In this document: positions 1 to 64,000 of the stretch, one piece after another
Layout of the letters: each line of letters starts with the position of its first letter
Numbering within the stretch: the first letter of the stretch is position 1
DNA from: an uncultured Actinomycetota bacterium
GTDB lineage: Bacteria; Actinomycetota; Actinomycetes; JAFAQI01
Reading direction: 5' to 3'
DNA length: 64,000 bases
NCBI GenBank assembly: GCA_963770565.1
Contig: CAVYQE010000001.1
Span: 800,001 to 864,000, forward strand
Position numbers and translations under genes: made by a program
The notes under the pieces: model-generated
Seen by the model: only the letters and a program-made list of their open reading frames with translations
Database searches by the model: none
Told to the model about the DNA's origin: nothing

Positions 1-1
1 C

Positions 2-1195
2 GAGCAGGAATGCAACGTGCTCTTCCACGACGCGGTCCGGCCGCTGGTCGACCACCGGATCGTGCGCGAATGCGTGCAGGCGCTCGACCAGTTCGATGCC
101 GTGGACGTCGCGATTCCTTCGGCCGACACCATCGTCGTCGTCGATGGCGGCGTGATCACCGCGATCCCCAACCGCAGCCGGCTGCGTCGCGGCCAGACCC
201 CGCAAGGCTTCAGGCTTTCGACGATCCGCCGGGCCTACGAGTTGGCGTGGGAGGACCCCGACTTCGCATCGACCGACGACTGCAGCGTGGTGCTGAAATA
301 CCTGCCCGAGGTCGCGATCCACGTGGTCGAGGGCTCGGAGCACAACCTGAAGGTCACCGATCCGGTCGATCTGTTCATCGCGGACAAGTTGTTCCAGCTG
401 AGCTCGTCCACGGTCGAGCGGCTGTCCAGCGCAGCCGACTATGCCGAGCGTTTGGACGGCCGGGTGGCGGTGATTTTCGGCGGCAGCTACGGCATTGGCG
501 CCGAGATCGCGTCGTTGCTCGGCGAGTACGGCGCGAACGTCTTCTCCTTCAGTCGGACCACCACCAACACCCATGTCGAGGATCCGCGTGACGTTGCGGC
601 GGCGCTCGCTCAGGTGCACGCCGAGGCCGGCCGGATCGACTACATCGTGGTGACCGCGGGGATCCTGACCACCGGATCACTGGCGACCACCGACGACAAG
701 ACGGTCGCGGAAATGATCGGTGTGAACTACATCGCACCGGTGCAGGTCGCCAGGCTCGGGATCGGCTACCTCGAGGAGACCAAGGGTCAGCTGTTGCTTT
801 TCACGTCGAGCAGCTACACCCGTGGTCGGGCGAACTACAGCCTGTATTCGTCGAGCAAGGCAGCCGTGGTGAACCTCACGCAGGCGCTCGCCGACGAGTG
901 GCTCGACGTGGGCGTCCGGGTCAACATCATCAATCCGGAACGCACGTCGACCCCGATGCGGACGAAGGCGTTCGGCAACGAGCCGGCCAGCAAGTTGCTC
1001 GAAGCGAGCGAGGTGGCGCAGACGTCGGTGGACGTTCTCGTCTCTGACGTTACGGGGCAGGTGGTGGACGTCCGGCTGGCAATCCCGATCGTGGCGGATC
1101 CGGCCGTCGGTGCGGCCGAGGCGGTCGCGGCGCAGGTCGAGCTGCAGGAGGCAGCCGCGGAAGCCGAGGCGGCGCGGGAGCACCGCTCGCCGTGA
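2..1195 (+). CDS. Bifunctional IspD/TarI-type cytidylyltransferase + SDR oxidoreductase (CDP-polyol synthesis), 5' truncated by window edge
   Basis: HDAVRP, QTPQGF, TDD and NLKVT cytidylyltransferase motifs, then SDR GGSYGIG and YSSSK motifs; frame is open to the window start. Confidence 0.85.
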   Translation, partial: EQECNVLFHDAVRPLVDHRIVRECVQALDQFDAVDVAIPSADTIVVVDGGVITAIPNRSRLRRGQTPQGFRLSTIRRAYELAWEDPDFASTDDCSVVLKYLPEVAIHVVEGSEHNLKVTDPVDLFIADKLFQLSSSTVERLSSAADYAERLDGRVAVIFGGSYGIGAEIASLLGEYGANVFSFSRTTTNTHVEDPRDVAAALAQVHAEAGRIDYIVVTAGILTTGSLATTDDKTVAEMIGVNYIAPVQVARLGIGYLEETKGQLLLFTSSSYTRGRANYSLYSSSKAAVVNLTQALADEWLDVGVRVNIINPERTSTPMRTKAFGNEPASKLLEASEVAQTSVDVLVSDVTGQVVDVRLAIPIVADPAVGAAEAVAAQVELQEAAAEAEAAREHRSP

Positions 1196-2979
1196 CCGAG
1201 CCGGCCGAATCCGTCGGCGGCAGTGGCGCCGGACCGACCGCGCGCGCGCGCCTCATCGGCCTTTCCGGGCTCGCCTGTTATGTCTTCCTGCCGGTGGCCG
1301 GCGTATTCGGCTGGGCGATCGCCGTGGTCGTCGCGCTAGTGGTGAGTCAAGCGATCGACCTGCTCGTCGTGGCGAACCAGGAGTTGCGCGCCGGGCTGGC
1401 GCGGGCGCAGTTCGGCATCGCAAGCCGGACGCTCGCCCGCGAGCTTTCGGTCGTGATCCTGCTGTTGAGCGCCACCTGGGCGACCCGCGACAACGTGCGG
1501 GCGGCAGTTCTCCTTGTGCTGTCGGTCGCCGGCCTGCGGCTGGTCTACCACCTGCTGCTCGTACTGATCCGCCGGCGCGCAGTGCTGCCGGTAGAGGTGC
1601 TGAACGTCGATCTGTCCGGGATCAACGGGCCCCCGCCGTTGCCGGAGGTGATGCAGCGCCGAAGCTCCGAAAGGCTCCACGGTGTTTCGGCGCTCGCCCT
1701 CGTGGGCGCCGCTGTCGCCGTGGTCGCGAACCGGCCGGTCGTGCTGTACGTGGTGGTCGGCCCGGTCGTGGCGCTCGAGCTGGGCGGCGTGTTCGTGGCA
1801 ATCGGCTGGCTGATCCGCTCCCGCGGGGCGCTGATCCGGCAGTCCTACCTCGACGCGGTCCATCAACGCGTCGGCGATCTGCGTTCGCAGGTGATGTTGT
1901 TTCACAGCGGAACGGACGACTCGACGTACCAGGTCGACATGTGGTTGCCGGTCGTCGAGCGGCTCGATCGGCCCGCGCTCGTCGTTCTGCGCGAGCGACC
2001 GTGCTTCGCCGAGCTTGCGCCGACAACGCTGCCCGTCCTCTGCATCCCCGACGCGGTCGACTTCATGGGTTTCTCGCTTCCGGACGTGCGGGTCGCGTTG
2101 TACACGGCGAACGTCGGCAAGACCATCCACATGTTGCGCGAGCCCGGGGTTCGGCACGTCTTCGTCGGGCACGGCGACAGTGACAAGGCCGCGTCGTTCA
2201 ACCCGTTCAGCCGGGTCTATTCGGAGATCTGGGTGGCCGGCGCAGGCGGCCGCGACCGCTATCGGCGGGCCGCGGTCGGGGTTCGGGACGACGACGTCGT
2301 CGAGGTCGGCCGGCCCCAGCTCGAGGGCATCCGAGTCGCCGCCGATCCGATCGGTGACCGGGCGATGACCGTGCTGTATGCGCCGACCTGGGAAGGCTGG
2401 ACTGCCGATCCGGCGCACACCTCGCTGGTTCGGACCGGCCCCGCGTTGGTCGAGCGCCTGGTCGGATTCGCCGACGTCCAGGTGATCTACAAGCCGCACC
2501 CGCTCACCGGCTCGGTCGGCCCGGCGGCGGCCGCCGCCGACGCGGCCATCCGCTCGATCATCGCCCGGGCCGGTGGCGGTCATCTCACCGTCGTGGGCCC
2601 GGCGCCGACGCTGTACGAGTGCTTCAACGACGCCGATCTGCTGATCGCGGACATCTCGAGCGTCCTCAGCGACTTCATCGCGAGCCAGAAGCCGTACGTC
2701 GTCCCGAACCTCACCGGGCTGAGCGAGGAGGCCTTCCGGGCCAAGTTCCCGAGCGCCGGGACGGCCTACCTGCTCGACCCGGCCGCAGAGCGGCTCGGCG
2801 CGATCCTCGACCTGGTGCGTGACACCGATCCGCTCGCCGCCGACCGCAGGGCGCTCCGGCAGTACCTGCTCGGGCCGGCCGAGCCGGACGCGATGACCAG
2901 GTTCGCCGCCGCGGTCGACTCGGCCTACGACCACGCGGTGTCGATGTCGCCGGTCCGGATCGCGGCCGGCCGGGAGTAG
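1192..2979 (+). CDS. Membrane-anchored CDP-glycerol:glycerophosphate transferase (TagF-like) family protein
   Basis: N-terminal TM helices; GHGDSDK, EVGRPQ, YAPTWEG, YKPHP and ADISSV motifs; overlaps the upstream stop (GTGA). Confidence 0.8.
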   Translation: MTEPAESVGGSGAGPTARARLIGLSGLACYVFLPVAGVFGWAIAVVVALVVSQAIDLLVVANQELRAGLARAQFGIASRTLARELSVVILLLSATWATRDNVRAAVLLVLSVAGLRLVYHLLLVLIRRRAVLPVEVLNVDLSGINGPPPLPEVMQRRSSERLHGVSALALVGAAVAVVANRPVVLYVVVGPVVALELGGVFVAIGWLIRSRGALIRQSYLDAVHQRVGDLRSQVMLFHSGTDDSTYQVDMWLPVVERLDRPALVVLRERPCFAELAPTTLPVLCIPDAVDFMGFSLPDVRVALYTANVGKTIHMLREPGVRHVFVGHGDSDKAASFNPFSRVYSEIWVAGAGGRDRYRRAAVGVRDDDVVEVGRPQLEGIRVAADPIGDRAMTVLYAPTWEGWTADPAHTSLVRTGPALVERLVGFADVQVIYKPHPLTGSVGPAAAAADAAIRSIIARAGGGHLTVVGPAPTLYECFNDADLLIADISSVLSDFIASQKPYVVPNLTGLSEEAFRAKFPSAGTAYLLDPAAERLGAILDLVRDTDPLAADRRALRQYLLGPAEPDAMTRFAAAVDSAYDHAVSMSPVRIAAGRE

Positions 2980-2991
2980 TAGGCGTCGGCG

Positions 2992-3171
2992 TCAGACCTT
3001 CGTCCGGGTCCCCTTGACCCGGCCGCTGGCCACCCATCTCGACAGTGGCCGGCGCAGTGACTGATCGGCTTCGCGAGGCCGTTCCGCGGCCCGGGCGGCC
3101 AGCACCGCCACGATCGCGGCGAGCTCCTCGTCGGTGGGAGTGCCGCCGTGCACGATCCGCACTTCGGTCAC
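2992..3171 (-). CDS. accE: Acyl-CoA carboxylase epsilon subunit (59 aa)
   Basis: [21 protein letters not shown] motif; GTG start overlaps the beta-subunit stop; not called separately in the ORF track. Confidence 0.8.
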
Positions 3172-4754
3172 AGCGGGATGTTGCCGTGCTTCTTCGGCGG
3201 CAGCGACTCGCGCTTCGTGCGGAGCAACCGCAACGCGCGAATCACCTCGGCCCGGGTGGCCGAGGGCTTGATCACCGCGTCGACGTATCCGCGCTCGGCC
3301 GCAATGTAGGGGTTGGCGAAGTGGTCCTCGTAGTCCGTGACCAGCTCGGCACGCTTGGACTCGGCATCGGGCTCGTCGGCCAGCGAGCGGCGATGCAAGA
3401 TGTTGACCGCGCCCTGCGCGCCCATCACTGCGATCTCTGCGGTCGGCCAGGCAAGGTTGACGTCGGCGCGTAGGTGCTTGGAGCCCATGACGTCGTACGC
3501 GCCGCCGTAGGCCTTGCGGGTGATGACGGTCACCTTCGGCACGGTCGCCTCGGCGTACGCGTACAGCAGCTTTGCGCCGCGCCGGATGATGCCGTTCCAT
3601 TCCTGCTCGGTGCCGGGCAGGAAGCCGGGTACGTCGACAAAGGTCAGAACCGGCACGTTGAACGCGTCGCAGGTCCGCACGAACCGGGCCGCCTTCTCCG
3701 ACGAGTCGATGTCGAGGGTGCCGGCGAAGTGCATGGGCTGGTTGGCCACGATGCCCACCGAGTGCCCGTCGATCCGCGCGAAGCCGCAGACGATGTTGGT
3801 CGCGAAGAGCGCGTGTGACTGGAGGAACTCGCCGTCGTCGACCACGTGCTCGATCACGGTGGTCATGTCGTACGGCTGGTTGGACGAGTCCGGGATGACG
3901 GTGTCGAGGAACTGATCGGGCTGCAGTGCGTCGAGGTCCTCCTCGTCGTACGACGGTGGCTCCTCGAGGTTGTTGCTCGGAAGGAAGGCCAGCAACGCCC
4001 GGGTGAGCTCGAGCGCCTCGGGCTCGTCGGCCGACATGAAGTGCGCAACGCCCGACTTGGTGTTGTGCGTGCGCGCGCCGCCGAGCTCCTCCATCGTGAC
4101 GTCCTCGCCGGTGACGGTCTTGATGACGTCCGGGCCGGTGATGAACATGTGCGAGGTCTGGTCGACCATGATCGTGAAGTCGGTGATCGCCGGCGAGTAG
4201 ACCGCGCCGCCCGCGCACGGACCCATCACCAGTGAGATCTGCGGCACGACGCCCGAGGCCATGACGTTGCGATAGAAGATCTCGGCGTAGAGTCCGAGCG
4301 CGACCACGCCTTCCTGGATCCGCGCCCCGCCGGAGTCGTTGATCCCGATCACCGGGCAACCGGTCTTCATCGCCAGGTCCATGACCTTGCAGATCTTCTC
4401 GCCGAGGACCTCGCCGAGTGAGCCGCCGAAGACGGTGAAGTCCTGGCTGAACACGCAGACCGCGCGGCCGTGCACCGTGCCGTGGCCGGTGACGACGCCG
4501 TCGCCGTACGGCCGGGTCGACTGCATGTCGAAGTCGTACGCCCGGTGCCGGGCGAGCGCGTCGAGCTCGACGAACGATCCCGGATCGAGCAGGGCCGCGA
4601 TCCGCTCGCGTGCGGTCATCTTGCCCTTGGCGTGCTGCTTGTCGATCGCGCGCTGCGAGCCGGCATGCACGGCTTCGTCAGTACGACGCTCGAGCTCGGC
4701 GATCCGGCCGGCGGTGGTGTGCGGGACAGGCGTCTCGTCCGGTGGGGCGCTCAT
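3168..4754 (-). CDS. pccB: Propionyl/acyl-CoA carboxylase beta (carboxyltransferase) subunit
   Basis: [36 protein letters not shown] and C-terminal KKHGNIPL; start set at ATG 4754. Confidence 0.93.
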
Positions 4755-4774
4755 GACGCCGTAGCGTACGGCTG
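4755..4774. promoter_or_regulatory. Putative bidirectional promoter with overlapping -10 boxes for leaderless pccB and birA
   Basis: 20-bp gap with TAGCGT (+, 4762-4767) and TACGCT (-, 4763-4768), 7-8 nt from each ATG; no SD. Confidence 0.55.
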
Positions 4775-5587
4775 ATGTCCTCGCCCTGGAGTGACCTGGA
4801 CCGCGCGCCGCTGTCGGCGGCGCGCCTGCGCCACTCACTCGCCGGCGGTCCGGTCTGGCGAGAGATCCAGGTCCGTACGACGACCGAGTCGACGAACGCC
4901 GAGGTCGCCGAAGCGGCTCGAGCGGGCGCCGCGGAGGGCCTGGTCGTGATCGCCGAACACCAGAGCGCCGGCCGCGGCCGGATGGATCGCACCTGGTCGG
5001 CAGCGCCCCGGTCCGCGGTGTTGATGTCGGCGTTGCTGCGCCCGACCGTCGGGGTGTCGTCGTGGCCGCTGCTGCCGTTGCTGACCGGGCTGGCCGTTGT
5101 CGAGGCGCTCGACGCCGTCGCGGGTGTTACCGCCGCCCTGAAGTGGCCCAACGACGTGCTGATCGACGGCCGGAAGGTCGCCGGGATCCTGGTCGAACGG
5201 GTAGAGGAGGCGGTCGTGGTCGGCGTCGGGCTCAATGTCTCGACCCGCGCTGACGAACTGCCGGTCGAGACCGCCACGAGCCTCGCGCTCGCCGGCGGGT
5301 CGATCGACCGCGAGATTCTCACCCGCGAGGTGTTGCGCGGGCTGGCCCGCCGCTATCTCGGCTGGCTCGAGCGCGACGGCGCGCCCGGGTCGGTCATCCC
5401 GGCATATCGGGAGCGGTGCGAGACGATTGGCCTCCAGATCGAACTGCTGCTTCCTGGAGGGGACGTCGTGCGAGGCACCGCCACCGAGATCGACGACAGT
5501 GGGCGACTGGTCCTGCGCGACGAGGCGACCGGGACGGATCGCGCCTGGCTGGTCGGCGATGTCACCCATGTCCGAAAGGTGAGCTGA
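4775..5587 (+). CDS. birA: Biotin--[acetyl-CoA carboxylase] ligase
   Basis: STN, QSAGRGR, KWPNDV and KVAGIL motifs; divergent from pccB as in other actinobacteria. Confidence 0.93.
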
Positions 5588-5591
5588 CCTC

Positions 5592-6092
5592 ATGCCGTTC
5601 CCGGAGAGCATCCTCGACAACGGTGAGCAGGTGGTGCGCAACCTGCGCCCGCACTGGCGTCGGGTCGTGCTTCCGATCGTGGTGCTACTGGTCGTGATCG
5701 GTCTCGCGTCGTACGGGTGGTTCGCGTTGCCGTCAGGCAGCGCCCGCGGGCCGCTTCGCGACGTGATCCTGGCGGCTGCGCTGGTCATCATCGTGTGGTG
5801 GACGGTGCGTCCGTTGCTGACCTGGGTCACCACCCGGTACGTCATCACCAATCGGCGGGTGCTGATGCGAAACGGGGTCTTCTCGCGCACCGGCCGCGAC
5901 GTGCCGCTCACCCGGGTCAACGACGTGTCGTTCTCGCGCACGGTGGTCGAGCGGCTGATCGGCTCCGGCACGCTAACGATCGAGTCGGCCGGCGACCGAG
6001 GCCAGGTCCTCTTGCACGACGTGCCACACGTCGAGTCAGTCCAGCGCGACATCTACCGTCTCGTAGAAGACGAGGCACAACGACTGCGTTAA
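5592..6092 (+). CDS. Bacterial PH-domain (bPH_2/YdbS-like) membrane protein
   Basis: RPHW, two TM helices, TRYVITNRRV...GVF, GSGTLTIESAG; conserved position after birA. Confidence 0.85.
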   Translation: MPFPESILDNGEQVVRNLRPHWRRVVLPIVVLLVVIGLASYGWFALPSGSARGPLRDVILAAALVIIVWWTVRPLLTWVTTRYVITNRRVLMRNGVFSRTGRDVPLTRVNDVSFSRTVVERLIGSGTLTIESAGDRGQVLLHDVPHVESVQRDIYRLVEDEAQRLR

Positions 6093-6190
6093 CCCAGCGA
6101 GCCGTCAATACAACCACTCAGTTAGCGCACAGCGATCCGCTCATAACCGGCTACAGCACACGTCTGTGGAAGCGGCCGCGCGGGTGAGAG

Positions 6191-6216
6191 CAACCTTTGA
6201 GGGCATAACCGGCGTC
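6191..6216 (+). promoter_or_regulatory. ECF (SigE-type) autoregulatory promoter
   Basis: CAACC-N17-CGTC just upstream of the ECF sigma gene. Confidence 0.55.
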
Positions 6217-6247
6217 ATAGTTGGTAGAGGCGTCGTGGAGGGGTTCT

Positions 6248-6790
6248 ATGCGGGTTGCGAGGAACGCGGCGGTGGAGGACTTCCGTGCCTACGCTGTCGC
6301 CCGTTCAGCGACGCTTCATCGCGCTGCGCTGCTATTGAGCGGTGACCGTGGACATGCGGAAGATCTCGTTCAGACGACGCTGATCAAGGTCTATGTGAAC
6401 TGGCGTCGCGTCGTGAAGGCGGGGAACGCCGATGCGTATGTCAATCGAGTGCTCGTCAACACGCATTTGTCATCACTGCGCAAGCGACGGTTGCGTGAGC
6501 TGCTCAGCGACTCGGTGCCCGAACCGGCACCGGTCGATCCGCGCTATCCGGTCGAAGCGTTGGAAGCGGTGTGGGCTGCCCTGGCCGGACTTCCGCCGCG
6601 CCAGCGGGCAGCGGTCGTGCTTCGTCACTACCAGGGGTTCAGTGAATCCGAGACCGCAGAGATCCTGAACACCTCAGTCGGGAACGTCAAGAGCCTGACC
6701 AGTCGGGGTCTCGCTGGGCTGCGACGCTGCCTCAGCCAGTCCGGTGGGGACGCAGTCGTCGCGGCCGTGCCAACCATGAGAGGGATCTGA
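6248..6790 (+). CDS. SigE-family ECF RNA polymerase sigma factor
   Basis: AEDLVQTTL region 2, LPPRQRAAVVLRHY region 4, GNVKS..SRGL; GGAGG SD before ATG 6248. Confidence 0.9.
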   Translation: MRVARNAAVEDFRAYAVARSATLHRAALLLSGDRGHAEDLVQTTLIKVYVNWRRVVKAGNADAYVNRVLVNTHLSSLRKRRLRELLSDSVPEPAPVDPRYPVEALEAVWAALAGLPPRQRAAVVLRHYQGFSESETAEILNTSVGNVKSLTSRGLAGLRRCLSQSGGDAVVAAVPTMRGI

Positions 6791-7398
6791 TGACCGAGCA
6801 GTTGGACGACGTCCATGAGCTGTTTCAACGGATGACAGTCGGGTACACGCCGGTGCTTGACCTTGACTACGTGACGCGGGCGGCGGAGCACAAGCGGGCC
6901 CGGGTGCTCGCGAAGGCGGGCGGGGCGGTAGCAATCGTGCTCGTCGCATCTGCCGCGTTCGTCGGCGTCAGCGTGACGCACCACCGGGCCGCCCCCGCGC
7001 CCGCGTCGCTCGGAGACCAGTCGTTGGTTACCCCGAGAGCGCTGGCCGGTACTCCGGTCCAAACAACGTCAGTTGTGATTGACCCTCGTTTGTGGACCTA
7101 CGGCCCCCCGTCCGCAAACACGGCTACCCCGGCAACGACCGCGGTGCGGGATTTCGATCAATACACAGGTAGGGACGCGATTCCTGCTGGTACAAGCGTG
7201 ACGATCGGACTTCTGACCGGCAAGACCCTCGATGGCGGGGTAACGCAAGCAACCCTTGTCTATGGCTACTCGGATTACGAACCTAAATGCCCCGATTTTG
7301 GGCCTGGTGGACCAAGCGATGCCAAGGGGTGCACCGGCTGGACATTCCTGGACGCAAACACGGGTAAGCAGATTCTCAGTACTTGGACTCTCAACTGA
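6790..7398 (+). CDS. Putative single-TM anti-sigma factor with extracytoplasmic domain
   Basis: Translationally coupled to the sigma gene (TGATG); one TM helix; two Cys and a FLDANTG motif in the C-terminal part. Confidence 0.65.
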   Translation: MTEQLDDVHELFQRMTVGYTPVLDLDYVTRAAEHKRARVLAKAGGAVAIVLVASAAFVGVSVTHHRAAPAPASLGDQSLVTPRALAGTPVQTTSVVIDPRLWTYGPPSANTATPATTAVRDFDQYTGRDAIPAGTSVTIGLLTGKTLDGGVTQATLVYGYSDYEPKCPDFGPGGPSDAKGCTGWTFLDANTGKQILSTWTLN

Positions 7399-7508
7399 CG
7401 GCGAGCCCCGTTCGCTGACAGTCAGAAGCGCCTCGCAAACCGACCGGAGGTGCTGTTCGGGCGCAACGGTGGACTGATAGTCGGGTCGACTGCGACAGGA
7501 TGGTCGCC

Positions 7509-7871
7509 ATGGCGACAGCTTGGCGCTCGTGCGTGATCATGACGCAGGACGTTGCACGCATGGCCGCTTTCTGGAGGCTGGCCTCAGGCCTCAGGCCAGC
7601 CTTTGAAGGCGACGACGAGGTGGTCTTGACCTCTGACGGGACCCCCGGTCGGCACCCCGGAATTGTCATCATGGCGGGTCAGCCGTCAAGTGACGGTGCC
7701 GTCCACATTGACATCAATTCAGACGACATGCTGGCAGATCTCAGTCGGTTACTGCGCGAGGGAGCAACACTCGTCGCAGATCATGGCGAGGACTGGAAGA
7801 TGCTTCACGACCCGGACGGCAATCCCTTCTGTCTCCGAGGGCCCGCGAAACCTGTGGCGGAGCCGCACTGA
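7509..7871 (+). CDS. VOC/glyoxalase-like family protein
   Basis: AAFWR, VHIDI, GA.., LHDPDGNPFCL motifs; leaderless start after CAGGAT. Confidence 0.8.
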   Translation: MATAWRSCVIMTQDVARMAAFWRLASGLRPAFEGDDEVVLTSDGTPGRHPGIVIMAGQPSSDGAVHIDINSDDMLADLSRLLREGATLVADHGEDWKMLHDPDGNPFCLRGPAKPVAEPH

Positions 7872-7991
7872 GGTTTCGATCCAGGACATGTGGTCGAGGC
7901 GTCGGTCCGTCCCGTAGGCAGGATCCTTGCCGGGCGGTAGTCGTGCGGTCATGCGCCAAACGGCAGGCGAGAACGGTGAGATGATTTCGCT

Positions 7992-8258
7992 GTGACGGCT
8001 AGCGACCTCCCCGGCTTGGACCCCACCTTGCCCGCACCCAGGCGTCCAGTTATTTGGCGCGTTCTCATGTTGTGCTGGGTGGCGGTAGGTGTCGCGGCCG
8101 CGATCGTGGTGGCGCTGGCGGTTCACGGCGTGATCGGCGCAAAGACGGGCGCAGCTATCGTCACCGCGGTGTATCTCGCGTTCGGCGCCATCGCTTTGAG
8201 CCGAGCATGGATGGCCCGCCGCGTCGACATCGAAGTCGACGCACGCGGCCAGCAGTAG
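7992..8258 (+). CDS. Small two-TM membrane protein
   Basis: Two hydrophobic helices; GATGAT -10-like box 6 nt before GTG. Confidence 0.6.
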   Translation: MTASDLPGLDPTLPAPRRPVIWRVLMLCWVAVGVAAAIVVALAVHGVIGAKTGAAIVTAVYLAFGAIALSRAWMARRVDIEVDARGQQ

Positions 8259-8277
8259 CCGAACATACGTGATGCTC

Positions 8278-8562
8278 TCACTCGTCTCCGATGTAGCCCG
8301 TCGCCGGATCGATCATGCCGAGAAAGCCGCGGATGGCGTCGCGGTGCTCCTCCGTAGACGGGTTTGGTGGGCCGCTACTCCCAAAGCCGTAGCCCTCGTT
8401 AGGCCCGCTCAACCATTCGTACGCCCATCCGCCGTCGGCGGCCTGACGAACGGCGAAGTCTTCACCATCGACCTCCAGCGTCAGCAACACGGGGCCGGGG
8501 TGCCCTTCGTCGCCGTCGTACAAGGCGGGGACCGGAGTCCAGTCCCCGTTCCCAGTGCTCAT
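8278..8562 (-). CDS. Small acidic hypothetical protein (94 aa)
   Basis: Globular-looking sequence (YEWLSGPNEGYGF...IDPATGY); TAGCCT 6 nt before ATG. Confidence 0.7.
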   Translation of the reverse strand: MSTGNGDWTPVPALYDGDEGHPGPVLLTLEVDGEDFAVRQAADGGWAYEWLSGPNEGYGFGSSGPPNPSTEEHRDAIRGFLGMIDPATGYIGDE

Positions 8563-8593
8563 AACGCGAGGCTATTGGGATGTCCGGTTGAAA

Positions 8594-8627
8594 GTGCCGA
8601 TATCTGGCCCGTCACGATGGTCGGCAC
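8594..8627. repeat. Imperfect palindrome GTGCCGATATC...GATGGTCGGCAC, copy 1
   Basis: Near-identical arms recur at 11673-11704. Confidence 0.6.
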
Positions 8628-8686
8628 AGTGCCGCATCCCTGCCGCTCGGGCGCACAAGTGCGGCTGATCTGGGATCCTGGCTTGC

Positions 8687-9160
8687 ATGTCGCAGTCAGT
8701 TGTGGCCGAAGTTAAGAGCGTGCTCGCCTTTGGTGAGGGTGTGCCCGGCAGCGCCGCTCTGGACGGCTACGCACCAGCCAACCGCGAACATTTCGGATTC
8801 CGAGCCCAGGTCTTCATTGGACAGCAAGGCGACGATCGCTCGGACAGTTTCGACATCACGGTGTGCTCGCCCTCTTGGTTCGCAGAGGGCGTCTCGCAGC
8901 AGGGCCTGGGGCGGTTCAACCGTCTGTTACGTGCGCTGCCTGAGGGGGTGCTTCCGGGCGCGGGCATCTGGTTCATGCGTCAGTGGGAGCGTTCTGAGTT
9001 CGAGACCGCTCTGAATGCCGTCTGCGACGCTGCGAGCGGGGGGCCAGACTGGGGAAGCGTCGCGTCGCGCATCGGCAGGTTGATCCCATGGGAGTTCGAC
9101 TACAAGTTCGACGCTCATGTCGACAGCCGGTACGGGGAGCCGTTTCCCGTTATCCAATAA
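8687..9160 (+). CDS. Imm8-family polymorphic-toxin immunity protein
   Basis: F.FRAQVFIG...DSFDITVCSPSW and DW...ASRIGRLIPWEF signature. Confidence 0.75.
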   Translation: MSQSVVAEVKSVLAFGEGVPGSAALDGYAPANREHFGFRAQVFIGQQGDDRSDSFDITVCSPSWFAEGVSQQGLGRFNRLLRALPEGVLPGAGIWFMRQWERSEFETALNAVCDAASGGPDWGSVASRIGRLIPWEFDYKFDAHVDSRYGEPFPVIQ

Positions 9161-9189
9161 TGCCGTTCTTCAACGGGCTTACCCGGCGC
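9160..9189 (+). repeat. 30-bp dispersed repeat RTGCCGTTC...CCCGGCGY, copy 1
   Basis: 22/30 identical to 10282-10311 by hand alignment; starts at the Imm8 stop codon. Confidence 0.5.
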
Positions 9190-9232
9190 TATCGTGCGGT
9201 CGTTCGGGTCGCCGTCGAGGGAGAATGTGCTC

Positions 9233-9652
9233 GTGGGAGAGGGTGCACGGGAGCTCTGGCTACGCGACGAGGTCTCACGCCTCGCAGCGTTGATCGAAGC
9301 GCCGCCACGGGAACTTGTGAGTTTCGACTCACGGGTCGACATGGGCGCGCCCTACGTCTGGGTCGAGCCAGGCGGGCCCTACCACTGGATCGTCAAGGAG
9401 CGTGGACAGACGCTTGAGCACCGCACGACACAGGATGTTGACGACATCCTGTTCTGGTCATTCGAGGCGACGACTGGCTCGATGGCCTCGCAATGGGCGG
9501 CTCGGCATCCAGATGAGCAACACGACTTCCGAGTCGGGATGTGGGCCAAGCAACAGGAACTTCTGATGCGGCTCGACCCGCGCTGGGTGAACCGGTGGCG
9601 CGACCGGCTGATCGTGAGGTCCCGGACGCCGAGGCGTTGCCCCCCAGTCTGA
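9233..9652 (+). CDS. Imm63-family immunity protein
   Basis: G.PYV...YHWIVKERGQ...RTT.D.DDILFW.F and DFR...AKQ.ELL..LDP.W; GAGAAT 6 nt before GTG 9233. Confidence 0.72.
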   Translation: MGEGARELWLRDEVSRLAALIEAPPRELVSFDSRVDMGAPYVWVEPGGPYHWIVKERGQTLEHRTTQDVDDILFWSFEATTGSMASQWAARHPDEQHDFRVGMWAKQQELLMRLDPRWVNRWRDRLIVRSRTPRRCPPV

Positions 9653-9730
9653 CTTCCCGGCACGCTGCAGAAGAGGCTTCGTTCTCGCCCGTTTCACCAG
9701 CCCTGGTTTGAGCCGTTGCACCGGGAGTCG

Positions 9731-10141
9731 TCAAGCGGGCGCTTGATCGAACACGCTGAGCCCTCCCCGAGGGCCGAGTTCAAGGGTCGCGCTTCGCACC
9801 TTGTAGGAGTGACCGCAGGAGTCACCGGTTGAGCGTTGGTAGTACCGCACTCGAGCTGCTGAGGCGAGGAGCACGCGTCCGCGCGCGTTAGCGATCTTGA
9901 CCGAGACATCGGTGACATGGTCGAACTTCGCCCCTTGAACACTGACCTGGGATCCTTGAAACGTGGAGCATCGCTGGTCTGCGCAAACCGTGATCGTCTT
10001 CGCGGTCGGGTGTGCGCCGAAGTATTGAGACGCGAGGACGAGGACGCCGGACTGTAATGGCTCCGTCGGTGAGCATTCACCGCTGTAGGCGCAGCTAGAA
10101 AGCGCGCCCACCGCAAGGATCGCCGCGAGTCGAATAATGAT
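9731..10141 (-). CDS. Putative lipoprotein (start codon uncertain)
   Basis: In-frame extension IIIRLAAILAVGALSSC gives a signal peptide with lipobox, but begins at ATC/ATT; first canonical start is GTG 10111. Confidence 0.5.
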   Translation of the reverse strand: MIIRLAAILAVGALSSCAYSGECSPTEPLQSGVLVLASQYFGAHPTAKTITVCADQRCSTFQGSQVSVQGAKFDHVTDVSVKIANARGRVLLASAARVRYYQRSTGDSCGHSYKVRSATLELGPRGGLSVFDQAPA

Positions 10142-10281
10142 TCAGCAACCTACTCACCTGGTTGTGCGCCCCGGTTGACCTTCGGCGATCGTGATCAAAT
10201 CGTTCTGGGTGTGGACCACCTATACGTGTCTTGCGGTCGGCAGCCCCTGTGATCGTCGCGGTGTGGCCGCCCGTGCGCGAA

Positions 10282-10311
10282 GTGCCGTTCCTCGACGCAC
10301 ATTCCCGGCGT
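10282..10311 (+). repeat. 30-bp dispersed repeat RTGCCGTTC...CCCGGCGY, copy 2
   Basis: Matches 9160-9189. Confidence 0.5.
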
Positions 10312-10408
10312 TCCCGACATCCGATAAGGCCACGGGAGCTTCGTGGCGTAGCGGGTCTCGTGAGCCTGATTCGCTGCGGGGCCGGCGGGTGTGATTTAGA
10401 TTCTCGCC

Positions 10409-11602
10409 ATGGGCCAGTTCGGGTTGAGGTCGTTACGTGTAGCGGGCTCGGTCACGGTTATGGCCGTGGTCGCGATGATGGCGGCCCCGATCGCGGCTGG
10501 CGCGGCGGGGAGCGCGCCGCACCTGAGGAAGGTCGCGGTGTTCCGGCTGGGTAAGGACCCGGACGCGATCGGGTTCACGCCCAACAGCAAGTCCGCCTAC
10601 ATCACCAATAGCGGCTCGGGCACGGTTACTGCGGTCCACACCGGCGCGGTGTTGCGCCTCGCGACGGTCAAGACGGGAAGCGACCCGGACGCAATCGTAA
10701 TGAGCCCGAATGGGAAGACCGCGTACGCAGTGAACAGCGGGTCCGCGTCGGTGACGCCGATCTCCACCGCGACCGACAAGGCTCGCCGGCCGATTCGCGT
10801 GGGGAGCGGACCGTGCGCGATCGCGATCTCATCGCGCACGAAACGGGGTTATGTCACGAACTGCGGTTCCGGCACGGTCACACCGTTCAGCTTGGCCACG
10901 AACAAGCCGGGTCCGCCAATTGCGGTGGGGACCGGTCCTGACGCGATCGTGATCACGCCCAACGGCAAGACTGCGTACGTCGCGAACTTCATCGCGGGCA
11001 CGGTCAGCCCGGTCAACTTGCTGACGAACCTGGCAGGTCCACCGATCACGGTCGGCCATCAAGCGGTCACGATGGCGATCACCCCAAACGGTCGGCAGGT
11101 GTATGTCGCGAACTTCGAGTCGAACACGGTCACCCCGATCAACACCACCACGAACAAGGCAGGACCGGCGATCAAGGTCGGCCGCGGACCGGATGCTCTC
11201 GCGGTTGCGGATAATGGCAAGACGGTGCTCGTCGCGAACTACGGTTCGGGTTCGGTCACCGCGATCACGGTCAAGACCAACAAGATCCGCAAGACGATCA
11301 AAGTCGGCAAGAACCCCGAATCAATCGCACTCATGAGCCACACGACGTGGGCGTTGGTCGCCAACGAGGGGTCAGACACTCTCACCGAGTTCAATGCAGT
11401 GACCTTCGGCAAGACCCAGGAGCTGCGAGTCGGCAAGAACCCGAACGTGGCACGCACCACCCCCAACGGCCGCTACCTCTACGTCCTCGCCCAAGGCTCC
11501 CCTCCCTCTGCAGCGCACCTCACCCCCGCCCTCCACGCCCGCCGGCCATGCGACGCGGCCGTCGATACCTGCCCTGGAGAGGGTGAGGCCCTCAACCAGT
11601 AA
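10409..11602 (+). CDS. Secreted YVTN/YncE-type beta-propeller repeat protein
   Basis: Signal peptide; about eight ~42-aa repeats (P.AI..TPNGKTAYV.N..S.TVT.I); leaderless start after TAGATT. Confidence 0.88.
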   Translation: MGQFGLRSLRVAGSVTVMAVVAMMAAPIAAGAAGSAPHLRKVAVFRLGKDPDAIGFTPNSKSAYITNSGSGTVTAVHTGAVLRLATVKTGSDPDAIVMSPNGKTAYAVNSGSASVTPISTATDKARRPIRVGSGPCAIAISSRTKRGYVTNCGSGTVTPFSLATNKPGPPIAVGTGPDAIVITPNGKTAYVANFIAGTVSPVNLLTNLAGPPITVGHQAVTMAITPNGRQVYVANFESNTVTPINTTTNKAGPAIKVGRGPDALAVADNGKTVLVANYGSGSVTAITVKTNKIRKTIKVGKNPESIALMSHTTWALVANEGSDTLTEFNAVTFGKTQELRVGKNPNVARTTPNGRYLYVLAQGSPPSAAHLTPALHARRPCDAAVDTCPGEGEALNQ

Positions 11603-11672
11603 TGGCTCAACACGAGGAGGTGCCGCCGCGGCGACAACCCTCCGCGCACGAGCATGGAACGGCATAGGAGAG

Positions 11673-11704
11673 GTACCGATATCGTCCGCGACGATGGTCG
11701 GCAC
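11673..11704. repeat. Imperfect palindrome GTACCGATATC...GATGGTCGGCAC, copy 2
   Basis: Matches 8594-8627. Confidence 0.6.
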
Positions 11705-11805
11705 TCAGCCGACAGAGGTGCCGTAGCGTCTGGCCACCAGGGGTGCCGTTCGCGGGCCATTCGAGAACGCCGCTCGATGGAAGCCAGGCGAAGTACGGTG
11801 GCAAG

Positions 11806-12057
11806 ATGCGGCTAGCCAGGTGGAGCGCTGCTGTCGTTGTCATCCTGGGCGCTGGGCTTGCGGGCGTGTTCACAGGTGCGTATGAGCAGATCTGTCTTCT
11901 GGACTCAGCGGACTACTGCTATACGACGCACGACTGGGTGTCGACCCAGACTCTGGCCGGAGCGGCGATTGGCATCGTCGCCGGTCTCCTCCTCGTGATC
12001 AGTTGGGTGTGCGGAGAGCGACTCATTCGACGACGACAACGACATCGCGTCGTGTAG
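11806..12057 (+). CDS. Small two-TM membrane protein with Cys-containing loop
   Basis: Two TM helices, basic C-terminal tail; TACGGT 6 nt before ATG. Confidence 0.6.
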   Translation: MRLARWSAAVVVILGAGLAGVFTGAYEQICLLDSADYCYTTHDWVSTQTLAGAAIGIVAGLLLVISWVCGERLIRRRQRHRVV

Positions 12058-12084
12058 TGCCGTTAGCCGGCTGGGTGGAGGTCG

Positions 12085-13431
12085 TCAGCCGAGCACTCGC
12101 CGTGCCAGGTCGAGATGGAAGCGTACGGAGAGCAACAGGTCGTCAACGTGCACCCGTTCGTTGGCGTTGTGGGCGCCGGCCTCGATCACCTCGGTCGGTG
12201 TGGCCCGGAACGGGCTGAAGCCGTATGCCGCAGTGCCGGCCGCGGCGCGCAGGTAGTTGCTGTCCGTGAACCCGGTGCACAGCCGCGGGATGATGGTGGC
12301 CGAGTCATCGTCCGCCGCGAGGAAGGCGGCGATGGCTGCTGGCACGGGGCCGTCGAGTGGTGAGCTCGACGCCGGGGTGATCGGCTCGGGCCACCCGAGC
12401 TCGTAGGCGATGTCGTCGCCGAGCAGCGACCTGACATGCGCCTCGACGTTGTCCTGCGTCGTACCGGGAAGGATCCGGCAATCCACCTCGGCGGTGGCCC
12501 GCGCCGGCATGACGTTGCGTTGCTCGGATCCCCACAGCATGGTCGGCGCGAGCGTCGATCCCATCAGGGCCGGCAGGATGTGCACCAGGGTCGGATGGAG
12601 GGCGCCCGCCTCAGCCACCGCTCGGCCAAGGTCCGGCTCGTCGCGGCCGAGAACGGCACGCAGCAACGCTGTAAACACCGGCGTGGGAGCCGGATCGGGG
12701 AGACCATTGCCCAGTCTCACCAGCAGTCGAGCCAGCATCGGCACGGCGTTGTTGCCGAGCGTCGGCTGCGACGCGTGGCCCGCCTCGCCCGACGCCGTGA
12801 TCTGGAATGGCAGCGTGCCCTTCTCGCCGACGGCGTACATCACGACCTCGCGTCCATCGGCCAGGGGCAACCGTTCACCGCCGCCTTCATTGACACTGTG
12901 GGTCGGCCGGATGTCGGCCCGCTCCTTTAGCAGCCAGCGCATCCCGACGTCCGCGAAACCGTCCTCCTCGTCCGCCACTGCGATGAACCACAGGTCGCCG
13001 GTCGGTCGGAATCCGTTGCGCGCCAGTTCCGCCATCGCCACAGCCCGGGCCGCGACCTCGTTCTTCATGTCTACGGCGCCGCGACCCCACAGCCAGCCGG
13101 CATCGTCGACGATGGCCTCGAACGGCGGGTGAGTCCAGTCGCGCGGGTCGCACGGCACGACGTCCGTGTGGCCGACGAACGCCAGCGATTCCGCATCGGG
13201 GGACGCGCCCCGGATGCGTGCCACGAGATTGGCCCGGTCCGGGTCGCGGGCGACCAGTTCAACTTCGACACCGTTGCGGGCAAGGTAGTCCTGCAGGTAC
13301 GCCGCACACCGGGTTTCGTTGCCCAGCCCGGGCTCGCGGGCGTTGGTCGTGTCGAGCCGCATCAGGTCGCGGGCAACCTCGATCACCTCGTCATGAAGGC
13401 GCGAGAGGTCGAGCCCTGCCGGTCCCGTCAT
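12085..13431 (-). CDS. M20/M25/M40 family metallopeptidase
   Basis: GHTDVV, GRGAVDMK, ADEE, EKG, GFTD and AHNANE motifs. Confidence 0.92.
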   Translation of the reverse strand: MTGPAGLDLSRLHDEVIEVARDLMRLDTTNAREPGLGNETRCAAYLQDYLARNGVEVELVARDPDRANLVARIRGASPDAESLAFVGHTDVVPCDPRDWTHPPFEAIVDDAGWLWGRGAVDMKNEVAARAVAMAELARNGFRPTGDLWFIAVADEEDGFADVGMRWLLKERADIRPTHSVNEGGGERLPLADGREVVMYAVGEKGTLPFQITASGEAGHASQPTLGNNAVPMLARLLVRLGNGLPDPAPTPVFTALLRAVLGRDEPDLGRAVAEAGALHPTLVHILPALMGSTLAPTMLWGSEQRNVMPARATAEVDCRILPGTTQDNVEAHVRSLLGDDIAYELGWPEPITPASSSPLDGPVPAAIAAFLAADDDSATIIPRLCTGFTDSNYLRAAAGTAAYGFSPFRATPTEVIEAGAHNANERVHVDDLLLSVRFHLDLARRVLG

Positions 13432-13493
13432 ACGTCACTCCCAAGCCGGTTGAGCATCCAGGCACTGATGGGCAAGGCCCAACAGGACGAAAC

Positions 13494-14948
13494 CTAGGCG
13501 AATCGCGAGTTCGTTGGTGGCGGGGGGCAGGAATCGCGGCGGCCAGGCCGTTGATAGGCCGCCGGGCTCGTCGAATCGTCGGGGTCGTCGGGATCGTCGC
13601 CGGCCAGCCGATACGGGGCGACGATGCGGCTGCTTCCGGCGGGGGTGGTCCATTCCAGGTAGCCGTTGGGCAGGGTTCGGACGGTCCAGCCGGCGTGAGT
13701 CTTGCAGCGGTGGTGGCGTCGACATCGCGGACACACGTTCGTCTCGTCGGACGGTCCGCCGACATCGTGCGGCACGGTGTGCTCACCGTCACAACGCGAT
13801 GACGGAATCGAGCAGCCGGGGTAGTCGCAGTTGGGGCGAACCCCGAGCATGAAGTCGCGGAGCACCTTGTTGGGCCGGTAGCTTGCTCGCCCGATGGCGA
13901 TGAGGGCACCGGTGTCTTCGGCGGTGCAGAACCGCTGCCATTCGCCCTCGGCGGCCAGCTCCCGAAGGTGTTCGGCGGTGATCGGGCCGTAACCAGCCAG
14001 CTCGCCCGGATCGTTTCGCAAGCCCAGCAGCGTCTTGATCCCGCCGGTGACCTGCACCGTCACCCGCGCACGGGCGGAGGACGGAAGGTCGCGGTCGGTG
14101 ACCGCACCGGCGCACAGGTCGGCGAGGGCGTCCGCGCGGCGCTGATCCACGGTCCGGATCTGGTCGAGCCTCCCGCTCTTGACCTGCTGCCGGTCGCTGG
14201 CACCGTACTGGTCCGCGATCTCGGTGAGGCTGTTCATGACAACCTTTGCGTCCTCAGCGCGCAGCTCGGCGTACACCGCGGCCATCCCGTCCGGTAGTGG
14301 CCAGGACTCGATCCGGCGCCCACGGATCGCGCGTTGCCGCTTCGCTTCCGCAGCCGCGGTGTCGGCCTTGATCACTTCTCGGCGCAGCTTGCGCCGCCAG
14401 GCAGTCACATCCCGGTTGATCTCCCAGCTGTCGACCATCGCCTGGTCGACCTGCTCGACCTGCCACGGCTCGAGCCCCGCGGTTGCATCCACGACCGCGC
14501 GCGCCATCAGCCAGCTGATCCCGCCCCGCTCCAGCGCCGACCGCACCCCAGGCAGGTTGGAGAGCACGGTCCGCGCGGTGTGCAGGTCGGTCCCGGCGCT
14601 GTTCAAGGTCTGGCCCGTGATCAAGGCGATGATCTCGGGACCGAAGTCATCGGTGCCGAACGGACCAGCGACGGCGTGCTGCGGGCTCGCCGCGCCGGCG
14701 ACCGCTTCCGCACGCCGGAGCTGGGTCCACGCGAGGAGGCGGTCCCATACGCCGAGCACCCGCTCCCGATCCGCGTCCGACAGGATCTCTTCGCGCAGGT
14801 GGTCCAGCACGGACAGCATCCGTACGCCGGGCCGCTCGACCTCCAGCTTGTCGAGGAGCCTCGCCGGGCAGTTGGCCAGCAGCTCGTCGACCGCTGCGGC
14901 GCAGTCGTCGCGGAACTCGAACACGTGTTCGATCCTAAGCGCTCCCAC
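13494..14948 (-). CDS. DUF222 / HNH endonuclease (13E12-repeat-like) protein
   Basis: R..DQRRADAL, GELAGYGPI, YRP, C.YPGC, C(D)GEH..P, CRRHHRCKT motifs. Confidence 0.88.
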   Translation of the reverse strand: MGALRIEHVFEFRDDCAAAVDELLANCPARLLDKLEVERPGVRMLSVLDHLREEILSDADRERVLGVWDRLLAWTQLRRAEAVAGAASPQHAVAGPFGTDDFGPEIIALITGQTLNSAGTDLHTARTVLSNLPGVRSALERGGISWLMARAVVDATAGLEPWQVEQVDQAMVDSWEINRDVTAWRRKLRREVIKADTAAAEAKRQRAIRGRRIESWPLPDGMAAVYAELRAEDAKVVMNSLTEIADQYGASDRQQVKSGRLDQIRTVDQRRADALADLCAGAVTDRDLPSSARARVTVQVTGGIKTLLGLRNDPGELAGYGPITAEHLRELAAEGEWQRFCTAEDTGALIAIGRASYRPNKVLRDFMLGVRPNCDYPGCSIPSSRCDGEHTVPHDVGGPSDETNVCPRCRRHHRCKTHAGWTVRTLPNGYLEWTTPAGSSRIVAPYRLAGDDPDDPDDSTSPAAYQRPGRRDSCPPPPTNSRFA

Positions 14949-15035
14949 CGACAGGAATCGAGGCTGACTCAGTCGCCTGTGTACAACCCCTCGCCGGACG
15001 CCAGTACGGACGCCGCGATCCCGGCCGGATGGCGC

Positions 15036-15749
15036 TCAGCGACCGCCGCGGATGGCGCGCAGGTGAAGGAACATCGGGATCCGGTGCCACGGCCGGGACG
15101 GGTCAGGGTCGGTCGGTTCCCGGATCCGGTCGATCAGCAGGCCGGCTTCAGCGAGCGCATCGACGTAGTCCGCGATCGGACGGTGCTCGCTGTGGAAGGT
15201 CATTGTCAGGCCGTCGCGGGTGCACCGGTCCGAGTACTGATGCCGGTCGTACCAGTCGTCGGTGATGACGAACGGCGAAGCGACGTCGTCGGCGTTGTCG
15301 AACCGTCCGACCGCGTTGACCGGGTGCACGATCGCCGCCACGAACACTCCACCGGAACGCAACACCCGGCCGGCCTCGGAGATGGCCTGCGCGTAGTCGT
15401 CGATGTCCTGCAACGACATGAACGCGATCGCGAGGTCGGCGGATCCGTCGCGCAACGGCAGCCGCGCGCCGTCCGCGATCAGCACGTGTCCGTGCGGGTC
15501 GGGATGGTCGGCGGCCGCGCGGGCGAGCTGTGCGGAGCCGTCGATCGCGACGACCCGATGTCCACGCGCGACGAGGTCCCGCGAGACCCGGCCCTCGCCG
15601 CAGCCGATGTCGACGGTCAACTCGCCTGGGGCGGGCAGCAGGTCGAACAACGCCTCGCGATGGAATCGCCAGTAGCTGTCGTGACCCGGAGCTCGCGCCC
15701 AGGCGATCCAGTCCGCCGCCTCTTGGTCCCATGCACCGCGAAGTGTCAC
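15036..15749 (-). CDS. Class I SAM-dependent methyltransferase
   Basis: VDIGCGEG motif I, ADGARLP, RVLRSGG; start set at GTG 15749. Confidence 0.88.
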   Translation of the reverse strand: MTLRGAWDQEAADWIAWARAPGHDSYWRFHREALFDLLPAPGELTVDIGCGEGRVSRDLVARGHRVVAIDGSAQLARAAADHPDPHGHVLIADGARLPLRDGSADLAIAFMSLQDIDDYAQAISEAGRVLRSGGVFVAAIVHPVNAVGRFDNADDVASPFVITDDWYDRHQYSDRCTRDGLTMTFHSEHRPIADYVDALAEAGLLIDRIREPTDPDPSRPWHRIPMFLHLRAIRGGR

Positions 15750-15786
15750 GGACGCCAGTTTGCCGGTTGTCCGCTTTGATAGTTGC

Positions 15787-17487
15787 GTGCCACGGCAGAG
15801 GTCACTCCGGGACCGTGACGAGCGACGGATCGCGTTTGCGCTGATCGTGTCCTTCGCGGTGACCGTTGCGGTCGCCGTCGCCGCAGCGGCAACCCGGAGC
15901 GGATGGGGCACGGTCGTCGCGCTGTTCGCGAGCGTCGTCGCCGAGGTCATGATCGGCCGTCGCTCGTCGGCTCTGCTGGGTGCCCTCCGCTGGTCGAGCG
16001 CCGGCCCGCCCACGCGTACGGCGCTCCGGATGGTCGCCGTCCTGCTGTTGGCGGCTCGCTGCTTCGGGTCCTCGATCGTCATCGGCACCGCCATTGCGGC
16101 CGTCGTACTCATCACTGCCGCGATCGCGGCCGAGGCCTTGCGCTACCTGGTCGCCCGGATGCGACGGCTGCCGCTGGTCAGCCGCAACCTCGACCTGGGC
16201 GACTTCGCCGTACCCGACCTGCCACCAGCGATTGCGACCGATCCGTCCACGGCCGATGCGGCTGCCTCGGTCGTCGCGGCACTGGGCCTCGCGATCGCGA
16301 TGCACGTCACCACATCGAAGGGCGTCGCCGCGGCCGGTCTGGCACTTGCGGCCCTGATCGCCGCGCTGCCGGTGGTCGTGCTCGGCACCCACCTGCGAAC
16401 CCTGATCCGCGCGCAGCTGCGCAGCCGTCTCACGACCGCAGCAACCACCGCGATCGAGGCGCTGGCGCCCGAGGTCGCGCTGTATTTCGACGCGAGCGCC
16501 GAGGAGCTCTACCAGTTGCGGATGTGGTTGGCCCCGGTGGCACAACTCGGCCGGCGCGCGGTCGTCATCCTGCGCAGCTACGAGGTCTTCGACGCACTGA
16601 GCGATGTCACGCTTCCGGTGATCTGCAGCCCGTTCAACGGGACCATCGCGTCGCTGCCGTTGCCGCGCCGGGTCGTCACGCTGTTCCCCACTCACACCGG
16701 CAACAACCTGTCGATGCTGCGCCGGCCCGAAGTGCGGAGCGTGTTCGTCGGGCACGGTGACAGTGACAAGCCCGACAGCGTCAACCCGTTTGCGCGGGTG
16801 TACGACGAGGTGTGGGTGGCCGGCCCGCTCGGTCGCCGCCGGTACGCCCAGGCGAGGATCGGGGTGGCCGACCGGGCGATCGTCGAGATCGGCCGGCCGC
16901 AGGCCCAGGCGGCCTCGACCAGGCCGCCGCAGGAGCCCACCATCGTCTACGCGCCGACCTGGGAAGGCTGGGGCAACGACCCGCACCACAGCTCGCTGGC
17001 CCAGATCGGCGCGACCCTGATCGAGCGGCTGGTCGACCGCCCGGATGTGCGGATTCGCTATCGGCCACATCCGCTGACCGGGCAGCGCGACCCGGCCTTG
17101 CGCGCCGCGCACCAGCGGATCATCAGGATGGTCGGCCGGGTACCGGAGGACGAGCCGCTCGCGGTGACGCTCGCGGGTGCATCCGGGGTGATCGGCGATA
17201 TCTCGGCGGTCCTCAGCGAGTTCCTGCCGTACGACCGGCCGTACGCCGTCGTCGACACCAGAGGCCTGGGTTCGACCCGGTTCATCGAGCGATTCCCGAC
17301 CGCGGCCGGCGGGTTCGTGCTCGGCCCCGATCTCGATCGGCTGGACGCGTTCATCGGCGCCGCCCTCGGCGGGCCCGACCAGACGTCGACCGCCCGCGGG
17401 GACCTGATGGCCGACGCCCTCGGTGATCCGGCGACGTCGCAGGACCGGTTCGCCGACGCGGTCAGCCGGCTCCTCGCCGCCGAATAG
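15787..17487 (+). CDS. Second membrane-anchored CDP-glycerol glycerophosphotransferase-family protein
   Basis: Same motifs as 1192-2979 (GHGDSDK, NPF.RVY, YAPTWEGW, YRPHP). Confidence 0.8.
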   Translation: MPRQRSLRDRDERRIAFALIVSFAVTVAVAVAAAATRSGWGTVVALFASVVAEVMIGRRSSALLGALRWSSAGPPTRTALRMVAVLLLAARCFGSSIVIGTAIAAVVLITAAIAAEALRYLVARMRRLPLVSRNLDLGDFAVPDLPPAIATDPSTADAAASVVAALGLAIAMHVTTSKGVAAAGLALAALIAALPVVVLGTHLRTLIRAQLRSRLTTAATTAIEALAPEVALYFDASAEELYQLRMWLAPVAQLGRRAVVILRSYEVFDALSDVTLPVICSPFNGTIASLPLPRRVVTLFPTHTGNNLSMLRRPEVRSVFVGHGDSDKPDSVNPFARVYDEVWVAGPLGRRRYAQARIGVADRAIVEIGRPQAQAASTRPPQEPTIVYAPTWEGWGNDPHHSSLAQIGATLIERLVDRPDVRIRYRPHPLTGQRDPALRAAHQRIIRMVGRVPEDEPLAVTLAGASGVIGDISAVLSEFLPYDRPYAVVDTRGLGSTRFIERFPTAAGGFVLGPDLDRLDAFIGAALGGPDQTSTARGDLMADALGDPATSQDRFADAVSRLLAAE

Positions 17488-17497
17488 GCTTGCAGGC

Positions 17498-18412
17498 GTG
17501 AGCGACCTGCCGGCATCGATCAGCGTGCGCGAGGTCGGTCCGCGCGACGGGCTCCAGAACGAAGCACCCGTCTCCACGGCCGCCAAAGTCGAGCTGGTCG
17601 ACGCGCTGTCTGCCACCGGCGTGGGCCGGATCGAGGCGGTCAGCTTCGTGCACCCGCGGGCGATTCCGCAGATGGCCGATGCCGACGAGGTATGGCAGCG
17701 GATCGCGCGCAACGCCGATGTGCGGTACTCCGCGCTCGTGCCCAACCTGCGCGGCGCCCAGCGCGCCCTGGACGCCGGCTTTCGCGAGATCGAGGTCGTG
17801 GTGTCCGCCTCGGACACCCACAACCGGAAGAACATCAACCGTTCCACCGAGCAGTCGCTCGACGACATCGCCGAGCTGGTCGCGAACGCGCACGAGCGGG
17901 GGAGCACGGTGCAGGTCATCGTGTCGACCGCGTGGGGGTGCCCTTATGAGGGCGACGTACCGGTTGAGCGGGTGGTCGCGGTCGCGAGCCGCGCGGTGGC
18001 CGACGGCGCCGACAGCATCTCCTTCGGCGACACCACGGGGATGGCGACGCCCGGCCGGGTGACCAGGCTGATCGGTGAGTTTCGCTCGGCGAACCCGGAC
18101 ACCGCGATCAACGTGCACTTCCACAACACCCGCGGTGCGGGGCTGGCCAATGTCATGGCCGCGATGCAGGTGGGGGTCGCGGACTTCGACTCGAGCGTCG
18201 GCGGGCTCGGCGGCTGCCCTTACGCGCCGGGAGCTAGTGGCAACGTCGCAACCGAAGAGCTGGTCCACCTGGTCGAGGACATGGGGGTCGCCACCGGGAT
18301 CGATCTCGACGCGATGATCGAGGCGGCCGCGACGGCCGAGCGGATCGTCGGACGCACGTTGCCGAGCCAGGTGCTGCGCGCCGGCCCGAGGACCCGCACC
18401 ACCGCCGCGTGA
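17498..18412 (+). CDS. Hydroxymethylglutaryl-CoA lyase
   Basis: EVGPRDGLQNE, HFHNTRG, GLGGCPYAPGASGN. Confidence 0.93.
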   Translation: MSDLPASISVREVGPRDGLQNEAPVSTAAKVELVDALSATGVGRIEAVSFVHPRAIPQMADADEVWQRIARNADVRYSALVPNLRGAQRALDAGFREIEVVVSASDTHNRKNINRSTEQSLDDIAELVANAHERGSTVQVIVSTAWGCPYEGDVPVERVVAVASRAVADGADSISFGDTTGMATPGRVTRLIGEFRSANPDTAINVHFHNTRGAGLANVMAAMQVGVADFDSSVGGLGGCPYAPGASGNVATEELVHLVEDMGVATGIDLDAMIEAAATAERIVGRTLPSQVLRAGPRTRTTAA

Positions 18413-19524
18413 ACACTGCACCCACCACGGTCGTGTTCGACCTTGGCAACGTCTTGCTCGACTGGGATCCGCGGTCGTTGTTCCGCACCCTCATCGACGA
18501 TCTCGACGAGCTCGACCACTTCCTGGCCGAGGTCTGCAACCGCGAGTGGCACGACGCCCAGGACCGCGGCCGGTCGACGGCCGACGCGACGGCCGAGCTG
18601 CAGCTGAAGTTTCCCGAGTACGCCGACCTGATCGGTGCCTACTACTCACGCTGGCCCGAGATGACGACCGGCGCCCTCCCAGCGACCGTCGACGTCCTGC
18701 GCGAGCTGCGGGACGCCGGGATCCGCCTGATCGGGCTCACGAACTGGCCGGCCGAAACTTTCACGCCGGCCCGCGGCCGCTTCGACTTCTTCTCCTGGTT
18801 CGAGGGCATCGTCGTGTCCGGCGAGGAAGGCGTGGCCAAGCCGGATGCGGAGATCTTCACCCGGCTACTCGACCGCTACGGCGTCGATCCCGCGACCGCG
18901 GTGTACGTCGACGACACCGCGGTGCACGTGGAGACCGCGCGTCGGCTCGGGATGACTGCGTTCGTTTTCACCGACGCGGTGACGCTGCGCCGGGACTTCG
19001 CCGCGGTCGGCCTGCCGGTGCGCTCGGACATCGACGTGCGGGCTGCGACGATCGAGGACCTCGGCGCGATCACCGAGATCTACAACCACTACGTCATGCA
19101 TTCGACTGCCACCTTCGACGTATCGGCGATGACCGCGGAGGAGCGGCGCGGCTGGTTCGACCACTACTCGAGCGAGGGGCCGTACCGGCTCCTGGTGGCC
19201 ACTCGGGCCGGAGTGGTCGTCGGCTACGCGGCGAGCAGCCGGTTCCGGCCGAAGCCGGCGTATGACCCGTCGGTCGAGGTGACGGTCTACCTGGCGCCGG
19301 ACGACCTGGGCCGCGGCGTCGGGTCGCTTCTCTACCAACAGCTGTTCGCCGAGCTGCGCACCCAGCCGCTGCACCGGGCCTACGCCGCGATCGCGCTGCC
19401 GAACCCGGCATCGATCCGGCTGCACCGGCGGTTCGCCTTCGACGAGGTCGGCACGCTTCACGAGGTCGGGCGCAAGCATGGCCGCTGGGTCGACGTGCTG
19501 TGGATGCAGCGCCGCATTCCCTAG
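18409..19524 (+). CDS. HAD-family phosphatase fused to a Pat/YncA-like GNAT acetyltransferase
   Basis: FDLGNVL, LTN, KPD..IF, YVDD (HAD); IYNHYV...ATF, GRGVGS.L, PN.AS..LH...F, GRK.GRWVD (GNAT). Confidence 0.85.
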   Translation: MNTAPTTVVFDLGNVLLDWDPRSLFRTLIDDLDELDHFLAEVCNREWHDAQDRGRSTADATAELQLKFPEYADLIGAYYSRWPEMTTGALPATVDVLRELRDAGIRLIGLTNWPAETFTPARGRFDFFSWFEGIVVSGEEGVAKPDAEIFTRLLDRYGVDPATAVYVDDTAVHVETARRLGMTAFVFTDAVTLRRDFAAVGLPVRSDIDVRAATIEDLGAITEIYNHYVMHSTATFDVSAMTAEERRGWFDHYSSEGPYRLLVATRAGVVVGYAASSRFRPKPAYDPSVEVTVYLAPDDLGRGVGSLLYQQLFAELRTQPLHRAYAAIALPNPASIRLHRRFAFDEVGTLHEVGRKHGRWVDVLWMQRRIP

Positions 19525-19543
19525 CGCCGGTAACCTCCGCTTC

Positions 19544-21070
19544 GTGAGTGACCACAACGACCTGAGCGAGCAGCGCGCCCGGATCGAGGCCGGCGGGCCG
19601 CAGAAGTACCACGAGGCGAACCGCGAGAAGGGCAAGATGTTCGCCCGCGAGCGGATTCACCTGCTCACCGACGACGGGTCCTTTGTCGAGGACGGGCTGT
19701 TCGCGAACGCACTGGCGGGTGACCTGCCGGCCGACGGGGTCGTGACCGGGATCGCTCGTGTGGACGGTCGCCCGGTCGCGGTGATGGCCAACGACTCGAC
19801 CGTGAAAGCCGGGTCGTGGGGCGCGCGCACGGTCGAAAAGATCGTGCGGATCATCGAGCAGGCCTACCACCTCGGGATCCCGATGGTGTGGCTGGTCGAC
19901 TCGGCCGGCGCCCGGATCACCGACCAGATCCAGATGTTCCCCGGCCGGCGCGGGGCGGGAAAGGTGTTCGAGACCCAGGTCCGCGCGAGCGGTTCGATCC
20001 CACAGGTGTGTGCGCTGTTCGGCCCGAGCGCCGCAGGCGGTGCCTACATCCCGGCCTTCTGCGATGTCGTCGTCATGGTCGAGGGCAACGCGTCGATGTA
20101 CCTCGGCTCCGCCCGGATGGTGGAGATGGTCACCGGTGAGGTCACCACGCTCGAGGAGATGGGCGGTGCACGCATGCACTGCACCGTCTCAGGAGTCGGT
20201 CACTTCCTCACGCCCGATGAGCCGACCGCGATCGAGACGGTGAAGCGCTACCTGTCCTACCTCCCGTCGAACTGGACCGAGTCGCCGCCGGTCGCGCCGG
20301 CGGCGCCGGCCGGCAGCGGTGACCTGCGCACGCTGATTCCGGCCGAAGACCGGCAGGCCTTCGACATGCGCCGCTACGTCAAGGCGATCGTCGACGCGGA
20401 CTCGCTGTTCGAGATCCACGCGCTGTGGGCGAAGGAGGTCATGGTCGGCTTCGCCCGGCTCGACGGCCAGCCGATCGGCGTGGTGGCCAACAACCCGATG
20501 TTCAAGGGCGGCGTGCTGTTCGTCGACTCGGCGGACAAGTGCGCGCGCTTCATCGACCTCTGCGACGCGTTCAACCTGCCGCTGCTGTTCCTGGCCGACG
20601 TACCGGGGTTCATGGTCGGTGCGGCGGTCGAGCGTGCCGGCATCATCCGGCACGGTGCGAAGATGATCAGCTCGGTCGCGGCCGCGTCCGTGCCGAAGAT
20701 CTCGGTCATCGTCCGCAAGGCATACGGAGCCGGTCTGTACGCGATGTGCGGCCCCGGTTTCTCGCCGGACGCCACCCTCGCGCTGCCGACCGCGATGATC
20801 GCGGTGATGGGTGCGGAGGCTGCGGTCAACGCGGTCTACTACAACCGGATCCAGGCCATCGAGGACGAGGACGAGCGCGCCGAGTTCGTCCGGTCCAAGC
20901 GCAACGAGTACGACGAGGACATCGACATCGTCCGGCTGGCGAGCGAGCTCGTCGTCGATGCGATCGTCGAGCCCGAGGACTTGCGCGCGGAACTGATCAA
21001 GCGGTTTGCGGCGTACCGGTCGAAGGACCGTGCATTTTCGCGCCGGCGGCATGGAGTCACGCCGGTCTGA
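19544..21070 (+). CDS. Acyl-CoA carboxylase beta subunit (YngE/MccB-like)
   Basis: K.FARERI, DSAGARI, SAAGGAY, DVPGFMVG, RKAYGAG; TAACCT 7 nt before GTG. Confidence 0.9.
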   Translation: MSDHNDLSEQRARIEAGGPQKYHEANREKGKMFARERIHLLTDDGSFVEDGLFANALAGDLPADGVVTGIARVDGRPVAVMANDSTVKAGSWGARTVEKIVRIIEQAYHLGIPMVWLVDSAGARITDQIQMFPGRRGAGKVFETQVRASGSIPQVCALFGPSAAGGAYIPAFCDVVVMVEGNASMYLGSARMVEMVTGEVTTLEEMGGARMHCTVSGVGHFLTPDEPTAIETVKRYLSYLPSNWTESPPVAPAAPAGSGDLRTLIPAEDRQAFDMRRYVKAIVDADSLFEIHALWAKEVMVGFARLDGQPIGVVANNPMFKGGVLFVDSADKCARFIDLCDAFNLPLLFLADVPGFMVGAAVERAGIIRHGAKMISSVAAASVPKISVIVRKAYGAGLYAMCGPGFSPDATLALPTAMIAVMGAEAAVNAVYYNRIQAIEDEDERAEFVRSKRNEYDEDIDIVRLASELVVDAIVEPEDLRAELIKRFAAYRSKDRAFSRRRHGVTPV

Positions 21071-21071
21071 G

Positions 21072-21554
21072 CTAGACGAGTGCCTCCTGAGTGGCGGCGC
21101 CGGTCGGGTCGGGGTCGGCATCGAGGAAGACCCAGCGCCGGAATGACCAGAACCGCCAGACCGTGCCGAACGCGGTGCCGATGAGCGTCGAGGAGATGTT
21201 GTAGGCCAGCGGCGAGTGCAGGCCGAGGACGTACTCGCTGAAACCGACCGGGATCTCGGACAGCGCAAGCCCGATCACTGACAACCCGAGAAACAGCGGC
21301 AACTCCCGCCGCACCCCGGTCTGGTCCTTGTGCCGCCAGGTCCAGTGCCGGTTGGCGAAATAGGACAGGACGGCGGCGATCGCGGTCGCGAGGCCGAAGC
21401 TGGTCAGTGGCCCGAGGTTCAACCCGAAGTGGAAGCCATTGCTGAGGCCGACGGTGAGCGCGAAGGCGACCGCCCCGATGATGCCGAACTTGGCAATCTC
21501 GTGAATCAGGTGCTCAAAGGTGGTGTAGATGTGCCTCACCCGAGCAGCGACCAT
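21072..21554 (-). CDS. GtrA family membrane protein
   Basis: KFGIIG, SYFANRHWTW, RFWSFRRWVF. Confidence 0.88.
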   Translation of the reverse strand: MVAARVRHIYTTFEHLIHEIAKFGIIGAVAFALTVGLSNGFHFGLNLGPLTSFGLATAIAAVLSYFANRHWTWRHKDQTGVRRELPLFLGLSVIGLALSEIPVGFSEYVLGLHSPLAYNISSTLIGTAFGTVWRFWSFRRWVFLDADPDPTGAATQEALV

Positions 21555-21588
21555 CCTTAGACCCTAAACGCCGTGCGAAAATTGCTTC

Positions 21589-22737
21589 GTGGACCATCGG
21601 CTCAACGACGAGCACGAGGCACTTCGCAAGAGCGTCGAGGCGTTCGCTCGCGAGGTGGTCGCCCCGCAGGCTGCGGCGGCTGACCACAGCGGTGAGTTCC
21701 CGTACGACGTCATTCGCCAGATGGGCGAGCTGGGGTTGTTCGGGTTGCCGTTCCCGGAGGAGTACGGCGGGATGGGCGGGGACTTCCTGGCCCTATGCCT
21801 GGCGATCGAGGAGCTCGCCCGGGTCGATTCGAGCGTGGCGATCACGCTCGAGGCGGCGGTCGGACTCGGCTCGATGCCGGTCTACCGGTTCGGCGACGAG
21901 GCTCAGAAGCAGCAGTGGCTGCCGGCGCTGTGCCGCGGCGAAGCGCTTTCGGCGTTTGGCCTGACCGAGCCGGGCGGCGGTTCGGATGCCGGAAACCCGC
22001 GAACCAAGGCCGTGCTGGACGGCGGCGAGTGGGTGATCAACGGCACCAAGGCCTTCATCACCAACGCGGGCACCGACATCACCACGCTCGTGACCGTGCT
22101 CTGCCGGACCGGCGAGAACGCCGACGGGCGCCCGGAGCTGACCTCGATCATGGTTCCGGTGCCGCACGAGGGCTTCAGCGCCTCGAAGAAGTACGACAAG
22201 GTCGGCTGGCATGCCAGCGACACCCGCGAGCTCGCCTTCGTCGACTGCCGGGTGCCGGCCGAGAGCGTGCTCGGCGAGCGCGGCCGCGGCTACGCGCAGT
22301 TCCTCTCGACCCTCGACGAGGGGCGGATCGCGATCAGCGCGCTCGCGGTGGGTTTGGCTCAGGGCTGCGTGGATGAATCGGTGGCGTACGCCAAACAGCG
22401 GGAGGCGTTCGGCGCCCCGATCGGCTCGTACCAGGCGGTCGCGTTCCGGATCGCAGACATGGAGATGCGCGCGCATGTCGCCAGGTGCGCCTACCGTGAT
22501 GCGGTGTACCGGATGCTCGCCGGCCAGTCGTTCAAGCGCGAGGCGGCGATGGCCAAGCTCTATTCCTCGACGATCGCGGTCGACAACGCGCGCGACGCGA
22601 CCCAGGTGTTTGGCGGCTACGGGTTCATGAACGAGTTCCCGGTCGCGCGGCACTGGCGTGACTCGAAGGTGCTCGAGATCGGCGAGGGAACGTCCGAGAT
22701 CCAGCGGATGCTCATCGCCCGAGACCTCGGTCTGTAG
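21589..22737 (+). CDS. Acyl-CoA dehydrogenase
   Basis: GLTEPGGGSDA, NGTKAFITN, R.AFG, GGYG, IGEGTSEIQR. Confidence 0.92.
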   Translation: MDHRLNDEHEALRKSVEAFAREVVAPQAAAADHSGEFPYDVIRQMGELGLFGLPFPEEYGGMGGDFLALCLAIEELARVDSSVAITLEAAVGLGSMPVYRFGDEAQKQQWLPALCRGEALSAFGLTEPGGGSDAGNPRTKAVLDGGEWVINGTKAFITNAGTDITTLVTVLCRTGENADGRPELTSIMVPVPHEGFSASKKYDKVGWHASDTRELAFVDCRVPAESVLGERGRGYAQFLSTLDEGRIAISALAVGLAQGCVDESVAYAKQREAFGAPIGSYQAVAFRIADMEMRAHVARCAYRDAVYRMLAGQSFKREAAMAKLYSSTIAVDNARDATQVFGGYGFMNEFPVARHWRDSKVLEIGEGTSEIQRMLIARDLGL

Positions 22738-22749
22738 CGCGAGCCCGAG

Positions 22750-23853
22750 ATGAGTGACCGCGTGACCGGGATGCCGGTCGTCGGAATGGTGGGCGCCGGC
22801 CAGCTGGCCCGGATGACCCACCAGGCGGCGATCTCGCTCGGCCTGTCGCTGCGCGTGCTGGCCGACTCGCCCACCGACGGTGCGGCGCTGGTCACGCCCG
22901 ATGTCGAGATCGGCGGTCCGGCCGACTCAGCGGCGCTGCAGCGCTTTGCCAAGGGCTGCGACGTCGTGACCTTCGACCACGAGCTGGTGCCCCGGGAGCT
23001 GATCGAGGAGCTGGTCGCCGTGGGCGCGACCGTGCATCCGAGCGCCGACGCGCTTGTCTACTCGCAGGACAAGCGCGCGATGCGGACCAAGATCGCCGAG
23101 CTCGGACTTCCGGTGCCGCGATGGTCCGACGATCCGGAGGCGCTGCCGCGCCCATACGTCGCCAAGGCGGTCCGGGGTGGCTACGACGGCCGTGGCGTCT
23201 GGTTCCTCAACCCTGGTGACCCCCTGCCGACGGTGGACTTCATCGTCGAGGAGCGGGTGTCGATCGTCCACGAGCTCTCGATCCAGGTCGCCCGGACGCC
23301 GTCGGGCCGGGTCCGCTGCTGGCCGGTGGTCGAGACCGTTCAGCGCAACGGAATCTGCGTCGAGGTCGTCGCACCCGCACCAAGACTGAGTACGTCGTTC
23401 GCCGCCGAGGCGGACCGGATCGGCACCCGGATCGCCAATGAGCTCGGCGTGGTCGGCGTCATGGCGGTCGAGCTGTTCGAGGCGCCGAGCGGGCTGATGG
23501 TCAACGAGCTGGCCATGCGGCCGCACAACTCGGGGCACTGGTCGATCGAGGGCGCGACGACGAACCAGTTCGAGCAGCACCTGCGGGCGATCCTCGACTG
23601 GCCGCTCGGAGATGTCCGGCCGCGAGCCAGGGTCACGGTGATGGTCAACGTGATCGGCGGGCCGTCCACCAACCTCGCGGCGGCCCTGCCGGCCGCACTG
23701 GCTGCCGCTCCGAACGCGTCGATCCACCTCTACGGAAAGGCCGAGCGACCGGGTCGCAAGCTCGGGCACGTCACCGTGCTCGGGGATGATCTCGTCGAAG
23801 CGCGCAACACCGCGCGTCGCGCGGTCGCGATCCTGCAGGGAGATTCGCCATGA
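22750..23853 (+). CDS. purK: N5-carboxyaminoimidazole ribonucleotide synthase
   Basis: [40 protein letters not shown]. Confidence 0.95.
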
Positions 23854-24362
23854 GCGCGGTGGTCGGCATCGTGATGGGTAGCGACTCGGACTGGACGACG
23901 ATGAAGCCGGCCGCCGACGTGCTCGCCGACTTCGGTGTCGAGACCGAGGTCCGCGTGGTGTCGGCGCACCGCACACCGGACGACATGCTCGCCTACGGGA
24001 AGTCCGCGGCAGACCGTGGCCTTCGCGTCATCATCGCCGGAGCCGGTGGTGCCGCGCACCTGCCGGGGATGCTGGCATCGACGACCGCGTTGCCGGTGAT
24101 CGGCGTACCGGTGCCGCTGGCCCACCTGGACGGCATGGACTCGCTGCTCTCGATCGTGCAGATGCCGGCCGGGGTCCCGGTCGCGACCGTGTCGATCGGC
24201 GGTGCGCGCAACGCCGGGCTGCTCGCGGTGCGGATCCTCGCGACCTCCGACGATGCATTGCGCGAGCAGATGCTCCGGTTCCAGGACGAGCTCAAGGAAA
24301 CCGCGCGGAGCAAGGACGCCGCGCTGCGGGCGCAGTTCGACAACGACGCGGGCACCGAGTGA
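23850..24362 (+). CDS. purE: N5-CAIR mutase
   Basis: [33 protein letters not shown]. Confidence 0.96.
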
Positions 24363-25591
24363 CCCACGCGAGCGCGTCGCCCGACGCCACCGAACTGGTG
24401 GCCTGGACCGTCGAGGTCGACGACCCGGGCGAGCTGCTGACCTGGCTGCCGGCTGGTGAGTCGTTCGCGTTCCTGCGCGGCGGCGACGGCATCGTCGGCT
24501 GGGGCGAGGCGGCCCGGCTGGCTACCGACTCCGCGACCGACGTCCAGGCGTTGCTCGGCGCGATCACGACCCGTGACGATGTCGGGGTCCCGGGCAGCGG
24601 CGCAGTTGCGATCGCATCGCTGGGCTTTGATCCGGACGTCGACGTTTCCGTCGTCGTCGTACCCAAGGTGGTGCTCGGCCGGCGCGAGGGCCGATCCTGG
24701 CTGACCCTCGTCACGCCGCCCGGTGCGGTCGAGGTGCCGGCCTTGCGGCGGCGCCCGGTCGCCGCGGCGAGTACGCCGCCCTCGTCGGTCACGGCGCAGC
24801 TGCCGAGCGAGCAGCAGTGGCACGACGTGATCGCCGATGCCGTGACCACTCTGCGGGCCGGGTCATTGCAGAAGGTGGTGCTCGCCCGCGCGATCGAGGT
24901 GACCGCCCAGGCCCCCCTCGACGGCCGGGCGATCGCGGCCCGGATGGCGAGCCGCTTCCCGTCCTGCTTCACATTCCTGTGCGACGGCCTGGTCGGTGCG
25001 TCACCGGAGCTGCTGATCCGCCGGCTCGGACGCCACGCGGAGTCGCTGGTGCTGGCCGGCACGATCCGGCGCGGCTCGTCTCCCGAGGAGGACGCGGCGC
25101 TCGAACACGAGCTGCTCACCTCGGCCAAGGACGCCGAGGAACACCGAATGGCGGCGGTGTCCGTCCGAGATGTCCTGGCCGCGGTGGCCGTGGACGTCGT
25201 GGCAGACGAGCGCCCGCAGCTGCTGCGGCTGGCCAACCTGAGCCACCTCGCCACTCACATCGACGCCTGGCTGCCTCAGCCGACTCCGAGCGCGCTCGCG
25301 TTGGCCGCGCTCCTGCACCCGTCTGCCGCCGTTGGCGGAACCCCGAGGGCGACCGCGCTGGAGATGATCAGCCGGCTCGAAGCCGCTCCGCGCGGCCGTT
25401 ACGCCGCCCCGATCGGCTGGGTCGATGCGAATGGTGACGGCGAGTTCGCGATCGCTCTACGGTGCGCCCAGCTGTCCGGCAACGTCGCGCGGTTGTGGGC
25501 CGGCGGTGGCATCGTCGCGGATTCTGACCCGGCCGCCGAGGTCGCGGAGACAACCGTGAAGTTCGACGCCGTACTGTCCGCCCTGACCTGA
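24359..25591 (+). CDS. menF: Isochorismate synthase
   Basis: KVVLAR, GASPELL, LAGT, KD.EEH, LHP.AAVGG.P, RGRY, AGGGIV; men genes nearby. Confidence 0.85.
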
Positions 25592-25694
25592 CCGGCAAGT
25601 CGCCTTCATGCCTTCGGCATCGCGCCTCACCGTCCGTGGGTTGTGTGCGGTCGGGGGTTCTGCAAGGGTCGGCCCCGATTGGAGGTCGATTCCT

Positions 25695-26345
25695 ATGAGG
25701 CGTCAGGCGAGGCAACGACCGCGGTGGCAGGTCCGAGCGGCGGTGGTGGTGGCCGGCATCGGAGTTGCCGCTGCAAGCAGTGCAATCGGGTACGCCGCGA
25801 ACACCGCCAGCGGCCAGATCCAGGCTTGCTACAACAACACGACCGGAGCGCTTCGAGTGGTGGGCTCGACGCCGTGCACTGCGTCGGAAACCGCGCTGGA
25901 CTGGGCCAAGGTCGGGCCGGCCGGGGTCAGCTCGCTCTACCACGGCTTCCATCGCGGCAAGGTCTCGATCCCGGGGACCCAGCACCCGGCGGCGATGGTG
26001 AAGACACCTCCGCTGGCTGCCGGTTCCTACGCGGTGACCGTGAGCGGCCACTACACCTTCCCTGGAAACGCGGAGGTCACCTGCTATCTCTCCCGATTCG
26101 CCCACGTCGGTATCCGCACGTTCAACCTCCCGCACCACGAAGAGGTCGTCGCGGACCCGAAGGTCGAGTGGTTGACGCAGACCGACTACGTGACGGGCAT
26201 CAAGGCAGGCCAACGGATCGCGTGGTATTGCCAGGCCGGCATTGATCCGATCGATCGGGCGCTTCCGCCGGCCGCCGGTCGGATCGGCTACGCGTCGATC
26301 GACGCGATCCCGGTGAGCACGATTCACTCCTCGATCAGCAACTGA
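25695..26345 (+). CDS. Secreted hypothetical protein with IxACY..G.LR motif
   Basis: Signal peptide; GQIQACYNNTTGALRVV...C...E..L.W...GPAG; GGAGG SD. Confidence 0.65.
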   Translation: MRRQARQRPRWQVRAAVVVAGIGVAAASSAIGYAANTASGQIQACYNNTTGALRVVGSTPCTASETALDWAKVGPAGVSSLYHGFHRGKVSIPGTQHPAAMVKTPPLAAGSYAVTVSGHYTFPGNAEVTCYLSRFAHVGIRTFNLPHHEEVVADPKVEWLTQTDYVTGIKAGQRIAWYCQAGIDPIDRALPPAAGRIGYASIDAIPVSTIHSSISN

Positions 26346-26372
26346 GCTTCGGTCGCGGAGAGTCGCTCGATC

Positions 26373-27077
26373 TCAGACTGCGACCAGCAGGCATCGGGCC
26401 GCGGTGGCGACGGTGCGTCCGATGGCTCCCATCATCAGGTCCTCGACCGTCGCGATCTCGCGGCACTGCCAGAGAGCGAGCGCGGTGTCCCAGGCCGCGT
26501 CGCGCGCGGAGTTGATGCTCCAGTCCCCGATCAGATCGAGGACGACCTGAGTCCGGTGGTCGGCGGCGCGCACCTCGCCGGACTCGAACGACTGGCGCAC
26601 CGACTGCTCCGCGGCGTCGAGCAACGCGTCGACCTTCTGGTAGTCGGCGTGACAGTTCGGCTCGAACGGCGACGTCGCGAGATCGGTACACGTGCGCACA
26701 ACCGTGATCGGAAGGTCGTGGTTGATATGCGCGTTCATACCGGCCAACGCGTACTGGATGTCGAAGATCCCCGGGTGTGCCCGCCGCTCGATCAGCGGCT
26801 GCCAGGCGACCGGCACCTGGTCGAGCGGCCCGCTGCTCGCATCGACGGCGGCGAAGTACTGGTTGGCGAAGACCACGTCGAAATGCGCCATGAATGCGGC
26901 GTCGGCGAAGAAGCCGGCCGCGATGCGGTGGTCGACGTCGATGGTGACCTCGAGATACATCCGGTTGAAGCAGGCCACTCCGTCGGTGGCCGGCAACGCT
27001 GCCTCGATCGCCTGCATCCGCGTGATCGCGTCGGCGACGCTTGTCACCGGGCCGGATGGGATCACGGGTGACGCCAT
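26373..27077 (-). CDS. DUF5995-like family protein
   Basis: DGVACFNRMYLEVT, FDV.FA..Y, GMNAHINHDL. Confidence 0.75.
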   Translation of the reverse strand: MASPVIPSGPVTSVADAITRMQAIEAALPATDGVACFNRMYLEVTIDVDHRIAAGFFADAAFMAHFDVVFANQYFAAVDASSGPLDQVPVAWQPLIERRAHPGIFDIQYALAGMNAHINHDLPITVVRTCTDLATSPFEPNCHADYQKVDALLDAAEQSVRQSFESGEVRAADHRTQVVLDLIGDWSINSARDAAWDTALALWQCREIATVEDLMMGAIGRTVATAARCLLVAV

Positions 27078-27114
27078 CACCGCACCGTACCGGGTGCCAC
27101 CTCTTGCCGGTCGG

Positions 27115-27474
27115 CTAGCGCTCGGCCGTCCAGCCGCCGTGACCGAAGGTCCGATGGACCCACTCGCGGAACGAGTTTCCTTCGCCGTACTCGGGGTTCG
27201 CGTCGTAGGCAGCGGTGCCCGACGGCTCCGGCAGGTTGGCGGCCGCCTCGTCGTCGAGGTCGCACTTGATGTACTCCGTGGTGATCTCGGCGATCTGATC
27301 GCGGTCGACGAACCTGCGGCCGTGCTTAGTCGTGACGATGACGCCGTCGAACAGGTCTTCGGACGGGATCTCGAGCACCTTGTCCAGGGTGCCGAACTGT
27401 TGGCCGGTCGAGGACAACACCGGTACGCCGAGGGGCACGCCTTCGTACGAGACTGGTTCTGCAGTATCGCTCAT
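27115..27474 (-). CDS. Hypothetical protein (PRC-barrel-like)
   Basis: G.PV.SS.G...G.L..V, D.FDG..V, RFVD.DQI; lies just downstream of the hydrolase. Confidence 0.65.
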   Translation of the reverse strand: MSDTAEPVSYEGVPLGVPVLSSTGQQFGTLDKVLEIPSEDLFDGVIVTTKHGRRFVDRDQIAEITTEYIKCDLDDEAAANLPEPSGTAAYDANPEYGEGNSFREWVHRTFGHGGWTAER

Positions 27475-27477
27475 CGG

Positions 27478-28176
27478 CTAACCGAGGTGGCTGCGCAGGA
27501 AGCTGACCGCGCGTTGCCAGGCGAGGTCGGCGTACTCCGCGTTGTAGGTGCCCATCTTGTCCAAGTGGTTGTGGAAGGCATGGCCGGCCGGATAGAAGAA
27601 GAACTCGACCTCGGTCCCGGATTCTTCGCGGATCTGGGCCTCCTGGGCACGCGCCGCGTCGGCCGGGTAGAACGCGTCCTGCTCGGCGTAGTGGCCCTGG
27701 ACCGCGGCGGTGATGCCGGCGTACTGGTCCGGGACCGCGGCTCCCACGCCGTAGAACGGGACGGCGGCACCGATTTTCTCGCCTTGCTGGGCGGCTAGCA
27801 GGAGCACGAACCCGCCGCCCATGCAGAAGCCGATCGCACCGATCCGGCTGGAGGTCACTGCCTCGTGGCCGAGCAGGAAGTCGACCGCCCCACCGAGGTC
27901 GCGAGCCGCCTGGTCGACCGGAAGCGCGGACATCATCTGGCCGGCCTCGTCGGCGTCGTGGGCGACCTTGCCGCCGAACAGGTCAGGCGCAAGGGCCACG
28001 AAGCCTTCCGCGGCCAGCCGGTCGGCGGCGCCGGCGATGTAGTCGTCGAGCCCCCACCACTCCTGGATGACGATGACGCCGGGACCGCGGCCGGACGGGG
28101 GAAGCGCGAGGTAGCCGTGTGCATGGCCGCCGTTGCTCGGGAATTCGACGTTCTGGTGCGGGGTCTGGTCTGCCAT
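27478..28176 (-). CDS. Dienelactone hydrolase family protein
   Basis: QEWWGL, GFCMGG nucleophile elbow, YPAGHAF. Confidence 0.9.
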   Translation of the reverse strand: MADQTPHQNVEFPSNGGHAHGYLALPPSGRGPGVIVIQEWWGLDDYIAGAADRLAAEGFVALAPDLFGGKVAHDADEAGQMMSALPVDQAARDLGGAVDFLLGHEAVTSSRIGAIGFCMGGGFVLLLAAQQGEKIGAAVPFYGVGAAVPDQYAGITAAVQGHYAEQDAFYPADAARAQEAQIREESGTEVEFFFYPAGHAFHNHLDKMGTYNAEYADLAWQRAVSFLRSHLG

Positions 28177-28249
28177 GGGTCGGTCCTTCGCGTCGGCGGA
28201 GCATGCAGTCTTGCCTGTCTGTGACCTTACGTCGGAGGCACGTACCGGG

Positions 28250-29950
28250 CTACGTACTACCCGGAGTGATCGCGCGCAGCCGTGCGTGGAGCGCGGCATT
28301 GTCGGCACGGTCGGTGCGGACCTCGATCAGCCGCGACCCGTCGTACGTCGACAGCGCGCCGGCGAGCGCTGCGGGGGAGTCGACCAGTACGTGCGCGATG
28401 TCGAAGGCGGCCGCGAGCCGCTTGAGCGACATGCCATGCGGTGTGCCGAACAGCCGCTCGAACGCGGCCGGGTCGACCGCGATTCCCTGCGGTAGCAGCG
28501 AAAAGATCCCGCCCCCGTCATTGTTGATCACGACGTAGGTAACGTCGGGCCGCGAATCGGGGCCGGGCAGCAAGCCGTTGACGTCGTGCAGCAGCGACAG
28601 GTCGCCGCACAGCGCCACCGTCGGGCCGTCGCCGGTGCGCGCGATCGAGACCCCTTGTGCGGTCGAGACAAAGCCGTCGATCCCGCTGACCCCGCGATTA
28701 GCCAGGATGCGGAGACCGTCCCGCGGCCGCATCACCAGGTCGAGGTCGCGGATCGGCATCGAGGATGCGACGACGAGCGCGCCGCCGTCGGGCACCAGTG
28801 TCGCGACGTCGCGGGCCACCCGTGGCTCGGTCAGGAGGTCTGACTCGTCGAGGACCGCATCGATGGCCGCACCCACTCGGCCGGCGGCCGCCGACCAGGC
28901 ATCCGCCCACTCCGGGTCGGCCGGAGTGATCTCGAGGCCGGCGAGCGCCTCGACCGGGCAGTACACGACCGCTTCGGCGGTCCGGGTGACGTCCCAGTTG
29001 CCGCTGTCCGGCGACATGACGACATGGCGCACGGTCGCCAGCCAGTCGAGCAGGGCCCGGGACAGCCCGATTCGCCCCACCACCACGACCAGGTCGGGCC
29101 GATGGGCCGCAGCGAAGTGTTGGTCGCGCAGCACGCCGTCGGTCGCGCGCAGCGCCATCGGGCCGCTGCGCGCACCACTGTGCGGCTCGGCGAGCAGCGG
29201 CCAGCGGGCGCGTTCGGCGAACCCGGTGACGGCATCGGCGATATCCACGCCGCAGCCGCCCGCGACCACGACGCCACGCCGTACACCGTCGAGCAAGGCA
29301 GCCAGCTCGGGCGGCGCCCGGACCCCCCGATGGTCCGAAGCCGGCTCGACGGGCTCGATCCGCTCGTTGAGGTCGTAGGGGAATCCGATCCCGTCGTCGA
29401 CCGGGATCAGCGGCTCGCGCAGTGGCAGGTTCAGGTGCACTGGGCCGGCCGGCGTCGAGCCGGCGCCGAGGCAGTGGCTCACTGCGGTCGAGACCAGCGA
29501 CCGCCACTTGGTGACGCGGTCCGGGCCTGATGCGGGCACCTCCGCGTCGCGGGCCCAGCGCACCGCCCCGCCGTACAGCCCGGCTTGGTCGATGGTCTGG
29601 TTTGCGCCGATGCCGCGCAGCTCGGGCGGCCGGTCGGCGGTCAGGACCAGCAGCGGCACGCGGGCGAGGTCTGCTTCGAGTACCGCGCCGTGGAAGTACG
29701 ACGCCGCCGTACCCGACGTGCACAAGACCGGTACGACGCAGCCGCTCGCCTTCGCGATCCCCAGCGCGAGATAGGCGGCCGATCGCTCGTCGATCCGCAC
29801 GTGGACGGACACCCGGGGGTCTTCGAGCAGCGCGAGCGCGATCGGGGTCGAGCGTGAGCCGGGTGCGACGACCGCATGTCGGACGCCGAGCCGGGCGAGC
29901 TCGTCGACCAGGACGAGGGCGAACGCCCGGCCGGCGTTCTCAGCGGGCAC
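28250..29950 (-). CDS. menD: SEPHCHC synthase
   Basis: PGSRSTP, DERSA, TSGTA, ADRP.EL, NRGVSGIDG, GDLS.LHD, NNDGGGIF. Confidence 0.95.
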   Translation of the reverse strand: MPAENAGRAFALVLVDELARLGVRHAVVAPGSRSTPIALALLEDPRVSVHVRIDERSAAYLALGIAKASGCVVPVLCTSGTAASYFHGAVLEADLARVPLLVLTADRPPELRGIGANQTIDQAGLYGGAVRWARDAEVPASGPDRVTKWRSLVSTAVSHCLGAGSTPAGPVHLNLPLREPLIPVDDGIGFPYDLNERIEPVEPASDHRGVRAPPELAALLDGVRRGVVVAGGCGVDIADAVTGFAERARWPLLAEPHSGARSGPMALRATDGVLRDQHFAAAHRPDLVVVVGRIGLSRALLDWLATVRHVVMSPDSGNWDVTRTAEAVVYCPVEALAGLEITPADPEWADAWSAAAGRVGAAIDAVLDESDLLTEPRVARDVATLVPDGGALVVASSMPIRDLDLVMRPRDGLRILANRGVSGIDGFVSTAQGVSIARTGDGPTVALCGDLSLLHDVNGLLPGPDSRPDVTYVVINNDGGGIFSLLPQGIAVDPAAFERLFGTPHGMSLKRLAAAFDIAHVLVDSPAALAGALSTYDGSRLIEVRTDRADNAALHARLRAITPGST

Positions 29951-30884
29951 TGAGGACGGCCTCGGCGTCCGCGTAGCGGCGCGCCCACCAGGCGGAGACC
30001 GCGTCGTCGGCCTGCTTCGTGGCGACCAGATCCGGCTCGGGCGCGCTCAGCAGGACCGGCAGCGTGCCGTCGACCGGGACCAGCGACTGCGAGCAGACGT
30101 CGCCGTCGAGCAGTGCCACCGTGCCCAGCCCGCACGCGTACGGGAGCTCCGGCAACGCGCCGGCCAGGGCAAGACCGGCCGCGATGCCGACCGACGTCTC
30201 GACCGCACTCGAGACCACGACCGGCAGGCCGCACGACTCCGCGACCTCGAGACAGGCGCGCACTCCGCCGAGCGGCTGGACCTTCAACACGACGACGTCC
30301 GCGGCCTCGAGGCCGGCGATGTGGCGCGGATCGCCGGCGTTGCGAACCGATTCGTCGGCGGCCAGCCGCACGTCGACCTGCCGGCGCAGCTGCGCCATGT
30401 CGGCGAGCGACGCGACCGGCTGCTCGGCGTACTCCAGGGTGAACGGCGCCAGGGCCGAAAGCGCTTCAGCGGCTTCCGCGAGCGACCAGGCGCCGTTCGC
30501 GTCGACCCGAAGCTGACCGGACGGGCCGAGCGCATCGCGCACCGCCTCGACCCGGGCGATGTCGTCGGCGAGGGTCTGGCCGGGCTCGGCGACCTTCACC
30601 TTGGCGGTGGTGCAGCTCGATGCGGCCACCATCGCGTGCGCCTGCTCCGGCCCGACCGCCGGCACGGTGGTGTTGACCGGGATCCGGGTGCGCAACGGCG
30701 GGGGCCAGCCGTGGTTGGCGGCCTCCTGTGCGGCCGCCAGCCAGTTCGCCGCGACCTCGGCGTCGTAGTCCGGGAACGGCGAGAACTCGCCCCATCCCGC
30801 CGGTCCGCTCAGCAGCATTCCGCGGCGTCGCTCCTGGCCCCGGAACCGGGTCCGCATGGCGACGTCGAAGGTGTGCGCGATCAC
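29940..30884 (-). CDS. menC: o-succinylbenzoate synthase
   Basis: GWGEFSPF, KVKV, RVDANG, EQP, ADES, KVQPLGG; GTG overlaps the menA stop. Confidence 0.9.
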   Translation of the reverse strand: MIAHTFDVAMRTRFRGQERRRGMLLSGPAGWGEFSPFPDYDAEVAANWLAAAQEAANHGWPPPLRTRIPVNTTVPAVGPEQAHAMVAASSCTTAKVKVAEPGQTLADDIARVEAVRDALGPSGQLRVDANGAWSLAEAAEALSALAPFTLEYAEQPVASLADMAQLRRQVDVRLAADESVRNAGDPRHIAGLEAADVVVLKVQPLGGVRACLEVAESCGLPVVVSSAVETSVGIAAGLALAGALPELPYACGLGTVALLDGDVCSQSLVPVDGTLPVLLSAPEPDLVATKQADDAVSAWWARRYADAEAVLSAR

Positions 30885-31777
30885 GCCAGCAACAGCCCCG
30901 CGGCGAGCAGCACCGCGACCGCCAGCTCCAGCCGGCCGGTCCCGCCGAGCGCCGGGATCAACGCCCGTCCGACGCCGCCGCCGCGCACTGCCGTCACCGG
31001 TTCCCGGGCGAGCGGTACGGCGAACACCACCAGCAGCGGCCACGCCGAGCGCGCCGCGAGCGGCTCACCGACGACCGCGAGCAGGACCCCGACCGCGACC
31101 GCGCTCACGAACAGCTGGCGGGTCCTGGCCTCGCCGAGCCGGACTGCGAGCGTGCGCTTGCCCGCGATCGCGTCGGTCGGCACGTCACGCAAGTTGTTGA
31201 CGACGAGGATTGCGACCGCGAGCACCCCGGTGGCAACCGCGGCCACCCACGCGGTCGCGGGCAGCATCTCGTGCTGGACGTAGGACGAGCCGAGGGTGGC
31301 GATCAGCCCGAAGAAGACGAAGACGAACACCTCGCCGAGCCCGGCCGACGCGTAGGGCCGGGGCCCGCCGCTGTAGCCCAGCAGGGAGATGAACGCGCCG
31401 AGCCCGATCAGCAGGAGCCACCACGACACCATCGCGGCGAGCGCGAAGCCGGCCGCGGCCGCGACGGCCATGACGAGCCCGACCGCGACGAGCATCGCCC
31501 GCGGTGTGACCAGGCCGCTCGCGACCGCCCGTCGAGGGCCGGCGCGCTGCACGGTGTCGACGCCGCGGACGCCGTCGAAGTAGTCGTTCGCATAGTTCAC
31601 GGCGACCTGGATCGCGAGCGCGACCACGACGACCAGCCCGAACCGGCCCCAGACGATCCCGTCCGGGCGGGCGCCGGCCGCGGTGCCGACCAGGACCGGA
31701 GCGACCGAGGCCGGCAGGGTGCGCGGGCGGGCGGCCTCGAACCAGACCTTGAGCCCGGTCGGCTGCTCCTCGCCCAC
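30881..31777 (-). CDS. menA: 1,4-dihydroxy-2-naphthoate polyprenyltransferase
   Basis: ARPRTL, NYANDYFD, NNLRD..D...GKRTL. Confidence 0.92.
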   Translation of the reverse strand: MGEEQPTGLKVWFEAARPRTLPASVAPVLVGTAAGARPDGIVWGRFGLVVVVALAIQVAVNYANDYFDGVRGVDTVQRAGPRRAVASGLVTPRAMLVAVGLVMAVAAAAGFALAAMVSWWLLLIGLGAFISLLGYSGGPRPYASAGLGEVFVFVFFGLIATLGSSYVQHEMLPATAWVAAVATGVLAVAILVVNNLRDVPTDAIAGKRTLAVRLGEARTRQLFVSAVAVGVLLAVVGEPLAARSAWPLLVVFAVPLAREPVTAVRGGGVGRALIPALGGTGRLELAVAVLLAAGLLLA

Positions 31778-31821
31778 GCCGCGTCCTCTCCTCGATCGTG
31801 ACGACCTACCGTCATACAACG

Positions 31822-32977
31822 ATGCCAGCCGTACCCGCTCACCGCCTCGTCACCCTCGCGTTGCCGCCGGGCGAGGAGTTCGTCGCCGCGTTGGAGGCCG
31901 CCTGGGCGCGCGGCGATGCGGTGCTGCCGCTCGACCCCAACCTACCGACGGCGGCCGCCGATCGGCTGCTGGCGGCGATCCGGCCGGAACAGCCGATCGA
32001 GGACGGCATCGCGCTCGTGATCGCGACGTCGGGCTCAACCGGCGAGCCCAAGGCGGCTCAGCTCACCCACCGCGCCCTCGAGGCCTCGGCCCGGGCCACG
32101 CACGCCCGGATCGGGCTCACGCCCACTGACCGCTGGCTGTCGTGCCTGCCCTGGCACCACATCGGCGGGATCCAGGTCATGCTGCGCGCCCGTCTGCTCG
32201 GGATTCCGCTCGTCGTTCACGACCGCTTCGAGGTGGATCGGTTCGCCGCCGCTGACGCCACCCTGACCTCGTTGGTGCCGATCCAGCTCCAGCGGCTCCT
32301 AGACGCGGGCGTGGACCTGGCCCGGTTCCGGGTGATCCTGCTCGGCGGGGCGGCACCGCCGCCGGGCCTGCTCGAGCGGGCCGCCGAGGCGGGCGCACCG
32401 GTCGTCACGACGTACGGCATGAGCGAAACGGCCGGCGGCTGCGTGTACGACGGGACACCGCTCGACGGGGTCGACGTACGGATCGGGGCCGACGGACGGA
32501 TCCAGCTGCGCGGGCCGATGCTCATGGCGGGCTACCGCGGGGCGCCGGAGCTCGACGCCCGCACTCTGGTCGACGGATGGCTGGTCACGTCGGACCTCGG
32601 CGCGATCGACGCGCGCCGGCCGGCTCCGGGTGATCGGGCGCAGCGACGACGTCGTCGTCACCGGGGGTGAGAACGTCGTTGCCTCAGACGTCGCCGACGT
32701 GCTGTCCGCGCACCCGGACCTGGCCGACGTCGCGGTGACCGGGGTCGCCGACCCGCAGTGGGGTCAGCGGCTGGTCGCCGTGGTTGTCGTCCGTGACCGG
32801 CAGGTCGTCCCGTCGCTGGCAGATCTGCGCCGATGGTGCTCGGAGAAGGTGGGCGCAGCAGCCCGGCCGCGTGGGGTCGTGGTGGTCGAAACCATCCCGC
32901 GGCTTGCGTCGGGGAAGCTGGATCGGCTGGCGGTCGCCCGCCTCGCCGGATCGCCCTCAGGCGACGCCGGCGATTAG
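31822..32977 (+). pseudogene. menE: o-succinylbenzoate--CoA ligase with one apparent frameshift near 32612 (probably a sequencing error)
   Basis: TSGSTG.PK, YGMSET and TSDLG in one frame; GR.DD...GGENV and GKLDR continue in another frame. Confidence 0.8.
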
Positions 32978-33136
32978 CCAATCAGCCGTACCGGGCTCGG
33001 TGCGGTAGACGTCGGACGACTGGATCGGCATGGCGAGATCGAGCAGCAGCGTCAGCGGGATACCTGCCTCCAGTAGCGCCAGGACTGTGTCGATCTCGTC
33101 CATCTGCGGGTGGGGAGTCCCGTCACGCTTGGCCAT
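32957..33136 (-). CDS. 59-aa small hypothetical protein MAKRDGTPHPQMDEIDTVLALLEAGIPLTLLLDLAMPIQSSDVYRTEPGTADWLIAGVA
   Basis: Hand translation; AAGGAG SD 5 nt before ATG; below the ORF-track size cutoff. Confidence 0.7.
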   Translation of the reverse strand: MAKRDGTPHPQMDEIDTVLALLEAGIPLTLLLDLAMPIQSSDVYRTEPGTADWLIAGVA

Positions 33137-33179
33137 CTCTACTCCTTTTGTTGCAGTGCTGTCCTAAATGTCGGCGCCA

Positions 33180-33205
33180 AACGGCGCAACAATCAATGCG
33201 CCGTT
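33180..33205. terminator. 9-bp hairpin AACGGCGCA/TGCGCCGTT downstream of ugd
   Basis: Perfect inverted repeat ~30 nt after the ugd stop; overlaps a putative sigma-28 -35 box. Confidence 0.35.
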
Positions 33206-33235
33206 CGGGCTAATTCTGGCCGATACCGAATCGCG

Positions 33236-34577
33236 TTACGGTCGGCCGAGCGCGCGGTAGGTCCAGCCGGCCGTGCGCCAGCCGATCCGGGTCGAGGGCG
33301 TTGCGGCCGTCGACGATGTTGCGGTGCGCGACCACCGGCGGTCAGTTCGGCCGGATCCATGTCGCGGAACTCGCGCCACTCGGTCAGGTGCAGTACCACG
33401 TCGGCGTCCCGCGACCGCGTCGATCGCCGAGTCGCAGTACTGCAGGTCAGGATAGCGGGCGCGCGCGTTGTCCATCGCGGCCGGGTCGTAGACGCAGACC
33501 GTCGCGCCCATCCGCTTCAGGATCGGCGAGGCGACATCGAGCGCGGGCGAGTCGCGGACGTCGTCGCTGTTGGGCTTGAAGGCGGCCCCGAGCACGCCGA
33601 CCCGGACGCCGCCGGCGAACGAGCCGCCGAGCAGCTCGCGGGCCAGCTCGACCATGCGGGCCCGGCGGCGCATGTTGATCGCGTCGACCTCGCTTCAGGA
33701 AGGACAGCGCCTGGTCGACGCCGAGCTCGCCGGCCCGGGCCATGAACGCCCGGATGTCCTTGGGCAGGCAGCCGCCGCCGAAGCCGAGGCCGGCGTGCAG
33801 GAACCGGCCGCCGATCCGGGTGTCGTACGACGAGCGCCTGGGAGAGCTTGGTGACGTCGGCGCCGGTCGCCTCGCACACCTCGGCCATCGCGTTGATGAA
33901 CGAGATCTTGGTGGCGAGGAAGGCGTTGGCGGCGACCTTGACCAGCTCCGCGGTCGCGAAGTCGGTGACGACCACCGGGGTGCCGGCGTCGAGCAGCGGG
34001 GCGTAGACCTCGCGCATGACGCCTCCTCGCGCCCGCGCGGACATCGTGCCGAAGACCAGCCGGTCGGGCGTCAGCGTGTCCTTCACGGCGCAGCCCTCGC
34101 GCAGGAACTCCGGGTTCCAGGCGAGCTCGACTCAGCGCCAGCGGGAGCCTCGGCGGCGATCCGCTCGGCGAGCAGCTCGGCGGTGCCGGCCGGGACGGTG
34201 GACTTGCCGACGAACAGTGCAAGGACGGGCAGCATGCGGCAGCAGCGTGTCGAGCGCGGCGTCGACGATAGCGTCATGTCGGCGGCGAACTCGCCCTTCT
34301 TCTGCGGCGTGCCGACGCAGAGGAAGTGCACGTCGCCGAACTGCCGCGACCTCCTCGTACGAGGTGGTGAACCGCAGCCGGCCGGTGGCGAGGTGTTTCG
34401 CGCGAGCAGCTCGTCAAGGCCGGGCTCGAAGAACGGGACCGTCGCCGGCGGACAGCAGGTCGATCTTGCCTTGTCGACGTCCAGCCCGAGGACCTCGAAG
34501 CCGAGGTCGGCCATGCAAGCGGCGTGGGTGGCGCCGAGATAGCCGGTGCCGAGCACGGTCAGGCGGAGGTCGCTCAT
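33236..34577 (-). pseudogene. ugd: UDP-glucose/GDP-mannose 6-dehydrogenase, multiply frameshifted (likely assembly errors)
   Basis: GTGYLG, CVGTP, GKSTVP.GT, AELVK..ANAFLATKISFIN and AFKPNSDDVRDS are scattered over several frames. Confidence 0.8.
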
Positions 34578-34618
34578 GCTGCCGATCGGTATGGGCAGCG
34601 GCCCGTAGCATCGGGATC

Positions 34619-35791
34619 GTGAACCCGGGCTTCGACCTGTATCACGCTGCACGGACGAGCACGAACTGCTCCGCGCAAACGGTGCGTGACTCTCGCCGCG
34701 GACATGATCGCGCCTCGGGCGGCCGAGATCGACGAGAGCGCCGAGTATCCCGTGGGACGTCCACGAGGCGCTGAAGGCCGCCGAGCTGCTTGCGATCCAC
34801 GTGCCGGAGGAGTACGGCGGCGCCGGCGCCGACAAGATCGCGCACTGCGCGATCGTGATCGAGGAGATCGCCCGGGTCTGCGCGTCGTCGTCGCTGATCC
34901 CGATGGGCAACAAGCTCGGCACGACGGGACTGATCCTCAGCGGTCGACCGAGCTCAAGACGGCGTACCTGCCGCGGCTGGCGCGCGGCGAGGCCTGTTCT
35001 CCTACGCCTGTCGGAGCGCGGAGGCGGGCAGCGACGCGGCATCCATGAAGACCCGGGCGGAGCGCGGACGGCGACGGCTACGTGCTCAACGGCGGTCAAG
35101 AGGTGGATCACCAACGCGGGGGTCTCGAGCACTACACGGTGATGGCGGTGACCGACCCTGCCGCGGGGCCGCGGGGGATCTCGCGCGTTCGTGGTGGAGA
35201 AGGCCGACCCGGGGTTCAGCTTCGGGGAGCCGGAGCGCAAGCTCGGAATCAAGGGCTCGCCCGACCGCTGAGATCTACTTCGACAACTGCCGGATCCCGG
35301 CCGACCGGATGATCGGCGAGGCGGGCACGGGCTTCAAGACCGCGCTGCGCACGCTGGACCACACCCGGCTCGGCATCGGCGCCCAGGCGCTCGGGATCGC
35401 GCAGGGTGCGCTCGACTGCTGCCTCGGCTATATCAAGGAGCGCAAGCAATTCGGCCAGCCGATCTCGTCGATTCCAGGGCGTGTCAGTTCATGGTCGCCG
35501 ACATGGCGATGAAGACCGAGGCGGCGCGGTCGCTGGTCTACACCGCGGCCGCTCAAAGCGAGCAGCTGGCGCCCACCTGACCTTCATGTCGGCGGCCGCG
35601 AAGTGCTTCGCGTCAGACACCGCGATGGCGGTCACGACGGACGCGGTGCAGCTGCTCGGCGGGTACGGCTACGTACGAAGGACTTCCCGGTCGAGCGGAT
35701 GATGCGCGACGCGAAGATCACCCAGATCTACGAGGGCACCAACCAGATCCAGCGAATGGTGATGTCGCGCAACCTCCTGAACCCGCGTTGA
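34619..35791 (+). pseudogene. Acyl-CoA dehydrogenase (FadE25-like), multiply frameshifted (likely assembly errors)
   Basis: [32 protein letters not shown] and [14 protein letters not shown] occur in different frames. Confidence 0.8.
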
Positions 35792-36813
35792 CCGGGCGGG
35801 GGCACAACCCCGACGCCTTGCTGGTGTTGTCCTTCGGCGGGCCCGAGGCGCCCGATGAGGTCATGCCGTTCCTCGAACGCGTCACGGCCGGTCGCGGGGT
35901 CAGCCCCGAGCGGCTGGCCGCGGTCGCCGAGCACTACCACCACTTCGGCGGGGTCTCGCCGATCAACGCGCAGAACCGTGCCCTGATCGAGGCGGTCGGG
36001 CTGGAGTTCGCCGCACATGGGATCGACCTGCCGATCTACTGGGGCAACCGCAACTGGCATCCCCTGGTCGAGGACACCGTCCGCTCGATGGCCGTCGACG
36101 GGGTCGGCAGCGCACTGGTCTTCGTGACCTCGGCCTACGGGTCGTACTCGTCGTGCCGGCAGTACCAGGACGACCTGGCTACGGCGGCTCGTGCGGTCGG
36201 CGCCGGGGCGCCGGAGTTCGCCAAGCTGCGCCAGTTCTTCGACCACCCGGGGTTCGTCGAGCCACAGGTCGATGCGCTCGGCCTGGCGGTCGCGGACATC
36301 GAGCCGGCGAACCTCGTCACGACCCGGCTGGTCTTCACCGCACACTCGATCCCGGTGTCGATGGCGGCGCAGGCCGGACCGGACGGCGACCTGTACGTCG
36401 CTCAGCTCACCGCGGCGGCCGAGGTCATTGCCTTGGCGGGGGCTCCCGGGCTGTCGTGGGACCTGGTGTTCCAGAGCCGGAGCGGGCCGCCGACGGTCCC
36501 GTGGCTCGGGCCGGACATCGGCGATCACGTTCGCGCGCTCGGCGCGGCCGGGGTCACCGACGTCGTTGTCGTGCCGGTCGGGTTCGTCTCGGACCATCTC
36601 GAGGTCAAGTGGGATCTCGACGTCGAGGCGGCGGCGATCGCTGCCGATCTCGGGATCCGGCTCACCCGCACGCCCACGGCGGGTGCCGATCCGCGGTTCG
36701 CTGCGATGGTGCGCGAGCTGGTCGAGGAGCGCCTGAATCCGCAGTGCCCGAAGCGGGCCTTGTCGGCGCTCGGCCCCGCACACGATGTGTGCCCGCCGGG
36801 GTGCTGCCGATAA
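35788..36813 (+). CDS. hemH: Ferrochelatase (coproporphyrin ferrochelatase)
   Basis: SFGGPE, GNRNWHP, TAHSIP, QSRSG, GFVSDH.E; C-terminal C..CC cluster motif. Confidence 0.93.
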
Positions 36814-36814
36814 C

Positions 36815-38785
36815 GTGCCGGTCGTGGTCGGTGAAGGCGATCTGCTCTGGACACCGGATCAGGCGCGGGTCGATGCCTCCCGGCTGACCGACTTCGCGCG
36901 CTGGCTCGAGACCCACCGAGGGCTGCGGTTCACGTCGTACGACGATCTGTACTGCTGGTCGATCGACGACCTCGACGGCTTCTGGTCCTCGCTCGACCAC
37001 TGGCTCGGGATCCGCTGGTCGCAGCGGCCCAGCCGCGTCCTCGACTCTCGGGTGATGCCGGGCACGAAGTGGTTCTCCGGCGGGCGGTTGAACTACGCCG
37101 AGCACCTGCTCTATCCGCTCGGTGGGGTCGATGGCGACGCAGTCGCGGTCATCGCCGCCCGCGAGGACGGCCAAGAGACCGTCGTCACCTGGGACGAGCT
37201 GCGCGCGCAGGTCGGCGCTGTCCAGGCCTGGTTGCGCTCCCAAGGCGTCGGCCGCGGTGACCGGGTGGCCGCGATCCTGCCGAACGGGCTTGAGGCGTTG
37301 GTCTCGGTGCTGGCGGTCGCGGCGCTCGGCGCGATCTGGTCGTGCTGCTCGCCGGACTTCGGCCCGACCGCGATCGCGGACCGGTTCACCCAGATCAACC
37401 CGGTCGTGCTGCTCGCCGTCGACGGCTACCGGTACGCCGGCAAGGGCTTCGACATCGGCGCGACCGTGCGCGAGCTGGTCGGTGACCTGCCGTCCTTGAA
37501 GGCGACCGTGCTCGTTCCCTGTCTCGATCCGTTGGCAACGCATGAGGGCTCGGCGTCATGGGCCGAGCTGCTCGCCACCGAGGGGGAGCTGCGCTTCGAG
37601 CCGATGGCCTTCGACGACCCGCTGTGGGTGCTGTACTCGTCGGGGACCACGGGTCTGCCGAAGCCGATCGTGCACGGTCAGGGCTCGATGTTGCTCGAGC
37701 ACGCCAAGCAGCTGGCGCTGCACCTCGATCTCGGGCCGGGCGACCGCTTCTTCTGGTTCAGCACGACCGGCTGGATGATGTGGAACCTTCTGATCTCCGG
37801 ACTTGCCGTCGGTGCCTCCATCGTGTTGTACGACGGGAACCCGGCGTACCCCGAGCCGGACGCTCTGTGGCGCCTCGCGGACCGGCACCGGATCACCTGC
37901 CTCGGTCTGGGTGCGCCGTTCATTCAGAGCTGCGCGAAGGCCGACCTGCACCCCGGGCGTGACTACGACCTCCAGGCACTTCGCACAGTCGGGTCGACCG
38001 GCGCCCCGTTGCCGCCCGACGGATTCGCGTGGATCTACGAACGGGTCAGGGATGACGTGATGCTGTCCTCGCTGTCCGGCGGAACCGATGTGTGCAGCGC
38101 GTTCGTCGGCGGGGCGTCGTGGTTGCCGGTGCATGCCGGAGTGATCCCCTGTCGGCTGCTCGGGTGTGCGGTCGAGGCATTCAATGAGGAAGGCCACCCG
38201 GTCGTCGACGAGGTGGGCGAGTTGGTGATCACCGCGCCGATGCCGTCGATGCCGGTCGAGTTCTGGAACGACCCCGACGGGTCGCGGCTGCGGGCCGCCT
38301 ACTTCGAGGCTTATCCAGGCGTGTGGCGCCACGGCGACTGGATCAAGATCGCCGCGGATGGATCATGTGTCATCTACGGACGCAGCGACTCGACCCTCAA
38401 CCGCGGCGGGGTCCGGATGGGGACGAGCGAGTTCTACCAGGTGGTCGAGGAGCTGCCCGCGGTCGAGGACTCGCTCGTGATCGACACCTCGGCGGCCGGG
38501 ATCGAGGGCCGCCTGCTGCTGTTCGTGGCGCTCAGGCCCGGTGCCTCGCTCGACGAGGTCGCGCCGGAGTTGCGCGACCGGATCCGTTCGCAGCTCTCGC
38601 CGCGGCACGTGCCCGACGACATCATCGAGATCGGCGTCGTCCCGCGCACATTGAACGGCAAGAAGTGCGAGGTGCCGGTCAAGCGGGTGCTCGCCGGCGT
38701 TGCGATCGAACAGGCCGTGTCGGCCGGCGCTCTGAAGGACCCCGACTCGATGACCCCCTTCCTCGCCCTCCGCCAAGCAATGTGA
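36815..38785 (+). CDS. Acetoacetate--CoA ligase
   Basis: LNYAE, SSGTTGLPK, TTGWMMWN, SGGTD, W.HGD, GRSDSTLN, GKK.EVPVK. Confidence 0.9.
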   Translation: MPVVVGEGDLLWTPDQARVDASRLTDFARWLETHRGLRFTSYDDLYCWSIDDLDGFWSSLDHWLGIRWSQRPSRVLDSRVMPGTKWFSGGRLNYAEHLLYPLGGVDGDAVAVIAAREDGQETVVTWDELRAQVGAVQAWLRSQGVGRGDRVAAILPNGLEALVSVLAVAALGAIWSCCSPDFGPTAIADRFTQINPVVLLAVDGYRYAGKGFDIGATVRELVGDLPSLKATVLVPCLDPLATHEGSASWAELLATEGELRFEPMAFDDPLWVLYSSGTTGLPKPIVHGQGSMLLEHAKQLALHLDLGPGDRFFWFSTTGWMMWNLLISGLAVGASIVLYDGNPAYPEPDALWRLADRHRITCLGLGAPFIQSCAKADLHPGRDYDLQALRTVGSTGAPLPPDGFAWIYERVRDDVMLSSLSGGTDVCSAFVGGASWLPVHAGVIPCRLLGCAVEAFNEEGHPVVDEVGELVITAPMPSMPVEFWNDPDGSRLRAAYFEAYPGVWRHGDWIKIAADGSCVIYGRSDSTLNRGGVRMGTSEFYQVVEELPAVEDSLVIDTSAAGIEGRLLLFVALRPGASLDEVAPELRDRIRSQLSPRHVPDDIIEIGVVPRTLNGKKCEVPVKRVLAGVAIEQAVSAGALKDPDSMTPFLALRQAM

Positions 38786-38855
38786 CATTGCCCTCACGAA
38801 TCGGGGGGTGGAGTCACATTGCCCCCACGAAGTGGGGGGCAATGTGACATTGCTT
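38775..38855. repeat. 81-bp REP/MITE-like palindromic element, copy 1
   Basis: Terminal AAGCAATGTGACATTGCCC / GGGCAATGTGACATTGCTT; 13-bp core at 38778, 38809 and 38840. Confidence 0.8.
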
Positions 38856-38865
38856 GGTACGGGGG

Positions 38866-39516
38866 TTAGGGGTCGAGGCGGGGGAGCTCGGGGATGGTCA
38901 CACCCAAGGTGTGGGTGACGCGCTCGGTCCGGGCGTGCGCCGCCAGCTCGGCCGGATCGGCACCGGCCACCAGCACGATCGATCCGCTGACCTCGAGCGG
39001 CGCGATCAGCCCGTAGGACAGCGCGTCCGCGGTGTCGAAGGGCAGGACCGTGAGCACGCGAGCGGCGTACGGCAGGTCAGGTGCGGCCGCTTCGACCAGG
39101 TCGGCGCCGCTGGGGTCGACCGGGACGAAGGCGTCGGGTTGGGCCGCGACCAGCCGGCTGAAGTCGGCCCCCATCGGCGCGAGCGACAGCGCGATCACTT
39201 CGCCGTCGGCGTCCGCATCCGCGGTGGTGACGGTGAGTACGCCGCCCGGATCGAACGAGACCTGGGCGCCCACCGACCAGCAGCTGAGCAGGACCACGAT
39301 CGCCTGCCAGTGCATCGGGAGCCGGACCGTCACCAGGTCGCCGGGGTCGACGCCGTGCTCATCGACCAGGAGGTTCGCGGTCTTCGCGACCCAGTTCGCC
39401 ATCGTGGCAACGGAAAGCTCCACCCGCTCCCCGGTCCGGTCGTCGTAGGAGGTGATCAGCGGACGCGACCCGTCGCGCGAGAGCTGGTCGGACAGCAGGT
39501 CGGCGGGGGTCGTCAC
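38866..39516 (-). CDS. TIGR03089 family protein
   Basis: P.IT.YDD.TGERVELS..T.ANWVAKTANLL, LP.HWQ. Confidence 0.88.
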   Translation of the reverse strand: MTTPADLLSDQLSRDGSRPLITSYDDRTGERVELSVATMANWVAKTANLLVDEHGVDPGDLVTVRLPMHWQAIVVLLSCWSVGAQVSFDPGGVLTVTTADADADGEVIALSLAPMGADFSRLVAAQPDAFVPVDPSGADLVEAAAPDLPYAARVLTVLPFDTADALSYGLIAPLEVSGSIVLVAGADPAELAAHARTERVTHTLGVTIPELPRLDP

Positions 39517-39654
39517 CCCGCAAGGATCCGCTAGTCGTCGTCCGGGTGAACGAATGGGTGTCGCACCTGCAGCGGACCGCGTCGAGGGTTACGCTGAATG
39601 CCGGACCAACAAGACAAACTTCAACGCTCAGATCAGACGGGGAGGGAGCCGCTC

Positions 39655-40782
39655 GTGGCCCCCCGAGTGCTGGTCGACGCGACCGCCGTCCCGGCCGACC
39701 GGGGTGGGGTGGGGCGCTACGTCGACGGCCTTCTCGGCGCGCTGGGCAGCGCCGGTGCCGACCTTGCCATCGTCTGCCAGCGCGCGGACGCAGAGCGCTA
39801 TTCACTCCTTGCGCCGCAGGCGGTTGTCGTCCCCGGGCCAGCCGCGATCGCGCATCGCCCGGCCCGCCTCGCGTGGGAGCAGACCGGACTTCCGCTGGTC
39901 GCTCAGCAGCTCGCGGCCGAGGTCGTCCACTCGCCGCATTACACGATGCCGCTGCGGGTCGGCATCCCGGTCGTGGTGACGATCCACGACGCGACCTTCT
40001 TCACCCAGCCGGAAGCGATCACCGCGGTCAAGGGCACGTTCTTCCGGTCAGCGACTCGTACGGCGCTGCGCCGCGCCACCCGGGTGATCGTCCCGAGCAA
40101 GGCGACCCGCGACGAACTGATTCGGGTCCTCGACGCCGACCCGACGCTGATCGACGTCGCCTACCACGGTGTCGACCCGCAGCTGTTCCACGTCCCGACC
40201 GACGCGGACAAGGCGCGAGTGGCGGCCCGGCTCGGGTTGCACGGCTCGTACATCGCGTTCCTCGGGGTGCTCGAGCCGCGTAAGAACGTGCCGGCCCTGA
40301 TCCGCGGCTGGGTCGAGGCGGTCAGCTGGCGCGACGATCCGCCCGCCCTGGTGCTGGCCGGGGGCAGCGGCTGGGACGACGACGTCGACATCGCGATCGC
40401 CGAGGTGCCGAGCCATCTTCGCGTCGTCCGGCCTGGCTACCTGCGATTTGCCGATCTGCCCGGGTTCCTGGGCGGCGCGACCGTGGTGGCCTTTCCGAGC
40501 CACGGCGAGGGTTTCGGCCTGCCGGTGCTCGAGGCGATGGCCTGCGGCACTCCGGTGCTCACCACCCAGCGGCTGTCGCTGCCCGAGGTGGGCGGCGACG
40601 CGGTGGCCTACACCGAGCCCGACGCGGCGTCGATCGGGGCGGCGCTGTCCGCCCTTCTGGACGACGAGGCGCGTCGTCACAGCCTGTCCGAGGCCGCGCT
40701 CAGCCGGTCCCGGGAGTTCACCTGGCAGGCCAGTGCCGAGGCCCACCTCGCGTCCTACGCCCGCGCTGCATCACAGGGCTGA
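39655..40782 (+). CDS. Glycosyltransferase family 4
   Basis: GGVGRY, TIHD, EPRKN, EGFGLPVLEAMACG. Confidence 0.9.
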   Translation: MAPRVLVDATAVPADRGGVGRYVDGLLGALGSAGADLAIVCQRADAERYSLLAPQAVVVPGPAAIAHRPARLAWEQTGLPLVAQQLAAEVVHSPHYTMPLRVGIPVVVTIHDATFFTQPEAITAVKGTFFRSATRTALRRATRVIVPSKATRDELIRVLDADPTLIDVAYHGVDPQLFHVPTDADKARVAARLGLHGSYIAFLGVLEPRKNVPALIRGWVEAVSWRDDPPALVLAGGSGWDDDVDIAIAEVPSHLRVVRPGYLRFADLPGFLGGATVVAFPSHGEGFGLPVLEAMACGTPVLTTQRLSLPEVGGDAVAYTEPDAASIGAALSALLDDEARRHSLSEAALSRSREFTWQASAEAHLASYARAASQG

Positions 40783-40790
40783 CCGCCCTC

Positions 40791-41861
40791 GTGGAGGCGG
40801 TCATCCTGGTCGGCGGCCAGGGAACCCGGCTGCAGCCGCTGACTCTCCGCACCCCGAAGCCGATGTTGCACCTGGCCGGCGTGCCGTTCCTCGCCCATCA
40901 GGTTGCGCGCCTCGCCGCCGCCGGGGTCGATCACGTCGTGCTGGCGACGTCGTACCTGCCGGAGGTGTTCAGCGACTACTTCGGCACCGGATCGGACCTC
41001 GGGATCCGGATCGACTACGTCACCGAGGACGCCCCGCTCGGGACGGGCGGCGGCATTCGCAACGTCGTCGACCGGCTCGAGTCGGCGCCGGACGCTCCGG
41101 TGCTGGTCATCAACGGCGACGTCTTGTCGGGACATGACATCCATGCCCAGCTCGACCTGCACCGGCGGCGTAACGCGGCGGTCACGCTGCACTTGGTCGA
41201 GGTCGCCGATGCCCGCGCTTTTGGTTGCGTGCCAACGGATTCGCATGGACGGGTGACCGGCTTCATCGAGAAGTCCGAGCGGCCGGTGACCAATCGGATC
41301 AACGCCGGCTGTTACGTCTTCACCCGCTCGGTGATCGACGAGATCCCGGCGGGTCGTCCGGTGTCGGTGGAGCGCGAGACCTTCCCCGATCTGCTAGCGG
41401 CGCGGGCGGTGGTGATGGGGTACATCGATTCGTCGTACTGGCTGGACGTCGGCACCCCGAGCGCGTTCGTCACCGGAAGCTCGGATGTCGTGCGCGGCGT
41501 GCTGGCGTCGCCGGCATTGGCCGGGCCGACCGGCGAGGCCTTGGTCGATGCGAGCGCGGTCGTGCACCCGAGTGCTGAAGTGTCGGGCGGCTCGGCGCTC
41601 GCCGCCAACGTGCGGATCGAGACGGACGCGGTCGTGGACGGGTCGGTACTCGCTGACGACGTCCATGTCGCGGCCGGCGCGCGAGTGACCCGGTGCTTGG
41701 TCGGCGCCGGCGCGACGATCGGTACGGGTGCAACCCTCGCGGATGCGGTGATCGGTGACGGGGCGCGGATCGGCGCGAACAACGACCTCGCCGCCGGCAT
41801 TCGGGTCTGGACCGGTGCGGTCATCCCCGATTCCGCGATTCGCTTCTCTCCGCTGCCCTGA
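40791..41861 (+). CDS. manC: NDP-sugar synthase / mannose-1-phosphate guanylyltransferase
   Basis: GGQGTRL.PLT...PKP, EK, INAG.Y, W.DVGTP; C-terminal hexapeptide repeats. Confidence 0.85.
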   Translation: MEAVILVGGQGTRLQPLTLRTPKPMLHLAGVPFLAHQVARLAAAGVDHVVLATSYLPEVFSDYFGTGSDLGIRIDYVTEDAPLGTGGGIRNVVDRLESAPDAPVLVINGDVLSGHDIHAQLDLHRRRNAAVTLHLVEVADARAFGCVPTDSHGRVTGFIEKSERPVTNRINAGCYVFTRSVIDEIPAGRPVSVERETFPDLLAARAVVMGYIDSSYWLDVGTPSAFVTGSSDVVRGVLASPALAGPTGEALVDASAVVHPSAEVSGGSALAANVRIETDAVVDGSVLADDVHVAAGARVTRCLVGAGATIGTGATLADAVIGDGARIGANNDLAAGIRVWTGAVIPDSAIRFSPLP

Positions 41862-41867
41862 TCGCCG

Positions 41868-42851
41868 TCACGAGGGACGTACGACGTGAACGACGGCTGT
41901 GCCGCCGTCGACCTGGATCTGACCACGGAGGTCCTCGGCAGCGAGGGCGGTGAGTAGCCGACCGACCGCGATCCCGACCGTGAGCGGGTCGCCCGACACG
42001 ATGACGGTGCTCCCGTCGGGGCTGACCGACAGTGTGACGTCGACAGCGCCGAGAGCGGCGACCGCTCGCGCGACCGGTGCGGGATCGGGGTTACGGCTGT
42101 AGTCGGAACCGCCCGGGGCCGGTGTGCTGTCGAGCACGACCTGGCGCATGGCCTCGCGGGTGCCGAGGCGAAACATGTCATGGGCCGCTGAGCGGACCAG
42201 CGGCCGCGCACCGAGATCAGAATCGTTGCGGCTGAAGGGGAAACCGCGGATGACGGCAACTGGCGTCGAGCTGAGCTTGCCCTTCACGAGGTCGGCGGCC
42301 GATGCCAGCTCGTCGGCGATCGCGACCAGGGTCGCCTCTAGCGGCCGGCCTGATGTGTCGGGTTGTCCGCGCAGATCCCACCTCACGTCGATGCCGGCCG
42401 CGCCGATCGCGGTGTCGACGACGCCGTCCCGCCAGGGCCGACCCATCGTGTCGCTCACGATCACCGCGACGTCGACACCGATCCCGGCACGCAGACCCGC
42501 GCGGATTCGGCCGGCCGAAGCGTCGGGATCGAGCGGGAGCAGCGCCACGGTCCCATCGGGCACGTTGCTGGCGTCGATACCGGCGGCCGCGAGCACGAAG
42601 CCGTGCCGGGTCTCGACGATCTGTGTGTCGCCGCGACGGGCAACCACTCGCGTGGTCTCAGCGACGAGATGGTCGTCGCGGCTGCCGGCAACGAGGCGGC
42701 CCTCGGCCTTCGACACGATCTTGCTCGTGACGACGACGACGTCGAGGTCCTGCAGCCCCGGGTCGGCGCGAATGATCAGGGTGGCGATGTCGTCGCCTTC
42801 GGCGATCTCCGGCAGTCCCTCGACGCCCCAGATCTCGAGCCGCGCGGTCAC
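41868..42851 (-). CDS. cofE: Coenzyme F420-0:L-glutamate ligase with short C-terminal extension
   Basis: GLPE, TSKIVSKAEG, AAGIDASN, SDTMGRPWR, ADELA.AADLVKGK. Confidence 0.92.
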   Translation of the reverse strand: MTARLEIWGVEGLPEIAEGDDIATLIIRADPGLQDLDVVVVTSKIVSKAEGRLVAGSRDDHLVAETTRVVARRGDTQIVETRHGFVLAAAGIDASNVPDGTVALLPLDPDASAGRIRAGLRAGIGVDVAVIVSDTMGRPWRDGVVDTAIGAAGIDVRWDLRGQPDTSGRPLEATLVAIADELASAADLVKGKLSSTPVAVIRGFPFSRNDSDLGARPLVRSAAHDMFRLGTREAMRQVVLDSTPAPGGSDYSRNPDPAPVARAVAALGAVDVTLSVSPDGSTVIVSGDPLTVGIAVGRLLTALAAEDLRGQIQVDGGTAVVHVVRPS

Positions 42852-43831
42852 GACCCGGCCTCGGCGGCAAGGTCGAGGGCAGCCGACGCAATCGCGGCGG
42901 CGGCGTCGAGGTCCGTCATCAGCAGCGGTAGCGCCCGAGCGCGCAGCCCGAGGCTGTGCAGGGCCGGCACGGCCTCGGCATCGACGGTGTCGACCAGCCA
43001 GCCATCGATGAGACCTCCGGCCCCACGCCGGCCGTAGTGGCTCCCGACGGCAAGCGCCGACGTCTCGACGCCGATTGCGGCAAGGCACGCGTCCGCCATG
43101 CCCCGGACCGGAGCACCGCCGAGGATCGGTGACACCCCGACCACAGGTGCGGCGGTCGCCTCGAGTGCTGCCGCGATGCCCGGCACGTCGAGGATCACCC
43201 CGACCGACACGACCGGGTTGCTCGGCGGCAGCACGACGACGTCGGCATCACGGATGGCCTCGACGACGCCGGGCGCAGGTTTCGCGGACTCCCTACCGAC
43301 GAGGTCGAAGCCGGTCGCCGCGATCGCGGCATGTAGCCGCACCCACCACTCCTGGAAGTGCACCCGCCGACCGTCGACGAGGCCGACGTAGGTCTCGATC
43401 GGGCTGTCGGTCGCGGGCAGCAACCGCACTCCGGGCTGCCAGCGCTCGCAAAGCCGCCGGGTGACCTCGGACAACGGCACTCCGCCGGCAAGCCAGGTCG
43501 TACGGAGCAGATGGGTGGCCAGATCGAGGTCCCCGAGCCCGAACCACGACCGTACGGCGTCTGAGCCGGACGACTCGTCGAGCCTTGCGGCGTACTCGAC
43601 GAGTTCGTCGCGGATCCTGAACGTCTCACCCTCGCGACCCCAGCCGCGCTCGGCGGAGATCCCGCTGCCGAGGGTGTACATGACGGTGTCGAGGTCCGGA
43701 CAGATCCGCAGTCCGAGCATGGTGATGTCGTCGCCGGTGTTGGCGATCACCGTGATTTCGTGACCGAGCTCGCGCAGGCCGAGCAGGAATCGGGCCCCGC
43801 CGACTCCGCCCGAGAGCACCGTGACACGCAC
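42848..43831 (-). CDS. cofD: 2-phospho-L-lactate/PEP transferase (F420 biosynthesis)
   Basis: GGVGGARF, NTGDD, PDLDT, GD.DLA, HFQEWWV, PSNP..S. Confidence 0.93.
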   Translation of the reverse strand: MRVTVLSGGVGGARFLLGLRELGHEITVIANTGDDITMLGLRICPDLDTVMYTLGSGISAERGWGREGETFRIRDELVEYAARLDESSGSDAVRSWFGLGDLDLATHLLRTTWLAGGVPLSEVTRRLCERWQPGVRLLPATDSPIETYVGLVDGRRVHFQEWWVRLHAAIAATGFDLVGRESAKPAPGVVEAIRDADVVVLPPSNPVVSVGVILDVPGIAAALEATAAPVVGVSPILGGAPVRGMADACLAAIGVETSALAVGSHYGRRGAGGLIDGWLVDTVDAEAVPALHSLGLRARALPLLMTDLDAAAAIASAALDLAAEAGS

Positions 43832-43960
43832 GCGGTGCAGTCTCGCTTACCGCTCGAAGTCGGTTGCATGCAGACGTCGTGTCACGGGCCGTGCCAAGGA
43901 CTTCGCGTGGCAGGCTGAGGTCGACCAGATCGCGTCGGCAGGTCGTGCAAGGAGTTCATC

Positions 43961-44935
43961 GTGGACACAGATCCCTACTCGGTGACGGCGGGCGAGCAAG
44001 CCGCCTTGTCGCGTCGGCTCGACGTGCTGGTGGGGTCGGGGGAGCGCGACCGGGTCGTGGATCTGACCGACCGGGTCGACGCGGCACCGGATCACGCGAT
44101 CGAGGCGCGGCTCGCCGCGATCGAGGCCAGCCTCGAGCGGTTGGCCGGTCTCGAAGCGACCATCTCGCGGCTGCAGGATGCCGTGATCGACGGCTTTGCC
44201 GACATCAGCAGCCGGGTGGCCGAGGAGGTCGGCGGCGCACTGTCGCGAATGGAGCAGGCCAACACCGCGGTCCGGGCCAGCTTCACCGCCGACCTTGCTG
44301 CGGTGCGTTCCGACCTGGCCGACGCGCTCGAGGAGGTCGAGCAGCACGGTGCGACGGCGCATTCGGTTCTCGAGTCGGTGCAGAACGAGGTGAAGGCGGG
44401 CCTCAACGACATGAGCCGCGCGCTGTCCGGACAACTCGGTGCGATTCGCGGAGTCACCGGCACCCTCGGCGGCAGCACGGACCGGCTCGTCGGTGCCGGC
44501 CAGGCCCTGCTCGCCTACCTCGGCGAACGCGATCAGTGGTTGGAACGTGAGCGCGACCGGGTGCTGCACGACGTGCTCGAGGAGTTCGCCAATGGCTTGT
44601 CGGGCCGCGGCCGGCGATCGCTGACCGGCCGGATGCGCGAGGTCGTGGACCGGCGTCGCGATGCGCGTGATGCCGAGCGGTTCCGGCGTACTCAGGACGG
44701 GGCGACGGTCATCGAGATCCCGTCTGTTCCGCCGGAGCTCGCCGTGCTGTCCGAGCCGATCCAGCCGTCGGAGCCATTCAGCGGGCCGGACTCGACTGAC
44801 TCGAGCTTCCGGGTCGTCGCGGCCAAGCCGCGGGCCACCTCGTCGGCCAAGAAGCCGACGAAGCCGGCGAAGCCCAAGCCGAAGCAGGCGACCTCGGCAG
44901 CGGCCGGGCGATCCGGCGGCCGGCCCGCCGGCTAG
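43961..44935 (+). CDS. Coiled-coil hypothetical protein with Lys/Pro-rich tail
   Basis: AAGGAG SD; long amphipathic helical region; basic low-complexity C-terminus. Confidence 0.7.
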   Translation: MDTDPYSVTAGEQAALSRRLDVLVGSGERDRVVDLTDRVDAAPDHAIEARLAAIEASLERLAGLEATISRLQDAVIDGFADISSRVAEEVGGALSRMEQANTAVRASFTADLAAVRSDLADALEEVEQHGATAHSVLESVQNEVKAGLNDMSRALSGQLGAIRGVTGTLGGSTDRLVGAGQALLAYLGERDQWLERERDRVLHDVLEEFANGLSGRGRRSLTGRMREVVDRRRDARDAERFRRTQDGATVIEIPSVPPELAVLSEPIQPSEPFSGPDSTDSSFRVVAAKPRATSSAKKPTKPAKPKPKQATSAAAGRSGGRPAG

Positions 44936-45052
44936 TCCGCCCGAGGCGAGCACCGACTGTCCGGCGTACGACTGACGACGGTCGAGTGTGATCGAAACTT
45001 CGTATTAAGACACGCACGTGATTCCCAGGTATTTGATCTTGAGAGGGCTAGC

Positions 45053-47034
45053 GTGCGGTCATACGAGCTAACGGAAGCTCAAAACACGCGTCGGAGACAA
45101 CTCCGCGCTACGGGCGCCGTACGGTACTTCGCGGGGCAGCCGTGCTCGGTGCGGCAAGTGCCGCGCCGATGCTGTGGAACCCGCTTCCGGCGATGGCGGC
45201 AGTGCCGGCGATCGGACCGGAGTGGCTCGCCTACGGTCCCGATCCGACCTCGCAAATGTTCGTGTCGTGGTCGATGGGGTCGGCCACCGGAGCGGTCCAG
45301 AAGGTCCTCACCCCGAAGGTTCGCTGGGGCCTGACGAGCAGTCCGTACAGCAATGTCGCACCCGCGGACAGTGCGCAGACCGTGGTCATCCCCACCCCGC
45401 CGCTGTCGGAGCCGGCCGAGAACACGGTCTACTACCACAAGCTCTTGAGCGGCCTCACGCCCGCAACGACGTACCACTACTCGGTCAGCAACGACGGCAT
45501 CGCGTGGAGTCCGGACGCGACCCTCGCGACCGCGCCGAGCGTTCCGGCGAACTTCCGGTTCACCGCCTTCGGCGACGAGGCCGCGAACGCCGCGACCGCG
45601 GGACCGATGGTTTCGCTCGTGGCGGCGCTGCGACCCGCGCTGCATCTCGTGGCCGGCGACCTGGCGTACGCGACTCCCGAGGGGCTGAAGTATCCGGACG
45701 TCACCGGCTTCTACCCGCCGCAGTGGGACAAGTACTTGTCAATGGTGGGTCCGGTCACACAGTCGCTGCCCTGGATGTCATCGGTCGGTGCACACGAGGT
45801 GGAGCCGCTCGGGCTCGACGGCTACGCCGGGTATGTCGCGAGATTCGCTCAGCCCTACGACCAGAGCTCCGGCTCCCCAGTCGTGTTCACCTTCCGCTAC
45901 GGCAACGTGGCGTTCATCCATCTCGACGGCAACGAGCTGTCCGCGCAGGTGACGATCAACACCGGATACAGCGCCGGCGCACAGACGGCCTGGCTCGGCA
46001 CACAACTGGCGAAGTGCCGCACCGCCGGAAGCGGGATCGACTTCATCGTCGTCGTGTGCAACTGCTGCTGCTACTCGACGAACGTCGAACACGGCTCGGA
46101 CGGCGGGCTGCGCGACGTCTGGTCGCCGCTGTTCGACCAGTACCAGGTGGACCTCGTGATCAGCGGCCACGTGCACGCGTACGAGCGCACGAACCCGATC
46201 ATCGGTGGCCACGTGACGCGACACGTCGCGCCGGGCGGCACAATCAGTCCGGTCACCGACGGAACCACGTACGTCTGCGTCGGCGGAGGTGGCAACGGGC
46301 TCTATGCATCCTGGTACGGCGCCACCGACTCAGGCGATGCCGGCAGCACCACCGCGCCGAAGGTGTGGCGCTGGACCGGCGGTGACACCGCCCTCGGTGG
46401 CACCGGAAAAGCGGTGCAAGTGGTCGATGGTGCGGTCGGCTTTTCGGCGGTCAGGCGCGCGGCGTACCACTGTCTCGTGGTCGACGTGACGGCACCGGCG
46501 GCGGGCACCGGTCAGACCACGCTGAGCGTGTCGACCGTGATGCCGGCGCAGACGGCCTCGGCGGTCACGAGCATCTCGTCCCGGTCGGTCATCGACAGCT
46601 TCACCCTGGTCCGGACCTCGCCGCAGGCCACGCCGTCGCCCAGCCCGACCTCCAGCCCGACGCCGACGCAGACGCCATCGCAGACCCCCTCGCCCACTGA
46701 TTCGCCGACCCCGACCGACAGTCCGACCCTCACCAACAGTCCGTCGCCGACCGATAGCCCCAGCCCGTCCGACAGTCCGTCGCCGACCGATAGGCCCAGC
46801 CCGTCCGACAGTCCGTCGCCGACCGACAGTCCGTCGCCGACCGGCAGTCCGTCGCCGACCGGCAGTCCGTCGCCGACCGACAGCCCGACCGACCCGCCAT
46901 CGCCGACGCCGAGCCCCTCGCCGATCGACAGCCCCACCCCCACCGACAGCCCCAGCCCGACCGGCAGTCCGACCCCGACGGACCCTCCGACCGATTCGCC
47001 CTCGCCGTCCCCGACCGGGTGTCCCGCGTCGTGA
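45053..47034 (+). CDS. Tat-exported purple-acid-phosphatase-like metallophosphoesterase with FN3 domain and Pro/Thr/Ser tail (start region has an apparent 1-nt frameshift)
   Basis: GRRTVLRG Tat motif in the main frame; GDLAY, GAHE, SGHVH.YER; the SD-linked GTG 45053 is out of frame. Confidence 0.78.
46615..47020 (+). repeat. Pro/Ser/Thr tandem repeat (18-bp GACAGTCCGTCGCCGACC-type units)
   Basis: Encodes (DSPSPT)n at the phosphatase C-terminus. Confidence 0.85.
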
Positions 47035-47083
47035 ACGACGGCCGCGAATCCCCGGGCAGAGCGGTGCATTACCACCCACCCAC

Positions 47084-47113
47084 TTGACTTTTCGGCTATG
47101 ACGCGCGTGTAAT
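47084..47113 (+). promoter_or_regulatory. Housekeeping-sigma-type whiB promoter
   Basis: TTGACT-N18-TGTAAT about 100 bp upstream of whiB. Confidence 0.55.
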
Positions 47114-47209
47114 TCCACACGTGTTATTCGCCGTGAGCCGAACCATCGTGCTGACCAGGACACTCCGCGCGTCATCTGTCGGGTGCGCGCACCGTGAAGC
47201 GGAGGCGCT

Positions 47210-47473
47210 ATGACCGAGCCGCTGATCCTGCTGGATCCCGACGACGAGCCGCAGACGCTGCCGTGGCAAGAGGAGGCGTTGTGCGCTCAGACCGACCCGG
47301 AAGCCTTCTTCCCCGAGAAGGGCGGGTCGACCCGGGAGGCCAAGCGCGTGTGCGGCCGATGCGACGTTCGCGGCGAGTGCCTGTCCTACGCGCTCGCCCA
47401 CGACGAGCGGTTCGGCATCTGGGGCGGGTTGTCGGAGCGCGAACGCCGTAGGTTGAAGCGCCGCGTCGTCTAG
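47210..47473 (+). CDS. whiB: WhiB (WhiB2/WhmD-type) Fe-S transcription factor
   Basis: WQ..ALCAQTDPEAFFPEKGGSTREAK..C..C.V..EC, GIWGG. Confidence 0.96.
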   Translation: MTEPLILLDPDDEPQTLPWQEEALCAQTDPEAFFPEKGGSTREAKRVCGRCDVRGECLSYALAHDERFGIWGGLSERERRRLKRRVV

Positions 47474-47629
47474 TCCAGATGAACGCTGGCCGCCAGCCTC
47501 CATCTGGCCATCGACGACAGTCTTCTCGTGTTGCTCTGAGTGATCGCCGTTCATCGGACGGTCGGGGCCGGTGACATAGGCTGAGCCGCTGCCCGGCGGA
47601 TCGGGCCCGCCTGTGATGACACCTTCCTG

Positions 47630-50600
47630 ATGACTCAGACGCCGACCCACCCTCGCCACGAGGGCCACCGGGTGACCGCCGTCCTGGTCTGTCACGACGG
47701 CGCCGAGTGGTTGCCCGAGGTGCTCGACGCGATCGCCGCCCAAACCAGGTCGCCGGACCGGATCGTCGCGATCGACACCGCAAGCACCGACGAGACGCTC
47801 GCGATTCTCGGCGAGGAGTTCGGCGCGGATGCCGTGGTGTCGATGCCCCGCGAGACTCCGTACGGCGACGCCGTGCAGGCAGGGTTGGAATCGCTCGGCA
47901 TCGCGAATCTGCCCGACGACGAATCCGGGCCGGTCGAGTGGATCTGGCTGCTGCACGACGACTGCGCGCCGGACCCGCGCGCGCTCGACCAGTTGCTGGT
48001 GCGGGTGACGCAGGCACCATCGGTCTGGATGGTTGGCCCGAAGGTGCGGGGCTGGGGCGGGCCGCGGTTGCTCGAGGCCGGTCGCACGATCGATGCGACC
48101 GGTCACATCGACACCGGGGTCGAGGGGGTCGAGCTCGACCAGGGTCAGCGCGACGAGGTCGATGAGGTGCTTGCGGTCAGCACCGCCGCCGCGATGGTCC
48201 GGCGGGACGTCTGGATCCGCCTCGGCGGACTCGACCCGGCCTGGTCGGCGTACGGCGATGACGTCGATCTCGGCTGGCGGATCAATGCGGCCGGCGGTCG
48301 GGTGGTGGTCGCCGCGCACGCGGTCGTGCGACATGTACGGGCGCAGACCATCGGGCGGCGCGAGTGCTCGACGCAGAGCGGATCGCCGCAGGTCGTCCGG
48401 CGCCGTTCGGGGATGCAGGTGGTCCTCACCAACACCGCGCCCTGGCTCGTGCCGCTGCTGCTCGCCCGCTATCTCGTGGGCGGTGCGTTGCGCGCCCTCG
48501 GGCTGCTGGTGATCTCACGACGCCCGACCAGGGCGGCCGCGGAGCTGGTCGCGGTCGGTGAGGTCTATCTCCAGCCCGGCTTGCTGCTGACCGGACGGCG
48601 CGACCGGGCCGGCGCCCGGCAGCTCACCCACCATCAGCTGCGCCACCTGTTCCCCCAAGGCCTGGCCCGCTGGCGCTCGTCACCGTTTCGGATCGCGCGA
48701 CCGAGCGCCACCCGTCCGACCACGTCCCGGCGGACCGGGGTGGTGGAGACCGGACCGGTCGCCGAGGAGTCGGAGTCCCTCAACATCGACGAGGGCGTGC
48801 TTGCACGGTTCCTGCGCCGTCCGGCAACGCTGCTGTTCGTGGCGATGTCGCTGCTTGCGTTCGCAGCAGATCGACACCTGCTCAGCACGGCGCTGCACGG
48901 CGGACGGCTCTTGCCGGCGCCGAACGGCGCGAGCGACCTGTGGTCGAGCTATGTGTCGTCGTGGCACCCGTCGCAGCTCGGCTCGGTCACTCCCGCACCT
49001 CCGTCGATCGCCGTCCTCGCGATGCTGTCGACCCTTGCGCTCGGGAAGGTGTGGCTCGCGGTCGACGTGATCCTGCTCGGGGTTGTGCCGCTGTCGGCCT
49101 TGAGCGCTTTCGTTGCGGCGCGTGGGCTGACCGGTGCGGTGCGGGCCCGGATCTGGGTGGCGATCGTCTACTCGTTGCTGCCCGCGGTGACCGGCGCCGT
49201 CGCCGGCGGCCGACTCGACGTCGCGGTCACCGCAATCCTGCTGCCGTTGGTGATGCGGCTGAGCGCGAGTGCGATCCGGATGGACAAGGGCGGCTGGCGT
49301 CGCGGCGTCGCGGCCGGGCTGCTCCTGTCGGTCGTGGTGGCGTTCGCGCCGCTGCTCTGGCCGATCGCGTTGCCGGCGCTCGTGATCGCGGTCGGATTCA
49401 TGGCGTGGGAGTCGGGCCAGCGCGGGGCGGTATTGAAGCGCCTGATTGCGGTCGCGGTGATCGTCGTCGTACCGCTGGCGGTGTCGGTCCCGTGGACGGC
49501 GCACATCTTCACCCATCCCGGCCTGTTGCTGTCGGCGACCGGGTTGCCGGAGTTCTATACCGCGCATCAGCCGCCGTCCGGGGTAGCGCTCGCGTTGCTC
49601 CACGCCGGCGGGCCGGCGCAGCCGCCGGTGTGGATCGGCATTCCAATCCTCATCGCGGCGATTCTCGGGCTGACCCGTCGCAGCCGACTCGTCGCGGCTC
49701 GTACCGGCGGCGTCCTGCTCGTGGGCGGGGTCGCGCTCGCGGTGGGGCTGACGAGGGCCACGGCCGTCAGCCCGGGGCTACCCGCGAGCCGGCATTGGCC
49801 CGGGTTGGCCCTACTGGTTGCGGGCGCCGGGGCACTGCTGGCGATCCTCGTCGCGGTCACCGGCGCACGGCCGCGGCTGCGGCTGCAGAGCTTCGGTTGG
49901 CGACAACCCGCGGCGGCGGCCCTGGTGGGCCTGGCGGTGGTCGCGACCGGCGACCTGGCGATCGGCTGGGTGGTGCGCGGTGCCGACGGCCCGCTGTCCG
50001 GGTCGGACTCGCGGGTGCTGCCGCTGTTCATCCAGTCCGAGCTGGCGCTCAAGCCGAACTCACCTCGCGCGCTGGTCCTGTCCTCGACCGGCCCGCTGAT
50101 CTCCTACGCGATCGTCCGCCGGCCCGGGGGCCCGCAGCTCGGTGACGCCGAGACCGCGCCACTGAGCGGATCGAACGCGGCGGACGCAGATCTCGACACC
50201 GCGGTCCGCGACCTGGTCGCCGGCCGGCCCGGTGCGGGCGCCGAGTTGACCCCGTTCGACATCGCGTACGTCGTGGTGCCGTCGGGCAGCACCGCCCGGG
50301 TGGCATCGGCGCTCGGCCGCGCCGCGACGCTGGTCGTCGTGCCTGCGCCGGGCGCGACGGTATGGCGCTCGACCCTGCCGACCAGCGAGCTCACCGTGCT
50401 CCGTGGAGCCTCGGCCAGCGCCGCGCTGGCCGGTCAGGTGCCCACCGACCCGCACGCCATCGCCCTTCCGGCCAAGGCCGGTTCGGCCGACGTGGCGTAC
50501 TCGACATCGGTCGGCGGCAGCATCGCGGTGCTCGCGGAGCCGGCCGACAGCGGCTGGCGAGCGACGTTCGACGGCAAGCCGCTCGCGCGCCGGACGGCGT

Positions 50601-50773
50601 ACGGGTGGGCCCAGGCGTTCGTCCTGCCGCCGACCAGCGGCCGGCTTCGGATCAGCTTCGACGACGGTACGCGTAAGAGCTGGTTGTGGGTCGAGCTGGT
50701 CGCGGTCGTGGTGGCTGCGGTCGTCGCGATCCCGGCCCGGCGGGCCGACGATGATCCGGACGCGCTGTCATGA
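47630..50773 (+). CDS. Family 2 glycosyltransferase with large polytopic membrane domain
   Basis: CHDG..WL, WLLHDD, DDVDLGWR, then many TM helices; conserved position after whiB. Confidence 0.88.
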   Translation: MTQTPTHPRHEGHRVTAVLVCHDGAEWLPEVLDAIAAQTRSPDRIVAIDTASTDETLAILGEEFGADAVVSMPRETPYGDAVQAGLESLGIANLPDDESGPVEWIWLLHDDCAPDPRALDQLLVRVTQAPSVWMVGPKVRGWGGPRLLEAGRTIDATGHIDTGVEGVELDQGQRDEVDEVLAVSTAAAMVRRDVWIRLGGLDPAWSAYGDDVDLGWRINAAGGRVVVAAHAVVRHVRAQTIGRRECSTQSGSPQVVRRRSGMQVVLTNTAPWLVPLLLARYLVGGALRALGLLVISRRPTRAAAELVAVGEVYLQPGLLLTGRRDRAGARQLTHHQLRHLFPQGLARWRSSPFRIARPSATRPTTSRRTGVVETGPVAEESESLNIDEGVLARFLRRPATLLFVAMSLLAFAADRHLLSTALHGGRLLPAPNGASDLWSSYVSSWHPSQLGSVTPAPPSIAVLAMLSTLALGKVWLAVDVILLGVVPLSALSAFVAARGLTGAVRARIWVAIVYSLLPAVTGAVAGGRLDVAVTAILLPLVMRLSASAIRMDKGGWRRGVAAGLLLSVVVAFAPLLWPIALPALVIAVGFMAWESGQRGAVLKRLIAVAVIVVVPLAVSVPWTAHIFTHPGLLLSATGLPEFYTAHQPPSGVALALLHAGGPAQPPVWIGIPILIAAILGLTRRSRLVAARTGGVLLVGGVALAVGLTRATAVSPGLPASRHWPGLALLVAGAGALLAILVAVTGARPRLRLQSFGWRQPAAAALVGLAVVATGDLAIGWVVRGADGPLSGSDSRVLPLFIQSELALKPNSPRALVLSSTGPLISYAIVRRPGGPQLGDAETAPLSGSNAADADLDTAVRDLVAGRPGAGAELTPFDIAYVVVPSGSTARVASALGRAATLVVVPAPGATVWRSTLPTSELTVLRGASASAALAGQVPTDPHAIALPAKAGSADVAYSTSVGGSIAVLAEPADSGWRATFDGKPLARRTAYGWAQAFVLPPTSGRLRISFDDGTRKSWLWVELVAVVVAAVVAIPARRADDDPDALS

Positions 50774-52239
50774 CCCGCCCGCCGATCGTCGCCAGCATTC
50801 TCGCCGCCCTGCTCGTCGGCGCGGGGGTAGTCGGGAGCGTCACCGGGACGACCGCATCATCGGTCCCCCCGGTGCACCCGGCGACCGCGCCGATCACCTC
50901 CGCGACCCTGGTGTGCCCGGCGATCGACGGGACCAGCCCGACGACGACCACCGCAGTCGCCGCCGACCTGGCCAGCGCCCTCACGCCGCCGTCGACGAGC
51001 ACCGGCGCCGTGACCGCGACTGTGCTCGCGGCGGCCAAGAGCAAGACCTCGGCGCTCCCGCTCGCACCCACCGGTTGGATCAAGAGCCGGCCGAAGGCCA
51101 ACAAGACCGTCGCCCTCGCCGCGACCGGTTCGGTTGCCGCGTCGTTGGTTGCCGACCAGGTCGGTCTGACCAGCGCCGGCCGCTTCCGCGGCCTGACTGG
51201 GGCCGGCTGTGTCGCACCGGCCACGGACTGGTGGTTCGCCGGTGCCGACGGCCGGGTCGGTTACACCGACGCGCTCATCCTTTCCGACCCCGCACCGACC
51301 GCGGCTGAGATCTCGATCTCGTTGTGGGGCACGAAGGGGCCGTTGTCGACGCCGACCGTCGACGCGCTGCGGATCCGGCCGCGCTCGGTGCTGCGGATCT
51401 CGATCGCCTCCATCGCCCCCGACGCGCCGACGGTGGCGGTGCACGTGCACGCCTCGAGCGGCGCCGTCACCGCCGCGCTGGTGCACCGGCACAGCTCCGG
51501 CCTGCACTCGGACGGCGCCGACTTCATGCCAGCCACCGCGGCGCCGGCCCGCGCTGCGCTGGTGGCCGGGTATGCGGCGGGCAAGGGCCCGCAGGAGCTG
51601 GTCCTGGCCAATCCGGGCAGCCTCGACGCGACGGTCAACCTCCGCCTGGTGACCGGATCGGGCTCGTTCGCTCCGGCCGGTATCGACCAGATCATCCTGC
51701 GCGCCGGTCACACTCGCGCGATCAGCCTCGCCCGCGCGTTGGCCGGCACCACCGGTGCGGTCGAGCTGACCAGCGATCAGCCGGTCCTGGCGCAGGGGCT
51801 GTCGGAGGCGATCTCGCCGCCGAATCGGCCGGACTTCATGTGGCTGGCGGCCACGGCCGCCCTGGCGGGACCGGCCGCGATCGCCAACGGCCGGGAGCCC
51901 GACGGCGGCCGATGCCTGCTGCTGCTGTCGGCGCCCAAGGCCGCCGCTTCGGTCCGGATCACCACGCCATCGGGCCAGACCCGAACGATCTCGGTCCCGG
52001 CCGGGCGCAGCGTGTCGGTCGACATCACGGCGACCGTCCATCCGCCGACCGGTCAGCCGGGGCAGCTGACCTGGCCGTTCGTGGTCACGCCGCAAGGGTC
52101 CGCACCGGTGTACGGCGTACGGGTGTTGGAGTTCACCGGCGCGCACGGCGCGCTGATCACCGCCGAGCCGCTCGTGTCACTGCCGACCGCAATCGTGTTG
52201 CCTGCGGTCCGGCCGGATCCGCGGATCGCCACCCGCTAG
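50770..52239 (+). CDS. DUF5719 family secreted protein
   Basis: Signal anchor, LVCP, C..P.TDWWF.G, L.L.NP; coupled to the GT2 gene. Confidence 0.78.
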   Translation: MTRPPIVASILAALLVGAGVVGSVTGTTASSVPPVHPATAPITSATLVCPAIDGTSPTTTTAVAADLASALTPPSTSTGAVTATVLAAAKSKTSALPLAPTGWIKSRPKANKTVALAATGSVAASLVADQVGLTSAGRFRGLTGAGCVAPATDWWFAGADGRVGYTDALILSDPAPTAAEISISLWGTKGPLSTPTVDALRIRPRSVLRISIASIAPDAPTVAVHVHASSGAVTAALVHRHSSGLHSDGADFMPATAAPARAALVAGYAAGKGPQELVLANPGSLDATVNLRLVTGSGSFAPAGIDQIILRAGHTRAISLARALAGTTGAVELTSDQPVLAQGLSEAISPPNRPDFMWLAATAALAGPAAIANGREPDGGRCLLLLSAPKAAASVRITTPSGQTRTISVPAGRSVSVDITATVHPPTGQPGQLTWPFVVTPQGSAPVYGVRVLEFTGAHGALITAEPLVSLPTAIVLPAVRPDPRIATR

Positions 52240-52245
52240 CTCGAG

Positions 52246-52722
52246 CTAGGACCCGGGCGGTGGCTCCGGGTCGCCGCCGAAGCCCGGGTCCACGATCGTG
52301 GGCTCGAGCCCGAGATAGTTGGCGACCACCTGGACGACCACGTCGTGTACCAGATCCTCCAGGTCCTCGAGCGAGCGGGCCCGAAGCTCGATCGGCTTGC
52401 GGTAGAGCACGATGTGGGTGCGCTCTCGCGGCGGGCCGGGCATGATCTGTGCGAGCAGCACGCCGCCGGACTCGACCGCGCCCTCGGTGGCCGGATTCAA
52501 CCCGTCGAGCTCGCCCGCGGGGACCAGGTCCACCGCGAATTCGACGTTCGCCAACTGCTCCCGCCAGCGGTATTCGACGTGCTCGACGGCCTCGGCGGCA
52601 ATCCGGTCGAAGCGTTCGGCCGGCGCAGCCGCGATCGGCACCCCAGCCCGCACCAGCGGGCCGCGAATACCTCGTCCGTGGCGGTCCCGGTGCACGGGTT
52701 CAGCGTATGAGGTCGGCGACAC
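52246..52722 (-). CDS. Zincin-like metallopeptidase family protein (start uncertain)
   Basis: RDRHGRG.RGPL, RFD, IVLYR.P.E.RA, V..VV..VA..LG. Confidence 0.8.
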   Translation of the reverse strand: MSPTSYAEPVHRDRHGRGIRGPLVRAGVPIAAAPAERFDRIAAEAVEHVEYRWREQLANVEFAVDLVPAGELDGLNPATEGAVESGGVLLAQIMPGPPRERTHIVLYRKPIELRARSLEDLEDLVHDVVVQVVANYLGLEPTIVDPGFGGDPEPPPGS

Positions 52723-52782
52723 GGCCGATCTTCATGGCCACGGTGCCGGGTTTCTGTGGGCGCGGACTTGTACGGTTCGAGG

Positions 52783-53154
52783 GTGAGCCCCCTGCGCCGT
52801 TGCTCGCGGATCGCGTGCGCCCGCACCGCGGTCGCGACGCTCACCTACGCCTATTCGGACTCCACCGCCGTGGTCGGGCCCCTTGCGACGTACGCCGAGC
52901 CGCACTCCTACGACCTGTGCGAGAGCCACGCGCACGGCCTCACCGCCCCGCGCGGCTGGGAGGTGCTGCGCCTGGACATCGATGCCGAGCGTGCGATTCC
53001 GGGAATCGACGACCTCGAGGCGCTCGCCGACGCGGTTCGGGAAGCGGCCCGGCCGGCCGCGCGGCACGCGGTCGGCGAGGCGACCGATCCGGACCCGGGC
53101 GGCAGCGGACGGCGCGGCCACCTGCGGGTGCTGCCGAGCCCGGCCACTCCCTAG
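52783..53154 (+). CDS. DUF3499 family protein
   Basis: RRCSR..C, ATLTY.Y.DSTAVVGPL, EPHSYDLC..H, APRGW, RRGHLRV. Confidence 0.9.
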   Translation: MSPLRRCSRIACARTAVATLTYAYSDSTAVVGPLATYAEPHSYDLCESHAHGLTAPRGWEVLRLDIDAERAIPGIDDLEALADAVREAARPAARHAVGEATDPDPGGSGRRGHLRVLPSPATP

Positions 53155-53224
53155 CGCGTCCTCGCCCTCCCTCGAGGCGGAGGCTATCGGCGCTTTTGCG
53201 TGGTTTGCGGAGAAACTCCGGATT

Positions 53225-53253
53225 CTCAAGGGACGCCGGTCAATGACCGATGT
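53225..53253 (+). promoter_or_regulatory. Putative sigma-28 (WhiG/FliA-type) promoter
   Basis: CTCA-N17-ACCGATGT upstream of the zinc-ribbon ORF. Confidence 0.45.
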
Positions 53254-53295
53254 CCGCGGGGTAACCCTGTCGCCCACCACGGGAGTTCCCGCGCC

Positions 53296-53544
53296 ATGAA
53301 GTCCAGCCACGTTCCTTCCCCCGACCAACCGACGTCGCTGACCAGACGCGGTGCCCGTAGCGGCGCCGAGTGCCCGGCCTGCGGGAGCCAGCGGCTCACG
53401 TCGCTCACCATGACGCTGACCGACGGAACCGTCGTGAGCTTCTCCTCCTGCCACAACTGCGAGCAGCGGGTGTGGGCGGACCCGACCGGCCGGCTGGACA
53501 TCGCCGACGTCCTGAGCCGCGCCACCAAGCGCAAGGCCAGCTAG
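53296..53544 (+). CDS. Small zinc-ribbon protein (82 aa)
   Basis: CPAC...CHNC; GGAG SD. Confidence 0.72.
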   Translation: MKSSHVPSPDQPTSLTRRGARSGAECPACGSQRLTSLTMTLTDGTVVSFSSCHNCEQRVWADPTGRLDIADVLSRATKRKAS

Positions 53545-53579
53545 CCGCCCGCTCGTCCCGCTGGGCTAGCGTCACAGCC

Positions 53580-54935
53580 GTGACGGCTCGGCTCGGCGAC
53601 ATCGTCAAGGCCTACGACATCCGGGGCGTGGTCCCCGATCAGCTCGATGAGTCGGTGGCCCATGATGTCGGCGCGGCATTCGTCCGCTTCCTCGGTGCCG
53701 ACCGGATCGCGATCGGCCACGACATGCGGGCGTCCTCGCCGGCTCTGGTGGACGCCTTCGCCGCCGGCGCGACCGAGCAGGGCGCGTCGGTCGTCGAGAT
53801 CGGCCTTGCGTCGACCGACCTGCTCTACTACGCGGCCGGCAGCCTGGACATGCCCGGCGCGATGTTCACCGCCAGCCACAATCCGGCCCGCTACAACGGC
53901 ATCAAGCTGTGCCGGGCGGGTGCCTCGCCGGTCGGCCAGGACAGCGGGCTGGCCGACATTCGTGCCCTGGCCGAGCACGGTGTCCCGTCGTACGACGGCA
54001 CCACCGGTTCGGTGACCCACCGCGACCTGCTGGCGGACTACTCGGCGTACCTCAAGGGGCTGGTGCCCGGCATCCACGACATCCGCGACCTGAAGGTAGT
54101 CGTCGACGCCGGCAACGGGATGGCCGGGCTCACGGTGCCGGCGGTGTTCGCGGACCTCTCGGTCGAACTGACCGAGCTCTACTTCACCCTCGACGGCACG
54201 TTCCCGAACCACGAGGCCAACCCGATCGAGCCGGCCAACCTCGTCGACCTGCAGGCGAAGGTCCGCGAGGTCGGCGCCGATCTGGGTCTGGCCTTCGACG
54301 GCGACGCCGACCGCTGCTTCGTCGTCGACGAGCGGGGGGAGGTCGTCCCGCCATCGGCGCTGACCGGGCTGATCGCCACACGCGAGCTCGATCGTGAGCC
54401 GGGGTCGAGCATCATCTACAACTTGATCACCTCCCATTCAGTGCCCGAGATCGTGCGCGAGCGGGGCGGCGTGCCAGTGCGCTCGCGGGTCGGCCACTCG
54501 TTCATCAAGGCGACCATGGCCGAAACCGGCGCGGTCTTCGGCGGGGAGCACTCGGGTCACTTCTACTTCCGTGACTTCTGGCGCGCGGACTCCGGGATGC
54601 TCGCCGCATTGCATGTCCTCGCGGCACTCGGCGGCCAGGCCGGTCCGCTTTCGGACCTGCTGGCGCAGTTCACCCGGTACGCCGGATCCGGCGAGATCAA
54701 CACTGCGGTCGCCGATGCCGACGCCTCGACCGCGGCGATCCGTGCGCAGTACGAAGGCCGCGACGGCGTGGTGATCGACGAGCTCGACGGACTGACGGTC
54801 GAGCTGCCCGACGGATCGTGGTTCAACGTGCGGCCGTCGAACACCGAGCCGTTGCTGAGATTGAACGTCGAAGCCGCCACTGCGGCTGAGGTTGAGGCGC
54901 TGCGCGACGAGGTCCTGAGGATCCTGCGCGACTAA
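53580..54935 (+). CDS. manB: Phosphomannomutase/phosphoglucomutase
   Basis: KAYDIRG, TASHNP, DGDADR, GGEHSGH, R.SNTEP. Confidence 0.93.
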   Translation: MTARLGDIVKAYDIRGVVPDQLDESVAHDVGAAFVRFLGADRIAIGHDMRASSPALVDAFAAGATEQGASVVEIGLASTDLLYYAAGSLDMPGAMFTASHNPARYNGIKLCRAGASPVGQDSGLADIRALAEHGVPSYDGTTGSVTHRDLLADYSAYLKGLVPGIHDIRDLKVVVDAGNGMAGLTVPAVFADLSVELTELYFTLDGTFPNHEANPIEPANLVDLQAKVREVGADLGLAFDGDADRCFVVDERGEVVPPSALTGLIATRELDREPGSSIIYNLITSHSVPEIVRERGGVPVRSRVGHSFIKATMAETGAVFGGEHSGHFYFRDFWRADSGMLAALHVLAALGGQAGPLSDLLAQFTRYAGSGEINTAVADADASTAAIRAQYEGRDGVVIDELDGLTVELPDGSWFNVRPSNTEPLLRLNVEAATAAEVEALRDEVLRILRD

Positions 54936-54952
54936 CTGTCTAGGGTGGCTGC

Positions 54953-55138
54953 GTGGACCTCGACCAAGCGTTGCTCGACATCCTTGCCTGCCCGAACTGC
55001 CGCGCCGAGTTGCGGGTCGACGACGCCGCCGGCGAGCTCGTGTGTGTCGGCTGTGGATACGCCTATCCGGTGCGGGACGGCATCCCGGTGCTGCTCGTCG
55101 ACGAGGCGCGTCGACCGGACGGCGCGGCCACGGAATGA
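54953..55138 (+). CDS. Trm112 family protein
   Basis: LLDILACP.C, YPVRDGIPVLL. Confidence 0.9.
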   Translation: MDLDQALLDILACPNCRAELRVDDAAGELVCVGCGYAYPVRDGIPVLLVDEARRPDGAATE

Positions 55139-56286
55139 CCGCGCCCGACCTCGACCGGCTCGACGATGTCGAGGGTCTGGCCGAGGCCGACCCGCACGAC
55201 ATGTTGCGCGCGGTCGCGACATCGGCTGCGCAGGTACGCGCGTCACTGAGCGCAACCCGGGAGGCCGGGCTCGGCGCGCTCGAGCTGACGTCCCGCCCGC
55301 GCGCGATCGTGATCGCGGGGATGGGTGGCTCGGCGATGTCCGGCGAGGTGCTCGCGGCGGCAACCGGCATGGGTTGCCCGGTGCCGGTGATCGTCCATCG
55401 CGGCTACGGCTTGCCGGGCTGGGTGGGCGCGGCCGACCTGGTGATGGCCGTGTCGTGCTCGGGGACGACCGCCGAGACCCTGACCGCGGCGGGCGAGGCC
55501 GCGCGGCGTCGTACCCGGCTGTTGGGAGTCGGGGTCGGCGGCTCTGCACTGGAGGCCCAGTGCCTCGCTGGCGGCGGGGCGTACGTGCCGATCGTGCAAC
55601 AGCTCTCACCGCGGTCATCGCTGTGGGCGCTGGTCGTGCCGCTGTTGGTGGTGACAGCGCGGTTCGGACTGCTCGATCTGGGCGAGGACGATGCGGACCT
55701 CGAGTCCGCCGCCGGGCAGCTGGAGTCGCTGGCCGCCCTGTGCGGCCCCGACCGCGAGTCCGTCGTCAACCCGGCGAAGACGTTTGCCGCTGAGCTGGCC
55801 GGCGCGCTGCCGATGGTCTGGGGATCGGGTCAGGTCGGGCCGGTCGCGGCGCTGCGCGCGGTCAGCCAGCTCGCGGAGAACGCCAAGCAGCCGGCGATCT
55901 ACGGGGCGCTGCCGGAGGCCAACCACAATCAGGTCGTGACCTTCGACGGCCCGCTAGCCGGTGGCGAGTCGGTCGACGACCTGTTCCGCGACCGGGTCGA
56001 GGAGGTCGCGCCGTTGCGACTACGCCTGGTCCTCGTCCGAGACGACGCGGGCGACGAGCGAGCGGCCCGCCGGGCCGACGTGTCGGCCGAGGTGGCCGGC
56101 CGGCGGGGCATCGCGGTTTCGGTGGTCAGCGCGCAGGGTCAGTCCGCGATCGAGCGATTCGCCTCGCTGGTGGGCCTGCTTGACTTCGCCAGCGTCTATC
56201 TTGGATTGGCCCACGGGATCGACCCGACGTCGATCGCGCCGATCGACGAGCTCAAGGCTGCGATGCGAGACTCGCCTACGCTTTGA
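55135..56286 (+). CDS. SIS-domain bifunctional phosphoglucose/phosphomannose isomerase-like protein
   Basis: GMGGS, SCSG.T.ET, QLAENAK, PEANHN. Confidence 0.82.
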
Positions 56287-56324
56287 GCAGGTCCCGGACC
56301 GCCCGCCCGCTTTCGAGGAGAGTC

Positions 56325-57752
<1,428 letters not shown>

Positions 57753-57759
57753 CGGTCCA

Positions 57760-57840
57760 AAGCAATGTCACATTGCCCCGGTAGATCCGGGGGCAGGGTG
57801 ACATCACCCCACGGTTTGGCAGGGCAATGTGACATTGCTT
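57760..57840. repeat. 81-bp REP/MITE-like palindromic element, copy 2
   Basis: Perfect 19-bp terminal inverted repeat AAGCAATGTCACATTGCCC; cores at 57763, 57794 and 57825. Confidence 0.8.
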
Positions 57841-57862
57841 GGTCGGGATGGTGGGCGGTTCG

Positions 57863-58993
57863 TTAGAGATAGTTGCCGGGACGCGTGGGGGTCGTCGTGG
57901 CTTCGAGGCGGGTTAGTTCGCCCTTGCGTTCCATGATCTCGGCGAGTGTCACCGGGCGGGCTGGGCGGTCGCCGAGGAGCCTGGCGGCTTCGCTGATTTC
58001 GAACGCGGGGAACTCCATCCGGGCCAGGCAACGGCCGGGGCGGAGCAACGCCGGGTGCATGTCGTCGACCGGCTCGTTCGTCGTCAGGAGTATCAACACC
58101 CGCGAGCCCTGACCGAGCAGACCGTCGGCGGTATTGAGCAAGCGGCCGAGACCAGGCCCGACCTTCGAGCGCGCATCGCGGCGCAGCAACTCCTCCGCGT
58201 CCTCGATCACGACCAGTCGCCACCTTTGGGCCTTGTCGTCGTCGTCGGGGTCGAGCAGCACGCGGGCCATGTAGTCACCGTTGTTGAGCAGTCTCTCCGG
58301 GTCGGACACGACGTGCGCGCTGGCCCACCCTCGCCAGGCATCGAACAGCGCGCGGACGGCGGTGGTCTTCCCGGTGCCGGGCGGGCCGTGCCACAGGATC
58401 AACCGGCCGCCGGGCGCGGCCGGGTCGGGTCGGTGCTCGATCAGGCGGCTCATCGTGTCCCGCACCGTGCTGGGGTAAAGCGCGGCGACGGCCGACCACT
58501 TCGGGACCGCAATTTCCCGCGAGCGGGTCCAGCTGTGGTCGCCTTGGTGCCAGAACGTCACCCGCGCTGCTTGCCGCTTCGGCGGCCGCGGCACCTTTGT
58601 GTGCACGTCCGCGGCGACCCGCTCGACCTGGTCCCGGTCCGTCCCGCTCACCCACACGTCGGCGTTGCGCCGCCAGCTGCGCACGACCAGCAGGCACCCT
58701 TCGTGGGCCGCAAGGACTTCGGTGGTGCTGTTGCGGCGGTGCAGGCGCAGCACGGTTGCCGGCTCCGGGAGCACGCCGACGACGTCGACGGCGGCCGGCA
58801 GGTCGCGCTCGACCAGGTACGGGTGCAACCCGTGCAGATGCGGGCGCAGGAACGCAGCGAGAACCAGACCCTCCCCGGGGATGCAGTCGCCGGTCCGGAT
58901 GTCGGGCAATGGTGCGTCGAGAACGGCTGCGAGGGCAGCGTCCGTCGACAGATCCGGCACGTTGGCGCCGACAGCGTGAATCGCGGTCATCAT
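57863..58993 (-). CDS. DUF5925-domain AAA+ ATPase
   Basis: HGPPGTGKT Walker A, VIED Walker B, LLN..DGLLGQG, TTN, RPGR. Confidence 0.8.
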   Translation of the reverse strand: MMTAIHAVGANVPDLSTDAALAAVLDAPLPDIRTGDCIPGEGLVLAAFLRPHLHGLHPYLVERDLPAAVDVVGVLPEPATVLRLHRRNSTTEVLAAHEGCLLVVRSWRRNADVWVSGTDRDQVERVAADVHTKVPRPPKRQAARVTFWHQGDHSWTRSREIAVPKWSAVAALYPSTVRDTMSRLIEHRPDPAAPGGRLILWHGPPGTGKTTAVRALFDAWRGWASAHVVSDPERLLNNGDYMARVLLDPDDDDKAQRWRLVVIEDAEELLRRDARSKVGPGLGRLLNTADGLLGQGSRVLILLTTNEPVDDMHPALLRPGRCLARMEFPAFEISEAARLLGDRPARPVTLAEIMERKGELTRLEATTTPTRPGNYL

Positions 58994-59032
58994 CCTCACC
59001 TCGAAGTCGGAGGCGACGGCCGCGGTTCGAGG

Positions 59033-59068
59033 TCAGACCGTGGTCGTCCTGGCTAGCTGTCGTCGCAT
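59033..59068 (-). promoter_or_regulatory. Putative leader peptide MRRQLARTTTV with downstream SD-sequestering hairpin
   Basis: AAGGA SD before ATG; stop abuts the 8-bp stem ACCTCGAA/TTCGAGGT (58998-59033) that covers the ATPase SD. Confidence 0.45.
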
Positions 59069-59182
59069 GAAGAGTCCTTCGGACGGGTACGCCGGTGGTC
59101 GCGGCGCGCTCGTCCATAATTCTCCCGGCGGACACTGCCGTCCATCGCTTTTCGGGTCTGCGGGTCCGGTCCGGGTTACCGG

Positions 59183-60070
59183 TCAGGACGGGACGACGAA
59201 GCCATCCGGTGGCGGTGGCTCAGCATCTCCCGTACTACGGATCGCAGGAGCCGCGCCGGGCGGGAATGCGCCCGTGGGCGGCAAGGGAGGCGACGCCCAT
59301 CCGGCCGGTGCGACCGGGGGTGGGGCGGCGGCGAAGGCGCGGCGGCGGCGTTCGGCAAGGACGGCGGCGATGACCGCCCATCCGGGCGTTGCGGGCGGTG
59401 GCACGCCTACCTTGCGGACAACCTCGCTCGCGATCTGGTGTTCGAGCGTCGCCCGGGCATCAGGGGTGAACGACGAGGCGCGGCTGAGGAACTGCCGCAT
59501 CCGGAGCGCGAGCGCGTCGTCGACCCCGGTCAGGTCGAGCGACGCCGCCCATCCGGCGAGCATCGGGGGCATGCCGACCGGTGCTTCGAGCTGGCCCGGG
59601 ACTCGTTCCTGCAGGACGACCGTGCCGGCAAAGAAGTCGCCGATGCGCTTCTTCTGACGGCTCGACACCATCGGGATCAGCGCACCGAGTGCGTAAGTGA
59701 TGCCGGGTTTGTCGACGAATACGCCGACCAGTCCGCGTACGAGTGCGTGCCGGAAGCGGATCGGTCCACCGTCGTCCCTGACCACGCGCAGGCCCATCAT
59801 CGCCTTGCCGAGAGTGCGACCCCGCCACAGCGTCTCCATCCCGATCGGGTAGCCCGCGACGATCAGGATCTCCGTGACGACCAGGACGATTTGCAGCACC
59901 GTGATCCCACCGCCGGAGCCGGTCGCGATCAGGACGACCAGGACGGCGAGTTGCGCGGCAAAGGTGATCACGATGTCGATCAGTGCGGCGATCCCGCGTG
60001 ACCCCACTCCGGCCAACGGGAGTTCGACCGACACGGCCTCGCCGGTCACCATCTGCTCGTCGGGCTGCAC
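59183..60070 (-). CDS. RDD family membrane protein
   Basis: VTGEAV, SR..AALID, G.TLGK..MGLRVVRDDG, KRIGD..AGT.V. Confidence 0.9.
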   Translation of the reverse strand: MQPDEQMVTGEAVSVELPLAGVGSRGIAALIDIVITFAAQLAVLVVLIATGSGGGITVLQIVLVVTEILIVAGYPIGMETLWRGRTLGKAMMGLRVVRDDGGPIRFRHALVRGLVGVFVDKPGITYALGALIPMVSSRQKKRIGDFFAGTVVLQERVPGQLEAPVGMPPMLAGWAASLDLTGVDDALALRMRQFLSRASSFTPDARATLEHQIASEVVRKVGVPPPATPGWAVIAAVLAERRRRAFAAAPPPVAPAGWASPPLPPTGAFPPGAAPAIRSTGDAEPPPPDGFVVPS

Positions 60071-60089
60071 GCCACTAGTGTCCTGCGTA

Positions 60090-61100
60090 ATGGACGTCGA
60101 CGTATTCATTGCGACCCATCAGGGCGAGTGGGACCGGCTCGAGCAGCTGGTGGTTCGGGCCCGGCGACCACGGCGGCTGTCGGGGGCCGAGGTCGACGAA
60201 CTGGTCGCGCTCTATCAGCGTGCGGCCAGCCATCTGTCGATCGTTCAGACCCGCTCCCCGGACCCCGTCCTGGTGGCGCGACTGTCCAGGATCGTCGCCG
60301 ATGGGCGAGCGGCCGTGGTGGGCACGCACGCGCCTGCCTGGCGTGACATCTCGCGCTTCTTCGTGGTCACGTTCCCGGTCGCGGTTTACCGGACCCGGAC
60401 CTGGTGGGTGTCAACCACGGTGGTGTCGCTCTCTGTTGCGACCGCCTTCGGGTGGTGGATTGCGACCCATCCGGAGGTGCAGCGTGGACTCGTGCCGGCC
60501 GCGTCGGTCCGGGCGCTGACTAGTGGCGAGTTCGTGCAGTACTACCACTCGGCGCCGGCGCACGACTTTGCGGCGCAGGTCTGGACCAACAATGTGTGGG
60601 TAGCCGCTGGGACCTTGATCGGCGGGGTCCTGTTCGGCCTGCCGACCCTCGTCGCGCTGTTCGGCAACATGCTGAACCTCGGCGTCGATGGCGGCTACAT
60701 GATCGCGGCCGGCAAGTCCGGTCTCTTCTTCGGTCTGATCGCACCCCACGGGATCCTGGAACTGACCGCCGTATTCGTCGCCGCGGGAACCGGCCTGCGG
60801 CTGGGCTGGACCGTCATCGACCCCGGTCCTCGTCGCCGGGGGGAGGCGCTGGCGGCCGAGGGTCGCGCGGCCGTGACGATCGCGCTCGGCCTGATCGTCG
60901 TACTCGCGGTGTCGGGGTTCATCGAGGCATTCGTCACGCCGTCAGGACTGCCGACCTGGCTGCGGGTGGGGATCGGCATCCTCGCCGAGGTCGGCTTCCT
61001 GAGCTACGTGTGGGTGCTCGGGCGGCGCGGGATGGCCGCCGGTGAGACCGGAGATCTCGACCTTGCCGCGCGCGGCGACCTCGCTGAGGTCGCGGTCTAG
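60090..61100 (+). CDS. Stage II sporulation protein M (DUF95) family membrane protein
   Basis: MDVDVF...H..EW.RL, WTNN, PHGILEL, SG.IEAFVTP. Confidence 0.9.
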   Translation: MDVDVFIATHQGEWDRLEQLVVRARRPRRLSGAEVDELVALYQRAASHLSIVQTRSPDPVLVARLSRIVADGRAAVVGTHAPAWRDISRFFVVTFPVAVYRTRTWWVSTTVVSLSVATAFGWWIATHPEVQRGLVPAASVRALTSGEFVQYYHSAPAHDFAAQVWTNNVWVAAGTLIGGVLFGLPTLVALFGNMLNLGVDGGYMIAAGKSGLFFGLIAPHGILELTAVFVAAGTGLRLGWTVIDPGPRRRGEALAAEGRAAVTIALGLIVVLAVSGFIEAFVTPSGLPTWLRVGIGILAEVGFLSYVWVLGRRGMAAGETGDLDLAARGDLAEVAV

Positions 61101-61177
61101 CGCGGCGGCTGCGCCGGGCGGAGCGCGATGTCCGATTCCCGCCGGAATCCGTCCGCAGGCTGCGGCAAGGTCGAGCC

Positions 61178-61690
61178 ATGACGGCAATCGCTACCCGCTA
61201 TGAGGTCCGCCCGATCGACCCCGAAGTCCTTGCTGGGCTCCGACGCCGCGACGACGCCGGTAGGGCGCCGCGGCTGGTGACCGACGAGGCGGGCGGCAGT
61301 CCGCTGCGCTGTTGCCTACGTCCCAGTCGCCCGGGTGAGGTATTGGCGCTCGTGTCCTACGCGCCCCTGCGGCGCTGGGCGCGGGAGCACCACGTGGACC
61401 CGGGCGCGTACGACGAAGTCGGCCCGGTCTTCATCCATCCCCAGGAGTGTGCAGGCGCGAGTGGCCACGGGTTGCCCGCCGACCTGCTGGGATCCACCCG
61501 AGTGTTTCGTTGTTACAACCGACTTGGCGAGATCGTCGGCGGCCGTGTGGTCACACCGAGTGACGACCCCGAGCGGGCGCTCGACGAGCTGTTCGCCGGT
61601 CCCGACGTCGCGCTGGTGCACGTCCGGGCGGCGGACTTCGGCTGCTTCACCTTCGAGGTCCGGCCGGTCAGAGCCGACCAGCGGCCTTGA
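61178..61690 (+). CDS. DUF1203 family protein
   Basis: PLRCCLR, Y.E.GPVFIH...C, R.Y, VHVR...GCF. Confidence 0.85.
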   Translation: MTAIATRYEVRPIDPEVLAGLRRRDDAGRAPRLVTDEAGGSPLRCCLRPSRPGEVLALVSYAPLRRWAREHHVDPGAYDEVGPVFIHPQECAGASGHGLPADLLGSTRVFRCYNRLGEIVGGRVVTPSDDPERALDELFAGPDVALVHVRAADFGCFTFEVRPVRADQRP

Positions 61691-62963
61691 GGTCGAGGTA
61701 GCTGTCGGCTACCGCTGAGGCAAACGTGTCGGGTGGGGCGGTGGTGACGATCACGCCGCGCTGGCGAAGCTTGGCGATCACCCGACTGCGCTCGGTCTCG
61801 CTCGTCTCGGCCGCCGCGGCGCCGTAAGCCGCGGGGGCGTCGGCGCGGTCCCGCGCCAACTCGGCGAGCCGCGGGTCGGCCACCGCGGCGATGAGCACGG
61901 TGTGCCGCTTGACGAGCGGACCCACAACCGGAAGCAGCCGGGTTTCGATCGCGGTGGGGTCGATCGTCGTGAACCACACCACGAGAGAGCGTCGTCGCAG
62001 CCGTCCGAGGACCGCAGCAACCATGGCGCCCCCGTCGGTCTCGACCAAGGTGGGTTCGAGGTCCGCCGTGGCGCGCATGACCGAGGGCAGCACCTGACCT
62101 TGCCGGGCCAGATCGACCGATGCCCGGAGCCGCCGGTCGTGCGCGATCAACCCGACCCGGTCCCCGGCATGACGGGCGAGTGCGGCCAACAGCAGCGTGG
62201 CGTCGAGGGTGGCCTCGAACCGAGGCGCACCGGCCACCCGTCCGGCTGAGGTCCGACCGGTGTCGAGGACGAGCAGCACCTGCCGGTCGCGCTCGGGCCG
62301 CCAGGTCCGGACGACGACGTCGTTGCGGCGGGCGGTGGCGCGCCAGTCGATCGACCGAGGGTCGTCACCCACCACGTAGCTGCGGAGCGAGTCGAACTCG
62401 CTGCCCTGGCCACGGATGACCGTGACCACTGAGCCGTCGAGCTCGCGAAGCCGGGCGAGCTTCTCCGGGAGCAGCCGGCGGCTGGTGAATGCCGGCAGCA
62501 CCCGGACCGTCCATGGTGCCGGGCGAGTCCGCTGGCGCCCGGCCAGTCCGAGTGGCCCCAGTGCGCGAATCGTGACCCCAGCTGCCGCCCGCACGCCGCG
62601 CCGACTCGGCACCAGCACGGTGGTGAGCCGGGCTCGTTTCCCGGGGTCGACGACCACCTGCCATGAGCGCGGTGTCGCCTGCGCAGTGGGCGGCCAGGCG
62701 TCGCGGACCCTGCCGCGTAACGGACGTGAGCCGACGTTGTGCAACGTCAGCCCGACCTCGGCCGGCTCTCCCATCCGGGTGCTGACCGCGCCGGAGCGCT
62801 CGAGCTCGATCGAGCGGGGCGAGGCGGCCAGGGCGAGGTCGGCCAGGGTGGGTGCTGCGAGCGTGGCCAGCACGATCAGCACCATGAAGCCACCCAGCGG
62901 CGCCACGAAGACGACCAGTACGCCGAGCCCGGCGAGCAGCACGGCGCGCCCGGTCAGCGCCAT
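61668..62963 (-). CDS. DUF58 domain protein
   Basis: G.EFDSLR.YV.GDD.RSIDWRATAR, LDTGRTS. Confidence 0.9.
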   Translation of the reverse strand: MALTGRAVLLAGLGVLVVFVAPLGGFMVLIVLATLAAPTLADLALAASPRSIELERSGAVSTRMGEPAEVGLTLHNVGSRPLRGRVRDAWPPTAQATPRSWQVVVDPGKRARLTTVLVPSRRGVRAAAGVTIRALGPLGLAGRQRTRPAPWTVRVLPAFTSRRLLPEKLARLRELDGSVVTVIRGQGSEFDSLRSYVVGDDPRSIDWRATARRNDVVVRTWRPERDRQVLLVLDTGRTSAGRVAGAPRFEATLDATLLLAALARHAGDRVGLIAHDRRLRASVDLARQGQVLPSVMRATADLEPTLVETDGGAMVAAVLGRLRRRSLVVWFTTIDPTAIETRLLPVVGPLVKRHTVLIAAVADPRLAELARDRADAPAAYGAAAAETSETERSRVIAKLRQRGVIVTTAPPDTFASAVADSYLDLKAAGRL

Positions 62964-62964
62964 G

Positions 62965-63942
62965 TCAGCGGGGCACCGGCACCGCGGCGAGGACACCTTC
63001 GAGCACGCCGTCGGCGTTGACCCCGTCGAGCTCGGCCTCCGGCCTGACATTGACCCGGTGCCGAAGGGTGGGCCGGGCGAGCGCCTTCACGTCGTCCGGA
63101 GTGACGTAGTCGCGGCCCGACAGCCAGGCCCACGCCTTGGCGGTGGCGAGCAGCGCGGTGGCGGCGCGTGGTGAGGCGCCCAATGACAACGACGGAGACG
63201 ACCGGGTCGCTCGGCAGATATCGACGATGTAACCCATGACGTCGGGGGTGGTCCGGACCGCGGCCACGGCGGCTCGACCGGCGCGCAGGTGCTCCACCCC
63301 GGCGACCGGCTCGATCCCGGCCGCGGCGAGGTTGCGTGGGTCGAAGCCGTCGTCGTGGCGGACTAGGATGCTGATCTCGTCCTCGCGGGCGGGGAGCGGA
63401 ACCGTCAGCTTCAGCAGGAATCGGTCGAGCTGGGCTTCGGGCAGGGTGTAGGTGCCTTCGTACTCGACCGGGTTCTGGGTCGCCGCGACCATGAAGGGGT
63501 TGGGGAGCGGACGCGGGGTGCCGTCGACGCTGACCTGGCGTTCCTCCATCGCCTCGAGCAGCGCGGCCTGGGTCTTCGGCGGGGTGCGGTTGATCTCGTC
63601 GGCCAGCAACAAGTTGGTGAAAACCGGCCCTTCGCGGAACTCGAACTGTGCTGTGCGCGCGTCGTAGATCAGCGAGCCGGTCACATCGCCCGGCATGAGG
63701 TCCGGGGTGAACTGCACCCGCTTTGCCTGCAGCGACAGCGTGGCCGCGAGGCTGCGGACAAGCAAGGTCTTCGCGACCCCGGGCACCCCTTCGAGCAGCA
63801 CGTGCCCTTGGCAGAGCAGCGCGACGACCAGGCCGGTCACCGCCGCGTCCTGGCCGACGACCGACTTGGCGACCTCGGTCCGAAGCGACGCCAGCGACTC
63901 GCGCGCGGCGTCGGCCGACACCGCGGGTTGGTCTTCGCTCAC
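62965..63942 (-). CDS. moxR: MoxR family AAA+ ATPase
   Basis: EGVPGVAKT, QFTPDLMP.D, ADEINRTPPKTQ, ATQNP.E.EGTY.LPEAQLDRF. Confidence 0.93.
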   Translation of the reverse strand: MSEDQPAVSADAARESLASLRTEVAKSVVGQDAAVTGLVVALLCQGHVLLEGVPGVAKTLLVRSLAATLSLQAKRVQFTPDLMPGDVTGSLIYDARTAQFEFREGPVFTNLLLADEINRTPPKTQAALLEAMEERQVSVDGTPRPLPNPFMVAATQNPVEYEGTYTLPEAQLDRFLLKLTVPLPAREDEISILVRHDDGFDPRNLAAAGIEPVAGVEHLRAGRAAVAAVRTTPDVMGYIVDICRATRSSPSLSLGASPRAATALLATAKAWAWLSGRDYVTPDDVKALARPTLRHRVNVRPEAELDGVNADGVLEGVLAAVPVPR

Positions 63943-64000
63943 TGCCTACCTCCTGAGGGCGGTCCCTCGTCGCCGGTGATGGCGGCCTCGAGTCTCGGCA
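63939..64000 (-). CDS. C-terminal fragment of the upstream gene of the MoxR operon
   Basis: Open frame ending ...RLEAAITGDEGPPSGGRQ*, stop overlaps the moxR GTG. Confidence 0.5.
   Translation of the reverse strand, partial: PRLEAAITGDEGPPSGGRQ

Follow-up and report, generated by a model that had tools for sequence, protein, structure and literature searches.

Elements of the IS110/IS1111 type insert at specific targets, which are chosen via a seekRNA derived from the NCR of the element, and the members studied locate their targets with a bridge or seek RNA encoded by the IS. Members of the IS1111 family whose target is the attC site of integrons form the IS1111-attC group, and the head of attC has the consensus GTTRRRY. 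In Acinetobacter plasmids, pdif modules are Xer-dependent gene modules that move without an integrase. ISPpu10 targets REP copies bearing a 5' stem-loop and builds IS-cargo-IS units (bioRxiv 10.64898/2026.03.19.712850). Other family members are documented to form IS-cargo-IS units and to have cargo moved in trans through IS1111 ends (PMC11187229; bioRxiv 10.64898/2026.03.19.712850).

The window, i.e., the whole 64,000-nt stretch of DNA that was analyzed, contains a hypervariable accessory-gene locus whose spacers carry low-copy REP-like repeats.

5592-6092: bPH_2 gene, left neighbor of the island
6093..12084, no strand: hypervariable accessory island of lower GC, flanked by the bPH_2 and M20 peptidase genes
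12085-13431, minus strand: M20 peptidase gene, right neighbor of the island

The GC content of the island is 63.7%, versus 69.5% for the window. The earlier note had described about ten unrelated genes in mixed orientation from the PH-domain gene to the M20 peptidase gene, and ten such open reading frames (ORFs) were found. ORFs 1 to 5 encode a SigE-family ECF sigma factor, an unknown protein, a Glyoxalase_6 (VOC) protein, a small TM protein and, on the minus strand, another unknown protein; ORFs 6 to 10 encode Imm8, Imm63, a lipoprotein-like product (minus strand), a YNCE-type beta-propeller and a small TM protein. The content downstream of the PH gene differed in all five genomes of the genus. 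Gene-family searches matched no island ORF to a recombinase, and no IS110-family element was found inside the present-day island. The window held no tyrosine recombinase or integrase (the genome has 15 matches, of which the one at C1:961954 is closest), and no Y1 HUH transposase was found in the genome, which is 95% complete.

Two repeat families, A and B, were detected in the island spacers.

8594..8627, plus strand: A1 hairpin, family A (GTGCCGATATC...GATGGTCGGCAC), nhmmer E 9e-16
8628..8656, plus strand: A1 tail, which includes the 8640-8656 motif of the earlier note
11673..11704, plus strand: A2 hairpin, second family A copy, nhmmer E 7e-15
11705..11730, plus strand: A2 tail, with linker GCCGACAGAG and target-like GTGCCGTAGCG, from the alignment of eight A copies
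9158..9192, plus strand: B1, family B, beginning on the Imm8 stop codon (TAATGCCGTTCTTCAACGG...CCCGGCGC), nhmmer E 3e-6
10275..10313, plus strand: B2, family B, in the divergent spacer 5' of the propeller gene, nhmmer E 1e-6

Family A is a hairpin of 32 to 34 nt with a tail. Its three copies in this genome (G000) had nhmmer E values of at most 7e-15, and the next match was at E 0.49; eight copies were spread over three genomes of the genus (G000, G003, and G002), and their alignment gave a consensus stem of 14 pairs. Covariation in the hairpin was nearly absent (a double change in 1 of 17 pairs), and the DNA-fold z-scores were modest, from -2.6 to +0.7. The family was restricted to the genus, with 3 true copies among 20 genome-contig loci; in metagenomes, 12 matches at E < 1e-4 were found in 8 of 121 loci and represented only 5 distinct sequences. 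A2 shared 90% identity over 48 nt with C6:179662-179708. The tail of family A continues as a B element, the order of the full AB element being a hairpin with a 13- to 14-bp stem, the linker GCCGCAGAG, and the head GTGCCGTTC...CCGGCG.

Family B is a motif of about 35 nt with the head TGCCGTTC, and solitary B heads exist too. It has three copies in the genome at E values of at most 3e-6 and a fourth, a B2 copy, in G004; B2 also matched C6:177445-177477 at 88% identity over 33 nt. The two pairs proposed earlier, 8594-8627 with 11673-11704 and 9160-9189 with 10282-10311, are thus true repeats, of families A and B, respectively. No Rfam match was obtained for the repeat elements. The genome contains about eight B-like copies, as against three of family A, both far fewer than classic REP targets. 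All B-like copies found in it belong to one of three places: the island, contig C6, and C2:887-893k. The latter two regions are both rich in IS. The imperfect palindromes reported for the spacers were recovered for family A, the only hairpin among the island motifs, but of five other motifs tested, four did not fold beyond shuffles (z scores of -0.70 for B1, +0.61 for B2, -1.17 for the motif at 12050, -0.01 at 7440, and -0.36 at 6130).

The remaining motif copies in the island are as follows.

6144..6158, minus strand: left-edge motif of the earlier note (GTGCTGTAGCCGGTT), a chance-level match
7447..7480, plus strand: motif variant GAGGTGCTGTTCGGGCGCAACGG, 50 nt 5' of the Glyoxalase_6 (VOC) gene, at chance level as a lone 17-mer
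7927..7966, minus strand: CTGCCGTTTGG copy, in the enrichment count, without extended similarity
11620..11665, minus strand: ATGCCGTTCC copy adjoining A2 on the left
11743..11773, plus strand: GTGCCGTTCGCGG copy 5' of a small TM gene that probably starts at ATG 11806, a single copy without extended similarity
12056..12072, plus strand: GTGCCGTTAGCCGGCT on the stop codon of a small TM gene, from the G000/G003 alignment

All coordinates and strings quoted for the motifs were present in the sequence, including the two copies that open on stop codons (TAA+TGCCGTT at 9158 and TAG+TGCCGTT at 12055). A chance likeness of short GC-rich words in low-complexity spacers is the explanation to be given the least credence. 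Pairs matching at the 13/17 level occurred about 20 times in shuffled spacers (20.1 +/- 6.7, versus 50 counted), as did those at the 12/15 level (19.9 +/- 7.8, versus 47), so that the proposed pairing of 7450 with 8640 (13/17) and that of the island edges (12/15) are of a kind common by chance. TGCCGTT was seen 5 times in the 1,271 nt of island intergenic DNA, compared with 0.26 expected from the other intergenic DNA of the genome (P 8.4e-6), and ranked first of 8,178 canonical 7-mers in the island spacers, although the Bonferroni-corrected value was only about 0.07, which is marginal. The enrichment did not extend to intergenic DNA genome-wide (0.214 per kb, versus 0.241 per kb overall). Against chance, families A and B reached E values of 1e-6 to 1e-16 and were found again in other genomes of the genus, and nine IS insertions mark the motif independently. 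Chance is refuted for both families and holds only for the lone 7450/8640 pair and the 6144-6158 edge motif.

Three different elements of the IS110 family insert at the core common to the motifs, RRGTG^CCGYT. All nine IS110/IS1111-family copies examined (three elements in three genomes, a tally that leaves out three IS110-family genes, one at C1:973803 in this genome and two in G002 L022) adjoined it, and empty paralogous sites were found for three of the nine. IS-1 (1,527 bp; Pfam DEDD_Tnp_IS110 and Transposase_20) has three copies sharing 99.8% identity, and in all three the junctions read ...RRGTG|ATGCC...GGGATG|CCGTTCT..., with insertion between GTG and CCGTT and TG at both flanks. Its empty paralogous sites are C6:173830(-) and C2:888546, and one copy directly follows the hairpin A copy on C6. 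IS-1 has a downstream NCR of about 390 nt and subterminal inverted repeats matching at 13/14 as read from its ends by eye. For IS-2, also of the IS110 family, the left flank was RAGTGCCGT(T) in all three copies, and an empty site was found at C6:6157. The third IS110-family element, IS-3, occurs once on a 15.8-kb metagenome contig resembling G003 and twice in G004, with AGAGGTG|ATGCTCC ... CATCCC TG CCGCTCGCG at the junctions of all three. In the guide search, the NCR of IS-1 contained a 9-nt complement to the right target (CGAAGAACG) that was equalled in 55 of 1,000 shuffles, and IS-2 gave no complement beyond chance (644 of 1,000 shuffles). The shared core RRG-TG-CCGYT is the specific insertion target of the IS110/IS1111-family (DEDD transposase) elements of the genus.

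Traces of such insertion may also be present in the island. Positions 8635-8649 (CATCCCTGCCGCTCG) are identical in 15 of 15 nt to the right junction of IS-3 at L176:3826-3840, indicating a possible IS footprint; this match comes near to relating the motifs to ends of a known IS family, which the earlier note had named as a point against its reading.

The earlier note suggested that the motifs may be sites of about 17 bp for a recombinase encoded elsewhere, part of a cassette-capture system that is undescribed, lacks an integrase, and is independent of the known IS families. The motifs are indeed sites at which such a recombinase cuts and joins DNA. The recombinase is not undescribed, since all nine examined copies of a known family sit at the motif and this family already explains cutting at that exact point. 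The local motif enrichment, the integron-like cargo (Imm8, Imm63, VOC, and small membrane proteins), the stop codons that open two copies, and the breaks at the motif favor a separate system, but it is very improbable given also the lack of recombinases described above, the four of five other motifs that fold like shuffles, and the mixed gene orientation. Integron arrays likewise consist of small accessory genes of unrelated kinds, with a short motif recurring where they join. Here, IntI is absent (as the note itself stated for the integrase), the genes point in both directions, and folding is seen for just one repeat family of the two. By inspection, an R''/L''-L'/R' architecture is missing, and neither of the heads, GTTCYTC and GTTAGCC, agrees with GTTRRRY. 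The pdif modules are similar in concept, with short border sites and a recombinase encoded elsewhere, but the motif lacks the 11-6-11 XerC/XerD half-site dyad by inspection, and the actor demonstrated here is the DEDD transposase family. Overall, the observation of the motifs is partly confirmed and its interpretation partly supported.

The position of the motifs relative to genes bears on whether they are shared regulatory elements (promoter, operator, or 5' leader) of genes from one mobile-element pool, struck only secondarily by IS. They could, for example, form the regulon of the ECF sigma factors that the island and the C6 region both encode. Copies lie 30 to 180 nt 5' of a gene in the same orientation at Imm8, Imm63, the propeller gene, the small TM gene, the VOC gene, the G003 lipoprotein gene, and C2:888630; the motif moves together with the VOC gene; GTGCCG repeats within AB are spaced at 11 and 33 nt by hand count; and both loci have an ECF sigma gene. 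This reading is nevertheless rather unlikely. The orientation to the next gene is mixed (about 8 with and 6 against in a hand tally), the copies at 12057, 7966(-), and 11665(-) face the 3' ends of genes, the -35/-10 pattern is inconsistent by inspection, with TANNNT in 3 of 7 B copies, and Rfam gave no match.

Comparison with the closest relative, G003, which is 93 to 97% identical, showed that synteny breaks at the motif on both sides of the island. On the left, homology ends at about 6149, within 6144-6158, and G003 continues from the break with ATGCCGTTCTTC, which has only four occurrences in the genome, two of these being IS-1 right junctions. On the right, homology (96%) restarts exactly at TGCCGT (12058). 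In the G003 island, four copies of the motif lie where genes join. The assemblies of the relatives are MAG-type drafts with 20 to 550 contigs. One unit was found at several places.

12050..13506, minus strand: M20 peptidase unit, whose locus is a different one in each of the three genomes G000, G001, and G003

These results bear on a further possibility, in which motif-bounded single-gene units are moved between motif sites by RNA-guided IS110/IS1111-type recombinases acting in trans, by way of IS-cargo-IS units or mini-IS-like ends from which the IS is later lost. The boundaries of the M20 unit are sharp, one lying exactly at TGCCGT, and the VOC unit (7455-7873) is at another place in G003, with homology beginning at the motif at 7447..7480. 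An insertion in G003 that is absent from G000 consists of a hairpin repeat, AB, a lipoprotein gene, and a hairpin repeat, and G003 C156 carries three directly oriented AB copies, separated by 5.4 and 1.6 kb, an arrangement repeated on the 15.8-kb metagenome contig. Precedent exists in other members (PMC11187229; bioRxiv 10.64898/2026.03.19.712850). Such shuffling is still unlikely, because no unit with the motif at both breakpoints was found among the handful of units in five genomes, the unit ends match the donor ends of IS-1, IS-2, and IS-3 by only 3 to 6 nt, and the edges of the VOC unit are not sharp, owing to 85% divergence. Close relatives have exchanged genes at this locus, with breaks at the motif at either edge of the island, and the motif was absent from both 5' breakpoints of the M20 unit that were compared.

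The repeats are probably REP-like elements of low copy number at which RNA-guided DEDD transposases insert and also bring about rearrangements. IS elements would insert at the motifs and then trigger deletions and translocations, and this would leave motifs and small IS-end footprints at gene junctions and island edges; CATCCC at 8635-8640 and ATG before CCGTTCTTC may be such footprints. As read by eye, IS-1 is organized like IS1111-type elements, with inverted repeats that are subterminal and an NCR located downstream (PMC11187229). The IS1111-attC group shares this organization. The target of IS-1 is, as in that group, a short repeat between unrelated accessory genes, but it is not attC, and integron integrase and attI are absent. 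The REP-type targets of ISPpu10 and IS621 share with this locus an intergenic repeat that is conserved and bears a GC-rich hairpin on the 5' side of the insertion point, insertion at a single fixed position whose 2-nt core appears at both junctions, and IS copies at rearrangement boundaries (bioRxiv 10.64898/2026.03.19.712850). They differ in copy number (3 to 8 per genome here, hundreds there), hairpin length (13 to 14 bp versus about 5 bp), hairpin position (ending about 13 nt before the core here, overlapping the left target there), and core (TG here, CT there); in addition, the repeats here are limited to accessory or mobile regions, and the site is common to three different IS. By analogy with ISPpu10, the family A hairpin may be a structural mark for target choice. 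If the units are indeed shuffled as cassettes, the AB/B element would be the functional equivalent of attC.

The island at 6093-12084 of the window lies between a bacterial PH-domain (bPH_2) gene and an M20 peptidase gene, in a genome of 4.43 Mb (11 contigs, 94.9% complete). Its GC content is 63.7% versus 69.5% for the window, and its ten ORFs are divided between the plus strand (eight) and the minus strand (two).

Genes of the island and its flanks, in order (window positions)
5' neighbors: carboxyltransferase, biotin ligase and bacterial PH-domain genes
6221-6790: SigE-family ECF sigma factor, first of the ten island ORFs (6093-12084)
Next three ORFs: unknown 202-aa protein; Glyoxalase_6 (VOC) protein; 88-aa membrane protein
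Next three ORFs: 94-aa unknown protein, minus strand; Imm8; Imm63
Last three ORFs: lipoprotein-like ORF, minus strand; YNCE-type beta-propeller; small membrane protein
3' of the island: M20 peptidase gene, minus strand, converging on the island

Family searches matched no recombinase family among the island ORFs. In polymorphic-toxin immunity or orphan-module islands, immunity genes stand beside toxin genes or toxin C-terminal fragments, after a repeated conserved coding stretch. The immunity genes here are Imm8 and Imm63, and no toxin domain was found in the island ORFs with Pfam or NCBIfam. In the spacer before the sigma factor gene (6140-6215), CATAACCGG is present twice, and the 7-mer CATAACC occurs 3 times in the island spacers versus 0.05 expected (P = 2e-5, uncorrected).

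The earlier note had read short related palindromes in the spacers as possible ~17-bp sites of an undescribed, integrase-less cassette-capture system. The strings it quoted are all present at their positions, and two of its pairs are true repeats. The pair 8594-8627 (A1) and 11673-11704 (A2), here family A, has a third copy at C6:179662 (nhmmer E values, 3e-16 to 7e-15; next match, 0.49). The pair 9160-9189 and 10282-10311 represents family B, a motif of ~35 nt (B1, 9158-9192; B2, 10275-10313), with a third copy at C6:177446 (E values, 8e-7 to 3e-6). The best match after these three B copies (E = 0.18) fell on an insertion sequence, at its right junction. Eight 22/30 pairs were observed among the spacers, compared with 0.1 in shuffles. 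The 7450/8640 pair and the pair at the island edges carry no weight alone, because about 20 ungapped 13/17 or 12/15 pairs arise in shuffled spacers. TGCCGTT ranked first of 8,178 7-mers for enrichment in island intergenic DNA, with 5 occurrences in 1,271 nt versus 0.26 expected (P = 8.4e-6), but its significance after correction is only ~0.07, and it was not enriched in intergenic DNA genome-wide. The intergenic background came from a crude codon-usage gene caller (4,243 genes, 85% coding), used instead of GC-phase periodicity, which failed to tell island genes from spacers as a coding mask; the lipoprotein-like ORF was missed by the caller and entered by hand. Other seeming TGCCGTT clusters (C11:576925, C5:24588 and C1:255703) were traced to a tandem repeat or, probably, to genes that had not been called. 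The tallies of orientation, TANNNT and subterminal repeats, like that of the 11-nt GTGCCG spacing, were made by eye from printed sequence.

The description of the motifs as palindromes applies to family A, which folds as a hairpin, but not to the B1, B2, 12050, 7440 and 6130 motifs, which fold like shuffled sequences (z, -1.2 to +0.6). The consensus stem of family A has 14 pairs, and a double change was seen in just 1 of 17 predicted pairs. The hairpin copies differ from one another by 2-nt indels, indicating that they are noncoding. A conserved coding N terminus (EVPF...) for the B/A tail, raised by GAG/GAA and GTG/ATG changes, was rejected on these indels and on frames that are not kept and ORFs that are short and arginine-rich. 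In the best-preserved copies, hairpin A leads into GCCGCAGAG, after which comes a B-type head, GTGCCGTTC...CCGGCG. A and B together thus form a single element of ~80 nt (AB), and B heads also occur alone.

The source genome has three copies of A and about eight of B, and its B-like copies all map to one of three places: the island, contig C6 and C2:887-893k. When the other four genomes of this genus were searched, family A was found in two of them: G003 has three copies on C156, in direct orientation, plus a fourth on C33, and G002 has a single copy. Family B was found in G004. When the A pattern was run against prokaryotic genomes, one per species, 20 loci matched; 3 were true A copies, all from this genus, and the remaining 17, in which the left arm or the tail is missing, resemble coding DNA. 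A metagenome scan (121 loci) gave 12 matches with an E value of <1e-4 in 8 loci, representing five distinct sequences, three of them the G003 C156 copies; the scan thereby added no more than the G003-type array within a longer contig, a variant of that array and a single doubtful, diverged copy. The AB and B repeats thus appear confined to the genus. A degenerate B pattern was uninformative, giving >120 matches over genome contigs from all kinds of phyla, and an Rfam scan of the island and the C6 region gave no match at an E value of ≤1. The B element of G004 has an IS256-type (Transposase_mut) element as a neighbor, inserted at a distance of 20 nt, and B was considered as the inverted repeat of this IS; this was rejected, as the IS has its own GGGACTGT... 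repeats and B sits in the flank. A tandem 20-nt repeat (CTCCAACGCCGCGCCTTTAT, 4 copies) also adjoins this B element of G004 (L023, ~6870-6950).

REP/BIME repeats with a RAYT are found in tens to hundreds of copies in genomes encoding this Y1 HUH transposase. The 94.9%-complete source genome gave 0 matches to PF01797, the Y1 HUH transposase family, and the copy numbers of A (only 3) and B (about 8) differ from those of REP/BIME repeats. A separate family of ~70-nt hairpins (TGATCTTCG...CGAAGATCA) has ~15 copies in the source genome, a count taken from 17 blastn rows, some of which are overlapping or opposite-strand matches to one site.

Copies of the ~70-nt hairpin repeat
C1:1297241-1297313
C11:164217-164290
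C2:226622-226702
~12 more in the source genome
L021:157-236
L021:962-1065

GTGCCGYT is found 15 nt after several of these copies. A 930-nt insertion in G003 (an AB element and a lipoprotein gene) is flanked by two of these copies and is absent from the source genome at C11:136051/136076. G001 carries, just after the PH gene (L014:699-955), copies of a dispersed repeat of ~100 nt, which is itself multicopy in the source genome (C1:712840-713296 and others). Such further repeat families show that REP-like repeats are common in this organism.

Three different IS110/IS1111-family elements, IS-1, IS-2 and IS-3, were found at the motif. The C6 copy of A adjoins IS-1, which is 1,527 bp long and encodes a 348-aa product with DEDD_Tnp_IS110 and Transposase_20 domains. 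Its three copies are 99.8% identical, and all have left junctions reading RRGTG/ATGCCATAACGG and right junctions reading CAGGGATG/CCGTTCT(T)CGA. The occupied site at C2:464797 has an empty paralogous counterpart at C6:173830 (minus strand), reading ...GATAGGTGCCGTTCTCG..., and the occupied site at C6:1763 has one at C2:888546, reading ...ATACGTGCCGTTCTTCGAC.... The junctions and the two empty sites therefore place the insertion at G-TG-CC, with TG at both junctions. The three copies of IS-2, a distinct element, each have the left flank RAGTGCCGT(T), and the occupied site at C2:891450 corresponds to an empty site at C6:6157. IS-3 follows ...CAGAGGTG of an AB copy on a G003-type contig and has two further copies in G004; all three copies have AGAGGTG/ATGCTCC as one junction and CATCCC-TG-CCGCTCGCG as the opposite one. 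All nine copies examined (three elements, three genomes) are located in the motif, at the core RRGTG^CCGYT; this tally leaves out the IS110-family genes at C1:973803 (n = 1) and in G002 (n = 2). As expected of a target repeat, independent copies of family members are inserted at the same point of the repeat, and one site exists in empty and occupied versions with a short core at both junctions. The best-supported reading is that the IS110/IS1111-type elements of this genus use AB and B as their preferred targets and have shaped the island.

IS-1 has a long noncoding region 3' of its gene and 13/14 subterminal inverted repeats (read by eye), which is the IS1111-type layout described by Siddiquee et al. 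(PMC11187229). A guide-RNA step in targeting would follow from membership of this family (PMC11187229). As to the matches to both target strands expected of an IS-encoded bridge or seek RNA, the noncoding region of IS-1 contains a 9-nt complement of the right target, which 55 of 1,000 shuffles match as well, and that of IS-2 has no target match above chance; a 13-nt upstream match for IS-2 was an artifact of an element boundary that took in the flank. No match to an Rfam family was found for such an RNA. For ISPpu10, a preprint describes a target-side stem-loop 5' of the insertion point (bioRxiv 10.64898/2026.03.19.712850). Hairpin A likewise stands 5' of the core, ~13 nt before it in all 8 AB copies, and by analogy may mark the target; its geometry differs from that of the ISPpu10 stem-loop, and solitary B copies have no hairpin.

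A segment of ~6 kb is duplicated between contigs C2 and C6 (C2:886800-893800 and C6:1-6874; 96 to 97% identical), and natural pairs of empty and occupied sites arise there from the insertion of IS-2 into the C2 version and of IS-1 into the C6 version. A B-like sequence of 52 nt is directly repeated at C2:887574 and C2:888545. The C6 region (C6:168000-187000) encodes a TrwC relaxase, integrases including a fragment, IS630-type elements and two IS110-type elements, along with an ECF sigma factor with a 461-aa propeller-type partner, Imm1 and a SIR2-like gene. This region probably belongs to a conjugative element or a plasmid.

Traces of IS activity were found in the island itself. Window positions 8635-8649 (CATCCCTGCCGCTCG, inside the 8640-8656 motif of the earlier note) are identical to the right junction of IS-3, and A1 departs from the family consensus (CAGAGG to CATCCC) exactly at the point resembling that junction. 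A deletion between the CA of the target and a CA close to the end of the IS would leave such a change and may be its origin. The source genome contains ATGCCGTTCTTC at four sites: two IS-1 right junctions, 9160 (B1) and C10:70510. Under the target reading, IS110/IS1111-type elements would insert at AB and B motifs and then cause deletions and translocations.

The content 3' of the PH gene is different in all five genomes of the genus, the relatives being draft assemblies of 20 to 550 contigs. Between the source genome and G003 (93 to 97% identity), there is a break at both island sides: on the left, homology ends at ~6149 and G003 goes on with ATGCCGTTCTTC, and on the right, homology restarts exactly at TGCCGT (12058). 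The left-edge motif of the source genome is not in register with the break. The island of G003 is 2.6 kb long, with four motif copies at gene junctions. The M20 unit (window 12050-13506; L016:5519-6975; L017:5472-6788) is 88 to 96% identical in three genomes, yet each genome has it in an unrelated part of the chromosome, and the boundaries of homology are sharp; in G001 it lies between homologues of C1:1479790 and C1:1479839 and in G003 between homologues of C2:153035 and C2:142700. The VOC unit is elsewhere in G003, with homology beginning at the motif, and the propeller gene is elsewhere in G004. In the 484-aa gene beside M20, the last ~22 codons are wholly different between the source genome and G003 (window 13494-13555; L012:3373-3508), and the rest is 98% identical, indicating a recombination break inside the coding region.

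A bolder reading is an RNA-guided gene-cassette system whose junction site would consist of the hairpin and RRGTG^CCGYT and in which motif-bounded single accessory genes would be excised and reinserted. IS1111-type DEDD recombinases and seekRNAs encoded elsewhere in the genome would act in trans. The three loci of the M20 gene and the AB arrays fit this reading, but no unit has the motif at both ends, the motif is absent from the 5' breakpoints of the M20 unit, and the boundaries of the VOC unit are blurred by divergence. With the left-edge motif also out of register, we consider this reading unlikely. If it were true, arrays like 6093-12084 and G003 C156 would grow gene by gene, as an integrase-less integron analogue in Mycobacteriales.

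Integron cassette arrays have a tyrosine recombinase, IntI, and attI beside the array, and their cassettes are co-oriented behind a common promoter. Each cassette ends 3' in attC, an imperfect palindrome of 57 to 141 nt with R''/L''...L'/R' boxes and GTTRRRY. The genome has 15 matches to the tyrosine recombinase family PF00589, none of them in C1:800001-864000, so that, unlike in integrons, no integron integrase was found in the window. On inspection, the motif heads do not fit GTTRRRY; A alone folds, with no attC-like fold for B, and the island genes are not co-oriented.

What is known of natural targets for bridge- and seek-RNA recombinases comes mostly from REP elements of proteobacteria. 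In the present case, one short target is common to three IS110-family elements in an uncultured soil actinobacterial genus. This target has a long 5' hairpin, is located at accessory-gene junctions and bears synteny breaks, and it therefore offers a compact natural test case for target-side structure in the guidance of these recombinases and for the reshuffling of single genes by them. The island also shows that IS target repeats can produce an integron-like appearance.
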